Source of the DNA: an uncultured Oscillospiraceae bacterium
Lineage (GTDB): Bacteria > Bacillota > Clostridia > Christensenellales > CAG-138
Assembly (NCBI GenBank): GCA_964541695.1
Contig: CAZIRB010000007.1
Span: 2,419-50,733 of the forward strand
Length of the DNA stretch: 48,315 bases
Direction: 5' to 3'
Shown here piece after piece: positions 1-48,315 of the stretch. Position numbers and translations under genes: made by a program. Position 1 is the stretch's first letter. Every line of letters begins with the position of its first letter. The notes beneath the pieces were generated by a model. The model ran no database searches, was not told where the DNA came from, and worked only from the letters and a program-made list of their open reading frames with translations.

Positions 1-220
1 CTGCGGTTCCTGCGCAAAAGCCGCGCAAAAAAGCGCGGCGCGGGTAAAATGAAAGTCCGTCGCTTTGCTAGTATGCGGTCTTTCAAAGAGTAACACAAAA
101 AACGTCCATGCTGCGGTTCCTGCGCAAAAGCAGCGCAAAAAAGCGCGGCGCGGGTAAAATGAAGGGCTGTTGCTTTGCTGGTATGCGGTCTTTCAAACGA
201 ACGACACAAAAAATTGTATA
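1..220. repeat. Tandem direct repeat, two 110-bp units (1-110 and 111-220)
   Basis: Hand alignment: both units open CTGCGGTTCCTGCGCAAAAGC. There are 6 mismatches in the first ~87 bp, and the tails diverge. Each unit holds a GC hairpin (GCCGCGC-AAAAAA-GCGCGGC in unit 1, one mismatch in unit 2) that on the minus strand is followed by TTTTG. The window edge may truncate a longer array. Confidence 0.85.
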
Positions 221-401
221 GCGGCGGCAAAACGCGGGCCCGTTTCGTCAATTAGCTCGGGTTTGGACATTTTATCGACGGATCTGCCGGCGCGGCAGCC
301 TCTATCGCGAAAATCGCGGCCCGGCGCATCGCCCCATCGGTGGGACGGCGGCCGGGCCGCTCGTTTGTCCGGGTTCCGGTCGCCGGGCGGCCGTCCCCTG
401 C

Positions 402-1082
402 TCAGTCCTGCTCGAATTTGTCCGCGAGCGAGCGCGCAAACTCGCCGAGGTCGTCGTCGACGTACGCGCGCATCGTGCCCGCGCACACGGTGTAGATCAC
501 CACGTTCTCCCATTCCTTAGGCACGCTGTACTGCTTGAGCAGCTTTCTGCATTGCACGGCCGCGCGGATGCCCTCGGTCGAGCCGATCGTGTTGATCAGC
601 GGCACAAGGTCGCTGTCGCCCATCACGACCTTCGTGTAGCCCGGCAGGATGTGCCGGATCGTTTCAAACTCCCGCTCGTCCTTCGTGCCCGCGACCACGA
701 TGCAGGGCGCGCCCTGTTTCATCGAGATCGCGTGGCCGATGATCTTGGCGTCGACGAACGACACATCGGGCCGCAGCGCCTTGACGTCGGCCGGGACGGT
801 GCCGTTTGTGGCCATATTCAGCACGAGCGCGCCGCTTTTTGCGGCCTTTGCCGCCGCCTTTGCCGCATCGGCTGTAGCCGGGGCCGGCAGCACGAGCACG
901 ATCACGTCCGCCTCGCGCGCCGCCTGCATGTCGGAAGCCGCCGCCGCGCCGATACCCGCCGCGACGGATTCCGCCTTGGCCAGATCGGTATCGATGACCA
1001 GCTTTTTCACATCGCCGGGAAGCTGAGCGGCAACAAATGAACCCATGCGCCCCGCGCCTACGATTGCTGTGAGCAATTCCAT
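402..1082 (-). CDS. NAD(P)-binding Rossmann-fold oxidoreductase (ProC / F420-oxidoreductase-like N-terminal domain)
   Basis: 226-aa ORF with an N-terminal AIVGAGRMGSFVAAQL dinucleotide-binding motif and GC3-rich codon usage. Exact function not recognisable. Confidence 0.7.
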   Translation of the reverse strand: MELLTAIVGAGRMGSFVAAQLPGDVKKLVIDTDLAKAESVAAGIGAAAASDMQAAREADVIVLVLPAPATADAAKAAAKAAKSGALVLNMATNGTVPADVKALRPDVSFVDAKIIGHAISMKQGAPCIVVAGTKDEREFETIRHILPGYTKVVMGDSDLVPLINTIGSTEGIRAAVQCRKLLKQYSVPKEWENVVIYTVCAGTMRAYVDDDLGEFARSLADKFEQD

Positions 1083-1210
1083 GGTTGATTGCGTTCCTTT
1101 CCGGTGTTTTCATCCAGTATAACACAAGTTCTCCCGCCTGCATATTGTGGCCTGGGGAATGCGACGCTATGTTCAGGAGGCGTTGTCGCAACGGCGGCAA
1201 GCTTTTCCCG

Positions 1211-1239
1211 TTGCCTGCCGCGGGAGAACTTGCTATAAT
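1211..1239 (+). promoter_or_regulatory. Candidate sigma-A promoter of the PAP2-like gene
   Basis: TTGCCT (1211-1216), 17-nt spacer, TGC-TATAAT (extended -10, TATAAT 1234-1239), ~35 nt upstream of the ATG at 1276. Confidence 0.45.
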
Positions 1240-1275
1240 GCCAAATAGACTGATTTTGATAGGATACGACGAAAA

Positions 1276-1728
1276 ATGGGCAATTTCTTCGGCCAACTGT
1301 TTTCCAACACGGTGCTTGTCGCGGGGCTGTGCGCCTGGGCGATCGCGCAGATCCTCAAGGCGGCTCTGTACGCGATTGTCAACCGGCGCTTCGACGCCTC
1401 GCGTTTAATCGGCGACGGCGGTTTCCCGAGCGGACACTCCGCGACCGTGACGGCCGCGTCCATGGCCGCGCTGCTGCGCTACGGTATAGGCTCGTTTGAG
1501 TTTGCCGTCACGTGCATCGTCGCGAGCGTCGTGATGCACGACGCAATGGGCGTGCGCTTTGAGGCCGGCAAGCAGGCCAAGGTAATCAACGACATCGTCG
1601 AGTTCTTCGATATGGACGGCAAGGATTTAACCGACGAAGAGAAGCTCAAGGAGCTCGTCGGCCACACGCCCATTCAGGTCGGCGCGGGCTTCCTGCTCGG
1701 CCTGCTCGTAGGGTTTTTTGTGAGGTAG
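1276..1728 (+). CDS. Divergent PAP2 family membrane protein (YuiD / DUF212-like acid phosphatase-related)
   Basis: 150 aa. Contains FPSGHSATVTA and VVMHDAMGVR blocks typical of the divergent PAP2 family, with hydrophobic helices. Confidence 0.8.
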   Translation: MGNFFGQLFSNTVLVAGLCAWAIAQILKAALYAIVNRRFDASRLIGDGGFPSGHSATVTAASMAALLRYGIGSFEFAVTCIVASVVMHDAMGVRFEAGKQAKVINDIVEFFDMDGKDLTDEEKLKELVGHTPIQVGAGFLLGLLVGFFVR

Positions 1729-2101
1729 CCAGGCGGCACCTCAATCCCGCGCCGCGGGGCGGCGTATGGGTAAAACCTCGGACCGCCACATTCTTTCCTT
1801 GTTTCGCCGTCTTCGGCGGGTCCGCCGCAGTCAACGCATTATCTGTTATTGATCTGTTTATCTACCAAAAAAAATAAAATAAACCAATTACCGCGCCGAC
1901 TTCCCAGCCGACGCGTCAGCGTGTCAAACAAGCCCTGGGACTGCTAAGAACCGCAACTCTTGCCCATAGAATCCGCGTCGGCTTTGTCGATACAGCGGAT
2001 CGCCCGCAGGGCGGATTCCGCGTGCTTTTTGCCGCGCGGGGAGTCCGAAGGACGAGAGGCAAAAAGCGGTTAGTCCGTTAAAAACCTGGTTTTCTGGCGG
2101 A

Positions 2102-3421
2102 TTACTGCGCCGGCTCCGCAGCCGGCGCGAATTTTTTGTATGCGAGCGGGTTGGTCGAGAGCATGGGGTCGCCCTCCGCCATCGCCGGAAAGAACGCGTC
2201 GAGCAGACGCCTTTCGCCGTCCTTGACCTCCTGGCAGGCTTCCCCCTTTCCCTGCCGGATGAAGCGCGCGTACGGCTGATAGACGTTGTACAGCCCGGCG
2301 CGCCGGCAGCGTAGGCCGAGCTCCGCGTCGTCCGCGCACGACGGCATCGTTTCGTCGAAGCCGCCCGCCGAGAAGAACTTCGCGCGCTCCATCATCAGCG
2401 CGCCGCCGCCCGTCGCGGTCACGTCGCGGATGCAGTTGGCGTAGCGGTTCACGGCGTCCGAGCCGATCGTGTCCGCGTGCCCGGCAAGCAGCGAAACCGG
2501 TTCGTCACCGATGCCCAGCACGAAGCCCGTGTGCAGCAGCTTTTTTTCGCGGTCCAGAATCTTTGCGCCCACCGTGGCCACGCGCGGCAGAAACGCGTAC
2601 TCCATCATGCGCCCAACGGCGTCGTGCGACGCGAGCACGACGCCCGCTTCGAGAAACAGCAGCGCGTCCTCGCGCACGGCCGCGGCGGCCTCGTTCTTGA
2701 GCACGCGCGTGTTCGTCTCCTTGGCGTAATGGAGGATGCGCGCCGCGCCGTTCTCGGACAGCGCCTGGAAATACCGCTGCGCGCGCGCGTCGGCTACGCA
2801 GCCGTACACGACATATAGCTTATAGTCTCGGAATGTGCTAACCGCCTCGACGGACTCGAGCGTAAAGCGCAGCGCGTCGGCGTCGCCGGTGAACGGCACG
2901 ACGACCGCCGCCTTCGTGCCTGGCCGCATGCCCGGCCGCACGCAGCAGCTGCCGCGGAACAGGCCCGGCAGCGCCTCCGCGCGAACGCCGCGGCGGTTCA
3001 GTTCGCCCTGCACGATGCCGGAATCGTCGCGCGCCTCCGGGCGACCGCCCGTGTAGAGCACGCGCGGGACGTGCCCGACCCGCTTGGCGAGCTCCGTCGC
3101 GCGCAGCGTAAACGCGTACAGCGCGCTTTCGTCCGCCTCGTCCGCGCCGCCGAGCTTCTCGTACAGCGTCCTTTTGACCGCGATCGGGGAACCGATGTAG
3201 TTGTAGGACAGCAGCGTGTGCGGCGAAAAGACGGGCTTGTAGACGGTCTCGGTCGAGCCGTCGTCGCGGATGACGGCCTCGTCCGCGTAGATGAAGTCCG
3301 CCTCGCGCTCCGCGAGCAGGCTGAACTCCTCCGCGGCGCCGTTCTCGAGGAAGCCGCCGCGCCGCGCCAAAACAACATATTCGCCGTTATGCGAGTTAAA
3401 ATTCTCCATGCCCATTAGCAT
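2102..3421 (-). CDS. Glycosyltransferase family 2 protein
   Basis: 439 aa. Has a GT2-like AAVVVPFTGDADAL block and a C-terminal GGALMMERAKFFSAGGFDE...ADDAELGLR block. The start codon is ambiguous (three ATGs in the first 5 codons, weak SD). Confidence 0.75.
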   Translation of the reverse strand: MLMGMENFNSHNGEYVVLARRGGFLENGAAEEFSLLAEREADFIYADEAVIRDDGSTETVYKPVFSPHTLLSYNYIGSPIAVKRTLYEKLGGADEADESALYAFTLRATELAKRVGHVPRVLYTGGRPEARDDSGIVQGELNRRGVRAEALPGLFRGSCCVRPGMRPGTKAAVVVPFTGDADALRFTLESVEAVSTFRDYKLYVVYGCVADARAQRYFQALSENGAARILHYAKETNTRVLKNEAAAAVREDALLFLEAGVVLASHDAVGRMMEYAFLPRVATVGAKILDREKKLLHTGFVLGIGDEPVSLLAGHADTIGSDAVNRYANCIRDVTATGGGALMMERAKFFSAGGFDETMPSCADDAELGLRCRRAGLYNVYQPYARFIRQGKGEACQEVKDGERRLLDAFFPAMAEGDPMLSTNPLAYKKFAPAAEPAQ

Positions 3422-3426
3422 GGCGG

Positions 3427-3614
3427 TTTCCGGCCGGTTTTATCAGGACTATGCCGACGCGAACCGGCCCATTCGCCCGCTAGAGCCGGATGACGCCCCA
3501 GTCGCCCAGGCCGCGCACGGTTTCCGGCCGGTTTTATCAGGACTATGCCGACGCGAACCGGCCCATTCGCCCGCTAGAGCCGGATGACGCCCCAGTCGCC
3601 CAGGCCGCGCACGG
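3427..3614. repeat. Perfect 94-bp tandem duplication (3427-3520 = 3521-3614) covering the 3' end and stop codon of nrdG plus 53 nt downstream
   Basis: Base-by-base comparison shows the two copies are identical. Copy 2 contains the real nrdG tail (..VRGLGDWGVIRL stop). Copy 1 is an orphan copy ending 5 nt from the GT2 start codon. Confidence 0.95.
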
Positions 3615-4269
3615 TGCAGACGCCGATGGCCGCGCGCGCCTTTTGGGCGGCCGCCTCGACATACGACGGCGGGTGCGCGGGCGGGTCGCCTTCGTCGCGC
3701 GGGCGGTACTGCTGCAGATAGTACCGCTGCGTGCCCTTGACGAGCAGGCTCGCCTCTGCGATGTCGTCCGCCGTCAGCTCCGGGAAGAACGTCGTGCGGA
3801 ACTCATGCTCCGTGCGCGAGCTGCGCAGTATCGCGATGCTCTTTTGAATTGCGGTCAGGTCGTTTTTCGTGCGCGTGACGAGATCGTATTTGGCAAACGG
3901 GGCCTTGATGTCCATGGCCACGTAGTCGAGCAGGCCGTCGCGCAAAAGCCGCGCCAATACGTCGGGCTTTAATCCGTTCGTATCCAGCTTGGTCCGGTAG
4001 CCGAGCGCACGGACCTTTTGCAGAAACTCCGCAAGATCGCCCTGCAGCGTGGGTTCGCCGCCGGACACCGTCACGGCGGTCAGAAGCTCCGCGCGCTTCT
4101 TTAAAAACGCGAGTACCTCGTCCTCCGGCAGCAATTTCGGGCTGCCGAAGAGGATGTGCGCGTTGTGGCAGTAGGCGCAGTTCATGTTGCAGCGCGGCGT
4201 GAACACCACCGCGCACGGGCTCCCCGGGAAGTCGACAAACGAGCTTTTCTGCAGGCCCGCGATCCGCAT
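3574..4269 (-). CDS. nrdG: Anaerobic ribonucleoside-triphosphate reductase activating protein (radical SAM)
   Basis: 231 aa with a CNMNCAYCHN CX3CX2C motif. Lies directly downstream of nrdD. SD GGAGGAGGGA precedes the ATG. Confidence 0.93.
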   Translation of the reverse strand: MRIAGLQKSSFVDFPGSPCAVVFTPRCNMNCAYCHNAHILFGSPKLLPEDEVLAFLKKRAELLTAVTVSGGEPTLQGDLAEFLQKVRALGYRTKLDTNGLKPDVLARLLRDGLLDYVAMDIKAPFAKYDLVTRTKNDLTAIQKSIAILRSSRTEHEFRTTFFPELTADDIAEASLLVKGTQRYYLQQYRPRDEGDPPAHPPSYVEAAAQKARAAIGVCTVRGLGDWGVIRL

Positions 4270-4361
4270 GGTTCCCGTCCCTCCTCCTCAATGGCAAACG
4301 CGGCGCCGTACCCTGGTTACGCCGCCGCAGTTTACTTTTGTTTACATCGCCGCGTCCGCCG

Positions 4362-6437
4362 TCACACGACGAACTTCTGGCGCATCATGTACTCTTCCTT
4401 CTTGCCCGGGTTATAGTTCTGCACGGGCCTAAGATACCCGACCACGCGCGACCAGACCTCCGCGGGCCTGCCGCACTCCGGGCAGGTGAAGTGCTCGCCC
4501 GCGAGGTACCCGTGCTCCTGGCAGACCGAGAACGTCGGCGTGATCGAGATGTACGGCATGCGGTACTTGGCAAACACCGATCGAATCAGGTTCTTGCAGG
4601 TCTCGATGTCCTCGATGCGCTCGCCGATGTACAGATGCTGCACGGTGCCGCCCGTGTAGAGCGACTGCAGCTCGTCCTGCAAATCGCAGCACTCGAAGAT
4701 GTCGTCCGTGAACGTAACGGGCAGCTGCGTCGAGTTCGTGTACATCGGCTCGTCGACGCCGGACTGCAGGATGTCCGGATATTTCTTTTTGTCGAGCTTG
4801 GCCAGGCGGTAGCTCGTGCCCTCGGCCGGCGTAGCCTCGAGGTTGTAGCTGTGGCCGGTCTCAGCTTGGAATTCCACCATACGCTCGCGCAGAAAGTGCA
4901 TGACCTCGAGCGCAAACTGCAGTCCCTCGCGGCTGCCGATGTCTTTGCCGACGAAATTTAAGCAGGACTCGTTCATGCCGATGATGCCGATCGTGTTGAA
5001 GTGGTTCGTCCAGTACGCGCCCGTGCGCTGCTTGACGGAGCGCAGGTAGTGCCGCGAGTACGGGTACAGCCCCTGCTCCGTCTGCTGCTCGATGATCTTG
5101 CGCTTGATCTCGAGGCTCGTCATGCCGAGGCGCGCGAGGTGCTCGAGCCGTTCGAAATAGTCCTTCTTCGACTTGGCGAGGTACCCGATGCGCGGCAGGT
5201 TGATCGAGAACACGCCGATGCTGCCCGTCATGGGGTTGGAGCCGAACAGGCCGCCGCCGCGCTTTCTTAGTTCGCGCGTGTCGATCCGGAGGCGGCAGCA
5301 CATGGACACCGCGTCCTCGGGCGAGAGGTCGGAGTTGACGTAGTTGGCAAAGTACGGGATGCCGTACTTGCACGTGATGCGCATAAAGTCGTCCACGACG
5401 GGGCTTGCCCAGTCAAAGTCCTTCGTCACGTTGATCGTCGGGATCGGGAACGTGAACACGCGGCCCTTGGCGTCGCCCTCGAGCATGACGGAGCAGAACG
5501 CACGGTTGAACAGGTCCATCTCGGCCTGGAATTCGCCGTAGGTCTCCTGCTTATATTCGCCGCCGATGATGACCGGCTCGTTCTTGAGCGTGGACGGCAC
5601 CTTGATGTCGAACGTCAGGTTCGAGAACGGGCACTGGAAGCCCACGCGCGTGGGCACGTTGATGTTGAACACGAACTCCTGCAGGCACTGCCGCACCTGG
5701 CCGAAGTCCATGCGGTCGTAGCGGATGAACGGCGCGCAATAGGTGTCGAACGAGCTCCAGGCCTGCGCGCCCGCGGTCTCGCCCTGCGTCGTGAACGTCG
5801 AGTTGACCACCTGCCCCAAAAACGAGCGCAGATGCTTGGCTGGCCTGGACTCCACCTTGCCCGAAACGCCGCCGAACCCCTCGGAAAGAAGCTGCCGAAG
5901 GTCCCAGCCCGCGCAGTACGGCCCGAAGAAGCCCAAATCGTGAATGTGCACGTCGCCGCTCTCGTGCGCCTTGCAGATGTCGATCGGGTAGATCTCGTAG
6001 AGCCAATATTTCTTCGTGAACGCCTCGCGCACATAGTTGTTGAGGCCGTTCACGCTCTTTTGCATGTTCGCGTTCTCGCGAATGTTCCAGTCCTTGTCGT
6101 TGAGGTAATCGCCGAACATGTCGATCGTGGCGCCGATGAGCGCGTTGATCTCGCGCGTGCCGCGGCGCTTCTCGCGGTACAGGATGTAGGCCTTCGCCGT
6201 CTTGGCGTGGCCGGCCTCGATGAGCACCTTCTCGACAAGGTCCTGGATGCCCTCGACATCCGGCGCGCCGTCCGCATATTTCTTCTCCGCCAGGCGCACG
6301 ACCTCGTCCGCCAGCTTGCCGGACAGCTCCTCGTTTGTGCCATTCACAGCCTGCGCGGCCTTCCAGATCGCGTTCTTGATCTTGATCCTGTCAAACGGCT
6401 CCGACCGGCCGTCGCGCTTGATGATCTGCGTCAGCAT
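4362..6437 (-). CDS. nrdD: Anaerobic (class III) ribonucleoside-triphosphate reductase
   Basis: 691 aa. N-terminal ATP-cone (IIKRDGRSEPFDRIKIKNAI), C-terminal CPECG zinc ribbon and glycyl-radical motif SRVVGYLRP. Confidence 0.96.
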   Translation of the reverse strand: MLTQIIKRDGRSEPFDRIKIKNAIWKAAQAVNGTNEELSGKLADEVVRLAEKKYADGAPDVEGIQDLVEKVLIEAGHAKTAKAYILYREKRRGTREINALIGATIDMFGDYLNDKDWNIRENANMQKSVNGLNNYVREAFTKKYWLYEIYPIDICKAHESGDVHIHDLGFFGPYCAGWDLRQLLSEGFGGVSGKVESRPAKHLRSFLGQVVNSTFTTQGETAGAQAWSSFDTYCAPFIRYDRMDFGQVRQCLQEFVFNINVPTRVGFQCPFSNLTFDIKVPSTLKNEPVIIGGEYKQETYGEFQAEMDLFNRAFCSVMLEGDAKGRVFTFPIPTINVTKDFDWASPVVDDFMRITCKYGIPYFANYVNSDLSPEDAVSMCCRLRIDTRELRKRGGGLFGSNPMTGSIGVFSINLPRIGYLAKSKKDYFERLEHLARLGMTSLEIKRKIIEQQTEQGLYPYSRHYLRSVKQRTGAYWTNHFNTIGIIGMNESCLNFVGKDIGSREGLQFALEVMHFLRERMVEFQAETGHSYNLEATPAEGTSYRLAKLDKKKYPDILQSGVDEPMYTNSTQLPVTFTDDIFECCDLQDELQSLYTGGTVQHLYIGERIEDIETCKNLIRSVFAKYRMPYISITPTFSVCQEHGYLAGEHFTCPECGRPAEVWSRVVGYLRPVQNYNPGKKEEYMMRQKFVV

Positions 6438-6486
6438 GTTCCGTTCCCCCCATGATCGACATTCCCCCTAACGGGGGACTAGTATC

Positions 6487-6515
6487 AGTTTAGCGCCTTC
6501 GACATATTGTGTCAA
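6487..6515 (-). promoter_or_regulatory. Candidate nrdD promoter
   Basis: On the minus strand: TTGACA (plus 6510-6515), 17-nt spacer, TAAACT (plus 6487-6492). The ~40-nt leader carries a TCCCCC-GTTA-GGGGGA hairpin and a GGGGGAA SD. Confidence 0.45.
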
Positions 6516-6542
6516 TTCGCACCGGTGCATACTATATCTTGA
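6497..6542 (-). promoter_or_regulatory. Two weak NrdR-box-like sites overlapping the nrdD promoter
   Basis: Minus-strand ACACAATATGTCGAAG (11/16 to acaCwAtATaTwGtgt) and TCAAGATATAGTATGC (10/16), with centres ~30 bp apart. The usual tandem NrdR spacing is ~31-32 bp. Confidence 0.3.
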
Positions 6543-6549
6543 TAAAACC

Positions 6550-6569
6550 TGTGGATATGCTGTGGACAA
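6550..6569 (-). promoter_or_regulatory. Two DnaA-box-like 9-mers upstream of the nrdD promoter
   Basis: TGTGGATAT (6550-6558) and TGTGGACAA (6561-6569). Each matches the complement of TTATCCACA at 8/9 positions. Same orientation, 11 bp apart. Confidence 0.3.
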
Positions 6570-6783
6570 CCGGAGCGCCAAAATGGCGGAACATTGGAAT
6601 TCCCCCGCTCTGCGCGCTTTACGGCGCTTTTTACAAATTGAACCGCTGCATAGGGGCTGTATGCCCTTTCACAAAAGCTGAATTTCTATAAATATTGTTT
6701 ATTATGCGTTCATATTTGACGCCGCGGCGAATCGCAGAGCGTGTCATACTGTCGCGATTTGTGTATTTTTTGTACTGGGAAGC

Positions 6784-6825
6784 AAAAAGGGACCGCCGGC
6801 GCTTACGCACCGGCGGTCCCTTTTT
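6784..6825 (-). terminator. Rho-independent terminator after serA (bidirectional shape)
   Basis: AAAAA-GGGACCGCCGG-loop-CCGGCGGTCCC-TTTTT. 11-bp GC stem flanked by an A-run and a T-run, 10 nt past the serA stop. Confidence 0.8.
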
Positions 6826-6835
6826 GCATATCGGT

Positions 6836-7750
6836 TTACAGCTCGAACTGCGACGCGATCATGTCGACGATCTCCGCGCCGATGCGCTTTTGCGCCTCCT
6901 CGGTCGACGCGCCGATGTGCGGCGTACAGGACACGCGCGGGTGCGAATACAGCTTCTCGTTCTTGGACGGCTCCTCGGCGAACACGTCGAGCCCCGCGCC
7001 GAACACCTTGCCGGACTCGAGCGCCTCGTAGAGCGCCTCCTCGTCCACGTTCGTGCCGCGCGACGTGTTGATGAGGATCACGCCGTCCTTCATCTTGGCG
7101 ATCGTCTCGCGGTTGACGAGCGGCTGGCCCGGCAGCGACGGGATGTGCAGCGAGATAAAGTCCGATTTGGCCAATAGCTCGTCCATCTCGACATAGCGCA
7201 TGTGCTCGTTCTCGAGACCTTCTACCTTGTACACGTCGTACGCGAGCACGTCCATGCCCAGCGCCTGGCAGCGGCGGCCCAGCGCCTGGCCGATCCGGCC
7301 GTAGCCGACGATGCCGACCGTCTTGCCGCAAAGCTCGATGCCCTTGTACGCCTTCTTCTCCCACTGCCCCTCGCGCATCGTGTGGCCGGCGATCGAGATA
7401 AACCGCGCCACAGACAGCATATGTGCCAGCGCCAGCTCCGCGACCGCCTCAGAGCTTGCGCGCGGCGTGTTCTTGACCTCGATGCCGAGGCTCTCGGCGT
7501 ACTCGACGTCGATGTTGTCCACGCCAACGCCGCCGCGGATGATGAGCTTTAAGCGCCCCGCCTCGGCCGCTGCGTCGATCTGCTGCTTGCGCACCTTCGT
7601 CGCGCTGCGCACGACGAGCACGTCGCAGTTTTGCACCTCGCCGCACAGCGCGTCCGGGCCGCAGAAGTTGCAGCTGACCGTGCAGCCCTTCTGCTCCAGC
7701 GCCTCGATGCCGCTCTTGTCCATGCCGTCCGTCGCCAATACCTTAACCAT
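6836..7750 (-). CDS. serA: D-3-phosphoglycerate dehydrogenase, short form without ACT domain
   Basis: 304 aa D-isomer 2-hydroxyacid dehydrogenase with GIVGYGRIGQALGRR NAD motif. Immediately downstream of serC. Confidence 0.88.
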   Translation of the reverse strand: MVKVLATDGMDKSGIEALEQKGCTVSCNFCGPDALCGEVQNCDVLVVRSATKVRKQQIDAAAEAGRLKLIIRGGVGVDNIDVEYAESLGIEVKNTPRASSEAVAELALAHMLSVARFISIAGHTMREGQWEKKAYKGIELCGKTVGIVGYGRIGQALGRRCQALGMDVLAYDVYKVEGLENEHMRYVEMDELLAKSDFISLHIPSLPGQPLVNRETIAKMKDGVILINTSRGTNVDEEALYEALESGKVFGAGLDVFAEEPSKNEKLYSHPRVSCTPHIGASTEEAQKRIGAEIVDMIASQFEL

Positions 7751-7779
7751 TACTATTCTCCTCCTTCGTCCGTTCCGCG

Positions 7780-8871
7780 TTACGCCTTGTGCCCGCGCTC
7801 GAACTTGTCGAGGAACGCGACCAGGGCCTCCACGCCTTCCTTCGGCATGGCGTTGTAGATCGACGCGCGCAGGCCGCCCACGCTCTTGTGGCCCTTGAGG
7901 TTGTCATAGCCCGCGGCCTTCGTCGCGGCGACCACCTCGGCGTCGAGCTCCTTCGACGATGTGACGAACGGCACGTTCATCATCGAGCGGAACCGCTTCT
8001 CCACCGTGCCGGTGAACATGCTGCTACTGTCCAGGAAGTCGTAGAGGATCTTCGCCTTCTCCTCGTTGCGGCGCTGCATCTCGGCAAGGCCGCCGATCTT
8101 CTTTAAATACTTGAACACCTTGCCGCAGACATAGATCGCCCAGCAGTTCGGCGTGTTGTACATCGAACCGTTCTCGGCATGCGTGTCGTAGCGCATGTAG
8201 ATCGGCACTTTCGGGTCGAGGTCGGCCCGGATCAGGTCCTCGCGCACGATCGCGACCACCATGCCCGCCGGGCCCACGTTTTTCTGCACGCCCGCGTAGA
8301 TCAGGCCGTAGTCGGACACGTTGCAGGGCCGGGACAGAAACATCGACGACTGGTCGGACACGAGCGTCCTGCCCTTCGTGTTCGGCAGGGTATCCCAGGT
8401 CGTACCGTGGATCGTCTCGTTCTCGCAGATATAGACATAGTCGGAATCCGGGTCGACGGACAGGTTCGAGCAGTCCGGAACGTACGTAAAGTTCTTGTCC
8501 TCGCTCGACGCGGCCAGGTTGATCTTCCCGTATTTTTTCGCCTCGGAATACGCCTTCTTCGACCAGGAACCCGTCACAACATAGTCCGCCACGCCGTTCT
8601 TTAACAGGTTCATCGGAACCATCGCAAACTGCAGCGTCGCTCCGCCCTGGATAAACAGCACCTTGTAGTTTTGCGGAATGCCCATCAGCTCGCGAAGGTC
8701 CGCCTCCGCCTCGTCGACGATCTGCTCAAATACCTTGCTCCTGTGCGACATCTCCATCACGCACATGCCGCTGCCGCGGTAGTTGAGCATTTCGTCGCGC
8801 ACTTCCTCGAGCACTTCCTCCGGCATCATCGCGGGACCTGCGGAAAAATTGTAGATCCGTCCGTAATTCAT
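7780..8871 (-). CDS. serC: Phosphoserine aminotransferase
   Basis: 363 aa. YNFSAGPAMMPEEVLEEV N-terminus and overall class-V aminotransferase SerC pattern. Confidence 0.93.
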   Translation of the reverse strand: MNYGRIYNFSAGPAMMPEEVLEEVRDEMLNYRGSGMCVMEMSHRSKVFEQIVDEAEADLRELMGIPQNYKVLFIQGGATLQFAMVPMNLLKNGVADYVVTGSWSKKAYSEAKKYGKINLAASSEDKNFTYVPDCSNLSVDPDSDYVYICENETIHGTTWDTLPNTKGRTLVSDQSSMFLSRPCNVSDYGLIYAGVQKNVGPAGMVVAIVREDLIRADLDPKVPIYMRYDTHAENGSMYNTPNCWAIYVCGKVFKYLKKIGGLAEMQRRNEEKAKILYDFLDSSSMFTGTVEKRFRSMMNVPFVTSSKELDAEVVAATKAAGYDNLKGHKSVGGLRASIYNAMPKEGVEALVAFLDKFERGHKA

Positions 8872-8919
8872 TGGCTGACTCTCCTAAACCCGTATTTTGG
8901 CTCATGCGCTTTGATTTCC

Positions 8920-8948
8920 ATTATATCCTTGTTGTTTGCCCAATTCAA
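8920..8948 (-). promoter_or_regulatory. Candidate serC-serA promoter
   Basis: Minus strand TTGAAT (plus 8943-8948), 17-nt spacer, TATAAT (plus 8920-8925). AGGAGAG SD before the ATG. Confidence 0.55.
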
Positions 8949-9063
8949 CAGCGCGGCATGCATTTTTCGCCGAATTCCAAAATATATTCATGCCCGAAGA
9001 AATATTTTTAGCCTCAATAGGCCCTGCAAACCCGATGTAAATGAAATACAATCGTGAAAAATC

Positions 9064-9091
9064 TTGCATTGTCCGTCCCGAATGATAAAAT
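9064..9091 (+). promoter_or_regulatory. Candidate hppA promoter
   Basis: TTGCAT (9064-9069), 16-nt spacer, TGA-TAAAAT extended -10 (TAAAAT 9086-9091). Confidence 0.5.
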
Positions 9092-9153
9092 ATAGTTACG
9101 CGCGTTTGACAAACCTGTGTCGGACGCAGCTTTTCTCAAGTTGGAGGATGATT

Positions 9154-11244
9154 ATGCAACCAACGCTTTCGGCATTCTACGGTCTGTCATTTCTCGTCGT
9201 GCTGCTGGCATTTCTCTTCGCGTTCTATCTGTATCTCTGGGTCAAGAAGCAGCCTGCCGGCAACGAGAAGATCGAGCGCATCTCCGCGCTGATCAAGAGC
9301 GGCGCAAACGCGTTTTTGCGCCGGGAGTACCAGGTTCTGGCCAGGTTCGCATCGATTGCCGCCCTGGTGATCCTCGTGCTGCTGCCAAGCCCGATCTGGA
9401 AGAGCAACCCGCTTGAAAACGTCGTGATGGCCGTCGCCTACCTGTGCGGCACGATCTTCTCGGCGCTCGCGGGCAAAATCGGCATCGTCGTGGCCACGAT
9501 CGCCAACGGCCGCTCCGCGGAGGGCGCGCGCCACGGCATCCGCCCCTCGTTCTTGACCGGTTTCCGCGGCGGCTCGGTCATGGGCCTCGCCGTCGTCGGC
9601 GCGAGCCTGCTCGGCGTCGCCGCCGTGCTCGCCGTCACGAAGAACACGACCGCGCTGCTCGGCTTCTCGTTCGGCGCAAGCTCGCTCGCTCTGTTTGCCA
9701 AGGCCGGCGGCGGCATCTTCACAAAGACCGCCGACATCTCCGCGGACCTGGTCGGCAAGGTTGAGCTCGGCATTCCCGAGGACGACCCCAGAAACCCCGC
9801 CGTCATCGCGGACAACGTCGGCGACAACGTCGGCGACGTCGCCGGCATGGGCGCGGACCTGTTCGATTCCAACGTCGCCTCGATGGCCGCCGCGCTCGTC
9901 ATGGCCGCGGGCCTCGACCGCATCGGCGGGCACGCGTTCAACACGATGATGGTGTTCTGCTACGCCGCGCTCGGCCTGCTCTCGTCCATCATCGGCATCG
10001 CGACCGCGCGCATCGGCAAGGACGGCAACCCCACGCGCGCGCTCAACGCCTCGACCTACGTCACCACCGCCGTGTTCCTCGCGCTCACCGCGGGCGCGAC
10101 GGCGCTGTTTGCCGGCTTCCAGTGGCGCATCTGGGCGGCCTCCGCGGTCGGCCTGCTCGTCGGCGTCATCATTGGCCTTGCCACCGACTACTTCACCGAC
10201 GACTCGAAGCCCATCGTCAAGAACGTCGCCCGCGCCTCCAAGTCCGGCCCGGCGTTCACAATCCTCTCCGGCTTCTCGTACGGCCTGCTCTCGGCGCTGC
10301 CCGCGATGATCGGCATCGCGACCTCGGCGCTATTGGCCTATAAGATCTGCGCGCCGCTCGGCGACGGCTACGCGATGTTCGGCATCTCGATGGCCGCCGT
10401 CGGCATGCTCTCGATCGTCGGCATGATCATCTCGAACGACGCGTACGGCCCCATCGTCGACAACGCGCGCGGCCTCGTCGAGATGGGCGACCTCGGCGAA
10501 AAAGCGCTCGAGATCACCGACTCGCTCGACAGCGCCGGCAACACCGTCAAGGCCGTCACGAAGGGCTTTGCCATCGGCGCGGCGGGCCTGACCGTCATCA
10601 GCCTGCTCGGCGCGTACATGAGCGAGGTCAACGACGCGGCCGTCGCCCTCGGCAAGCCGCTGCTCACGGGCTTTGACATCATGAACCCGACCGTGTTCTT
10701 CGGCATACTGATCGGCGCCGCGATTCCCGCCGTGTTCTCCGCTATGCTGATGCTCGGCGTCGACCGCAACGCGCAGCGCATGGTCGCCGAGATCCACAGG
10801 CAGTTCCGCGAGATCCTCGGCCTCGCCGAAGGCAAGCCGGGCGTCGAGCCGGAGTACGACAAGTGCATCCACATCGCCACGGACGGCGCGCTGCGCGAGC
10901 TGATCCCGGCCGGCCTTGTGGCGATCGTCTCCACACTCGCCGTGGGCTTTATCGGCGGCGTCGACGCCATCGGCGGCTTCTTGCTCGGTAACATCGTCAG
11001 CGGCCTGCTGCTCGCGTTGTTTATGAGCAACGCCGGCGGCCTCTGGGACAACTCCAAGAAGTACGTCGAGGCCGGCAACGAGGGCGGCAAGGGCTCCGAT
11101 ACGCATAAGGCCGCCGTCGTCGGCGACACCGTCGGCGATCCGTTCAAGGACACCGCGGGCCCGTCGATCAATACGCAGATCACCGTCGTCTCGCTCGTGG
11201 CGTCCCTGATGAGCACGCTGTTCCTCACCTGGTCGCTGTTCTAA
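9154..11244 (+). CDS. hppA: Membrane-integral proton-translocating pyrophosphatase, K+-independent-type signature
   Basis: Motifs GGGIFTKTADISADLVGKVE, DNVGDNVGDVAGMGADLF, DTVGDPFKDTAGPS. GNTVKAVTKG carries the Lys/Thr pair associated with K+-independent enzymes. I start at ATG 9154 (GGAGG 7 nt upstream) rather than the ORF-track start at 9064. Confidence 0.93.
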   Translation: MQPTLSAFYGLSFLVVLLAFLFAFYLYLWVKKQPAGNEKIERISALIKSGANAFLRREYQVLARFASIAALVILVLLPSPIWKSNPLENVVMAVAYLCGTIFSALAGKIGIVVATIANGRSAEGARHGIRPSFLTGFRGGSVMGLAVVGASLLGVAAVLAVTKNTTALLGFSFGASSLALFAKAGGGIFTKTADISADLVGKVELGIPEDDPRNPAVIADNVGDNVGDVAGMGADLFDSNVASMAAALVMAAGLDRIGGHAFNTMMVFCYAALGLLSSIIGIATARIGKDGNPTRALNASTYVTTAVFLALTAGATALFAGFQWRIWAASAVGLLVGVIIGLATDYFTDDSKPIVKNVARASKSGPAFTILSGFSYGLLSALPAMIGIATSALLAYKICAPLGDGYAMFGISMAAVGMLSIVGMIISNDAYGPIVDNARGLVEMGDLGEKALEITDSLDSAGNTVKAVTKGFAIGAAGLTVISLLGAYMSEVNDAAVALGKPLLTGFDIMNPTVFFGILIGAAIPAVFSAMLMLGVDRNAQRMVAEIHRQFREILGLAEGKPGVEPEYDKCIHIATDGALRELIPAGLVAIVSTLAVGFIGGVDAIGGFLLGNIVSGLLLALFMSNAGGLWDNSKKYVEAGNEGGKGSDTHKAAVVGDTVGDPFKDTAGPSINTQITVVSLVASLMSTLFLTWSLF

Positions 11245-11268
11245 CCGGCCGGGATACGGAATATACAC

Positions 11269-11310
11269 GAGGCCCCGCGCGGTAACGCGCGGGGCCTCGA
11301 TTTTGGTTTT
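11269..11310 (+). terminator. Rho-independent terminator after hppA
   Basis: GAGGCCCCGCGCG-GTAA-CGCGCGGGGCCTC (13-bp stem) followed by GATTTTGGTTTT. Confidence 0.85.
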
Positions 11311-11341
11311 GGGGAGAGAGATACGAGGAACAAAAGAACGA

Positions 11342-11640
11342 TGAGGGCTCCGCCCTCATACTCCCTTTGCGGGGACGCTGTCCCCGCGCCCCTGCCAAAG
11401 GGACACGTCCCTTTGGAAACCCGAGCGGATCCTCAAGCCCTCCTGCGGGTTCCAAGGGGCCGAAGCTGAGCACCGCCTGTGGCGGATGAAGCGAAGCGTA
11501 GGCCCAGTGAACAAAGAGGAGCACACGCCTAAAAAGGCGTGTGCTCCTATTGCGAACTGCGGGCTGCTCAGACCCTTGGCGGGGTGCAGGGGCGGAGCCC
11601 CTGCAAAAAAACGCCGGAGCCTCCAACGTTTCCCCCCGTC
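11342..11640. repeat. Mosaic structured repeat, locus A (Y-type hairpin module, then X module, then extra hairpin and C-rich tail)
   Basis: Shares long near-identical stretches with 32715-32952 and 37150-37600, for example CCGCCTGTGGCGGATGAAGCGAAGCG and CCAAAGGGACACGTCCCTTTGGAA. Lies between the convergent hppA and acyltransferase genes. Confidence 0.85.
11468..11563 (+). ncRNA. Candidate structured RNA / repeat module X, copy A
   Basis: Conserved flanks GAGCACCGCCTGTGGCGGATGAAGCGAAGC ... ATTGCGAACTGCGGG enclose a perfect 12-bp hairpin GGAGCACACGCC-TAAAAA-GGCGTGTGCTCC. Transcription not shown. Confidence 0.3.
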
Positions 11641-11646
11641 TCCCCT

Positions 11647-12699
11647 TCAGCTCAAATACTTCCTCGCAAACGGAACCTTCCGGAACACGACCGCCGCCGC
11701 GTAGCTGAGCAAAAACACGACGACCGCGATGATCGGGACCGAAAACAGCGCGTTGAACAGACGGGAATTGAACCCGACGGCGATGAAGAACTCGTTGATC
11801 AGCGCGTGTATGAGGTACATGGCGAAGCTGTGCTCCGACACGTGCAGAATCCGCCGCTCGCGCCGCTCGGAGAGACGCCACCTCGACACGCGCTGCTTAA
11901 AGAACACGAACAGCGCGGCGCAGACCGCGAGCTGGTTGAGCGTCATAAAGCTCTCGAACCCGTAGTACGGCGCGTTTTGCCGCAGCGACACGAGCGACGA
12001 ACCGATCACCGTCAAGAGCGCGCCGAGAAGGCCGATACCATAGGCGGCGGCCTCGAAACGCGCGCTGATCTCGCGCTTGTACAGATAGAAGCCGAGCACG
12101 TAATAGCCGGAGAAGCCGAGCACATAGTCGCACGCGATCGAGGTGACCGGCTGCAAAATGCGGTCCGCGCCGGGAATGAGCCGCACCGTGGGCAGCGCGA
12201 ACGCGAAGGCAACGCTGAGCAGCAGAAAATACCGCGTAAGCGCGTCGTCGCGCGTCACAAGGCGCAGAAGCGGCGTGGCAAGATACAGTCCCGCGATCAT
12301 GTACAGAAACCACAGGTGCGCCCTTGGACCGACAAAGTCGAGCACGTACGCGAAAAAGACCTGCGCCGTAAACCCCTCGGCCGTCATGCGCCAGACGGCG
12401 CGGACAACGCCGTAGAGCAGCGTCCAGAACACGAGCGAGAGGAGTATCCGCGTCAGGTTCTTTTTCAGGACGGACTGGAGCGTCACGTTCCGCGCGGGGT
12501 CGAGCATGAACACGCCCGAGACCATCACGACCACGGGCACGCAGTAGCGCAGAAGCTCGTTGTACGCGTTGAGCACGAGGAAGCGGTACGTCGCGACCGG
12601 CTCGTAGAACCAGAACGCGACCGCGACGTGCACGACCATCATGCTGAATATGCCGAATATCCGAAGCTGGTCCAGCCAGACGATACGCTTGGCTTCCAT
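11647..12699 (-). CDS. Acyltransferase family 3 integral membrane protein
   Basis: 350 aa, about 10 hydrophobic helices. N-terminal WLDQLRIFGIFSMMVVH is typical of acyltransferase_3. Lies 9 nt after the upstream permease gene. Confidence 0.8.
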   Translation of the reverse strand: MEAKRIVWLDQLRIFGIFSMMVVHVAVAFWFYEPVATYRFLVLNAYNELLRYCVPVVVMVSGVFMLDPARNVTLQSVLKKNLTRILLSLVFWTLLYGVVRAVWRMTAEGFTAQVFFAYVLDFVGPRAHLWFLYMIAGLYLATPLLRLVTRDDALTRYFLLLSVAFAFALPTVRLIPGADRILQPVTSIACDYVLGFSGYYVLGFYLYKREISARFEAAAYGIGLLGALLTVIGSSLVSLRQNAPYYGFESFMTLNQLAVCAALFVFFKQRVSRWRLSERRERRILHVSEHSFAMYLIHALINEFFIAVGFNSRLFNALFSVPIIAVVVFLLSYAAAVVFRKVPFARKYLS

Positions 12700-12708
12700 A
12701 GCGGCCGG

Positions 12709-13710
12709 CTAGCGTTCCTCTCGGAAGTAGTTGAGCCCGCAGCTCTTGGGCTGCGCGTGCTCGCGCGACTGGCGCACGCTCGTCACGATCAGCACGAGTA
12801 TCGTCACGACGTACGGCAGCATGACCAGGAACGCCTCATACGCGCCGGGCAGCGACCTGAACTTGAAGTGCAGGTACAGCCGCAGCAGCGCGCCGAACAG
12901 GAACGAGCCCCATATCGCCTTCTTCGGGTTCCAGGTCGAGAAGATGACGAGCGCGACCGCGAGCCAGCCCTGGCCGCTAATGATGTCGTACTCCCACTTG
13001 CCGCCGACGCTCATGATAATGTATAAGCCGCCGAGGCCCACGAGCCCGCCGCCGACGCAGGCGGCAATGTACCGGTACTTCGGCACGCTGATGCCCATCG
13101 CGTCCGCGGTGGCGGGGTTCTCGCCGACGGCGCGGAGGTTGAGTCCCGTGCGCGTGCGGTTGAAGAAGAACGCCAATAAAAACGCCGACGCAACCGCCGC
13201 GACCAGCAGCGGGTTGATGCCGCTGATCAGCTTGTCCCAGTAGCCCGCGAGCGAAATCTCGCTGCCGGTCGGGATCGCCAGCGCGCTGCTGAAGTCCGCG
13301 TAGATCTTCATGACATGGTCGTCGAGCACCGCGATCGTATTATATTCCTTGGCCGCGTTGTTGATCAGGGCGCCGAACATGTTGCAGATGCCGGTGCCGA
13401 ATATCGTCAGCGTCAGGCCCGTCACGTTCTGGTCCGCCTTCAATGTGACCGTCAAAAACGCGTAGATCAACGCGCCGAGCGCGCCGGAGAGGAACGCGCA
13501 GAGGATCGTCAGCGCGATGCTGCCCGTGTAATAGCCGCACGCAAAGCCCGCGATCGCGCCCATGTACATCATGCCCTCGACGCCGAGGTTTAAGCTGCCG
13601 GACTTCTCGGTCAGAATCTCGCCGAGCGTGCCGAACAGCAGCGGCGCGCCCGCCTTGACCGCCGCGGCGATCAGCGCCGTCAATGTAAACAGTACGGGTA
13701 TGTCGTTCAT
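12709..13710 (-). CDS. ABC transporter permease (nucleoside/BMP-type, RnsD/YufQ-like)
   Basis: 333 aa polytopic protein. Its start overlaps the stop of the upstream permease gene by 4 nt. Confidence 0.85.
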   Translation of the reverse strand: MNDIPVLFTLTALIAAAVKAGAPLLFGTLGEILTEKSGSLNLGVEGMMYMGAIAGFACGYYTGSIALTILCAFLSGALGALIYAFLTVTLKADQNVTGLTLTIFGTGICNMFGALINNAAKEYNTIAVLDDHVMKIYADFSSALAIPTGSEISLAGYWDKLISGINPLLVAAVASAFLLAFFFNRTRTGLNLRAVGENPATADAMGISVPKYRYIAACVGGGLVGLGGLYIIMSVGGKWEYDIISGQGWLAVALVIFSTWNPKKAIWGSFLFGALLRLYLHFKFRSLPGAYEAFLVMLPYVVTILVLIVTSVRQSREHAQPKSCGLNYFREER

Positions 13711-14837
13711 TGCGCGGCCTCCTTCCCCGCAGCCCTTGCGCCGCGTTTCCAGTGGAGCTGATAGTTGATGAAGAACTCGCAGCCGAGCACGAAGAACAGG
13801 ATAATGCCCATGATGACCATCGCGCTGGCCGACGGGATGTTCAGGCCGCCAACGCGCAGGTCGCTCGCGCTCGACACGCTCTCGCAGCCTTTCTCAAGCG
13901 CCGAGAACAGGAAGGCCACGACGAGCGAGGTAAGCGGATTCAGCTTGCTCAGCCACGCGATCGTGATCGCAGTAAAGCCGATCGAGCCTGCGACGGACTC
14001 GTTGAGCTTGTAGTCCGCGCCCGCGATCTTGAGCATGCCCGCGATGCCGGCCAGCGCGCCCGAGATCAGCATCGTGCGGATAAACACGAGCTTGACGTTC
14101 ATGCCCGCGTAGCGCGCGGTGTTGTTGCTCTCGCCCACGACCGCGATCTCGTAGCCCTGCTTGGAGTAGTACAGATAGAAATAAGCAAGCAGCACGAGAA
14201 CGACCGCGACGATCCAGCCCGAGTAGACGCCGAGCACGTCGGAGAGCCGCGCCGCCTTGTCGAACATCGGCGTCTGGCCGAAGCTCTTCATCTTCGGGTC
14301 CTCCCAGGGTCCGCGGCGCAGGAACTGGATGATGTAGACGGAGACATAGTTCATCATCAGCGTAAACAGCGTCTCGTTCGTACCCCATTTGGCCTTGGCA
14401 AGCGCCGGAATCACGCCCCAGACGCCGCCCATGACCGCGCCGGCGACGAACATGATGACGATGAGCGGCGTGTGCGGAATTTTATCGGCGAAATGATACG
14501 CAAAGTACGCCGCGGCGACCGCGCCCATGGCGATCTGGCCGTTCGCGCCGATGTTCCAAAAGCGCATCTTGAACGCCAGTATGATGGCCAGCGCGCTGAT
14601 TAAAAGCGGGATCGTGCGCTCGATCGTGATGATGAGCGCCTTGTTCGTGCCGAGCGAGCCTAAAAATATCTGTTTAAACACCGCGACCGGGCTGTACCCG
14701 ATGGCGGCGACCATCAGGCCGCTGACCAGCATCGCGCCGATAACGGCGAGCACGCGGATGAGCAGCGCCTTGGCAAACGGGATCGTGTCCCGCTTGCTGA
14801 CGCGGATTCTGGATTCGCGATGGATGGCTGCCTTCAT
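13707..14837 (-). CDS. ABC transporter permease (nucleoside/BMP-type, RnsC/YufP-like)
   Basis: I start at MKAAIHRESRIRV (ATG 14835-14837), which forms an ATGA overlap with the ATPase stop. The Arg/Gly-rich extension in the ORF track is rejected. Confidence 0.85.
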   Translation of the reverse strand: MKAAIHRESRIRVSKRDTIPFAKALLIRVLAVIGAMLVSGLMVAAIGYSPVAVFKQIFLGSLGTNKALIITIERTIPLLISALAIILAFKMRFWNIGANGQIAMGAVAAAYFAYHFADKIPHTPLIVIMFVAGAVMGGVWGVIPALAKAKWGTNETLFTLMMNYVSVYIIQFLRRGPWEDPKMKSFGQTPMFDKAARLSDVLGVYSGWIVAVVLVLLAYFYLYYSKQGYEIAVVGESNNTARYAGMNVKLVFIRTMLISGALAGIAGMLKIAGADYKLNESVAGSIGFTAITIAWLSKLNPLTSLVVAFLFSALEKGCESVSSASDLRVGGLNIPSASAMVIMGIILFFVLGCEFFINYQLHWKRGARAAGKEAAQ

Positions 14838-16387
14838 GCGCGGTTCACCTCCCCGCCGTCCGTTTTTTCGGGCACATGCATCATCAGAAGTCCAATGTCC
14901 TCCTTGCGGACCTTGCGCGGATCGACGACGCCCGAGAGCTCGCCGCCGCAAAGCACCGCGATGCGGTCCGAGATCTCCATCAGCACGTCGAGGTCCTCGC
15001 CCACGAACACCACGGCCGCGCCGCGCTTTTTCTGCTCGTTGAGCAGGTCGTAGATCTTATACGACGAGTTGATGTCCAGCCCGCGCACCGGGTACGACAC
15101 CATCAGAAGCTTCGGGCTGCACTGGATCTCGCGGCCGAGCAGCACCTTCTGCACGTTGCCGCCGGAGAGCCGGCGCACCGGCGTGGACGTGCCGGGCGTG
15201 ACGATCTCGAGGTCTTGTATCATCTTGTCGCAGAGCTTCTTGGGCGTTTTACGGTCCGCAAACGGGCCGGGCGTATTCTTGTAGCTTCTCAGCATCACGT
15301 TGTCCACCATGTCCATCGAGGCCACAAGCCCCATGCCGAGCCGGTCCTCCGGCACGAACGCAAGCGAGATGCCCTTCTCGAATATCTCGTCGGGCTTGCA
15401 GTTTGACACGTCCTCCATGCGGCCGCCGTCCGAAAACAGCACCTTGCCGGACTTGATCGGGTACAGGCCCGCGACCGCCTCGCACAGCTCCTTCTGGCCG
15501 CTGCCCGCCACGCCCGCGATGCCGAGTATCTCGCCGCTGTTGGCCGAGAGCGACACGCTTTTGAGCAGCTCGACGCCCTCCGCGCTGCGGCAGGTCAGCT
15601 CCTCGAGCCGCAGCACCTCGTGCGGGTCGATGGGCTCGGGCCGCTCGATCTCGAGCTTGATGCTGCGCCCAACCATGCCGTCCGTCAGCGACTGGACCGA
15701 GGCGGACGCCGTCTCGATCGTGTCGATGTATTCCCCTTTGCGCAGGATCGTCACGCGGTCGGAGATGGCGAGCACCTCGTTGAGTTTGTGCGTGATGATG
15801 ATGATCGCCTTGCCGTCGCGCTTCATGGCGCGCAGCACGTTGAACAGCTTGTCCGTCTCCTGCGGCGTGAGCACCGCCGTCGGCTCGTCGAGCACGAGGA
15901 TATTCGCTCCGCGGAACAGCACCTTGACGATCTCCACGGTCTGCTTCTCGGACACGGACATGTTGTAAATTTTCTTGTTCGGATCGATATCGAAGCCGTA
16001 CCGCGCGCTGATGGCGCGGATCTCGTCGGCCAGCTTCCTTCGATTGATCGTGACCTCCCCGGGGAGGCCGAGCACGATGTTGTCCGCGGCCGTCAGCACG
16101 TCCACGAGCTTGAAATGCTGGTGGATCATGCCGATGCCGAGGTTGAACGCGTCCTTCGGCGAATGGATGTTCACCTTCTCGCCGTCCACAAAAATCTCGC
16201 CCTCGTCCGGCTTGTAGATGCCGGAGAGGATGTTCATCAGCGTGGTTTTGCCGCTGCCGTTCTCGCCGAGCAGCGCAAGGATCTCTCCCCACTTCAGATC
16301 GAGGCATACATGGTCGTTCGCCACGACGGACCCGAAGGTCTTCGTGCAGTCGACCATCTGAATCGCCAGCGCTTTATGCTCTTCCAT
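14834..16387 (-). CDS. ABC transporter ATP-binding protein with duplicated ATPase domains (sugar/nucleoside type)
   Basis: Two Walker A motifs (GENGSGKTT, GVAGSGQKE) and two LSGG signature regions. Start at MEEHKAL, with AGGTGG 7 nt upstream. Confidence 0.92.
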   Translation of the reverse strand: MEEHKALAIQMVDCTKTFGSVVANDHVCLDLKWGEILALLGENGSGKTTLMNILSGIYKPDEGEIFVDGEKVNIHSPKDAFNLGIGMIHQHFKLVDVLTAADNIVLGLPGEVTINRRKLADEIRAISARYGFDIDPNKKIYNMSVSEKQTVEIVKVLFRGANILVLDEPTAVLTPQETDKLFNVLRAMKRDGKAIIIITHKLNEVLAISDRVTILRKGEYIDTIETASASVQSLTDGMVGRSIKLEIERPEPIDPHEVLRLEELTCRSAEGVELLKSVSLSANSGEILGIAGVAGSGQKELCEAVAGLYPIKSGKVLFSDGGRMEDVSNCKPDEIFEKGISLAFVPEDRLGMGLVASMDMVDNVMLRSYKNTPGPFADRKTPKKLCDKMIQDLEIVTPGTSTPVRRLSGGNVQKVLLGREIQCSPKLLMVSYPVRGLDINSSYKIYDLLNEQKKRGAAVVFVGEDLDVLMEISDRIAVLCGGELSGVVDPRKVRKEDIGLLMMHVPEKTDGGEVNRA

Positions 16388-16475
16388 CCCTGTCCACCTG
16401 CCTGTTCGGTTTATCAAAAGCGGGGCGGCCCGACGGGCCGCCCCGCATGGTCATGTGCCTGCGGTTATCGCTTTC

Positions 16476-17648
16476 TTAGGAGACGGTGATGCCCTTGACG
16501 AGCCACGCCTCGCTGTCCATGCCGGAATAGATGAAGTCGTCGGTGAACGTGGAGCCCGCGACCTGCTCGCCGCTGGCCAGCGTCACGCCGTCCTGGAACA
16601 CGTCCCAGGTCTTATCGAGGAACTTCTGCTTCACTTCGTCGACCTTGGCCTGCGTGCCTTCCGCGCAGTTTGCCGTCAGCGGCGAAAGGTCGCAGGTGCC
16701 GTCGATCATGTCGCCGTAGGTCAGCTTGCCCTCGAAGGTGCCGTCGATGACGCTCTGCGTGATCTTGGTCATGACGCCGCCCCAGTTCCAGATAGGCGCG
16801 CAGAGGTGCGCGTTCGGCGCGGCCTCGGTCATGTCGGCGTTGTAGCCGCAGCCCCAGGCGCCGCGCGCTTCGGCGGCGACCTGCGGACCGGTGGTGTCGA
16901 CGTGCTGCGCGATGATGTCGCAGCCCATGTCGAGCAGCGCGTTGGCGGCGGCCGCCTCGGTGGTCGGGTCATACCAGCTGTTCGTGTACTTGACGAAGAC
17001 TTGCGCGTCCGGGCAGACGCTCTGCACGCCCAGCGTGAACGCGTTGAGGCCCTGGTTGACTTCGGCGTTCGAGAACGCGCCGACGTAGCCGATCTTCTTG
17101 GACTGGGTCTTCAGGCCCGCCGCGATGCCGGCCAGGTAGCGCGGCTGATAGATGCGGCCGAAGTAGTTGCACATGTTGGTGCCGTTGTTGATCGGGCCCG
17201 TCGCATGCGCGAAGAAGACCTCCGGATGCGCTTCCGCGGCTTCCGCCATGTAGGTGCCAAAGCCGAAGCTGTTGGCAAAGATCAGCTGGCAGCCGGCCTC
17301 GATCAGCTCGTTGATGGCGTCGGCGCAGGCGCTGTCCTCCGGGATGTTCTCCTTCATGATGATCTGGTCGTCGCTCAGGCCGAGATTCTGCTTGGTCACC
17401 TCGAGGCCGTGGGCATGCGCATAGTTATAACCCATGTCGCTCGAGTCGCCGATCAGAATGATGCCGATCTTGAGATCTTCCTTCGCAATGCCGGCCGCGG
17501 GCGCTTCGGGCTCTGCGGCGGCGGGCGCTTCGGTCGCTTCTGCCGCGGGCGCTTCGGTCGCTTCCGCCGCCGGCGCGGGCGCCGCGGTGCAGGCCGTCAA
17601 GCCGATCACCATGGCCAGACAAATAGCGAGCGCAAGAAGTTTCTTCAT
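16476..17648 (-). CDS. BMP family (PnrA/Med-like) ABC substrate-binding lipoprotein
   Basis: Signal peptide with lipobox LTAC, then an Ala/Pro/Glu linker containing a 24-nt tandem duplication, then the BMP fold (GYNYAH..., FVKYTNSWYDP). Confidence 0.9.
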   Translation of the reverse strand: MKKLLALAICLAMVIGLTACTAAPAPAAEATEAPAAEATEAPAAAEPEAPAAGIAKEDLKIGIILIGDSSDMGYNYAHAHGLEVTKQNLGLSDDQIIMKENIPEDSACADAINELIEAGCQLIFANSFGFGTYMAEAAEAHPEVFFAHATGPINNGTNMCNYFGRIYQPRYLAGIAAGLKTQSKKIGYVGAFSNAEVNQGLNAFTLGVQSVCPDAQVFVKYTNSWYDPTTEAAAANALLDMGCDIIAQHVDTTGPQVAAEARGAWGCGYNADMTEAAPNAHLCAPIWNWGGVMTKITQSVIDGTFEGKLTYGDMIDGTCDLSPLTANCAEGTQAKVDEVKQKFLDKTWDVFQDGVTLASGEQVAGSTFTDDFIYSGMDSEAWLVKGITVS

Positions 17649-17712
17649 GTGATGTCTTTCCTCCTGATATTTTCTTTATTGCATCGCCGGAAAACCGGCG
17701 CCACAACCGGGG

Positions 17713-18945
17713 TTACAGAATGCCGGAGCGCTCCAGCGCGTCTAGCGTCGGCTCGCAGAGCTTCGGCTTTCCCGCGGCGCGCAGCGCGTTTTTCACGTCC
17801 TTTAGGCCGCTGCCCGTGTTGATCACGGTCACGGTCTCACTGGGTTTGATCACGCCGCGCCGCACCGCCTCGAATACGCCCGCCGCCGCCGTGACGCCGG
17901 CCGGCTCGCCGAACACGCCCTCGGAGCGGCCGAGCACGCGCATGGCGGCCAGGATCTCGTCGTCGGACACAGCGATCCATGCGCCGCCGCTGTCTTTCAC
18001 CGCGCGCAGCGCCTTTTTCGGGTTCCTCGGCACGCCGACCGCGATGCTGTCCGCAATCGTGTTCTCCTCGGCCGGCACAAGCGCGCGCCCCTCGCGCGCG
18101 GCGTCGACGAACGGGCAGCAGCCCGTGGACTGCACGCCGAGTATCTTCGGGATGCGCTCGATCATGCCGAGCTGCAATAAATCATAGAAACCGTTGTACA
18201 CGCCGCCGATCGTGCAGCCGTCGCCGACCGAGCACGCGACCCAGTCGGTCGGCTCGAACGCGAGCTGCTCCGCAATCTCGAGCGACACGGTCTTCTTGCC
18301 CTCGATCATGACGGGGTTGATGCCCGCGTTGCGGTTGTACCAGCCGTATTTGTCGATCGCGGCCTTGGAGAGGTCGAACGTGGCCTTGTAGTCCCCGTGC
18401 ACGGAGACGACCTTCGCGCCGAATATCATGAGCTGCGCGACCTTCCCCTCGGGCGCGCGCTCCGGCACGAATATCACGGCGTTCAATCCCATGCGCGCGG
18501 CGCTGCCCGCCAGGCTCGAGGCGGCGTTGCCCGTCGACGAGCACGCGATCGTGTCGTAGCCAAGCTCAATGGCCTTGGCCACCGCGACGCCGGACGCGCG
18601 GTCCTTGAGCGAGGCCGTCGGGTTGAGGCCGTCGTCCTTGATGTACAGCTTTTTAATGCCCAGCTCGTCCCTTAGCTTCCGGCTTTCATACAGGGGCGTC
18701 CAGCCGATGCGCAGATGCCCGGAAAAATCAGCCGCGGCAAGCGGCAGGAGCGCCTTGTAGCGCCACATACTGTTGTCGCGGTCGTTTCTGAGAGTTTCCT
18801 TCGAAAGCGATTTTTTCACTTCCGAGTATCTGTAAAGGATGTCTAGGATTCCCGTTTCCCCGCACACTGGGCAGGTCATGCGCTCCGGTGCGGGCGGGTA
18901 CACCCCGCCGCAGACCGTGCATCGATAGCCCTCCACGTGCTTCAT
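17713..18945 (-). CDS. thrC: Threonine synthase family PLP enzyme with N-terminal zinc ribbon
   Basis: 410 aa. CTVCG..CPVCG ribbon, PLP-lysine block NPTASLKDRAS, fold-type II pattern. First gene of the minus-strand operon. Confidence 0.75.
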   Translation of the reverse strand: MKHVEGYRCTVCGGVYPPAPERMTCPVCGETGILDILYRYSEVKKSLSKETLRNDRDNSMWRYKALLPLAAADFSGHLRIGWTPLYESRKLRDELGIKKLYIKDDGLNPTASLKDRASGVAVAKAIELGYDTIACSSTGNAASSLAGSAARMGLNAVIFVPERAPEGKVAQLMIFGAKVVSVHGDYKATFDLSKAAIDKYGWYNRNAGINPVMIEGKKTVSLEIAEQLAFEPTDWVACSVGDGCTIGGVYNGFYDLLQLGMIERIPKILGVQSTGCCPFVDAAREGRALVPAEENTIADSIAVGVPRNPKKALRAVKDSGGAWIAVSDDEILAAMRVLGRSEGVFGEPAGVTAAAGVFEAVRRGVIKPSETVTVINTGSGLKDVKNALRAAGKPKLCEPTLDALERSGIL

Positions 18946-18986
18946 CGGCGTACCTCACAGCTCATTTTTTACGAAGAACACTGATA

Positions 18987-19015
18987 ATCATACATCATCG
19001 CGCGCGTTTTGTACA
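18987..19015 (-). promoter_or_regulatory. Candidate promoter of the thrC-like/ABC operon
   Basis: Minus strand TGTACA (plus 19010-19015), 17-nt spacer, TATGAT (plus 18987-18992) preceded by TG. Strongly resembles the promoter at 39514-39542. Confidence 0.4.
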
Positions 19016-19083
19016 GAGCATTTGACAATACGCAAAAGATTTTTTTGCACAGAAAAATATTCTTGTTTTTCCATTGCGCGGCA

Positions 19084-19113
19084 TTGCATTTTCCGCGATC
19101 ACCACGGTATAAT
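19084..19113 (+). promoter_or_regulatory. Candidate ssnA-ygfK-xdh promoter
   Basis: TTGCAT (19084-19089), 18-nt spacer, TATAAT (19108-19113). AAGGAGG SD before ATG 19167. Confidence 0.45.
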
Positions 19114-19166
19114 ATGGCCATAGTGCGGTTCTTTATCCATTCCATATCAATAAGGAGGCACGCGCC

Positions 19167-20492
19167 ATGCTGCTGATCGGAAACGGAAGGCTTGTCACGC
19201 GCGACAACGGAATCTACTACGAAAACGGCGCCGTCGCCGTCGACGGCCGCCTGATTGCCGACGTCGGCCCGACGGATGCGATGAAAAGCCGCTATCCGGA
19301 CGCGGAGTTTCTCGACGCGCGCGGCGGCGTGATCCACCCGGGTCTGATCAACGCGCACAACCATATTTACAGCGCGTTTGCGCGCGGGCTGTCGATCGCG
19401 GGCTACAGCCCGAAAAACTTCAACGACATCCTCGAGGGCATGTGGTGGAAGATCGACCGGAAGCTGACGCATGAAAACAACGCGCTCTCGGCCGAAGCCA
19501 CCTATCTCGACTGCATCAAAAACGGCGTGACGACGGTGTTCGACCACCACGCAAGCTACACGGCCGTCGAGGGCAGCCTGGATGACATCGCCTCGGCCGC
19601 GAAGAAATACGGCGTGCGCACGAGCCTGTGCTACGAGGTGTCCGACCGCGACGGCGAAACGCGGATGCGCGAGGCCGTGCTCGAGAACGAGCGCTTCATA
19701 CTCGCCGCGCAAGCGGACGGCACGGACATGCTCAAGGGCATGATGGGCCTGCACGCGGCGTTCACGCTCTCCGACGAAACGCTCGCGTTCGTCAACGCGC
19801 ACCGCCGCGGCGCGGGCTGCCACGTCCACGTGGCCGAGGGCCCGGGCGACGTGGCCGACTCGCTCAAAAAATACGGCAAGCGCATCGTCAATAGGCTCTA
19901 CGACATGGACATACTCGGCGAACAGACGCTCGCGATCCACTGCGTGCACGTGTCCCCCGCCGAGATCCGGCTGCTCGCCGAGACGGGCACCGCCGTCGTA
20001 CACAACCCGGAGTCCAACATGGGCAACGCGGTCGGCTGCGGGCCGGTGCTGCGCATGTGCGCCGAGGGCGTGCTGGTCGGCCTCGGCACCGACGGCTATA
20101 CGAACGACATGCTCGAAAGCTACAAGGTCGGCAACATCCTGCACAAGCATCACCTCTGCGACCCGACCGTGGCCTGGGGCGAGATTCCGGAGATGCTATT
20201 CATCAACAATGCTAAGATCGCCGCGCGGTATTTTGAAAAGCCGCTCGGCGTGCTCAAGAAGGGCGCGTACGCGGACGTCGCCGTGTTCGACTACGATCCG
20301 CTCACGCCGATGGACGGCACAAACGTCAACGGGCACATGCTGTTCGGCATGAACGGCCGCTCGGCCGTGACGACCGTCTGCAACGGCCGCGTGCTGATGC
20401 GCGACCGCAAGCTGCTCGCTGCGGACGAACAGCTCGTGATGCGGGAATGCCGCAGGAGCGCGCAGTCGCTCTGGAACGCCGTCAACGGTTAA
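19167..20492 (+). CDS. ssnA: Putative aminohydrolase SsnA (amidohydrolase superfamily)
   Basis: 441 aa. MLLIGNGRLVTRD...HPGLINAHNHIYSAFARG and the WWKIDRKL block are typical of the SsnA subfamily. Adjacent to ygfK. Confidence 0.88.
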   Translation: MLLIGNGRLVTRDNGIYYENGAVAVDGRLIADVGPTDAMKSRYPDAEFLDARGGVIHPGLINAHNHIYSAFARGLSIAGYSPKNFNDILEGMWWKIDRKLTHENNALSAEATYLDCIKNGVTTVFDHHASYTAVEGSLDDIASAAKKYGVRTSLCYEVSDRDGETRMREAVLENERFILAAQADGTDMLKGMMGLHAAFTLSDETLAFVNAHRRGAGCHVHVAEGPGDVADSLKKYGKRIVNRLYDMDILGEQTLAIHCVHVSPAEIRLLAETGTAVVHNPESNMGNAVGCGPVLRMCAEGVLVGLGTDGYTNDMLESYKVGNILHKHHLCDPTVAWGEIPEMLFINNAKIAARYFEKPLGVLKKGAYADVAVFDYDPLTPMDGTNVNGHMLFGMNGRSAVTTVCNGRVLMRDRKLLAADEQLVMRECRRSAQSLWNAVNG

Positions 20493-20502
20493 GGAGGTAA
20501 CC

Positions 20503-23484
20503 ATGTCCGACAGAATGACCCCGATCCCGTTCGCTTCCCTGATGGAGTGGATCCTCGACGAGCGAAGGCGGCACGGCGCCGTGTTCGGCGTGCGCAGGCC
20601 GTTTTTCGCCAGGCGCGGCAAGACGCTCGAGTTGTTCGGCGAAAGGCTCGAGACGCCGTTCGGCCCCGCGGCCGGTCCGCACACGCAGCTCGCGCAGAAC
20701 ATCGTGGCCGCCTATGTCGCGGGCGCGCGCTTTTTCGAGCTCAAGACCGTGCAGACGCTCGACGGCGAGGATCTGCCGGTTTCAAAGCCGTGCATTTTGG
20801 CTGAGGACGAGGGCTATAACGTCGAGTGGTCGACGGAGCTGCGCGTACACGAGGCGTTTGCCGAATACGTCAAGGCCTGGTTTATGCTCAAGCTGATCGC
20901 AAAGGAGTTCGGCCTCGGCGACCCGGACGGCTTCGTGTTCAACATGAGCGTCGGGTACAATTTTGACGGCATCACGTCGAAAAAGATCGACGATTTCATC
21001 GAGGGGCTGAAGAACGCGGAGGGCACGCCGGTCTGGGACGAGTGCGCGCGCTGGGCAAAGGCAAACCTGTCGCGCTTTACCGCCGTGGACGAAGCGTACA
21101 TCGACGGCATATCGCCCGCCGTGTGCACGTCCGTGACGCTGTCGACGCTGCACGGCTGCCCGCCGCAGGAGATCGAGCGCATCGCGGGGTATCTGCTGGA
21201 ACAAAAGCGGCTGCACACGTTCGTCAAGTGCAACCCCACGCTGCTTGGGTACGATTTCTGCCGCCGCACGCTCGACGGCCTCGGCTTCGACGCCGTCGCG
21301 TTCGACGAGTTCCACTTCCGGGACGATCTGCAGTATAAGGATGCTGTGCCGATGTTCCGGCGGCTGCAGGACAAGGCTGCGGGGTTCGGCCTCTCGTTCG
21401 GCCTCAAGCTTTCCAACACGTTCCCGGTCAAGATTACGAAAAGCGAGCTGCCGGGCGAGGAGATGTACATGAGCGGCCGCGCGCTCTACCCGCTGACCGT
21501 CGAGATGGCGCGGCGGCTCGCGGCGGAGTTTGACGGGCAGCTTCGGCTCTCGTTCTCCGGCGGCGCGGACGCGTTCAACATCGAGGGCCTGTTCGACGCG
21601 GGCATCTGGCCCGTCACGCTCGCCACGACGCTGCTTAAAGTCGGCGGCTACCAGCGATTGACGCAGATGGCGGAATCGCTGCAGGAGCGCCCGTACCGGC
21701 CGTTTTCCGGCGTGTCCGTCGGCAAGGTGACGCTTCTTGCCGAGAACGCGCGGCACGACGCGCGGCACACGAAGGCCGTCAAGCCGCAGCCGCCGCGCAA
21801 GATCGACGACAAGGTGCCGCTGTTCGACTGCTTCATCGCGCCGTGCACGTACGGCTGCCCGATTCATCAGGACATTCCGGAGTACATCGAGCTCGTCGGA
21901 AAGGGCGCGTACGCCGAGGCGCTCGCGCTGATTGTCGAGAAAAACCCGCTGCCGTCCGTCACCGGCCGCATCTGCCCGCACCGCTGCACAGACAAGTGCA
22001 CGCGCGGCTTTTACGAGGAGCATGTGCACATCCGCGACGCGAAGCTTGCCGCCGCGGTCAACGGCTTTACCGCGTTTCTGCCGACCGTAAAGCCCGGCGC
22101 GGCGTCCGGCAAACGCGTCGCGGTGATCGGCGGCGGTCCCGCGGGCATGGCGGCGGGCTTCTTCCTCGCGCGGCAGGGCGCGGCTGTCACGCTGTTTGAA
22201 CAGCGCGAAAAGCTCGGCGGCGTCGTGCGGTACGTGATTCCGTCGTTCCGCATACAGGATGAAGACATCGACCGCGACGAAGCGCTGCTTTACGCCATGG
22301 GCGTCGACGTGCGCTGCGGCGCGGACGCGCCGGGCGTCGCGGAGCTGAAAAAGCAAGGCTTTGAGGCCGTCGTGTTCGCGATCGGCGCCTGGGCGCGCGC
22401 GCAGTCCACGCTGAAAACAGGCGAGGGCGTCGACGCGCTGGAGTTTTTAGAGAAGCTCAAGGCGGGGACGCTGGCGGCCCCCGGCGAGACCGTCGTGATC
22501 GTCGGCGGCGGCAACACCGCCATGGACGCGGCCCGCGCCGCAAAAAGGCTCCCCGGCGTCAAGCGCGCGCTGCTTGTCTACCGCCGCACAAAGCGCTACA
22601 TGCCCGCCGAGGAGGAGGAACTCAGGCTCGCGCTGGACGAGGGCGTGGAGTTTTTTGAGCTGCTCTCCCCCGTCTCGCTCGAAAACGGCACGCTGACCTG
22701 CAACAAAATAAAGCTCGGCGAACCGGACGCCTCCGGCCGCCGCTCCCCGGTTGAGACGGGCGAGACGCTCGCGCTGCCGTGCGATACGCTGGTGTTTGCG
22801 ACCGGCGAGGGCGTCGAAACGGAGCCGTTTACGAAAAACGGCGTCGCGCTCGATGCGCGCGGCCGCGTAACCGCGGATCCCGGCACGCTCGAAACGTCCG
22901 TGCCCGGCGTGTACGTCATTGGCGACGCCAAGGGCGGCCCGGCGACCGTCGTGGAGGCCATCGCCGATGCGCGCAGGGCCGCAGACGCCATCGCGGGCGA
23001 ATATCGTTATGAGATTCCCGAGGACGCGAAGGGCTGCGTAGACGCCTGCTACAAAAAACAGGGCATCCTAAGGCTGTACGACGACGCGAAAAAGGAGAAC
23101 CGTCGCTGCCTGACGTGCTCGACGGTCTGCGAATGCTGCGCCACCGTCTGCCCGAACCGCGCGAACATCGCCATCGACGTGCCGGGCGCGCGCATGCATC
23201 AGATCGTGCATGTCGACAAGATGTGCAACGAGTGCGGCAACTGCCGCGCGTTCTGCCCGTACGACAGCGCGCCCTACCTCGAGAAGCTCACGCTGTTCTC
23301 GACCGAGCGCGAGTTTGCCGGCAGCAAGAACCCGGGCTTTTACCCGCTCGGCGGCGGCGCGTACCGCGTGCGCCTGTACGGCGAGCCCTTCACGGCCCGG
23401 CCGGGCGACGCGTCGCTCGAGCCGGAATTGTCGCGGCTGCTGACCACAATTGAGCGGGACTACGCGTACCTGCTCAACCTCTAG
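20503..23484 (+). CDS. ygfK: YgfK-type FAD/NAD(P)- and Fe-S-containing oxidoreductase (annotated elsewhere as putative selenate reductase subunit YgfK)
   Basis: 993 aa. N-terminal DHOD/DPD-like barrel, Cys cluster CPIHQDIPEY..CPHRCTDKC, Rossmann VAVIGGGPAGMAAGFFLA, C-terminal 2x[4Fe-4S] motifs (CSTVCECCATVCP, CNECGNCRAFCP). Confidence 0.88.
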   Translation: MSDRMTPIPFASLMEWILDERRRHGAVFGVRRPFFARRGKTLELFGERLETPFGPAAGPHTQLAQNIVAAYVAGARFFELKTVQTLDGEDLPVSKPCILAEDEGYNVEWSTELRVHEAFAEYVKAWFMLKLIAKEFGLGDPDGFVFNMSVGYNFDGITSKKIDDFIEGLKNAEGTPVWDECARWAKANLSRFTAVDEAYIDGISPAVCTSVTLSTLHGCPPQEIERIAGYLLEQKRLHTFVKCNPTLLGYDFCRRTLDGLGFDAVAFDEFHFRDDLQYKDAVPMFRRLQDKAAGFGLSFGLKLSNTFPVKITKSELPGEEMYMSGRALYPLTVEMARRLAAEFDGQLRLSFSGGADAFNIEGLFDAGIWPVTLATTLLKVGGYQRLTQMAESLQERPYRPFSGVSVGKVTLLAENARHDARHTKAVKPQPPRKIDDKVPLFDCFIAPCTYGCPIHQDIPEYIELVGKGAYAEALALIVEKNPLPSVTGRICPHRCTDKCTRGFYEEHVHIRDAKLAAAVNGFTAFLPTVKPGAASGKRVAVIGGGPAGMAAGFFLARQGAAVTLFEQREKLGGVVRYVIPSFRIQDEDIDRDEALLYAMGVDVRCGADAPGVAELKKQGFEAVVFAIGAWARAQSTLKTGEGVDALEFLEKLKAGTLAAPGETVVIVGGGNTAMDAARAAKRLPGVKRALLVYRRTKRYMPAEEEELRLALDEGVEFFELLSPVSLENGTLTCNKIKLGEPDASGRRSPVETGETLALPCDTLVFATGEGVETEPFTKNGVALDARGRVTADPGTLETSVPGVYVIGDAKGGPATVVEAIADARRAADAIAGEYRYEIPEDAKGCVDACYKKQGILRLYDDAKKENRRCLTCSTVCECCATVCPNRANIAIDVPGARMHQIVHVDKMCNECGNCRAFCPYDSAPYLEKLTLFSTEREFAGSKNPGFYPLGGGAYRVRLYGEPFTARPGDASLEPELSRLLTTIERDYAYLLNL

Positions 23485-23521
23485 CGCGCCGCGATCCATC
23501 CTGTTTTTTCGGAGGAACAAC

Positions 23522-26083
23522 ATGCCGTCGTTTTTCGTCAACGGCCGGCCCGTCGAGACGAACAAAAACCAGAAGCTTATCACATTTCTGCGCGACGAGC
23601 TGCGCCTTGTCAGCGTCAAGAACGGCTGCTCGGAGGGCACGTGCGGCACGTGCACCGTGCTCGTCGACGGGAAAGCGCAGCGCGCCTGTACGCTTTCGAC
23701 CGACAAGCTCGAGGGCAGGCATATCTTGACCGTCGAGGGTCTGAGCGAGCGCGAGAAAGCCGTCTACGCCTACGCGTTCTCGGCCGCGGGCGCGGTGCAA
23801 TGCGGCTTCTGCACGCCCGGCATGGTGATGGCCGCCAAGGGGCTGCTCGACAGCAACCCTCAGCCCGCGCGTGCCGAGGTCAAGGCCGCCATCCGCGGCA
23901 ACCTCTGCCGCTGCACGGGATATAAGAAGATTGAGGACGCGGTGCTGCTTGCGGCGCGGCTGTTCCTTGAAAACGCCGACGTGCCCGCGCCCGGCTGCGG
24001 CGGCGCGGTCGGCGCGCGCGCGCTGCGCGTCGACGCGCCGGGCAAGGTGCTCGGCACGGCCGTCTACGCGGACGACGTATATCTCGACGGCATGGTGCAC
24101 GCGTCGTGCGTGCGCAGCGCGTATCCGCGCGCGCGCGTGCTTGCCGTCCACACGGACGAGGCCAGAAAGGCGCCGGGCGTGCTCGCCGTGCTCACGGCCG
24201 ACGACGTGCCGGGTGCAAAGAAGATCGGCCACATCGTGCAGGACTACGACGTATTGATCCCGGCGGGGCACGTCACGCACTTTTTAGGCGACGCGATCGC
24301 GCTGGTCGTGGCCGAGACCGAGGAGCAGCTTGCGTACGCCAAGTCGCTCGTTACCGTGGACTACGAGGAGCTGCCGCCGATCCTCTCGGCCGCGGATTCC
24401 ATGGCGGAGGGCGCGCCGCGCGTGCACGCGGAGCGCGACAACCTGCTCGCGCATGAACACCTGCGGCGCGGCGAGGCCGAGGCGGCCATACAAAACAGCA
24501 AATACGTCGTGACGAACCGCTACAGCCTGCCGTTTACGGAACACGCGTTCCTCGAGCCGGAGTGCGCGGTCGCCTTCCCCGAGAACGGCGGCGTGCACAT
24601 CCTCTCGGGCGACCAGGGCATCTATCAGACGCGCAAGGAGTGCGCGGCATTGCTCGGATTGCCTCCGGAGCGCGTGCGCGTGACCGCAATGATGGTCGGC
24701 GGCGGCTTTGGCGGCAAGGAGGACATGAGCGTGCAGCACCACGCCGCGCTCGCGGCCTTCACGGTCCGGCGGCCCGTCAAGGTGCGGCTCACGCGCGCCG
24801 AGAGCATGCAGATCCACCCGAAGCGCCACCCGATGGAGCTGGAGTTTACGACCGCCTGCGACGAAAACGGCTACTTAACCGGCATGAAGGCAAGGCTTGT
24901 CGCCGACACGGGCGCGTACGCGTCGCTCGGCGGCCCCGTGCTGCAGCGCGCGTGCACGCATGCCGCCGGACCGTATAACTACCAAAACATCGACATCGAG
25001 GGCTTTGCTTACTACACGAACAACCCGCCCGCGGGCGCGTTCCGCGGCTTCGGCGTGTCGCAGAGCTGCTTTGCGACGGAGTGCAACCTCGACCAGCTCG
25101 CGGAAAAGGCCGGCATCACGCCGTTCGAGCTGCGCTACCGCAACGCGATCCGCCCGGGGCAGACGCTGCCGAACGGCCAGATCGCCGACGAAACGACCGC
25201 GCTCGTCGAGACGCTCGACGCGGTGCGGCCGATCCTTGACCGCAACCCGAAGGCGGGCGTCGCCTGCGCGATGAAGAACAGCGGCGTGGGCGTTGGGCTG
25301 ACCGACGTGGGCCGCTGCCGCATCGAGGTCAAGGGCGGAAAGCTGCTTTTGCACTCGAGCGCGGCCTGCATCGGCCAGGGCATGGGCACCGTGCAGCTGC
25401 AGATGGTGTGTGAAATTACGGGCCTTGCGCCCGACAAGATCGCCTACTGTGCGCCGGATACCGCCGACTCCCCCGACGCGGGCAACACGACGGCCTCGCG
25501 GCAGACACTGTTCACCGGCGAGGCGGCCGTGCGCGCGGCAAAGCTGCTGAGGGAAGCGCTCGACAGGGCCGGTTCGCTCGGCGCGCTCGAGGGCGAGAGC
25601 TTCCTCGGCGAATATTCGGGCGTGACGGACCGTATGGGCTCCGACAAGGCAAACCCCGTGTCGCACATCGCGTACAGCTACGCCACGCACGTCGTCGAAC
25701 TGGACGGGGACGGCTTTGTCGAGCGCGTGACCGCCGCGCACGACGTCGGAACGCCGGTCAACCCCACGGCGCTCGAGGGGCAGATCGAGGGCGGCGTGGT
25801 CATGAGCCTGGGCTACGCGCTGACGGAGGATTTCCCGCTTGAAAACGGGCGGCCGACGAAAAAGTTCGGTACGCTCGGGCTGTTCCGCGCCGACCGCACG
25901 CCGGAGATCACGAGCGTCTGCCTCGGCAAAGCGGACCGCGGCGACCTGGCCTGCGGCGCAAAGGGCGTCGGTGAGATCGCGGCCATCCCGACCGCGCCCG
26001 CCGTGCAGAACGCATACTATCATCGCGACGGCGTGCTCCGCACGAAGCTCCCGCTTGAAAACACGCCGTACCGCAAAAGCTGA
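23522..26083 (+). CDS. Fused [2Fe-2S] + molybdopterin-binding xanthine dehydrogenase family protein (XdhD-like; selenium-dependent molybdenum hydroxylase type)
   Basis: 853 aa starting at MPSFFVNGRPV (GGAGG SD). Contains CSEGTCGTCTV and CGFCTPGMVM 2Fe-2S motifs and the MoCo domain block GGGFGGKEDMS. No FAD domain. Confidence 0.9.
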   Translation: MPSFFVNGRPVETNKNQKLITFLRDELRLVSVKNGCSEGTCGTCTVLVDGKAQRACTLSTDKLEGRHILTVEGLSEREKAVYAYAFSAAGAVQCGFCTPGMVMAAKGLLDSNPQPARAEVKAAIRGNLCRCTGYKKIEDAVLLAARLFLENADVPAPGCGGAVGARALRVDAPGKVLGTAVYADDVYLDGMVHASCVRSAYPRARVLAVHTDEARKAPGVLAVLTADDVPGAKKIGHIVQDYDVLIPAGHVTHFLGDAIALVVAETEEQLAYAKSLVTVDYEELPPILSAADSMAEGAPRVHAERDNLLAHEHLRRGEAEAAIQNSKYVVTNRYSLPFTEHAFLEPECAVAFPENGGVHILSGDQGIYQTRKECAALLGLPPERVRVTAMMVGGGFGGKEDMSVQHHAALAAFTVRRPVKVRLTRAESMQIHPKRHPMELEFTTACDENGYLTGMKARLVADTGAYASLGGPVLQRACTHAAGPYNYQNIDIEGFAYYTNNPPAGAFRGFGVSQSCFATECNLDQLAEKAGITPFELRYRNAIRPGQTLPNGQIADETTALVETLDAVRPILDRNPKAGVACAMKNSGVGVGLTDVGRCRIEVKGGKLLLHSSAACIGQGMGTVQLQMVCEITGLAPDKIAYCAPDTADSPDAGNTTASRQTLFTGEAAVRAAKLLREALDRAGSLGALEGESFLGEYSGVTDRMGSDKANPVSHIAYSYATHVVELDGDGFVERVTAAHDVGTPVNPTALEGQIEGGVVMSLGYALTEDFPLENGRPTKKFGTLGLFRADRTPEITSVCLGKADRGDLACGAKGVGEIAAIPTAPAVQNAYYHRDGVLRTKLPLENTPYRKS

Positions 26084-26151
26084 CGCGCGGAAGGGCGGCG
26101 CATAGGACGGAATAGGGCGGCGAAATAAGGGACCTGCCATGCGGAGCGTCA

Positions 26152-26660
26152 GTTGCCGCCGAAGCGGCGCATACCGTCATCCGGGGGCGAAAGCCGCCCT
26201 GTAAAGCACAGGACGCCCGTTGCGGCGTCCGCGTCTTTTTCAGGGGCCTCGTCGAAAAATAAGTTCATGCGTCGCGGGACATTCGCCGCCATCGTGACGA
26301 CGGTACGTTCCACGCAAAATTCCCTAGAATTCCTCTTAATTCCGCAAAAGCACAGGGCGCCCGCCGCGGCGTCCGCGTCTTTCGTAATGCCCCGTCCAAA
26401 AAACAAAGCGCCGGCCCGCGTCCTGCGTGCCGGCCGCGCGACCGGGCTGAAGCCCGCTGTCAAAATAAGCTCCGATATCGCGAGACTTCTGTTGCCGCCG
26501 CGGCGGCAGGATCTGCACGAAGCTTCCCGGGATTCAGCCCCTTCCGCAAGCACAGGGCGCCCGCCGCGGCGTCCGCGTCTTTCGTAATGCCCCGTCCAAA
26601 AAACAAAGCGCCGGCCCGCGTCCTGCGTGCCGGCCGCGCGACCGGGCTGAAGCCCGCTGT
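26152..26660. repeat. Repeat cluster: exact 110-bp direct repeat (26351-26460 = 26551-26660, offset 200 bp) plus a diverged partial third copy (26152-26263)
   Basis: Base-by-base comparison. Each copy carries three GC hairpins. The cluster fills almost all of the 596-bp spacer between the xdh-like gene and the GNAT gene. Confidence 0.9.
26211..26240 (+). terminator. Terminator-like hairpin downstream of the xdh-like gene
   Basis: GGACGCC-CGTTGC-GGCGTCC followed by GCGTCTTTTT. Related hairpins recur in the two downstream repeat copies with a G-U-compatible change that pairs only on the plus strand. Confidence 0.35.
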
Positions 26661-26679
26661 GATCGTCAATATCCTCTGC

Positions 26680-27129
26680 CTAACCCTCGACCGTGAACCA
26701 TTTGAACTTCCGCTCCCCGCCCACGGCGGCGCGCGGCCGGATCATGCACTTCTTCGACTCGGTCAAAAAGCCAAACTTGGAATACAGCCCGTGCGCGTCC
26801 TCGGTCAGCAGCATGCCGGTCAGGTTCTTGAGCCGCGGCTCGGCGGTGATCTCCGAAATCATCGTCTTGGCGACGCCGCGGCCGCGGTGCGCAACGTCCA
26901 CAACCACGTCGCAGATATAGTACATCGTGGCAAAGTCCGTGATGACGCGCGCAAAACCGATCAGCTGCCCCGCGCCGTTGACCGCGCCCACGCAGAGCGA
27001 GTTTGCCATAGCCGCCTTGATCGTCGCGATGTCGCGGTTGTGCGCCCAATATGTCTGACGAAGAAGATTCAGCACCGCCGCAGCGGGAATTTCCTCCGTC
27101 TGCCAGGTGATGTCGTAGTCCCGTCCCAT
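26680..27129 (-). CDS. GNAT family N-acetyltransferase
   Basis: 149 aa with acetyl-CoA binding block VAHRGRGVAKTMI. Confidence 0.85.
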   Translation of the reverse strand: MGRDYDITWQTEEIPAAAVLNLLRQTYWAHNRDIATIKAAMANSLCVGAVNGAGQLIGFARVITDFATMYYICDVVVDVAHRGRGVAKTMISEITAEPRLKNLTGMLLTEDAHGLYSKFGFLTESKKCMIRPRAAVGGERKFKWFTVEG

Positions 27130-27207
27130 GTGCGTATCATAACATATTTGTCGAATAATTGCGATTGTGATATTCTATATTACAGTTCAAAAAAGGAGAA
27201 TTTCTGT

Positions 27208-28053
27208 ATGTTTCGCGATAAAGCGGGCAACGTTTCCGTCGGAAAGATGATCTCGACCATTGCTCTAGTACTGCTTGCCGTCGTATTCCTCTCGTCGAGC
27301 TTCGTCGTGATCGACGCGGGCCACACGGGCGTCGTGCTCACGTTCGGCAAGGTCAGCAACACCGTGCTGCAGGAGGGCATCCACTTTAAGGTTCCGTTCG
27401 CGCAGCGGATCGTGTCTATCGACAACCGCATTGTCAAGCTCGAGGTGTCGACCGAGGCGTTCTCGCGCGACCTGCAGACGATCTCGTCGGTCGTCGCGGT
27501 GAACTATCATATCAATAAGGATATGTCCTACTCGATCTATAAGCAGGTCGGCCTGGGTTTTGAGGACGTGCTCGTCACGCCCGCGGTCAACGAGGTACTC
27601 AAGGCCGTCACGGCCAAGTACACCGCGCAGGAGCTCGTCAGCTCGCGCAACGAAGTCAGCACGATGCTGAGCGACAGCCTCAACGAAAAGCTCACCGGCT
27701 ACGGCATCTATATCGACGATCTCAACATCATCAACTGGGACTTCTCCGAGGAATATATCAGCGCCGTCGAGGCCAAGCAGGTCGCCGAACAGACGCTGAT
27801 CAAGACGCGCACCGAACAGGAGCAGGCGCTCGTCGTGGCCAACACCGACGCCCAAAAGCGCGTGATTGCCGCCGAAGCCGAGGCCAAGGAGATCCTTACG
27901 CTCGCCGAGGCACAGGCCGAGAGCAACCGGGTGCTTGCCGGGTCGCTGTCCGACCTTCTGATCCGCTATGAAACGCTGCAGAAATGGAACGGCGAACTGC
28001 CGAAGGTGACCGGCGGCTCGACGCCGATCATCGACATCGGGATCGGGGAGTAG
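27208..28053 (+). CDS. SPFH/band 7 (prohibitin family) membrane protein
   Basis: 281 aa from ATG 27208 (AAGGAGAA SD). N-terminal TM helix, then IDAGHTGVVLTFGKV...IHFKVPF and a coiled-coil Ala/Glu tail. The long upstream ORF extension is rejected. Confidence 0.9.
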   Translation: MFRDKAGNVSVGKMISTIALVLLAVVFLSSSFVVIDAGHTGVVLTFGKVSNTVLQEGIHFKVPFAQRIVSIDNRIVKLEVSTEAFSRDLQTISSVVAVNYHINKDMSYSIYKQVGLGFEDVLVTPAVNEVLKAVTAKYTAQELVSSRNEVSTMLSDSLNEKLTGYGIYIDDLNIINWDFSEEYISAVEAKQVAEQTLIKTRTEQEQALVVANTDAQKRVIAAEAEAKEILTLAEAQAESNRVLAGSLSDLLIRYETLQKWNGELPKVTGGSTPIIDIGIGE

Positions 28054-28183
28054 CCATATGCGCTTCCCTTTCCTTTGGCGGCCGGCTTTTGAAATTGCCG
28101 ATAGGACCAGCAGCTTTTTTGCGCGCGGCGCGGGCGGCGGAAATGCCCTGATCAAGGGCCTAGTATCCTGCGTGATGCTCCTT

Positions 28184-29116
28184 TTACGCCCCCGCTTTTA
28201 TCCGCTTCTCATCCAGATACCGCTCGACCTCGCGGCGGATGCCCGCCGAGAACGGCATGGGGCAGTAGCCGAAGTCGCGCGCGGCTTCGTCATGCGGGTA
28301 CGCGCGCGGCTCGACGAGCCGCTGCACCTTCTCGCGGTAGTCCGCGCGGCCGAACGAGAGCAGGTACAGCGCCCATGCGCCCGCGATGGCGAACGCGTAC
28401 GGCGTCGAAAAAAAGCATATGCGCTTGCCGAGGCAGCCCGCGATTTCGGCCAGCATCTCCCGCAGCAGGATCGGCCGCTCGCCGGAGAGCACGTACTGTT
28501 TATTCCGCGTTTCATCCGGATGTATCAACACGTCCAGATAGGCCGCGGCCAGGTCCTCGCGGTGCACGGGCTGCAGCGCAAAGCGCGCGCCCGATACCAC
28601 GGGCATGACCGGCAGTCGGTCCACCATGCGGATAAACTTTGAAACATTCTGGTCGTCCAGATCGCCGTAGATCATCGTAGGCCGCAGCACGGTCAGCGAC
28701 GCGCCCGCCTCGGCGGCCAGGCGCTCGCAGACGGCGTCGATGCGGCGGTATTCCTCGCCCGCGGATTTATATTTTGAATAGATGCCGGTCGTGTGCACGA
28801 GGATCAGCCGCTTTATTCCCGCGGCGACGGCCGCGCGCACGACGCCCTCCGACCAGTGGATGCCCGCGATGTGCAGCAGCGTGTCCGCGCCGCGCATCCG
28901 CCCGGCAAGGCTTGCTTCATCTGTGATGTCGCCCGTTACGAGCTCGATCGGCACGGGACAGCGCATGATCGCGGCCGTGTCGCTCTGCGCCCGCGCGACG
29001 GCGACAAAGCGCAAAAAAGACGCGCGCCCGCGCTGCGCCGCCAAAAGCTCGCAAAAACACGTGCCCGTTCGCCCGGTCAGGCCGGTGATAAATACGGTCT
29101 CCTGCGTCCCGGCCAT
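28184..29116 (-). CDS. NAD(P)-dependent epimerase/dehydratase family (atypical SDR) protein
   Basis: 310 aa with N-terminal VFITGLTGRTG glycine-rich motif. Its start abuts the stop of the upstream DUF3592 gene. Confidence 0.8.
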   Translation of the reverse strand: MAGTQETVFITGLTGRTGTCFCELLAAQRGRASFLRFVAVARAQSDTAAIMRCPVPIELVTGDITDEASLAGRMRGADTLLHIAGIHWSEGVVRAAVAAGIKRLILVHTTGIYSKYKSAGEEYRRIDAVCERLAAEAGASLTVLRPTMIYGDLDDQNVSKFIRMVDRLPVMPVVSGARFALQPVHREDLAAAYLDVLIHPDETRNKQYVLSGERPILLREMLAEIAGCLGKRICFFSTPYAFAIAGAWALYLLSFGRADYREKVQRLVEPRAYPHDEAARDFGYCPMPFSAGIRREVERYLDEKRIKAGA

Positions 29117-29599
29117 TTACAGCTCCCGCATCTGGTAGCCGTCCAGCAGCTCGGATACGTCGACGACGTAGCGGTCGAAGCGGTCGCGGTCCACGCATAC
29201 GTCCACCGTCCTGCGGCTCTCCAGATACGCGCCCGGGTCGAACAGCAGCGGCTCGCTGCGGAACGTATAGATGGTCTTCGTCCCCTCGTCGCGGTACTGG
29301 CACGCGATGCGGTACGGGTGCCGGCCGTTGACCGTCATCGACGCGTCCGGATACACGTCCGTGATCTCGGCCGCAATCCGCACGCCGCTTGCAAGCAGCT
29401 CCTCGCGCCGGCTGCGCCGCACGGCCAGATAGACGAGGCCGCCGCCGCCGATAAGCAGCCATATGCCGGCCTGAACCCCAAGCACGGTCAATACCATCCG
29501 GTCGCCCATCGTATAAATGAGCACGCCGACGCCCGCCAGCACCAGTCCGACGATAAAGAATATGACGAACATTTTTTTCAGGAATTTGGATACGTTCAT
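29117..29599 (-). CDS. DUF3592-like membrane protein
   Basis: 160 aa. Two TM helices flank a soluble beta-rich segment (ITDVYPDASMTVNGRHPYRIACQY). No SD. A -10-like TATACT sits 6 nt from the ATG. Confidence 0.7.
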   Translation of the reverse strand: MNVSKFLKKMFVIFFIVGLVLAGVGVLIYTMGDRMVLTVLGVQAGIWLLIGGGGLVYLAVRRSRREELLASGVRIAAEITDVYPDASMTVNGRHPYRIACQYRDEGTKTIYTFRSEPLLFDPGAYLESRRTVDVCVDRDRFDRYVVDVSELLDGYQMREL

Positions 29600-29605
29600 G
29601 GCGTG

Positions 29606-29634
29606 AGTATATCACACTTTTTTGCCGTTTTGTA
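29606..29634 (-). promoter_or_regulatory. Candidate promoter giving a leaderless DUF3592 mRNA
   Basis: Minus strand TACAAA (plus 29629-29634), 17-nt spacer, TGA-TATACT (plus 29606-29611), then 6 nt to ATG 29599. Confidence 0.3.
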
Positions 29635-29654
29635 TCCCTGCTCACACGGGGCGC

Positions 29655-29696
29655 AAAAATACCGCTTTCCGCCGGTTTTCCGGCAGAAAAAGCGGT
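29655..29696 (-). terminator. Rho-independent terminator after pepF
   Basis: Minus strand ACCGCTTT..CCGG-AAAA-CCGG..AAAGCGGT followed by ATTTTTGCG. Confidence 0.7.
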
Positions 29697-29741
29697 GATT
29701 TGCGGCCGATTTGCCGGCTGGCTCTCTTGGGGAATCGGGGC

Positions 29742-31424
29742 TTACGGCTGCCCGAGATCCTCGAGCAGCGGCCCGAGCGCGGCCTTCACGCTGCCCGGCG
29801 CGAACGGGTTCTTCAGGCTCGCCGCCGCGAGCAGCTCGAGATAGGGCCGGCTGCCGCCGAGATCGCAAAGCCGCAGGTAGTCCGACCACGCGGACGCCCG
29901 GTCGCGCTTCATCTTGCCGTAACACTCGAACGCGCCCATCGACGCGAGCGTGTAGTCGATGTAGTAGAACGGGTCCATAAATATGTGCAGCTGCTTGAAG
30001 AAGAACGCGCCGCTCGTAAAAATCGTCTTCCCGTCGTAGTCGCGGTGCGGCAGGTACTTCTTTTCAAGCGAGCGCCACAGCGCGCGCCGCTCGGCGGGCG
30101 TTAAATCCGGCGCCTCATAGACCCTGTGCTGGAACTCGTCCACGCACACGCCGTACGGCACGAACGTGATCGCGTCGAGCAGGTGGCGCGTTTTGTACTT
30201 CCCCGCGCCCTCGCCGAAGAACCGCTCCATCCAAGGGTACGCAAAGTACTCCATGCTCATGGAGTGGATCTCGCAGACCTCGTACGTGCTCTCCCAATAC
30301 TCCGGCAGCGCCTGCGCCCTGCACGAGCGGAACGCCTGGAACGCGTGCCCGGCCTCGTGCGTCAGCACGTCGACATCGCCGCTCGTGCCGTTGAAGTTGC
30401 TGAATATAAACGGCGCGCTGTAATCCGGCAAAAACGTGCAAAACCCCCCGTTCGCCTTGGCCGGCCGAGTCTCGAGGCTCATCAGCTCGTGCTCGCACAT
30501 GAAGCGGAAAAACTCGCCCGTCTCGGGCGAAAGCTCGTCGTACATCGCCAGCGCCTGCGCCTCGAGGTACGCGCGGTCACCGGCGGGGACCGCGTTCCCG
30601 TCCGGGTACTGCACGGCCTCGTCGTAAAACTTCAGCTTCGGCACGCCGATGCGCCGGGCCTGCTCCTCGCGCAGGCGCGTGCACAGCGGCACGAGCTCTG
30701 TCTGCACCTGCTCGCGAAAGCGCGCCACGTCCGCCGGGCCGTAGTCCGTACGGCCGAGGTTCATGTAGGCAAGCGGCACGAAGTTTTGAAAGCCCATCTT
30801 CTTGCCCATCTCGTCGCGCACGTGCACGAGTTTATCGTACAGCTCGTCGAAACGCTCCTCGTTGGCCTCGAAAAAGCTCGCGTACGCGTCGTAGGCCTGC
30901 CGCCGCACGGTGCGGTTGTCCGACTGCAAAAGCTTGGCGATACCCATTAAATTGCGGCGCTCGCCGAGCAGCTCGATCTCGCACGAGGCGAGGAGCTTCT
31001 CATACTCGCTGGACAGCCTGTTCTCGCGGATCATCAGCGGCACGAGCTTCTTGTCGAAGCGCTTGACCTTAAGCTCCGCGATCTTCAGGATCTGGCCGCC
31101 GAACTCACTCTCCAGCTCCTTAGCAAACCGGCTCTTGAGCAGCGTTTCATAATAGCGGATGAACACGGGCGTGATCTCCGGGATCGCCTCGTTGAAAAAC
31201 TCGTTCTCCTCGTCGTAGAACCGGTCGCGCGTGTCGATCGCGTGGCGGATCTCGACGAGCGTGCGCGATGTGGCGATCTCGCGGTATACGGCCAAAAACG
31301 CGAACAGCGCGCGCTTGAACGAGTCGTAGGAGCGCGCGTTGCGCATGCGGAATATCGTGCGGTTTGCACGCGCGCGGAGCTTTTTCATGTCCGGCCGCTT
31401 ATATATAAACTCGGAAAATACCAT
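29742..31424 (-). CDS. pepF: M3B family oligoendopeptidase (PepF-like)
   Basis: 560 aa with zinc motif HEAGHAF and typical M3 length. Confidence 0.88.
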   Translation of the reverse strand: MVFSEFIYKRPDMKKLRARANRTIFRMRNARSYDSFKRALFAFLAVYREIATSRTLVEIRHAIDTRDRFYDEENEFFNEAIPEITPVFIRYYETLLKSRFAKELESEFGGQILKIAELKVKRFDKKLVPLMIRENRLSSEYEKLLASCEIELLGERRNLMGIAKLLQSDNRTVRRQAYDAYASFFEANEERFDELYDKLVHVRDEMGKKMGFQNFVPLAYMNLGRTDYGPADVARFREQVQTELVPLCTRLREEQARRIGVPKLKFYDEAVQYPDGNAVPAGDRAYLEAQALAMYDELSPETGEFFRFMCEHELMSLETRPAKANGGFCTFLPDYSAPFIFSNFNGTSGDVDVLTHEAGHAFQAFRSCRAQALPEYWESTYEVCEIHSMSMEYFAYPWMERFFGEGAGKYKTRHLLDAITFVPYGVCVDEFQHRVYEAPDLTPAERRALWRSLEKKYLPHRDYDGKTIFTSGAFFFKQLHIFMDPFYYIDYTLASMGAFECYGKMKRDRASAWSDYLRLCDLGGSRPYLELLAAASLKNPFAPGSVKAALGPLLEDLGQP

Positions 31425-31428
31425 TGCC

Positions 31429-32124
31429 CTACTCCCCTTGCTCGATGATTTCGGCGATCGTCTCCCCGACGAACACCTGTCCCTCGCGCGTTAAGTGCAG
31501 CCCGTCCTCGCAAATCAGCTCCGGCATGCGGTGGTTTGCCAGGCAGCGCGACCGCACGTCGATCAACATGCACTGCGTCCGCGCGGCGACCCGCTGCACG
31601 AGATTCGAATACAGCTCCTGAAAGCGATATATCTGCTGCTTGTCGCCAAGCCATTTTAGAATATTGTTCCCATTGAGCCTGTCCCCAACCAAAAAACGGA
31701 AGTACCGCTCCGCGTCGATCGGCGGGAGCGTGAGCAGGATCGGCTTGACGTGCGCATCGTACAGGCGTCTCACCATGCCGCACAGCGTTCTGTAAAACAC
31801 ATCCGGCTTCGTCGCGGGCTCGTGCAAGGCGTCCGGGTTTTCCGAGATCGCGGCCCAGTCGAAATTGCAGTCGTTGCCGCCGAACTCGAGCAGCGCGGCG
31901 TCGGCCACAACGCCGCTTTCCAGGTCGTTTTCGAGCAGCTCGCTGCCGCGCGGCGCGGTGAAGCCGAACCGGGCGCGGTTTTCCAGCCGCACGCCGAGCC
32001 TGTCCGCCGCCACGGAGGCCGCCGTTATGTCAAGCGCCGTGTGGCGCTGCCGCTGCGGGTTCCAGATCACGCCCTTGGCGAGGGAGTCGCCCCAGACCGC
32101 GACGGAACGAATCGTGTTGTCCAT
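31429..32124 (-). CDS. SGNH/GDSL hydrolase family protein
   Basis: Blocks VAVWGDSLAKG, EFGGNDCNF and DGLHLT. I prefer ATG 32124 over the GTG at 32145 because of AGAGG upstream and a TGC-TATAAT element at 32163-32171. Confidence 0.82.
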   Translation of the reverse strand: MDNTIRSVAVWGDSLAKGVIWNPQRQRHTALDITAASVAADRLGVRLENRARFGFTAPRGSELLENDLESGVVADAALLEFGGNDCNFDWAAISENPDALHEPATKPDVFYRTLCGMVRRLYDAHVKPILLTLPPIDAERYFRFLVGDRLNGNNILKWLGDKQQIYRFQELYSNLVQRVAARTQCMLIDVRSRCLANHRMPELICEDGLHLTREGQVFVGETIAEIIEQGE

Positions 32125-32714
32125 GGTTTTTTCTACCTCTGACACAACCGGAGTATATGTCCATTATAGCAAGGTTCCCCCGGGCAGAATGTGAAATTTT
32201 GGCGGTATGAGCGCTCCGTCTAAAAACCGATATGTTTCGGCGATATCCGCCGTGACGGGGTTTTGCCGCTGGCCGCCGAAAAACAAAACTTTTCGGCGGT
32301 GCCCACTGCGGCGGGACTTTCATGCGGACGCAGCCTCGGACGGCTCCGCCGTCTGTCGGCTTTGCCGCATGCAGAGAGTCAAAACCTGCGTACACGCCGC
32401 AGGTTTTGACGGATTGCCTGGTAAGCCCTTGGTTATATCCGGAACTTCGCCGCCATGTAAAACGGGCCGCCTAAAATCCATCGGAGGATTCGGTCTCCCC
32501 GCGGCTTTCTTCGCCGACGGCGGCGTGTACGCCGGAGGCGAAAAGCCTTGCCCGCCAAGGCTTTCCTTACAGGGTTTGCCGGCCGCGCCGAAGGCGCAGG
32601 CAAACCCTGAAACCTCGCAAAGCGGCTTTGCCGCTTTGCGACAAGCAAACCGGCGCGGCTTTCGCCGCGCCGGTCCGTTTTGCGGGGGTATGTGGGTGCC
32701 GGGTTTGGGGGGAT

Positions 32715-32952
32715 CGGTGCGAGGGCTCCCCCACAGTTCGCAATAACTGCGCCAGCCGGTAAAGGCTGGCGCAGCTTTGCTCACTGGACTTTCGCTTCGC
32801 TTCATCCGCCACAGGCGGCGCTCGGCTGCGGCCCTCCTGTCAAGGGGGGAAACCTCCTTTGGAAACCCATGGAACTCCGGCGAACGGACTGGGTTGCCAA
32901 AGAGCCTCCGGCCCTTTGGCGGGTATTTGAGGTCGGAGCCCTCAACGTACCC
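32715..32952. repeat. Mosaic structured repeat, locus B (inverted X module followed by plus-oriented Y module)
   Basis: Near-identity to loci A and C, for example GGAAACCCATGGAACTCCGGCGAACG and the reverse complement of CCGCCTGTGGCGGATGAAGCGAAGCG. Confidence 0.85.
32728..32823 (-). ncRNA. Candidate structured RNA / repeat module X, copy B
   Basis: Its reverse complement matches the X flanks. The apical hairpin here is CTGCGCCAGCC-loop-GGCTGGCGCAG (11 bp). Confidence 0.3.
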
Positions 32953-32990
32953 TGCCCGCCGCCTTTCCATTCATTAACTTAACGCCTTTT

Positions 32991-36749
<3,759 letters not shown>

Positions 36750-36870
36750 TTAGGGCTGCACCACGGGGGTTGTCCGTCCGGCGGCCATCCGACGGCCGCG
36801 TAAGGTAGGCCCGGATGCACACGGCGGGGCGCTTGCGCCGCTTCGCTCCCCCGCCCGTCCCGCGCTCAGC

Positions 36871-37083
36871 CTATTTCCCCCGGCCAAAGCCCGCAAACGC
36901 CCGCGCGGGGACGCCGCTGCGGCCGGTCCGCGCGACCGGAAAGCAGATCTGGTCCGGGTTCGACCGCGCGATCAAGCGCAGCTTAACCGGGTCCACACGC
37001 ATCGCCGTCTCCACGGAAACGGCATACTCTTGGCCGAGCGCGCCGATGTCCGCGCGCGTGATGCGGTCTTTTTGCGATTGCAT
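36871..37083 (-). CDS. Possible small protein (70 aa), function unknown, possibly HTH-like
   Basis: AAAGGAGGAA SD 5 nt before the ATG. GC3-rich codons. MQSQKDRITRADIGALGQEYAVSVETAMRVDPVKL..., but the C-terminal third is low complexity. Confidence 0.35.
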   Translation of the reverse strand: MQSQKDRITRADIGALGQEYAVSVETAMRVDPVKLRLIARSNPDQICFPVARTGRSGVPARAFAGFGRGK

Positions 37084-37149
37084 GGGGGTTCCTCCTTTGC
37101 GGTGTTTGGGGGACGGGGTTTTGCGGGGGTCTGCGGGGTTTGTTTTTTT

Positions 37150-37600
37150 GCGAGGGCTCCGCCCTCGCGCACCCGCCAAAGGGGGAAACCCCCTTTGGAA
37201 ACCCATGGAACTCCGGCGAACGAATCGGGGTTCCAAAGGGCCTCCGGCCCTTTGGCGGAAGTTTAGAGGCAGAGCCTCCAAGAAACCATCCATAGCAGAA
37301 TAAGCAAACGGCAGTTGCGAGCTTTTGCGAGGGCGCTGCCCTCGGCCTCCCGCCAAAGGGACACGTCCCTTTGGAATCCCGGGGAAAACCTGACGAACAA
37401 ATCGGATTTCCAAAGGAGGTCTCCCCCTTTGGCGGGTGTTTGAGAGGGCCGGAGCCGAGCGCCGCCTGTGGCGGATGAAGCGAGGCATAGGCCCAGTGAG
37501 CAAGGAAGCGGAAGGCAGCGGCTTTGGCCGCAACGCACCGCGACCATTGCGAACTGTGGGGGCCTCCAACGTCTCCCGTCCCCTCGTCCCCCACTCCGCC
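37150..37600. repeat. Mosaic structured repeat, locus C (two Y modules, one X module, C-rich tail)
   Basis: Y at 37150-37278 and 37327-37456, X at 37457-37562. See findings. Confidence 0.85.
37457..37562 (+). ncRNA. Candidate structured RNA / repeat module X, copy C
   Basis: Same flanks as copies A and B. The apical element is GCGG..GCGGC-TTTG-GCCGC..CCGC. Confidence 0.3.
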
Positions 37601-37659
37601 GCCTTCCCATCCAGTAAATAGTATACGCCTTTTTTCAGCCTTGGCGCGCAAAAAGCGCG

Positions 37660-38139
37660 CTACGGCAGCCACTTTTTTGCGTGTTTTTCCAGCAGCGCGA
37701 GCAGCGGCAGGCCGAGGCCGTAGCAGGCGGCGGCCTGTCCGACGAACACGTACAAAAACGCGGCCGCATAGCCGACTCCGACGTCGTACACATACACGAG
37801 CAGCGCGCCGACGACGGCGGCGTTGACGAGCACAGGCGGCAGCGGCGCGAGCAGTTTGGAACAGCCTAGCTTCCTTATTCCATAGGTCAGGAGCGCGGAA
37901 ACGAGCGTCGCAAGGCTGCCGAACAGCACGTCGGGCGCGGGCGCGCCGGCTAGAAGATTGGCCAGCAGGCAGCCGGCGAACAACCCCGGCACGGCGGCAC
38001 CGGTCAAAAACGGAAGCACGCAGAGCGCTTCCGCGACACGGCACTGGATCAGGCCGAACGAGATCGGCGCCAGGCCGACGGTGAGCGCCGCATAGACCGC
38101 CGCAATCAAAGCGGCATAGGAGAGCTCGCGCGTCTTCAC
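37660..38139 (-). CDS. queT: QueT family queuosine-precursor transporter (ECF S-component)
   Basis: 159 aa, 5-6 TM, with the MKTRELSYAALIAAVYAALTV...CRVAEALCVLP pattern. GTG start overlaps the upstream stop (GTGA). Confidence 0.8.
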   Translation of the reverse strand: MKTRELSYAALIAAVYAALTVGLAPISFGLIQCRVAEALCVLPFLTGAAVPGLFAGCLLANLLAGAPAPDVLFGSLATLVSALLTYGIRKLGCSKLLAPLPPVLVNAAVVGALLVYVYDVGVGYAAAFLYVFVGQAAACYGLGLPLLALLEKHAKKWLP

Positions 38140-39482
38140 GAATACAGCCTCGCAAGTTCCGCGTCGCCGCGCGCGCGCAGCTCCGCCTCGTCCACGCGCG
38201 TCAAAACGCCGTCCTCCACAACCATCTCACCCGCGACGAACGCGCAGTCGGCCGGCCGCGCGTAGCCGACGGCGCCGAACAGATTCTTCGGATCGCCGTC
38301 GACGCACAGCAGCTCAAACCGGCGGCTGTCGACCATAAACAGGTCCGCCGCCATCCCCTCGGCGATCTGCCCGAGCTCGGGACGGCCGAGCAGCTTCGCG
38401 CCGCCGCGCGTGGCAAGCTTGAGAATATCGTAGCCAGACGGCGCGCGCCCGCCCCACGCGTGCCGGTGCAGCAGATAACCCGTGCGGATCTCGGCAAGCA
38501 GGTTGCTTGCGTCGTTCGACGCGCTGCCGTCGACAGCCAGGCCCACGGGCACGCCGAGAGAGAGCATGTCCGGCAGCCGCATCGCGCCGCTGGCTAGCTT
38601 CATGTTGGACGCCGGGCAATGCGAAACGCCCGTGCCGGTCTCGGCGAGCAGCTTCAGTTCATCGTCGTTAAAATGGATGCCGTGCGCGTAGAACACGTCC
38701 GCGCCGATCATGCCGACGCGCTCCATGTACGCAAGCGGCCGCAGGCCGAATTTCTCGAGCGTGAATTGTTCCTCGTCCAGCGTTTCGGCCAGATGCGTGT
38801 GCAGCCGCACGCCGTACGCGCGCGCCAGCCTCACGCTCTCGACAAGCAGGTCGGCCGTCACGGAAAACGGCGAGCATGGCGCGAGCACGACCTGCCGCAT
38901 CGAGAACGGGGCCGCGTCGTGGTAGGTTTCGATTGCATACCGGCTGCCCTCCAGAATCTCGTCCACGGTCTGCACGACCGAGTCCGGCGGCAAGCCGCCG
39001 TCCTTTTTGGACAGGCTCATGCTGCCGCGCGAGGCAACCATGCGCACGCCGAGCTGCCGCGCCGCCTCAAACTGCGCGGCAAGCAGGTCGCCCGCGCCCT
39101 CGGGGAACACGTAGTGGTGGTCGAAGCACGTCGTACAGCCGTATTTGAGCAGTTCCCCCATGCCCGCAAGCGAGCTGGCGAGCACCGTGTCCTCGTCAAG
39201 CTTGGCCCACAGCTCGTACAGCGCGGTGAGCCACGGGAACAGCGGCAGCCCCTGGACGCGCGCGAGGTTCCGTGTAAAATATTGATACAGATGGTGGTGC
39301 GTGTTGATAAGGCCCGGGTAAAGGAACATGCCGGTCCCGTCGAGCACGCGGTCCGCGGAGCCGTCAAAGCGCCCGAGCGCGGCAATTTTGCCGCCGTCGA
39401 GCAGCACGTCGCAGCCGCGCAGCACGCGGTCCTGATCATCGCAGGTCACGACGGCGCGGACGTTTTTGATGAGGGTTTTCAT
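38136..39482 (-). CDS. Amidohydrolase of the guanine / 8-oxoguanine deaminase - ATZ/TRZ group
   Basis: 448 aa from MKTLIKNVRAVV (GGGAGGAAAA SD). Metal ligand blocks GLINTHHHLYQ, HTHLAET, SHCPASNMKLASG, AVDGSASND. Confidence 0.85.
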   Translation of the reverse strand: MKTLIKNVRAVVTCDDQDRVLRGCDVLLDGGKIAALGRFDGSADRVLDGTGMFLYPGLINTHHHLYQYFTRNLARVQGLPLFPWLTALYELWAKLDEDTVLASSLAGMGELLKYGCTTCFDHHYVFPEGAGDLLAAQFEAARQLGVRMVASRGSMSLSKKDGGLPPDSVVQTVDEILEGSRYAIETYHDAAPFSMRQVVLAPCSPFSVTADLLVESVRLARAYGVRLHTHLAETLDEEQFTLEKFGLRPLAYMERVGMIGADVFYAHGIHFNDDELKLLAETGTGVSHCPASNMKLASGAMRLPDMLSLGVPVGLAVDGSASNDASNLLAEIRTGYLLHRHAWGGRAPSGYDILKLATRGGAKLLGRPELGQIAEGMAADLFMVDSRRFELLCVDGDPKNLFGAVGYARPADCAFVAGEMVVEDGVLTRVDEAELRARGDAELARLYS

Positions 39483-39513
39483 GCGTTTTCCTCCCGGGTC
39501 GAATGTCACGCCC

Positions 39514-39542
39514 ATTATACAAAATCGCGTCCGCATTGTACA
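39514..39542 (-). promoter_or_regulatory. Candidate promoter of the amidohydrolase-queT operon
   Basis: Minus strand TGTACA (plus 39537-39542), 17-nt spacer, TGT-ATAAT/TATAAT (plus 39514-19). Leader is only ~25 nt. Confidence 0.45.
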
Positions 39543-39565
39543 GCGCGCGCGGTTTCTGCTATAAT
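39536..39565 (+). promoter_or_regulatory. Candidate promoter of the ecfA1 operon
   Basis: TTGTAC (39536-39541), 18-nt spacer, TGC-TATAAT (39560-39565). Its -35 shares the palindrome TTGTACA with the divergent promoter. Confidence 0.45.
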
Positions 39566-39598
39566 ACTACATTAGCTTGTGAAAAAGGCGGCCAACAG

Positions 39599-40420
39599 AT
39601 GATCGAGATCCATAGCGTCAGCTTCGCGTACGAGAGCAGCGCCAAAAGGGCGCTGTCCGACGTCAGTCTCACGGTCGAAAAGGGCGAGATGCTCGCGGTC
39701 GTGGGCCACAACGGCTCCGGCAAGAGCACGCTGGCCAAGCTGATGAACGCGCTGCTGCTGCCCTTCTCCGGCGAGGTGCTCGTCGACGGCATGGACACGC
39801 GCGACGAGAAGCGCATTCTCGAGATCCGCCGCCGCGTCGGCATGGTGTTCCAGAACCCGGACAACCAGCTCGTCACCACGATGGTCGAGGAGGACGTGGG
39901 CTTCGGCCCCGAGAACCTCGGCGTGCCGCCCGCCGAGATCCGCGCGCGCGTCAAAGAGGCGCTCGCTGCCGTCGGCATGCTCGAGTACGCGGAGAACGCG
40001 AGCCACGCGCTCTCCGGCGGGCAAAAGCAGCGCGTCGCCATCGCGGGCATGCTCGCGATGCGGCCCGACGTGCTCGTGCTCGACGAGGCGACCGCCATGC
40101 TCGACCCGAAGGGCCGGCAGGAGGTGCTCGCGACCGTGTCGCGGCTCAACCGCGAGCAGGGCATGACCGTGGTCATGATCACGCAGTTTATGGAGGAGGC
40201 CGCGCATTGCAACCGCGTGGCCGTCATGAACAACGGGCGCATCGCCGCCGTCGGCGCGCCGCGCGAGATATTTAAAAACCGCGAGGCGCTGCTCAGTTGC
40301 CGCCTCGACGCGCCCGCGTACATCCAGCTGCGCGACGAGCTGACCGAGGCGGGGCTGCCGCTGACCGGAGACCCCATGACCGGCGAGGAGCTGGCGGAGG
40401 CGATATGCCGATTGTTCTAG
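39599..40420 (+). CDS. ecfA1: Energy-coupling factor transporter ATPase
   Basis: 273 aa. Walker A GHNGSGKST, signature LSGGQKQRVAIA, first gene of the ecfA-ecfA-ecfT triad. Confidence 0.93.
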   Translation: MIEIHSVSFAYESSAKRALSDVSLTVEKGEMLAVVGHNGSGKSTLAKLMNALLLPFSGEVLVDGMDTRDEKRILEIRRRVGMVFQNPDNQLVTTMVEEDVGFGPENLGVPPAEIRARVKEALAAVGMLEYAENASHALSGGQKQRVAIAGMLAMRPDVLVLDEATAMLDPKGRQEVLATVSRLNREQGMTVVMITQFMEEAAHCNRVAVMNNGRIAAVGAPREIFKNREALLSCRLDAPAYIQLRDELTEAGLPLTGDPMTGEELAEAICRLF

Positions 40421-41259
40421 AGAACGTTTCCTATACGTATATGAGCGGGAGCCCGCTCTCGTTCCCCGCGCTGCACGGCGTGAGCCTGACGATACAAGAG
40501 GGCGAGTTTCTCGGCGTGATCGGCCACACGGGCGCGGGCAAGAGCACGCTCATGCAGCACTTGAACGGCCTGCTCGTGCCGACTAGCGGGCGCGTGCTCG
40601 TCGACGGCTTCGACACGCGCGACAAGAAGCAGCGCGCGGAAGCCAGAAAGCGCGTGGGTATGGTGTTCCAGTACCCGGAATACCAGCTTTTTGAGGAGAC
40701 CGTCAAAAAGGATATCGCGTTCGGACCGAAGAACCTCGGCCTGACCGAGGCCGAGATCGCCGCGCGCGTGTCCGAGGCGATGCGGCTCGTCGGCCTCGAC
40801 GAAAAAGCGTTTGCCGAGCTGTCGCCGTTCGACCTCTCGGGCGGCGAGAAGCGCCGCGCGGCGCTGGCCGGCATCCTCGCGATGCGGCCGAAGTACCTCG
40901 TGCTCGACGAGCCGATGGCGGGCCTCGACCCGCGCGGGCGGCGCGACATCCTCGCCATGGTCGGGGCGATGCGGTCGCAGTCCGGCTGCACGATCGTGAT
41001 GGTCTCGCACTCGATGGACGACATCGCCGCAGCGGCGGACCGCGTGCTCGTGCTGCACGACGGCGCGACCGCCATGCTCGACGCGCCCGGCGCCGTGTTC
41101 GCGCGCGCGGACGAGCTTGCCGGCATGGGGCTCTCCATCCCGCAGTCGACGCGCCTTGCGTCGCTTTTGCGCAAACGAGGGCTCGCCGCGCCGGAGAACG
41201 TCTGCCGCATGGACGAGCTGCGCGACTTTATCGTCGGGAGGTACCAAAATGGCCATTAA
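40405..41259 (+). CDS. ecfA2: Energy-coupling factor transporter ATPase
   Basis: 284 aa. GHTGAGKST, LSGGEKRRAALA. 16-nt overlap with ecfA1. Confidence 0.93.
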   Translation: MPIVLENVSYTYMSGSPLSFPALHGVSLTIQEGEFLGVIGHTGAGKSTLMQHLNGLLVPTSGRVLVDGFDTRDKKQRAEARKRVGMVFQYPEYQLFEETVKKDIAFGPKNLGLTEAEIAARVSEAMRLVGLDEKAFAELSPFDLSGGEKRRAALAGILAMRPKYLVLDEPMAGLDPRGRRDILAMVGAMRSQSGCTIVMVSHSMDDIAAAADRVLVLHDGATAMLDAPGAVFARADELAGMGLSIPQSTRLASLLRKRGLAAPENVCRMDELRDFIVGRYQNGH

Positions 41260-42055
41260 CATCACGCTCGGCCAGTACGTCCCCGGCGTAAGCGCCGTGC
41301 ATCGGCTCGACCCGCGCACAAAGATATTGCTCATGATCGCGTACATCGTACTGATATTCCTGGTCCGGTCGCTTGCCGTGTTCCTCGTGCCGCTCGCGTT
41401 CCTGATCCTGACCGTGCTGCTCTCGCGCGTGCCGGTCTCGTACCTGTGGACGGCGGTCAAGCCGATGCGGCTTCTGATCGTGTTCATGTTCATCATCAAC
41501 CTGTTCTTTACGCCCGGGAGCACGCCGCTTTTCTCGTTCTGGAGGATCACGGTTTTCCGCGAGGGGCTAATGCAGGGCTTATTCATCACGGCAAGACTCC
41601 TGCTGCTCGTGGCCGGCACGTCGATCCTGACTTTGACCACGTCGCCGATTGCGCTGACCGACGGGCTTGAGAAGCTGCTCATGCCGCTCTCGAGGCTGCG
41701 CTTCCCCGCGCACGAGCTGGCCATGATGATGACGATCGCACTGCGCTTCATCCCCACGCTCATGGAGGAGACCGACCGCATCCGCAAGGCGCAGATGGCG
41801 CGCGGCGCGGACTTTGAGAGCGGCAATATCGTGCGGCGGGCCAAAAGCATGATCCCGATCCTCGTGCCGCTGTTCGTCTCGGCGTTCCGCCGCGCGGACG
41901 AGCTGGCCATGGCGATGGAGTCGCGCTGCTACCACGGCGGCGAGGGCCGGACCAGGATGCGAGAGCTGAAATTTACGCGCGGCGACCTTTTCGCCTTCCT
42001 CGTCACCGCGGCCGTCGTCGCGGCCGTCATCGCGCTCAACCGGATTCCCGCATGA
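41249..42055 (+). CDS. ecfT: Energy-coupling factor transporter transmembrane protein
   Basis: 268 aa with the LDPRTKIL start region and ARG..F coupling-helix motifs (KAQMARGADFE). 11-nt overlap with ecfA2. Confidence 0.9.
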   Translation: MAINITLGQYVPGVSAVHRLDPRTKILLMIAYIVLIFLVRSLAVFLVPLAFLILTVLLSRVPVSYLWTAVKPMRLLIVFMFIINLFFTPGSTPLFSFWRITVFREGLMQGLFITARLLLLVAGTSILTLTTSPIALTDGLEKLLMPLSRLRFPAHELAMMMTIALRFIPTLMEETDRIRKAQMARGADFESGNIVRRAKSMIPILVPLFVSAFRRADELAMAMESRCYHGGEGRTRMRELKFTRGDLFAFLVTAAVVAAVIALNRIPA

Positions 42056-42822
42056 GGCGCGTGCGCGTGATCGTCGAATACGAGGGCACAAACTACGTCG
42101 GCTGGCAGACGCAGCCGAACGGCGTTTCCGTGCAGGAGACGCTCGAGCGCGCGCTGAAGAAGGTCACGGGCGAACACACGGCGGTGCACGGCTCGGGCCG
42201 CACGGACAGCGGCGTGCACGCGCGCGCGCAGGTCGCGCACTTCGACACGACCGCGCGCATGCCGGCGGACAAGTTCGCCGTGGCGATGAACATGCTGCTG
42301 CCGGAGGACATCCGCGTGCTGTTTTCGGAGGAGGCGCCGGACGGCTTCCACGCGCGCTTCTCGGCCAGGGAGAAGCGCTACCGCTACACGGTCCAATGCG
42401 GCCCGCACGCGCGCGTGTTCTCGCGCAATACCGCGCTGCACGTCTACGCGCCGCTCGACTTGCCCGCCATGCGCCGCGCGGCGGCGGACTGTGCCGGCAC
42501 GCACGACTTTGCGGCGTTTATGTCCGCGGGAACAACGCTCGAGGACACCGTGCGCACGGTTTTTGCCTCCGACTGGAGCGGGGACGGCGAATTTTTACAC
42601 TACGACATCGCCGGAAACGGTTTTTTGTACAACATGGTGCGCATCCTCGCGGGCACCATGCTCGCGATCGGCAGGGGCCGGATGCCGGAGGACGCAGTCC
42701 GGCGCGCGATAAATAGCGGCGCCCGCGCCGACGCGGGGGCGACCGCGCCCGCGCACGGGCTGACGCTGATGCGCGTAAAATACGATGATTTTGACACGGA
42801 CGAGGTGCTGCATAGGCTATGA
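42052..42822 (+). CDS. truA: tRNA pseudouridine(38-40) synthase
   Basis: 256 aa. YEGTNYVGWQ, GSGRTDSGVHA catalytic Asp block. ATGA overlap with ecfT. Confidence 0.94.
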   Translation: MRRVRVIVEYEGTNYVGWQTQPNGVSVQETLERALKKVTGEHTAVHGSGRTDSGVHARAQVAHFDTTARMPADKFAVAMNMLLPEDIRVLFSEEAPDGFHARFSAREKRYRYTVQCGPHARVFSRNTALHVYAPLDLPAMRRAAADCAGTHDFAAFMSAGTTLEDTVRTVFASDWSGDGEFLHYDIAGNGFLYNMVRILAGTMLAIGRGRMPEDAVRRAINSGARADAGATAPAHGLTLMRVKYDDFDTDEVLHRL

Positions 42823-43283
42823 CCGCGGCCGAGGAACGGGAATTCTATATGCGCGAGGCGCTGGCCGAGGCCGATGCCGCGTTCGAAGCGGACGAGGTGC
42901 CCGTCGGCGCGGTGCTGGTGCGGAACGGCGGGATCGTCGCGCGCGCGCGCAACCGCTGCGTTGAGCTTTGCGATCCCACCGCGCACGCGGAGCTCCTTGC
43001 GCTCTCCGAGGGCGCGCGGAAGCTCTCCGGCCGATTGGACGGCTGCACGCTGTACGTCACGCTCGAGCCCTGCGCCATGTGCGCGGGCGCTGCGGTCAAC
43101 GCAAAGCTCCCTAGGCTCGTGTTCGGCGCGTTCGACGCGCGCGCGGGCTGCTGCGGCAGCGTGCTCGACCTGACCGACCGCTGTTTTCCGGCGAGCTGCG
43201 AGGTCTGGGGCGGCGTGCTCGAGGACGGCTGCGCCGCGCTGCTAACACGATTTTTTGAAGGAAAGCGGCGGCGGGATGCGTAA
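42819..43283 (+). CDS. tadA: tRNA adenosine(34) deaminase
   Basis: 154 aa. HAELLAL and PCAMCAGA zinc motifs. ATGA overlap with truA. Confidence 0.93.
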   Translation: MTAAEEREFYMREALAEADAAFEADEVPVGAVLVRNGGIVARARNRCVELCDPTAHAELLALSEGARKLSGRLDGCTLYVTLEPCAMCAGAAVNAKLPRLVFGAFDARAGCCGSVLDLTDRCFPASCEVWGGVLEDGCAALLTRFFEGKRRRDA

Positions 43284-43322
43284 AAAACGCGCCCGCGCGC
43301 TCCGCTCTGGAGGAATATTGGC

Positions 43323-44942
43323 ATGAACCGCCTGGCGAAATGGCTCATCGCGCTCCTGTGCACGGGGCTGTTCGTAGGCGCGTTCGCGCTTGCCGCGCAC
43401 TCGGAGTTTACGCCGCTGCCCGCCGTCGGCGCGCTGGACGAGGCGGAATACGCGGACCTTGTCGCCGCGCAGCGCGAGGTCGACGACCGCGCATGGGCGG
43501 GCGGGCTGTTGATCGGCGGCAAGAAAGCGCCGTTCGACAGCCTGACGAACGCCTACTACGTGCCGGAAACCATGGACTCCCCCGCGTTTTTGGCCGCGCT
43601 GACCTGGTCGGCGCGCGGCTTCACCGCGTATTTCTGCCCGGACGCGCTGCTTAATGATAAACTGACCGCGATCCGCGAGAGCCACGCGTTCCGCCTCGTC
43701 GTGAGCGACGGGCGGCGGTACCACTACGAGACCGTGGTGTTTACCGGCCTGCCCGCCATCACGCTCCGTACGGAATCCGAGCAGTCGTTCGCGCTCGGGG
43801 AGGGCGTGCCGACGGGCGAGCTCTGCTCGTTCGAGCCGGACGAAATGCGCTACAACATCGTCGCATCGCTCGCCACGTTCAGGGAGCGCGGCAACACGAC
43901 GGCGCAGTTTGAGAAAACGCCGCTGCGCGTGACGCTCTATCACCCGAACCGCTCGAAGAACTACGCGTCCCTCGCCGGGCTGCGCGCGGACGACGACTGG
44001 ATATTGAACTCCCTGTACACGGACCGCTCAAAGCTGCGCGACTACCTATGCGCGACGCTTTGGAACGCGGTCACGGAGACGAATCCCGCTTCCGACGTGC
44101 CGGGTACGCGCATGCGGTACGTCGAGGTGTTCATCGACGACGTGTACTTCGGCCTGTACGGGCTGATGGAGCCGATCGGCAAGAAATCGACGAATCTCGA
44201 CACGTCCCGCGACATCCTCTACCAGGCCAAGAGCTTTCTTTTGCTCAAGGAGGACTTTGCCAAAGCGCGCAACACGCTCGGCTTCTTCGCCGTCGAGATC
44301 CAGTACCCCAAGGTTTTTACGGGCCCGGAACTGTGGGACCCGATCACGCGGTACGTCGACAGCTTCACGTGGCATCCGGACAGCTATACGACCGAGCAGC
44401 TTTTGTCGCTCATCGACCTCGCCAACGCGGTCGACCACTCGCTGTTCTATCAGGCGACGGTCTGCACGGATAACTTCTTCCACAACAACTTCTACCTTGC
44501 GCGCGCGCAATCGGACGGCGGCTACCGCTTCATTAAGATTCCGTGGGACATGAACTATTCGTTCGGCGACAAGTGGAACGATCACCAGCGGAACCTGTTC
44601 ACGGAATTTGACGACACGCTCGTTGCGTCCGACGCCTCGATGCCGGACATCAAGCTCCTGCTCCAGCGCGATCCGGCCGGCATGAGCGCGCGGCTCTCGG
44701 CGCGCTGGCTCGAGTTAAGGAATACCGCGCTCTCCGACGAAGCGGTCTTTTCCCTGCTCGACGGGGCGGAACACCTTGTGACGGACAGCGGCGCGATGCT
44801 GCGCGACAACGCGCGCTGGCCGGACGCCGCGGGCAGCGATGAGACGCAGCGCGTACGGGCGTTTGCAAAAGCAAGGCTTGCTTACCTTGACGAATACTAC
44901 CGCGGTCTTGCCGGAGAAAAAGCGGCGGAGGCGTCCCCATGA
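43323..44942 (+). CDS. CotH kinase family protein, N-terminal membrane anchor (paralogue 1)
   Basis: 539 aa. Anchor MNRLAKWLIALLCTGLFVGAFALAA. Blocks LYTDRSKLRDYL, YVEVFIDDVYFGLYGLMEP, NNFYLARAQSDGGYRFIKIPWDMNYSFG. Confidence 0.8.
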   Translation: MNRLAKWLIALLCTGLFVGAFALAAHSEFTPLPAVGALDEAEYADLVAAQREVDDRAWAGGLLIGGKKAPFDSLTNAYYVPETMDSPAFLAALTWSARGFTAYFCPDALLNDKLTAIRESHAFRLVVSDGRRYHYETVVFTGLPAITLRTESEQSFALGEGVPTGELCSFEPDEMRYNIVASLATFRERGNTTAQFEKTPLRVTLYHPNRSKNYASLAGLRADDDWILNSLYTDRSKLRDYLCATLWNAVTETNPASDVPGTRMRYVEVFIDDVYFGLYGLMEPIGKKSTNLDTSRDILYQAKSFLLLKEDFAKARNTLGFFAVEIQYPKVFTGPELWDPITRYVDSFTWHPDSYTTEQLLSLIDLANAVDHSLFYQATVCTDNFFHNNFYLARAQSDGGYRFIKIPWDMNYSFGDKWNDHQRNLFTEFDDTLVASDASMPDIKLLLQRDPAGMSARLSARWLELRNTALSDEAVFSLLDGAEHLVTDSGAMLRDNARWPDAAGSDETQRVRAFAKARLAYLDEYYRGLAGEKAAEASP

Positions 44943-46537
44943 TGATGCGCCGCTGGAAGTTACTCACGCTGTTTTCTGCCGCGCTGCTGGTTGCCGGCGT
45001 GTTCCTGCTTGCGCTGCGCGACGAAACGGCAAATAACCCCGTTTTGATTGCGGACGAGGCGTACTGCAACGGCGTGTACGCCGCCGCGCGCAGGACGCAG
45101 CGGCTAGAGAGCTTCGGACACCTGCTGCAAAACGGCAGCGCCGTGCCGTACGCGGACGGGAAGTATTTTCTCACGTATGGCGGCGGCGCGGACGATCTCT
45201 GCGACGCGCTGAGCTGGTCGATGGACGGCGTGACCGCCCGCTTTATGCCGGACGAGGCGTTCGCGGACTTTGCGGAGGCGCTGCGAACCGCGCACGTGTT
45301 CCACCTGCTCGTCACCGACGGGAACGCGTACTTTACCGAGCGCGTCGCAATCACAAACCTCCCCGTGCTGTCGCTGACCACGGACTGGGAGCTGTCCTAC
45401 CGCACGGGCGGCTCCGACACCGCGGCGCAGCTTTTCCTCAGCGGCACGGCCGACGGGAATACCGCGCCGGTCGAGTCCGTCTCGTCGTTCCGCGTGCGCG
45501 GCGGCTCCTCGTCGCGCTATCCCAAGCACCCGTACCGCGTCACGCTGTACCGCGGCAAAAAGGAACGCAACCCGCTCCCGCTGCTCGGCATGCGTTCAAG
45601 CGACGAGTGGGTGCTGCTGCCGCTGTATACCGACCCGTCGCACGTGCGCGAGGGGGTGGCGCTGGAGCTTTGGAACGATATCGCCGCGACAAACGCGGCC
45701 GACGTGCCCGGGGCGCAGTTTCGCTATCTCGAGATGATCGTCGACGGCGTGTACTGTGGGGTGTACGGCCTCGTCACGCCGGTCGACGAGATCGGCTGCG
45801 GCATCGCGGGCGACCCGGACGCGCGGCTGTATAAGGTGATCGAGTACCTGCCCGACGAAATCACGGAGTCCTATCAAAGCAACCCCGCCGCGCTTGCCGA
45901 AATCGTGGAGCTTAAATACCCGGGAAATTCGGCGGACGAAGCGGATTTTACCCCGATCTGCGACTATATCGACGTGTTCATGACCGGCTTTAAAGCGGCG
46001 ACGGCCGAGCAGCGGCTCGACAGGATCAACCTCTCCAACGCGATCGACCACGCGCTGTTTATCAATTTTTGCGCGGCCGAGGACAACCGCTTTAAGAACG
46101 TGTACTTCCTCTCCCGCGTCGAGACGGACGGCTCGCGGCGCATGACGAAGATCCCGTGGGACCTCAACTACACGTTCGGCCACGGCCACGACGGCAAAAA
46201 GGCGCTGCGCACGACGTTCTTTCCGGAACTGATCACGAGCACGCAGTTTACGCCCGACGTCGCCGCTCTGCTCCGCCAAATGCCGGACAAACTGGGGCCG
46301 TTGCTCAACACGCGATGGTTGGAGCTGCGTAAGGACGTCCTTTCCGAGGAAGCGCTGCTGGAACGCTTTACTGCGGCGATGTCGACGCTGACAAGCGGCG
46401 GGGCCTTTGCCCGCGACGCGGCGCGCTGGCCGGACAGCGAGAGCGGCGCGGATCTTGCCGAGATCGCGCGGTTTGTGCGCGAGCGGCTGCTGTTCCTCGA
46501 CGCGTACTACGCGGACCTGGTCATACGGAAATCCTGA
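44939..46537 (+). CDS. CotH kinase family protein, N-terminal membrane anchor (paralogue 2)
   Basis: 532 aa, collinear with paralogue 1 (LYTDPSHVRE, YLEMIVDGVYCGVYGLVTP, NVYFLSRVETDGSRRMTKIPWDLNYTFG). ATGA overlap with paralogue 1 and GGAGG SD. Confidence 0.8.
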   Translation: MMMRRWKLLTLFSAALLVAGVFLLALRDETANNPVLIADEAYCNGVYAAARRTQRLESFGHLLQNGSAVPYADGKYFLTYGGGADDLCDALSWSMDGVTARFMPDEAFADFAEALRTAHVFHLLVTDGNAYFTERVAITNLPVLSLTTDWELSYRTGGSDTAAQLFLSGTADGNTAPVESVSSFRVRGGSSSRYPKHPYRVTLYRGKKERNPLPLLGMRSSDEWVLLPLYTDPSHVREGVALELWNDIAATNAADVPGAQFRYLEMIVDGVYCGVYGLVTPVDEIGCGIAGDPDARLYKVIEYLPDEITESYQSNPAALAEIVELKYPGNSADEADFTPICDYIDVFMTGFKAATAEQRLDRINLSNAIDHALFINFCAAEDNRFKNVYFLSRVETDGSRRMTKIPWDLNYTFGHGHDGKKALRTTFFPELITSTQFTPDVAALLRQMPDKLGPLLNTRWLELRKDVLSEEALLERFTAAMSTLTSGGAFARDAARWPDSESGADLAEIARFVRERLLFLDAYYADLVIRKS

Positions 46538-46666
46538 TAAAAAACGCATCCCTGGTCGCATTTGCCGTATCGACAAATCTTGCAATCCGATACGGGATGC
46601 TGTATACTCACCTATGAACATTTACATCCGGGTCCGCGGCCGTTCGCCGCGGCGGGAGGACGGCGT

Positions 46667-47344
46667 TTGGAGTATCGTCACGAGTTAAAATATCTGTGCG
46701 ACGACGCGCAGCTTCTGATTCTGCGCGCGCGGCTTGCCCATCTTCTGCGGCGCGACGAGCACCAGACGCGCGCGGAGGGGTATGTGATCCGCTCGCTGTA
46801 TTTCGACGACTTCGACGACGCGTATCTCGAGGCCAACTACCGCGGCTTCGACGACCGCGTCAAGTTCCGCATCCGCGCCTACGAGCGCACGGATAGCGTG
46901 ATCCGGCTCGAAACGAAGTTCAAGTTCCGCGGCATGACGCGCAAGGACTCCTGCGCTTTGACCCGCGGGCAGTACGACGAAATCGCCGCGGGCCGCGTTC
47001 CCCGCTTTTCCAAGGAAATGCCTCAGCCGCTGCGCTATCTGTACACCGAGATGTCGACGTCGCTATTAAAGCCCACGATCCTCGTCGAATACACGCGCAC
47101 GGCGTTCGTCGAGCCGGTCGGCAACGTGCGCGTCACGTTCGACCGCAACATCGCTTCGAGCACGAATGTGGACGCTCTGTTCGACGAAACGCTCCCGCTG
47201 GTGCCGCTTCTGCCGCCGCGCCAGCACATCCTCGAGGTCAAGTACGACGAGCTGATACCCGACTATCTGGTCCAGACGCTGGACCTTGGGAATCTAACGC
47301 AGATTACGTTTTCAAAATACGCCATGTGCCGCAGCCCGTTTTAG
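46667..47344 (+). CDS. VTC domain (polyphosphate polymerase-like, triphosphate tunnel fold) protein
   Basis: 225 aa if started at TTG 46667 (GGGAGGA 5 nt upstream), giving N-terminus (M)EYRHELKY, typical of bacterial VTC-domain proteins. Also RSLYFDD, KFRIRAY, LEVKYD strands. Confidence 0.75.
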   Translation: MEYRHELKYLCDDAQLLILRARLAHLLRRDEHQTRAEGYVIRSLYFDDFDDAYLEANYRGFDDRVKFRIRAYERTDSVIRLETKFKFRGMTRKDSCALTRGQYDEIAAGRVPRFSKEMPQPLRYLYTEMSTSLLKPTILVEYTRTAFVEPVGNVRVTFDRNIASSTNVDALFDETLPLVPLLPPRQHILEVKYDELIPDYLVQTLDLGNLTQITFSKYAMCRSPF

Positions 47345-47368
47345 GGCAGGACGAAGGAGAGAAGCGTT

Positions 47369-48055
47369 ATGGACAAAATCGATAAGCTGATTGAGGAGAT
47401 CCGCGAGGCGATGTACATCGCGTTCACGCAGAGCGAGCTAAGGACCAGCACGATCATCATCTCGATGCTGATCACGATCGTTCTGTCCGTGTACATATTC
47501 TTCATCTACCGGATCGCGAACAAGACCGGCTTCTATTCAAAGAACTTCAACAAGACCGTCGCGATCATGGGCATCGTCACCGGCGGCATCGTGCTGTCGA
47601 TGCAGACGAGCGTGTTCATCTCGCTCGGCATGGTCGGCGCGCTGTCCATCGTGCGCTTCCGCAACGTGGTCAAGGACCCGTTCGACCTGCTGTTTCTGTT
47701 CTGGTCGATCAGCACCGGCATCATCTGCGGCACGGGGCTGTACAAGGTCGCGTTCCTGCTCGCGCTCGTCGTGACCGCGGCGATCTTTTTGCTGGAGTTT
47801 GTCACGCTGCCCAAGGCGCCCGCGCTGCTCGTCGTCAACTCGACGAATAAAGGCGTCGAAAACGCGCTGATGGCGGTCGTGCAGAAGTATTCCAAATATT
47901 ACCGCGTCAAGTCGCGCAACCTGACCGCAAACAGCCTCGATATGATCATCGAGGTGCGGCCGGCCAAGGAGCAGGAGCTGCTCGCCGAATGCGCCGCGCT
48001 CGACGGCGCGACAAGCGTCGCGCTGCTCGCGCACGACGGCGAACTGCGGGGCTAA
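47369..48055 (+). CDS. DUF4956 domain membrane protein
   Basis: 228 aa, 4-5 TM helices, GMVGALSIVRFRNVVKDPFDL block, C-terminal soluble ~80 aa. AAGGAGAG SD. Confidence 0.78.
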   Translation: MDKIDKLIEEIREAMYIAFTQSELRTSTIIISMLITIVLSVYIFFIYRIANKTGFYSKNFNKTVAIMGIVTGGIVLSMQTSVFISLGMVGALSIVRFRNVVKDPFDLLFLFWSISTGIICGTGLYKVAFLLALVVTAAIFLLEFVTLPKAPALLVVNSTNKGVENALMAVVQKYSKYYRVKSRNLTANSLDMIIEVRPAKEQELLAECAALDGATSVALLAHDGELRG

Positions 48056-48116
48056 GCGGATGTGCTTACGGCGGACGCGGCTGAACACGCTGCGTTCGTT
48101 TTCTTGCGGAGGCGGT

Positions 48117-48315
48117 ATGTATCGGTCTGTTAAGCGCGCGTTCGTCGTGTTTTGCGTTTGCACGCTGCTATTCTCGTTTCTATTCTACATACGCCAGGAG
48201 GATCCCTCGGCAAATCGGATTACGCTTCTGACGCCGGAAGCGTGCGCCGCGCTTGTTGATGCGCAGACGGAAACAAGCGAGGAGCCGTTTCGCGGCGAGT
48301 GCCGGATCGAGGATA
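48117..48315 (+). CDS. Partial ORF, probable third membrane-anchored CotH-type paralogue (N-terminus only)
   Basis: GGAGG SD. MYRSVKRAFVVFCVCTLLFSFLFY anchor followed by a segment resembling the post-anchor region of paralogue 1. Truncated by the window end. Confidence 0.5.
   Translation, partial: MYRSVKRAFVVFCVCTLLFSFLFYIRQEDPSANRITLLTPEACAALVDAQTETSEEPFRGECRIED

Follow-up and report, generated by a model that had tools for sequence, protein, structure and literature searches.

CotH-fold, VTC-domain and DUF4956 genes in an uncultured Oscillospiraceae genome: one copy of a candidate envelope module

Why should genes for CotH-fold kinases be wrapped around a gene for a polyphosphate-polymerase-like VTC protein and another for a DUF4956 membrane protein? 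The question is raised by positions 43323-48315 of a 48,315-nucleotide stretch of DNA (hereafter the window) from an uncultured Oscillospiraceae bacterium. The region is best explained as a single representative of an envelope module that joins three tightly linked families and is widespread. An earlier reading of the same DNA (the original prediction) had suggested that VTC and DUF4956 proteins deliver polyphosphate or another phosphoanhydride donor to extracellular CotH enzymes; its observation is confirmed, while its interpretation is partly supported.

Organization of the locus

The genes lie in the order CotH-A, CotH-B, VTC, DUF4956 and the start of CotH-C (Table 1), at the positions originally predicted; the VTC gene starts at a TTG codon preceded by a GGGAGGA ribosome-binding site. 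The CotH-B start overlaps the CotH-A stop (ATGA), and the 129-nt gap 5' of the VTC gene holds a promoter candidate, both hexamers of which are identical in the corresponding locus (L011) of a 96%-related genome. Over its 66 aa, the CotH-C fragment shows 80% identity to the N-terminus of a Pfam-CotH protein of 537 aa from L011, and in that genome the locus runs on past the window end with two full CotH genes, as had been anticipated. The VTC-DUF4956 pair is thus flanked by at least three CotH genes here and by four in the close relative.

Table 1. Features of the CotH-VTC-DUF4956 region, numbered from the first nucleotide of the window
Feature	Position	Strand	Basis
CotH-A, CotH-fold kinase, 539 aa	43323..44942	+	Pfam CotH 3.9e-39
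CotH-B, paralogue, 532 aa	44939..46537	+	Pfam CotH 6.7e-34
Sigma-70-like promoter candidate, TTGCAA-17-TATACT	46580..46608	+	Consensus scan, pattern match only
Stand-alone VTC-domain (triphosphate-tunnel) protein, 225 aa	46667..47344	+	Pfam VTC 1.2e-35
DUF4956 membrane protein, 228 aa	47369..48055	+	Pfam DUF4956
CotH-C, first 66 codons, cut by window end	48117..48315	+	Likeness to L011 protein

In the source organism the module stands alone, 3' of ecf-truA-tadA, and a scan of the + strand from tadA to cotH-A revealed no terminator-like site, in line with the earlier reading of that interval. No polysaccharide genes adjoin the module in the window, no sporulation genes were found in its neighborhood, and pel genes are absent both from the 43 kb upstream and from the related loci L008, L009 and L012.

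Linkage of the three families

Linkage was assessed in 80 genome loci retrieved with DUF4956 as the entry point. The VTC gene adjoins DUF4956 in 77 of them, with a median gap of 5 nt and frequent overlap; in most relatives the two genes are translationally coupled. A CotH gene is present in 75/80 loci, always adjacent to the pair although gene orders vary. Hundreds of bacteria from gut and rumen carry the trio, and one genome has two full copies. This linkage is far beyond chance, and the co-occurrence on which the original prediction depended is very strong.

The association itself had not gone unnoticed. The genes cotH, "polyphosphate polymerase" and DUF4956 have been published as an accessory set of Gram-positive pel operons, represented in Streptococcus intermedius by SIR_1594, SIR_1593 and SIR_1592 (Whitfield et al. 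2020, 10.1101/768473; mBio 2025, PMC12345266). Both sets comprise the same three families, most commonly in the order CotH, VTC, DUF4956, and they share a secreted or anchored CotH protein, a cytoplasmic VTC protein and a membrane protein whose ACT-like tail lies in the cytoplasm. However, the pel set has a single CotH gene rather than three to four flanking the pair, and the present module lacks pel genes, the FN3 tail and the DUF4832 hydrolase. A published statement restricts the trio to pel loci, but that restriction fails: neither the source module nor L008, L009 and L012 include pel genes.

Elsewhere the trio frequently has cell-wall or exopolysaccharide genes around it: GT2, Bac_transf and LytR_cpsA_psr genes occur within 8 kb in 25/80 loci, and in other organisms the module is embedded in polysaccharide clusters of the pel, chitin-synthase-like GT2 or LCP/Bac_transf kind. 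The Pseudobutyrivibrio plasmid pNP95 carries it inside an EPS cluster. The Clostridium perfringens locus NELoc-2 (CP4_0460-0468; PMC2879425) also includes the trio, and is mirrored by a Planococcus maritimus plasmid; like the window, both place a VTC gene ahead of genes for a membrane protein (about 225 aa) and for CotH, but beyond these they encode a hypothetical protein of about 690 aa, a protein with HEAT repeats and a GT2 resembling chitin synthase, none of which is seen in the window. In 8 loci a lipoprotein purple-acid-phosphatase-like enzyme adjoins the trio, which fits phosphate chemistry at the outer face of the membrane.

The CotH proteins

CotH-A and CotH-B share 35% identity. An AF2 model of CotH-A (pLDDT 88) matches the Bacillus cereus CotH kinase 5jda in Foldseek (E 2.7e-16, TMt 0.75), its catalytic residues D383, N388 and D409 are invariant, and CotH-B keeps the DNRFKN and PWD motifs. 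Equivalents of B. subtilis CotH D228 and D251 are invariant, and the catalytic core is intact. The original prediction had worried over a WD-x-N motif, but the second Asp concerned is non-catalytic. All blocks common to CotH proteins and the AMP-bound B. cereus enzyme are retained, the nucleotide site included, and ordinary use of ATP is therefore possible.

Each CotH has one N-terminal hydrophobic segment (residues 7-25 in CotH-A, 8-26 in CotH-B, 7-25 in CotH-C), preceded by R3 and K6 in CotH-A. Flanking charge is +2/+3 before the helix, and after it net negative in CotH-A and CotH-B and neutral in the CotH-C fragment. Such a segment begins 77/80 module-linked CotH ORFs, the remaining three being cut by contig ends. 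Relatives bear extracellular-type modules (Fn3_assoc, CHB_HEX_C, LTD), and streptococcal homologues are listed in secretomes (PMC12345266). The supported prediction, as originally proposed, is that each protein has a single N-in/C-out anchor with its domain facing outward.

The VTC protein

The protein begins M-EYRHELKY, its homologues are likewise 225 aa, and the Pfam VTC match covers profile positions 2-230 of 235. Having no hydrophobic segment, it should be cytoplasmic. In a profile comparison with yeast Vtc4 (3g3q, E 2e-6), Vtc4 residues K200, R264, R266, K281, R361 and R373 align to invariant K8, R68, R70, K84, R144 and R155, so the basic tunnel residues that can be aligned are conserved; for the C-terminal E426 and K458 of Vtc4, no tool tried gave an alignment. 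Like the eukaryotic complex (PDB 3g3q, 8i6v), in which the Vtc4 catalytic tunnel is joined to a Vtc1/2/3 membrane channel, the cluster pairs a VTC tunnel enzyme with a membrane protein. Unlike it, the VTC protein here lacks both an SPX domain and a fused membrane domain, its partner is an MgtC-like 5-TM protein rather than a 3-TM Vtc1-type domain, and the proposed target side is the cell exterior rather than the vacuole.

The DUF4956 protein

The window protein falls just below the Pfam DUF4956 gathering score (4.9e-07; 30.1 bits against 30.6), but the family is matched by 16/16 aligned relatives (best 1.1e-12), and with the Pfam matches of the other proteins all three family calls hold. The protein has several hydrophobic segments, and its AF2 model (pLDDT 78) has an N-terminal helix, 5 TM helices and a cytoplasmic beta-alpha-beta-beta-alpha-beta domain, for which all Foldseek matches listed are ACT-like. 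Residues R96, R98, K102, D106, W112 and G117 are 99-100% conserved among 112 diverse representatives.

The MgtC/SapB family (Salmonella MgtC) has the same layout, five membrane helices and then an ACT-like domain in the cytoplasm. DUF4956 is a distant relative of MgtC, which is weakly matched by 15/16 relatives (best E 3e-4), and by the window protein at 13 bits against a Pfam threshold of 31.4. It differs in having its own invariant R-x-R-x3-K-x3-D motif, which like the ACT-like domain faces the cytoplasm, and in being almost always beside a VTC gene. Known MgtC-family members work through protein-protein contacts, with no transport activity shown (PMC7980370; PMC12345266), and MgtC itself, linked to the homeostasis of phosphate and of ATP, influences phosphate assimilation by way of other proteins (PMC7980370). 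The original prediction of a bacterial counterpart to the VTC translocase survives as analogy only, because DUF4956 showed no similarity to the yeast Vtc1/3/4 channel; no VTC-complex chain appears among the 50 Foldseek matches listed.

Possible functions of the module

We tentatively favor a role in envelope phosphorylation, while regarding it as somewhat short of probable. Using ATP, the VTC protein would build a phosphoanhydride chain (polyphosphate) on the cytoplasmic side of the membrane; DUF4956, probably oligomeric, would dock this protein and hand the chain outward; and the CotH enzymes would draw on the chain for the phosphoryl (or polyphosphoryl) groups with which they modify surface glycopolymers or matrix components, the diverged paralogues serving different acceptors. 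Families, folds, residues, topology, linkage, envelope context and the purple-acid-phosphatase-like neighbor all point this way, whereas the MgtC grouping of DUF4956, the retained nucleotide-site blocks of CotH, the unalignable Vtc4 residues and the lack of adjoining polysaccharide genes in the window argue against it. The S. intermedius mutants cut both ways: deletion of CotH or DUF4956 reduced aggregation and shifted the Pel level, up in one mutant and down in the other, and deletion of VTC left aggregation and Pel production intact (PMC12345266). That pattern speaks against a simple pipeline from VTC through DUF4956 to CotH, and VTC is evidently not strictly needed for CotH function in that species.

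In the S. intermedius study, polyphosphate is proposed to remain in the cytoplasm (PMC12345266). Applied here, DUF4956 would tether or regulate VTC through its ACT-like ligand-binding domain, in the manner of MgtC and with no export, and CotH, a co-regulated partner, would depend on another source of donor, for example released ATP. The MgtC likeness, the differing deletion phenotypes and the conserved nucleotide site fit this account, which we nevertheless consider doubtful: it gives no reason for an outward-facing kinase beside a cytoplasmic polymerase in 75/80 loci, and leaves the phosphodonor of an extracytoplasmic kinase unexplained. Kinase-fold enzymes such as SelO, SidJ and Fam20B catalyze other transfers, and the polyphosphate could instead be the product, extruded by VTC-DUF4956 and ligated by CotH-fold enzymes to wall polymers, exopolysaccharide or proteins as a teichoic-acid-like anionic layer, with paralogues choosing the anchors. 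Linkage and topology serve this account as well as envelope phosphorylation, LCP ligases and sugar-phosphate transferases are recurrent neighbors, and the lipoprotein phosphoesterase could trim chains; but a CotH-fold polyphosphate transferase is without precedent, and with the neutral VTC deletion (PMC12345266) also against it, the account seems unlikely.

Two further accounts carry much less weight. Hydrolases and cyclases are among the tunnel-fold (TTM/CYTH) enzymes, one relative also matched CYTH, and the ACT-like domain suggests ligand control, so CotH ectodomains might bind an external ligand, DUF4956 relay it, and a triphosphatase-type VTC enzyme make or hydrolyze a cytoplasmic phosphoanhydride signal. 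Such signaling is very improbable. The CotH proteins are not pseudokinase sensors, because every paralogue keeps its catalytic residues unchanged; the first VTC strand (R-x-E-x-K) keeps the middle Glu of the CYTH motif E-x-E-x-K but, like Vtc4 (R-x-T-x-K), has Arg for its first; and no linked transcription factor or output domain was seen in the loci examined. A spore-coat role, suggested by the family name and by a clostridial host lineage that may sporulate, is scarcely credible. The Bacillus Ser/Thr kinase (PDB 5jd9/5jda) does share the fold, the catalytic Asp, the Asn and the metal-binding Asp, but at about 16% identity and a length of 359-362 aa it lacks the signal anchor and N-terminal beta-rich region of about 150 aa found here. 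The cluster's CotH proteins are predicted to face outward and are linked to VTC-DUF4956 rather than cotB/cotG, sporulation genes are absent nearby, and streptococci and bifidobacteria, which do not sporulate, carry the trio as well (10.1101/768473).

Organization of the module

The CotH, VTC and DUF4956 genes lie side by side on one strand at the end of the window, and the ORF list and translations bear out the gene positions first read from the sequence alone. Translated from its TTG codon, the VTC product has 225 aa, the same length as its relatives. The third CotH gene is cut by the window end, leaving a 66-aa fragment (CotH-C) whose identity to a complete CotH protein of 537 aa in a 96%-related genome is 80%. 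The downstream continuation was taken from the NCBI contig of that genome, where the order is truA-tadA-CotH-CotH-VTC-DUF4956-CotH-CotH and the contig ends after the fourth CotH gene; a more distant relative carries four CotH genes ahead of the VTC-DUF4956 pair. The CotH paralogues share 31-35% identity with one another. Since orthologues of CotH-A and CotH-B can be recognized in the more distant relative (55% and 45% identity, respectively), the CotH duplications are old, while the 68% identity between paralogues C and D indicates that their split is recent. The locus is a stand-alone variant of the trio with an expanded set of CotH genes.

Coordinates of the features discussed, in the window and in loci (L-numbers) of other genomes
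Feature	Sequence	Positions	Strand	Basis or remark
CotH-A	window	43323-44942	+	ORF list, translation
CotH-B	window	44939-46537	+	start overlaps CotH-A stop
Sigma-70-like site	window	46580-46608		
GC hairpin	window	46634-46652		7-bp stem, CCGCGGC / GCCGCGG
VTC-domain gene	window	46667-47344	+	TTG start; GGGAGGA ribosome-binding site upstream
DUF4956 gene	window	47369-48055	+	ORF list, translation
Third CotH ORF	window	from 48117, past window end	+	ORF list, translation
H+-translocating pyrophosphatase	window	9058-11241		Pfam H_PPase, 1.3e-229
Pyruvate:ferredoxin oxidoreductase	window	32991-36698	-	Pfam POR_N, 1.5e-79
Shadow ORF	window	33273-36803	+	high GC
Two complete trios	L012, Christensenellaceae MAG OY762278.1	7590-16687		opposite orientation
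CotH-DUF4956	L037	5163-7792		no VTC gene detected
CotH-DUF4956	L041	8183-10672		no VTC gene detected
Trio in exopolysaccharide cluster	L093, Pseudobutyrivibrio xylanivorans plasmid pNP95	7227-10366		
Trio with chitin-synthase-like GT2	L094, Planococcus maritimus plasmid NZ_CP059541.1	5389-12824		
Lipoprotein purple-acid-phosphatase-like gene	L074	5995-7359	-	
Lipoprotein purple-acid-phosphatase-like gene	L030, L044, L046, L058, L059, L077, L089			
CorA gene	L008	11774-12715		Christensenella-like
CorA gene	L009	11767-12708		Christensenella-like
Cthe_2159-type protein	L060	8329-9228		

As the original prediction had it, there is no terminator-like site between tadA and cotH-A in the window, and the truA-tadA-cotH order is kept only in close relatives. 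The VTC gene is preceded by a gap of 129 nt holding a sigma-70-like site that is conserved in the 96%-related locus; a separate promoter may thus serve VTC-DUF4956 and the CotH genes after them. A GC hairpin shortly precedes the ribosome-binding site of the VTC gene. Its stem is kept in the same related locus with a different loop; because no T-run follows, the hairpin is not a terminator.

Linkage of the three families

How often the three families travel together was examined in a scan for DUF4956 with one genome per species, which matched at least 600 stretches, of which at least 584 were confirmed; 80 loci were kept, and linkage was counted with profiles built in this analysis. VTC adjoins DUF4956 in 77 of the 80. 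CotH neighbors were found in 57 loci with a narrow profile made from 8 sequences and in 75 with a broader one, and Pfam identified the upstream ORFs missed by the narrow profile as divergent CotH proteins. At least two of the five loci without CotH (L024 and L031) are cut by contig ends. In all, 75-77 of the 80 loci share the adjacent, same-strand arrangement of the window, and the co-occurrence of the three families is very strong. CotH-VTC-DUF4956 is the commonest order, other orders also being seen, and the projected gap between VTC and DUF4956 has a median of 5 nt, with frequent overlap. The VTC-DUF4956 pair is the core of the module, and an outward-facing CotH protein is its near-obligate partner. 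Only two full-length loci depart from the pairing (L037 and L041), with DUF4956 directly after CotH and no VTC gene detected within the locus. One Christensenellaceae genome (L012, which shares its chromosome with L014) holds two complete trios about 3 kb apart, with a PspA/IM30 gene and a pair of unannotated ORFs between them.

The module is common (at least 584 loci among the scanned representative species genomes, with DUF4956 forming some 6,400 clusters at 50% identity). Clostridia of the gut and rumen often carry it, and it is present in pathogen loci such as Streptococcus intermedius pel and Clostridium perfringens NELoc-2. Gram-negative carriers are also known, Bacteroides thetaiotaomicron (BT3498-99; PMC10434189) being one.

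The association itself is not new: Gram-positive pel operons have been described as carrying the trio as accessory genes (10.1101/768473). Pel in S. intermedius fell on deletion of the CotH gene and rose on deletion of the DUF4956 gene; aggregation in sputum medium was reduced in both mutants, and a VTC deletion kept both aggregation and Pel production (PMC12345266). The same authors claim that the trio is absent outside pel loci (PMC12345266), a claim that the present survey contradicts. In pel operons the trio lies directly downstream of pelDEADAFG, whereas in the window it follows ecfA/A'/T, truA and tadA. No Pel family was found in the 43 kb upstream of the trio in the window, and Christensenella-like loci also lack pel. 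That upstream stretch holds housekeeping and anaerobic metabolism genes: NrdD/NrdG, an H+-pyrophosphatase, a xanthine-dehydrogenase-type enzyme, PFOR, a nucleoside ABC system, QueT, the ECF module (ecfA/A'/T), truA and tadA.

Surface-polysaccharide genes other than pel are recurrent neighbors. GT2, Bac_transf and LytR_cpsA_psr genes lie within 8 kb of the trio in 25 of the 80 loci. A Pseudobutyrivibrio xylanivorans plasmid (L093) carries the trio in mid-cluster among exopolysaccharide genes, together with GT61, GT2 and GT4 genes, acyltransferases, pyruvyl transferases and a GH99-like gene. A Planococcus maritimus plasmid (L094) has the order VTC-DUF4956-CotH-hypothetical (689 aa)-HEAT-chitin-synthase-like GT2. 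This order recurs in C. perfringens NELoc-2, whose membrane protein (about 225 aa) was given the label 'tubulin/FtsZ GTPase' (PMC2879425). In 8 of the 80 loci, mostly in divergent orientation, the trio adjoins a gene for a purple-acid-phosphatase-like lipoprotein metallophosphoesterase with an L-x-G-C lipobox, an enzyme that could act at the outer face on the same chemistry. The trio is thus a self-contained unit rather than a pel accessory, and it is plugged into several surface-polysaccharide systems.

The VTC-domain protein

The original assignment of a VTC domain holds throughout its length, the profile match (Pfam PF09359; 1.2e-35; score 123.6 bits, threshold 23) running over positions 2-230 of 235 and so the whole tunnel domain. 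A single-sequence search of PDB sequences gave no match; a profile was needed, and this found yeast Vtc4 (3g3q, 8i6v). The basic tunnel residues of Vtc4, K200, R264, R266, K281, R361 and R373, fall on K8, R68, R70, K84, R144 and R155, all six of which are invariant among 24 sequences. Hothorn and colleagues reportedly described in 2009 a further set of catalytic residues at the C-terminal end of Vtc4, E426, S457 and K458. Invariant LEVK (E190, K192) and SK (S216, K217) motifs in the C-terminal part of the bacterial protein are only suggestive of counterparts; a profile of the C-terminal third matched nothing in the PDB, and equivalents of E426 and K458 could not be aligned. The protein is predicted to be a polyphosphate polymerase that uses ATP. 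In the eukaryotic VTC complex, which in its yeast form has been reconstituted in proteoliposomes, the catalytic domain is joined to a channel of Vtc1-type 3-TM domains and is under SPX regulation, whereas Pfam and hydrophobicity analysis reveal no TM segment or extra domain here, and the neighbor is a DUF4956/MgtC-like protein in place of the Vtc1-type 3-TM domains.

The CotH proteins

Both full-length CotH proteins exceed the Pfam threshold (PF08757; 23.8), CotH-A at 3.9e-39 (135.5 bits) and CotH-B at 6.7e-34 (118.3 bits), as expected from the first reading. The AF2 model of CotH-A (pLDDT 88) matches 5jda in Foldseek (E 2.7e-16, TMt 0.75) and, as modelled, shows the atypical kinase fold of Bacillus cereus CotH. 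Among PDB sequences, CotH-A alone found no match; a profile was required to find B. cereus CotH (5jd9). In B. subtilis CotH, D228 and D251 are the catalytic or metal-binding aspartates, and their mutants are inactive (PMC7821199). With numbering from that study and from the 5jd9 alignment, the B. cereus pair D224 and D247 has the same 23-residue spacing, and D224/N229/D247, of which N229 is the loop Asn, align in the profile with CotH-A D383/N388/D409. These three residues are invariant among 21 sequences (the homologue search returned at least 32 proteins). The earlier worry over a WD-x-N motif concerns only a second, non-catalytic Asp. The catalytic Asp/Asn/Asp is likewise kept in all four paralogues of the 96%-related locus; that paralogues C and D had lost their active site was considered and rejected, the alignment showing DHRFRN and PYD/PFD kept. 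The CotH proteins are putative Ser/Thr protein kinases.

Each CotH protein has one N-terminal hydrophobic segment preceded by two or three basic residues, and the flank that follows is net acidic in CotH-A and CotH-B and neutral in the CotH-C fragment. This single segment and the flank charges place the catalytic domain outside, in agreement with the proposed topology. The same segment occurs in 77 of 80 CotH ORFs of related loci, the other three being cut by contig ends, and some relatives carry Fn3_assoc, CHB_HEX_C or LTD modules.

The DUF4956 protein

The DUF4956 assignment survives, albeit with a window protein marginally under threshold (PF16316; 4.9e-07, 30.1 bits against a gathering score of 30.6): all 16 aligned relatives match, the best at E 1.1e-12, and an identical database protein carries a precomputed PF16316 label. 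A search of NCBIfam matched none of the four module proteins. At 50% identity the family falls into about 6,440 clusters. Nearly all of the best 150 are about 225 aa or shorter fragments, and thus no VTC or CotH fusions are among them. In a model (pLDDT 78), a helix at the N terminus precedes five TM helices and a beta-alpha-beta-beta-alpha-beta tail follows them; loop charges place the tail and the 98-103 loop in the cytoplasm. Among 112 representatives 24-48% identical to the window protein, R96, R98 and G117 are 100% conserved and K102, D106 and W112 are 99% conserved, in a motif spanning TM3, the cytoplasmic loop and TM4.

The original prediction was that the protein could, with VTC, form a bacterial counterpart of the VTC synthase/translocase. 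Homology to the yeast VTC channel was rejected: Foldseek matches were confined to the tail and to small domains such as ACT and NikR, with no VTC-complex chain among the 50 matches listed. Weak matches to MgtC (PF02308) were found instead in 15 of the 16 relatives (best E 3e-4), the window protein scoring 13.1 bits against a threshold of 31.4, and by these scores DUF4956 is a distant relative of MgtC rather than a member of that family. MgtC kinship is also assigned by the authors of the S. intermedius study (PMC12345266).

A possible supply line for polyphosphate

That genes for a cytoplasmic tunnel enzyme, a membrane protein and an outward-facing kinase are linked is best explained by a membrane-spanning process. 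Kinases outside the bacterial cytoplasm have, to our knowledge, no obvious phosphate donor. The reading that we favor, tentatively, is a supply line: the VTC protein would make polyphosphate, DUF4956 would dock it and pass it outward, and the CotH enzymes would modify matrix components or surface glycopolymers with it. What is observed are the families, their residues and topology, the linkage and the polysaccharide context; synthesis, export, use as donor and the acceptor are inferred. The proposed polyphosphate export is plausible. Searches of the literature agreed with the earlier statement that bacterial VTC-domain and DUF4956 proteins have no assigned function, turning up no tested function and no biochemical study of either.

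The chief arguments against a simple pipeline are the null VTC deletion in S. intermedius and the kinship with MgtC. Both sit comfortably with the main rival, in which polyphosphate is kept in the cell and DUF4956 is an MgtC-like regulator, and the S. intermedius authors suggest cytoplasmic polyphosphate (PMC12345266); given the near-constant presence of an outward-facing CotH partner, we regard this rival as somewhat doubtful. A variant in which polyphosphate would be the product attached by CotH, and not the donor, fits the same gene set and seems improbable. Transmembrane signalling is unlikely; a spore-coat reading is likewise unlikely and was rejected.

A more specific form of the supply line, a bacterial VTC-type polyphosphate synthase-translocon built on an MgtC-like protein rather than on Vtc1-type subunits and feeding outward-facing CotH, is rather unlikely as a whole. 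If true, it would constitute a PPK-independent polyphosphate route, would be the first case of polyphosphate driving phosphorylation outside the cytoplasm, and would give the MgtC-like fold a biochemical function; we know of no biochemistry for the MgtC fold. The stand-alone trio in varied polysaccharide systems points to polyphosphate export and to the donor and acceptor specificity of CotH as questions.

Other features of the window and of related loci

Rfam gave no match in the window. The H+-translocating pyrophosphatase, 35 kb upstream of the trio, is another membrane enzyme that handles a phosphoanhydride, but nothing found connects it to the trio. The plus-strand ORF opposite the pyruvate:ferredoxin oxidoreductase gene is a shadow ORF. 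In one related locus (L060), a Cthe_2159-type carbohydrate-binding protein is encoded between the VTC gene and a divergent CotH gene, and an ABC exporter follows DUF4956. In two Christensenella-like loci (L008 and L009), a CorA magnesium-channel gene comes directly after the trio, a position that draws attention in view of the MgtC-like nature of DUF4956 and the divalent-metal requirement of VTC enzymes.
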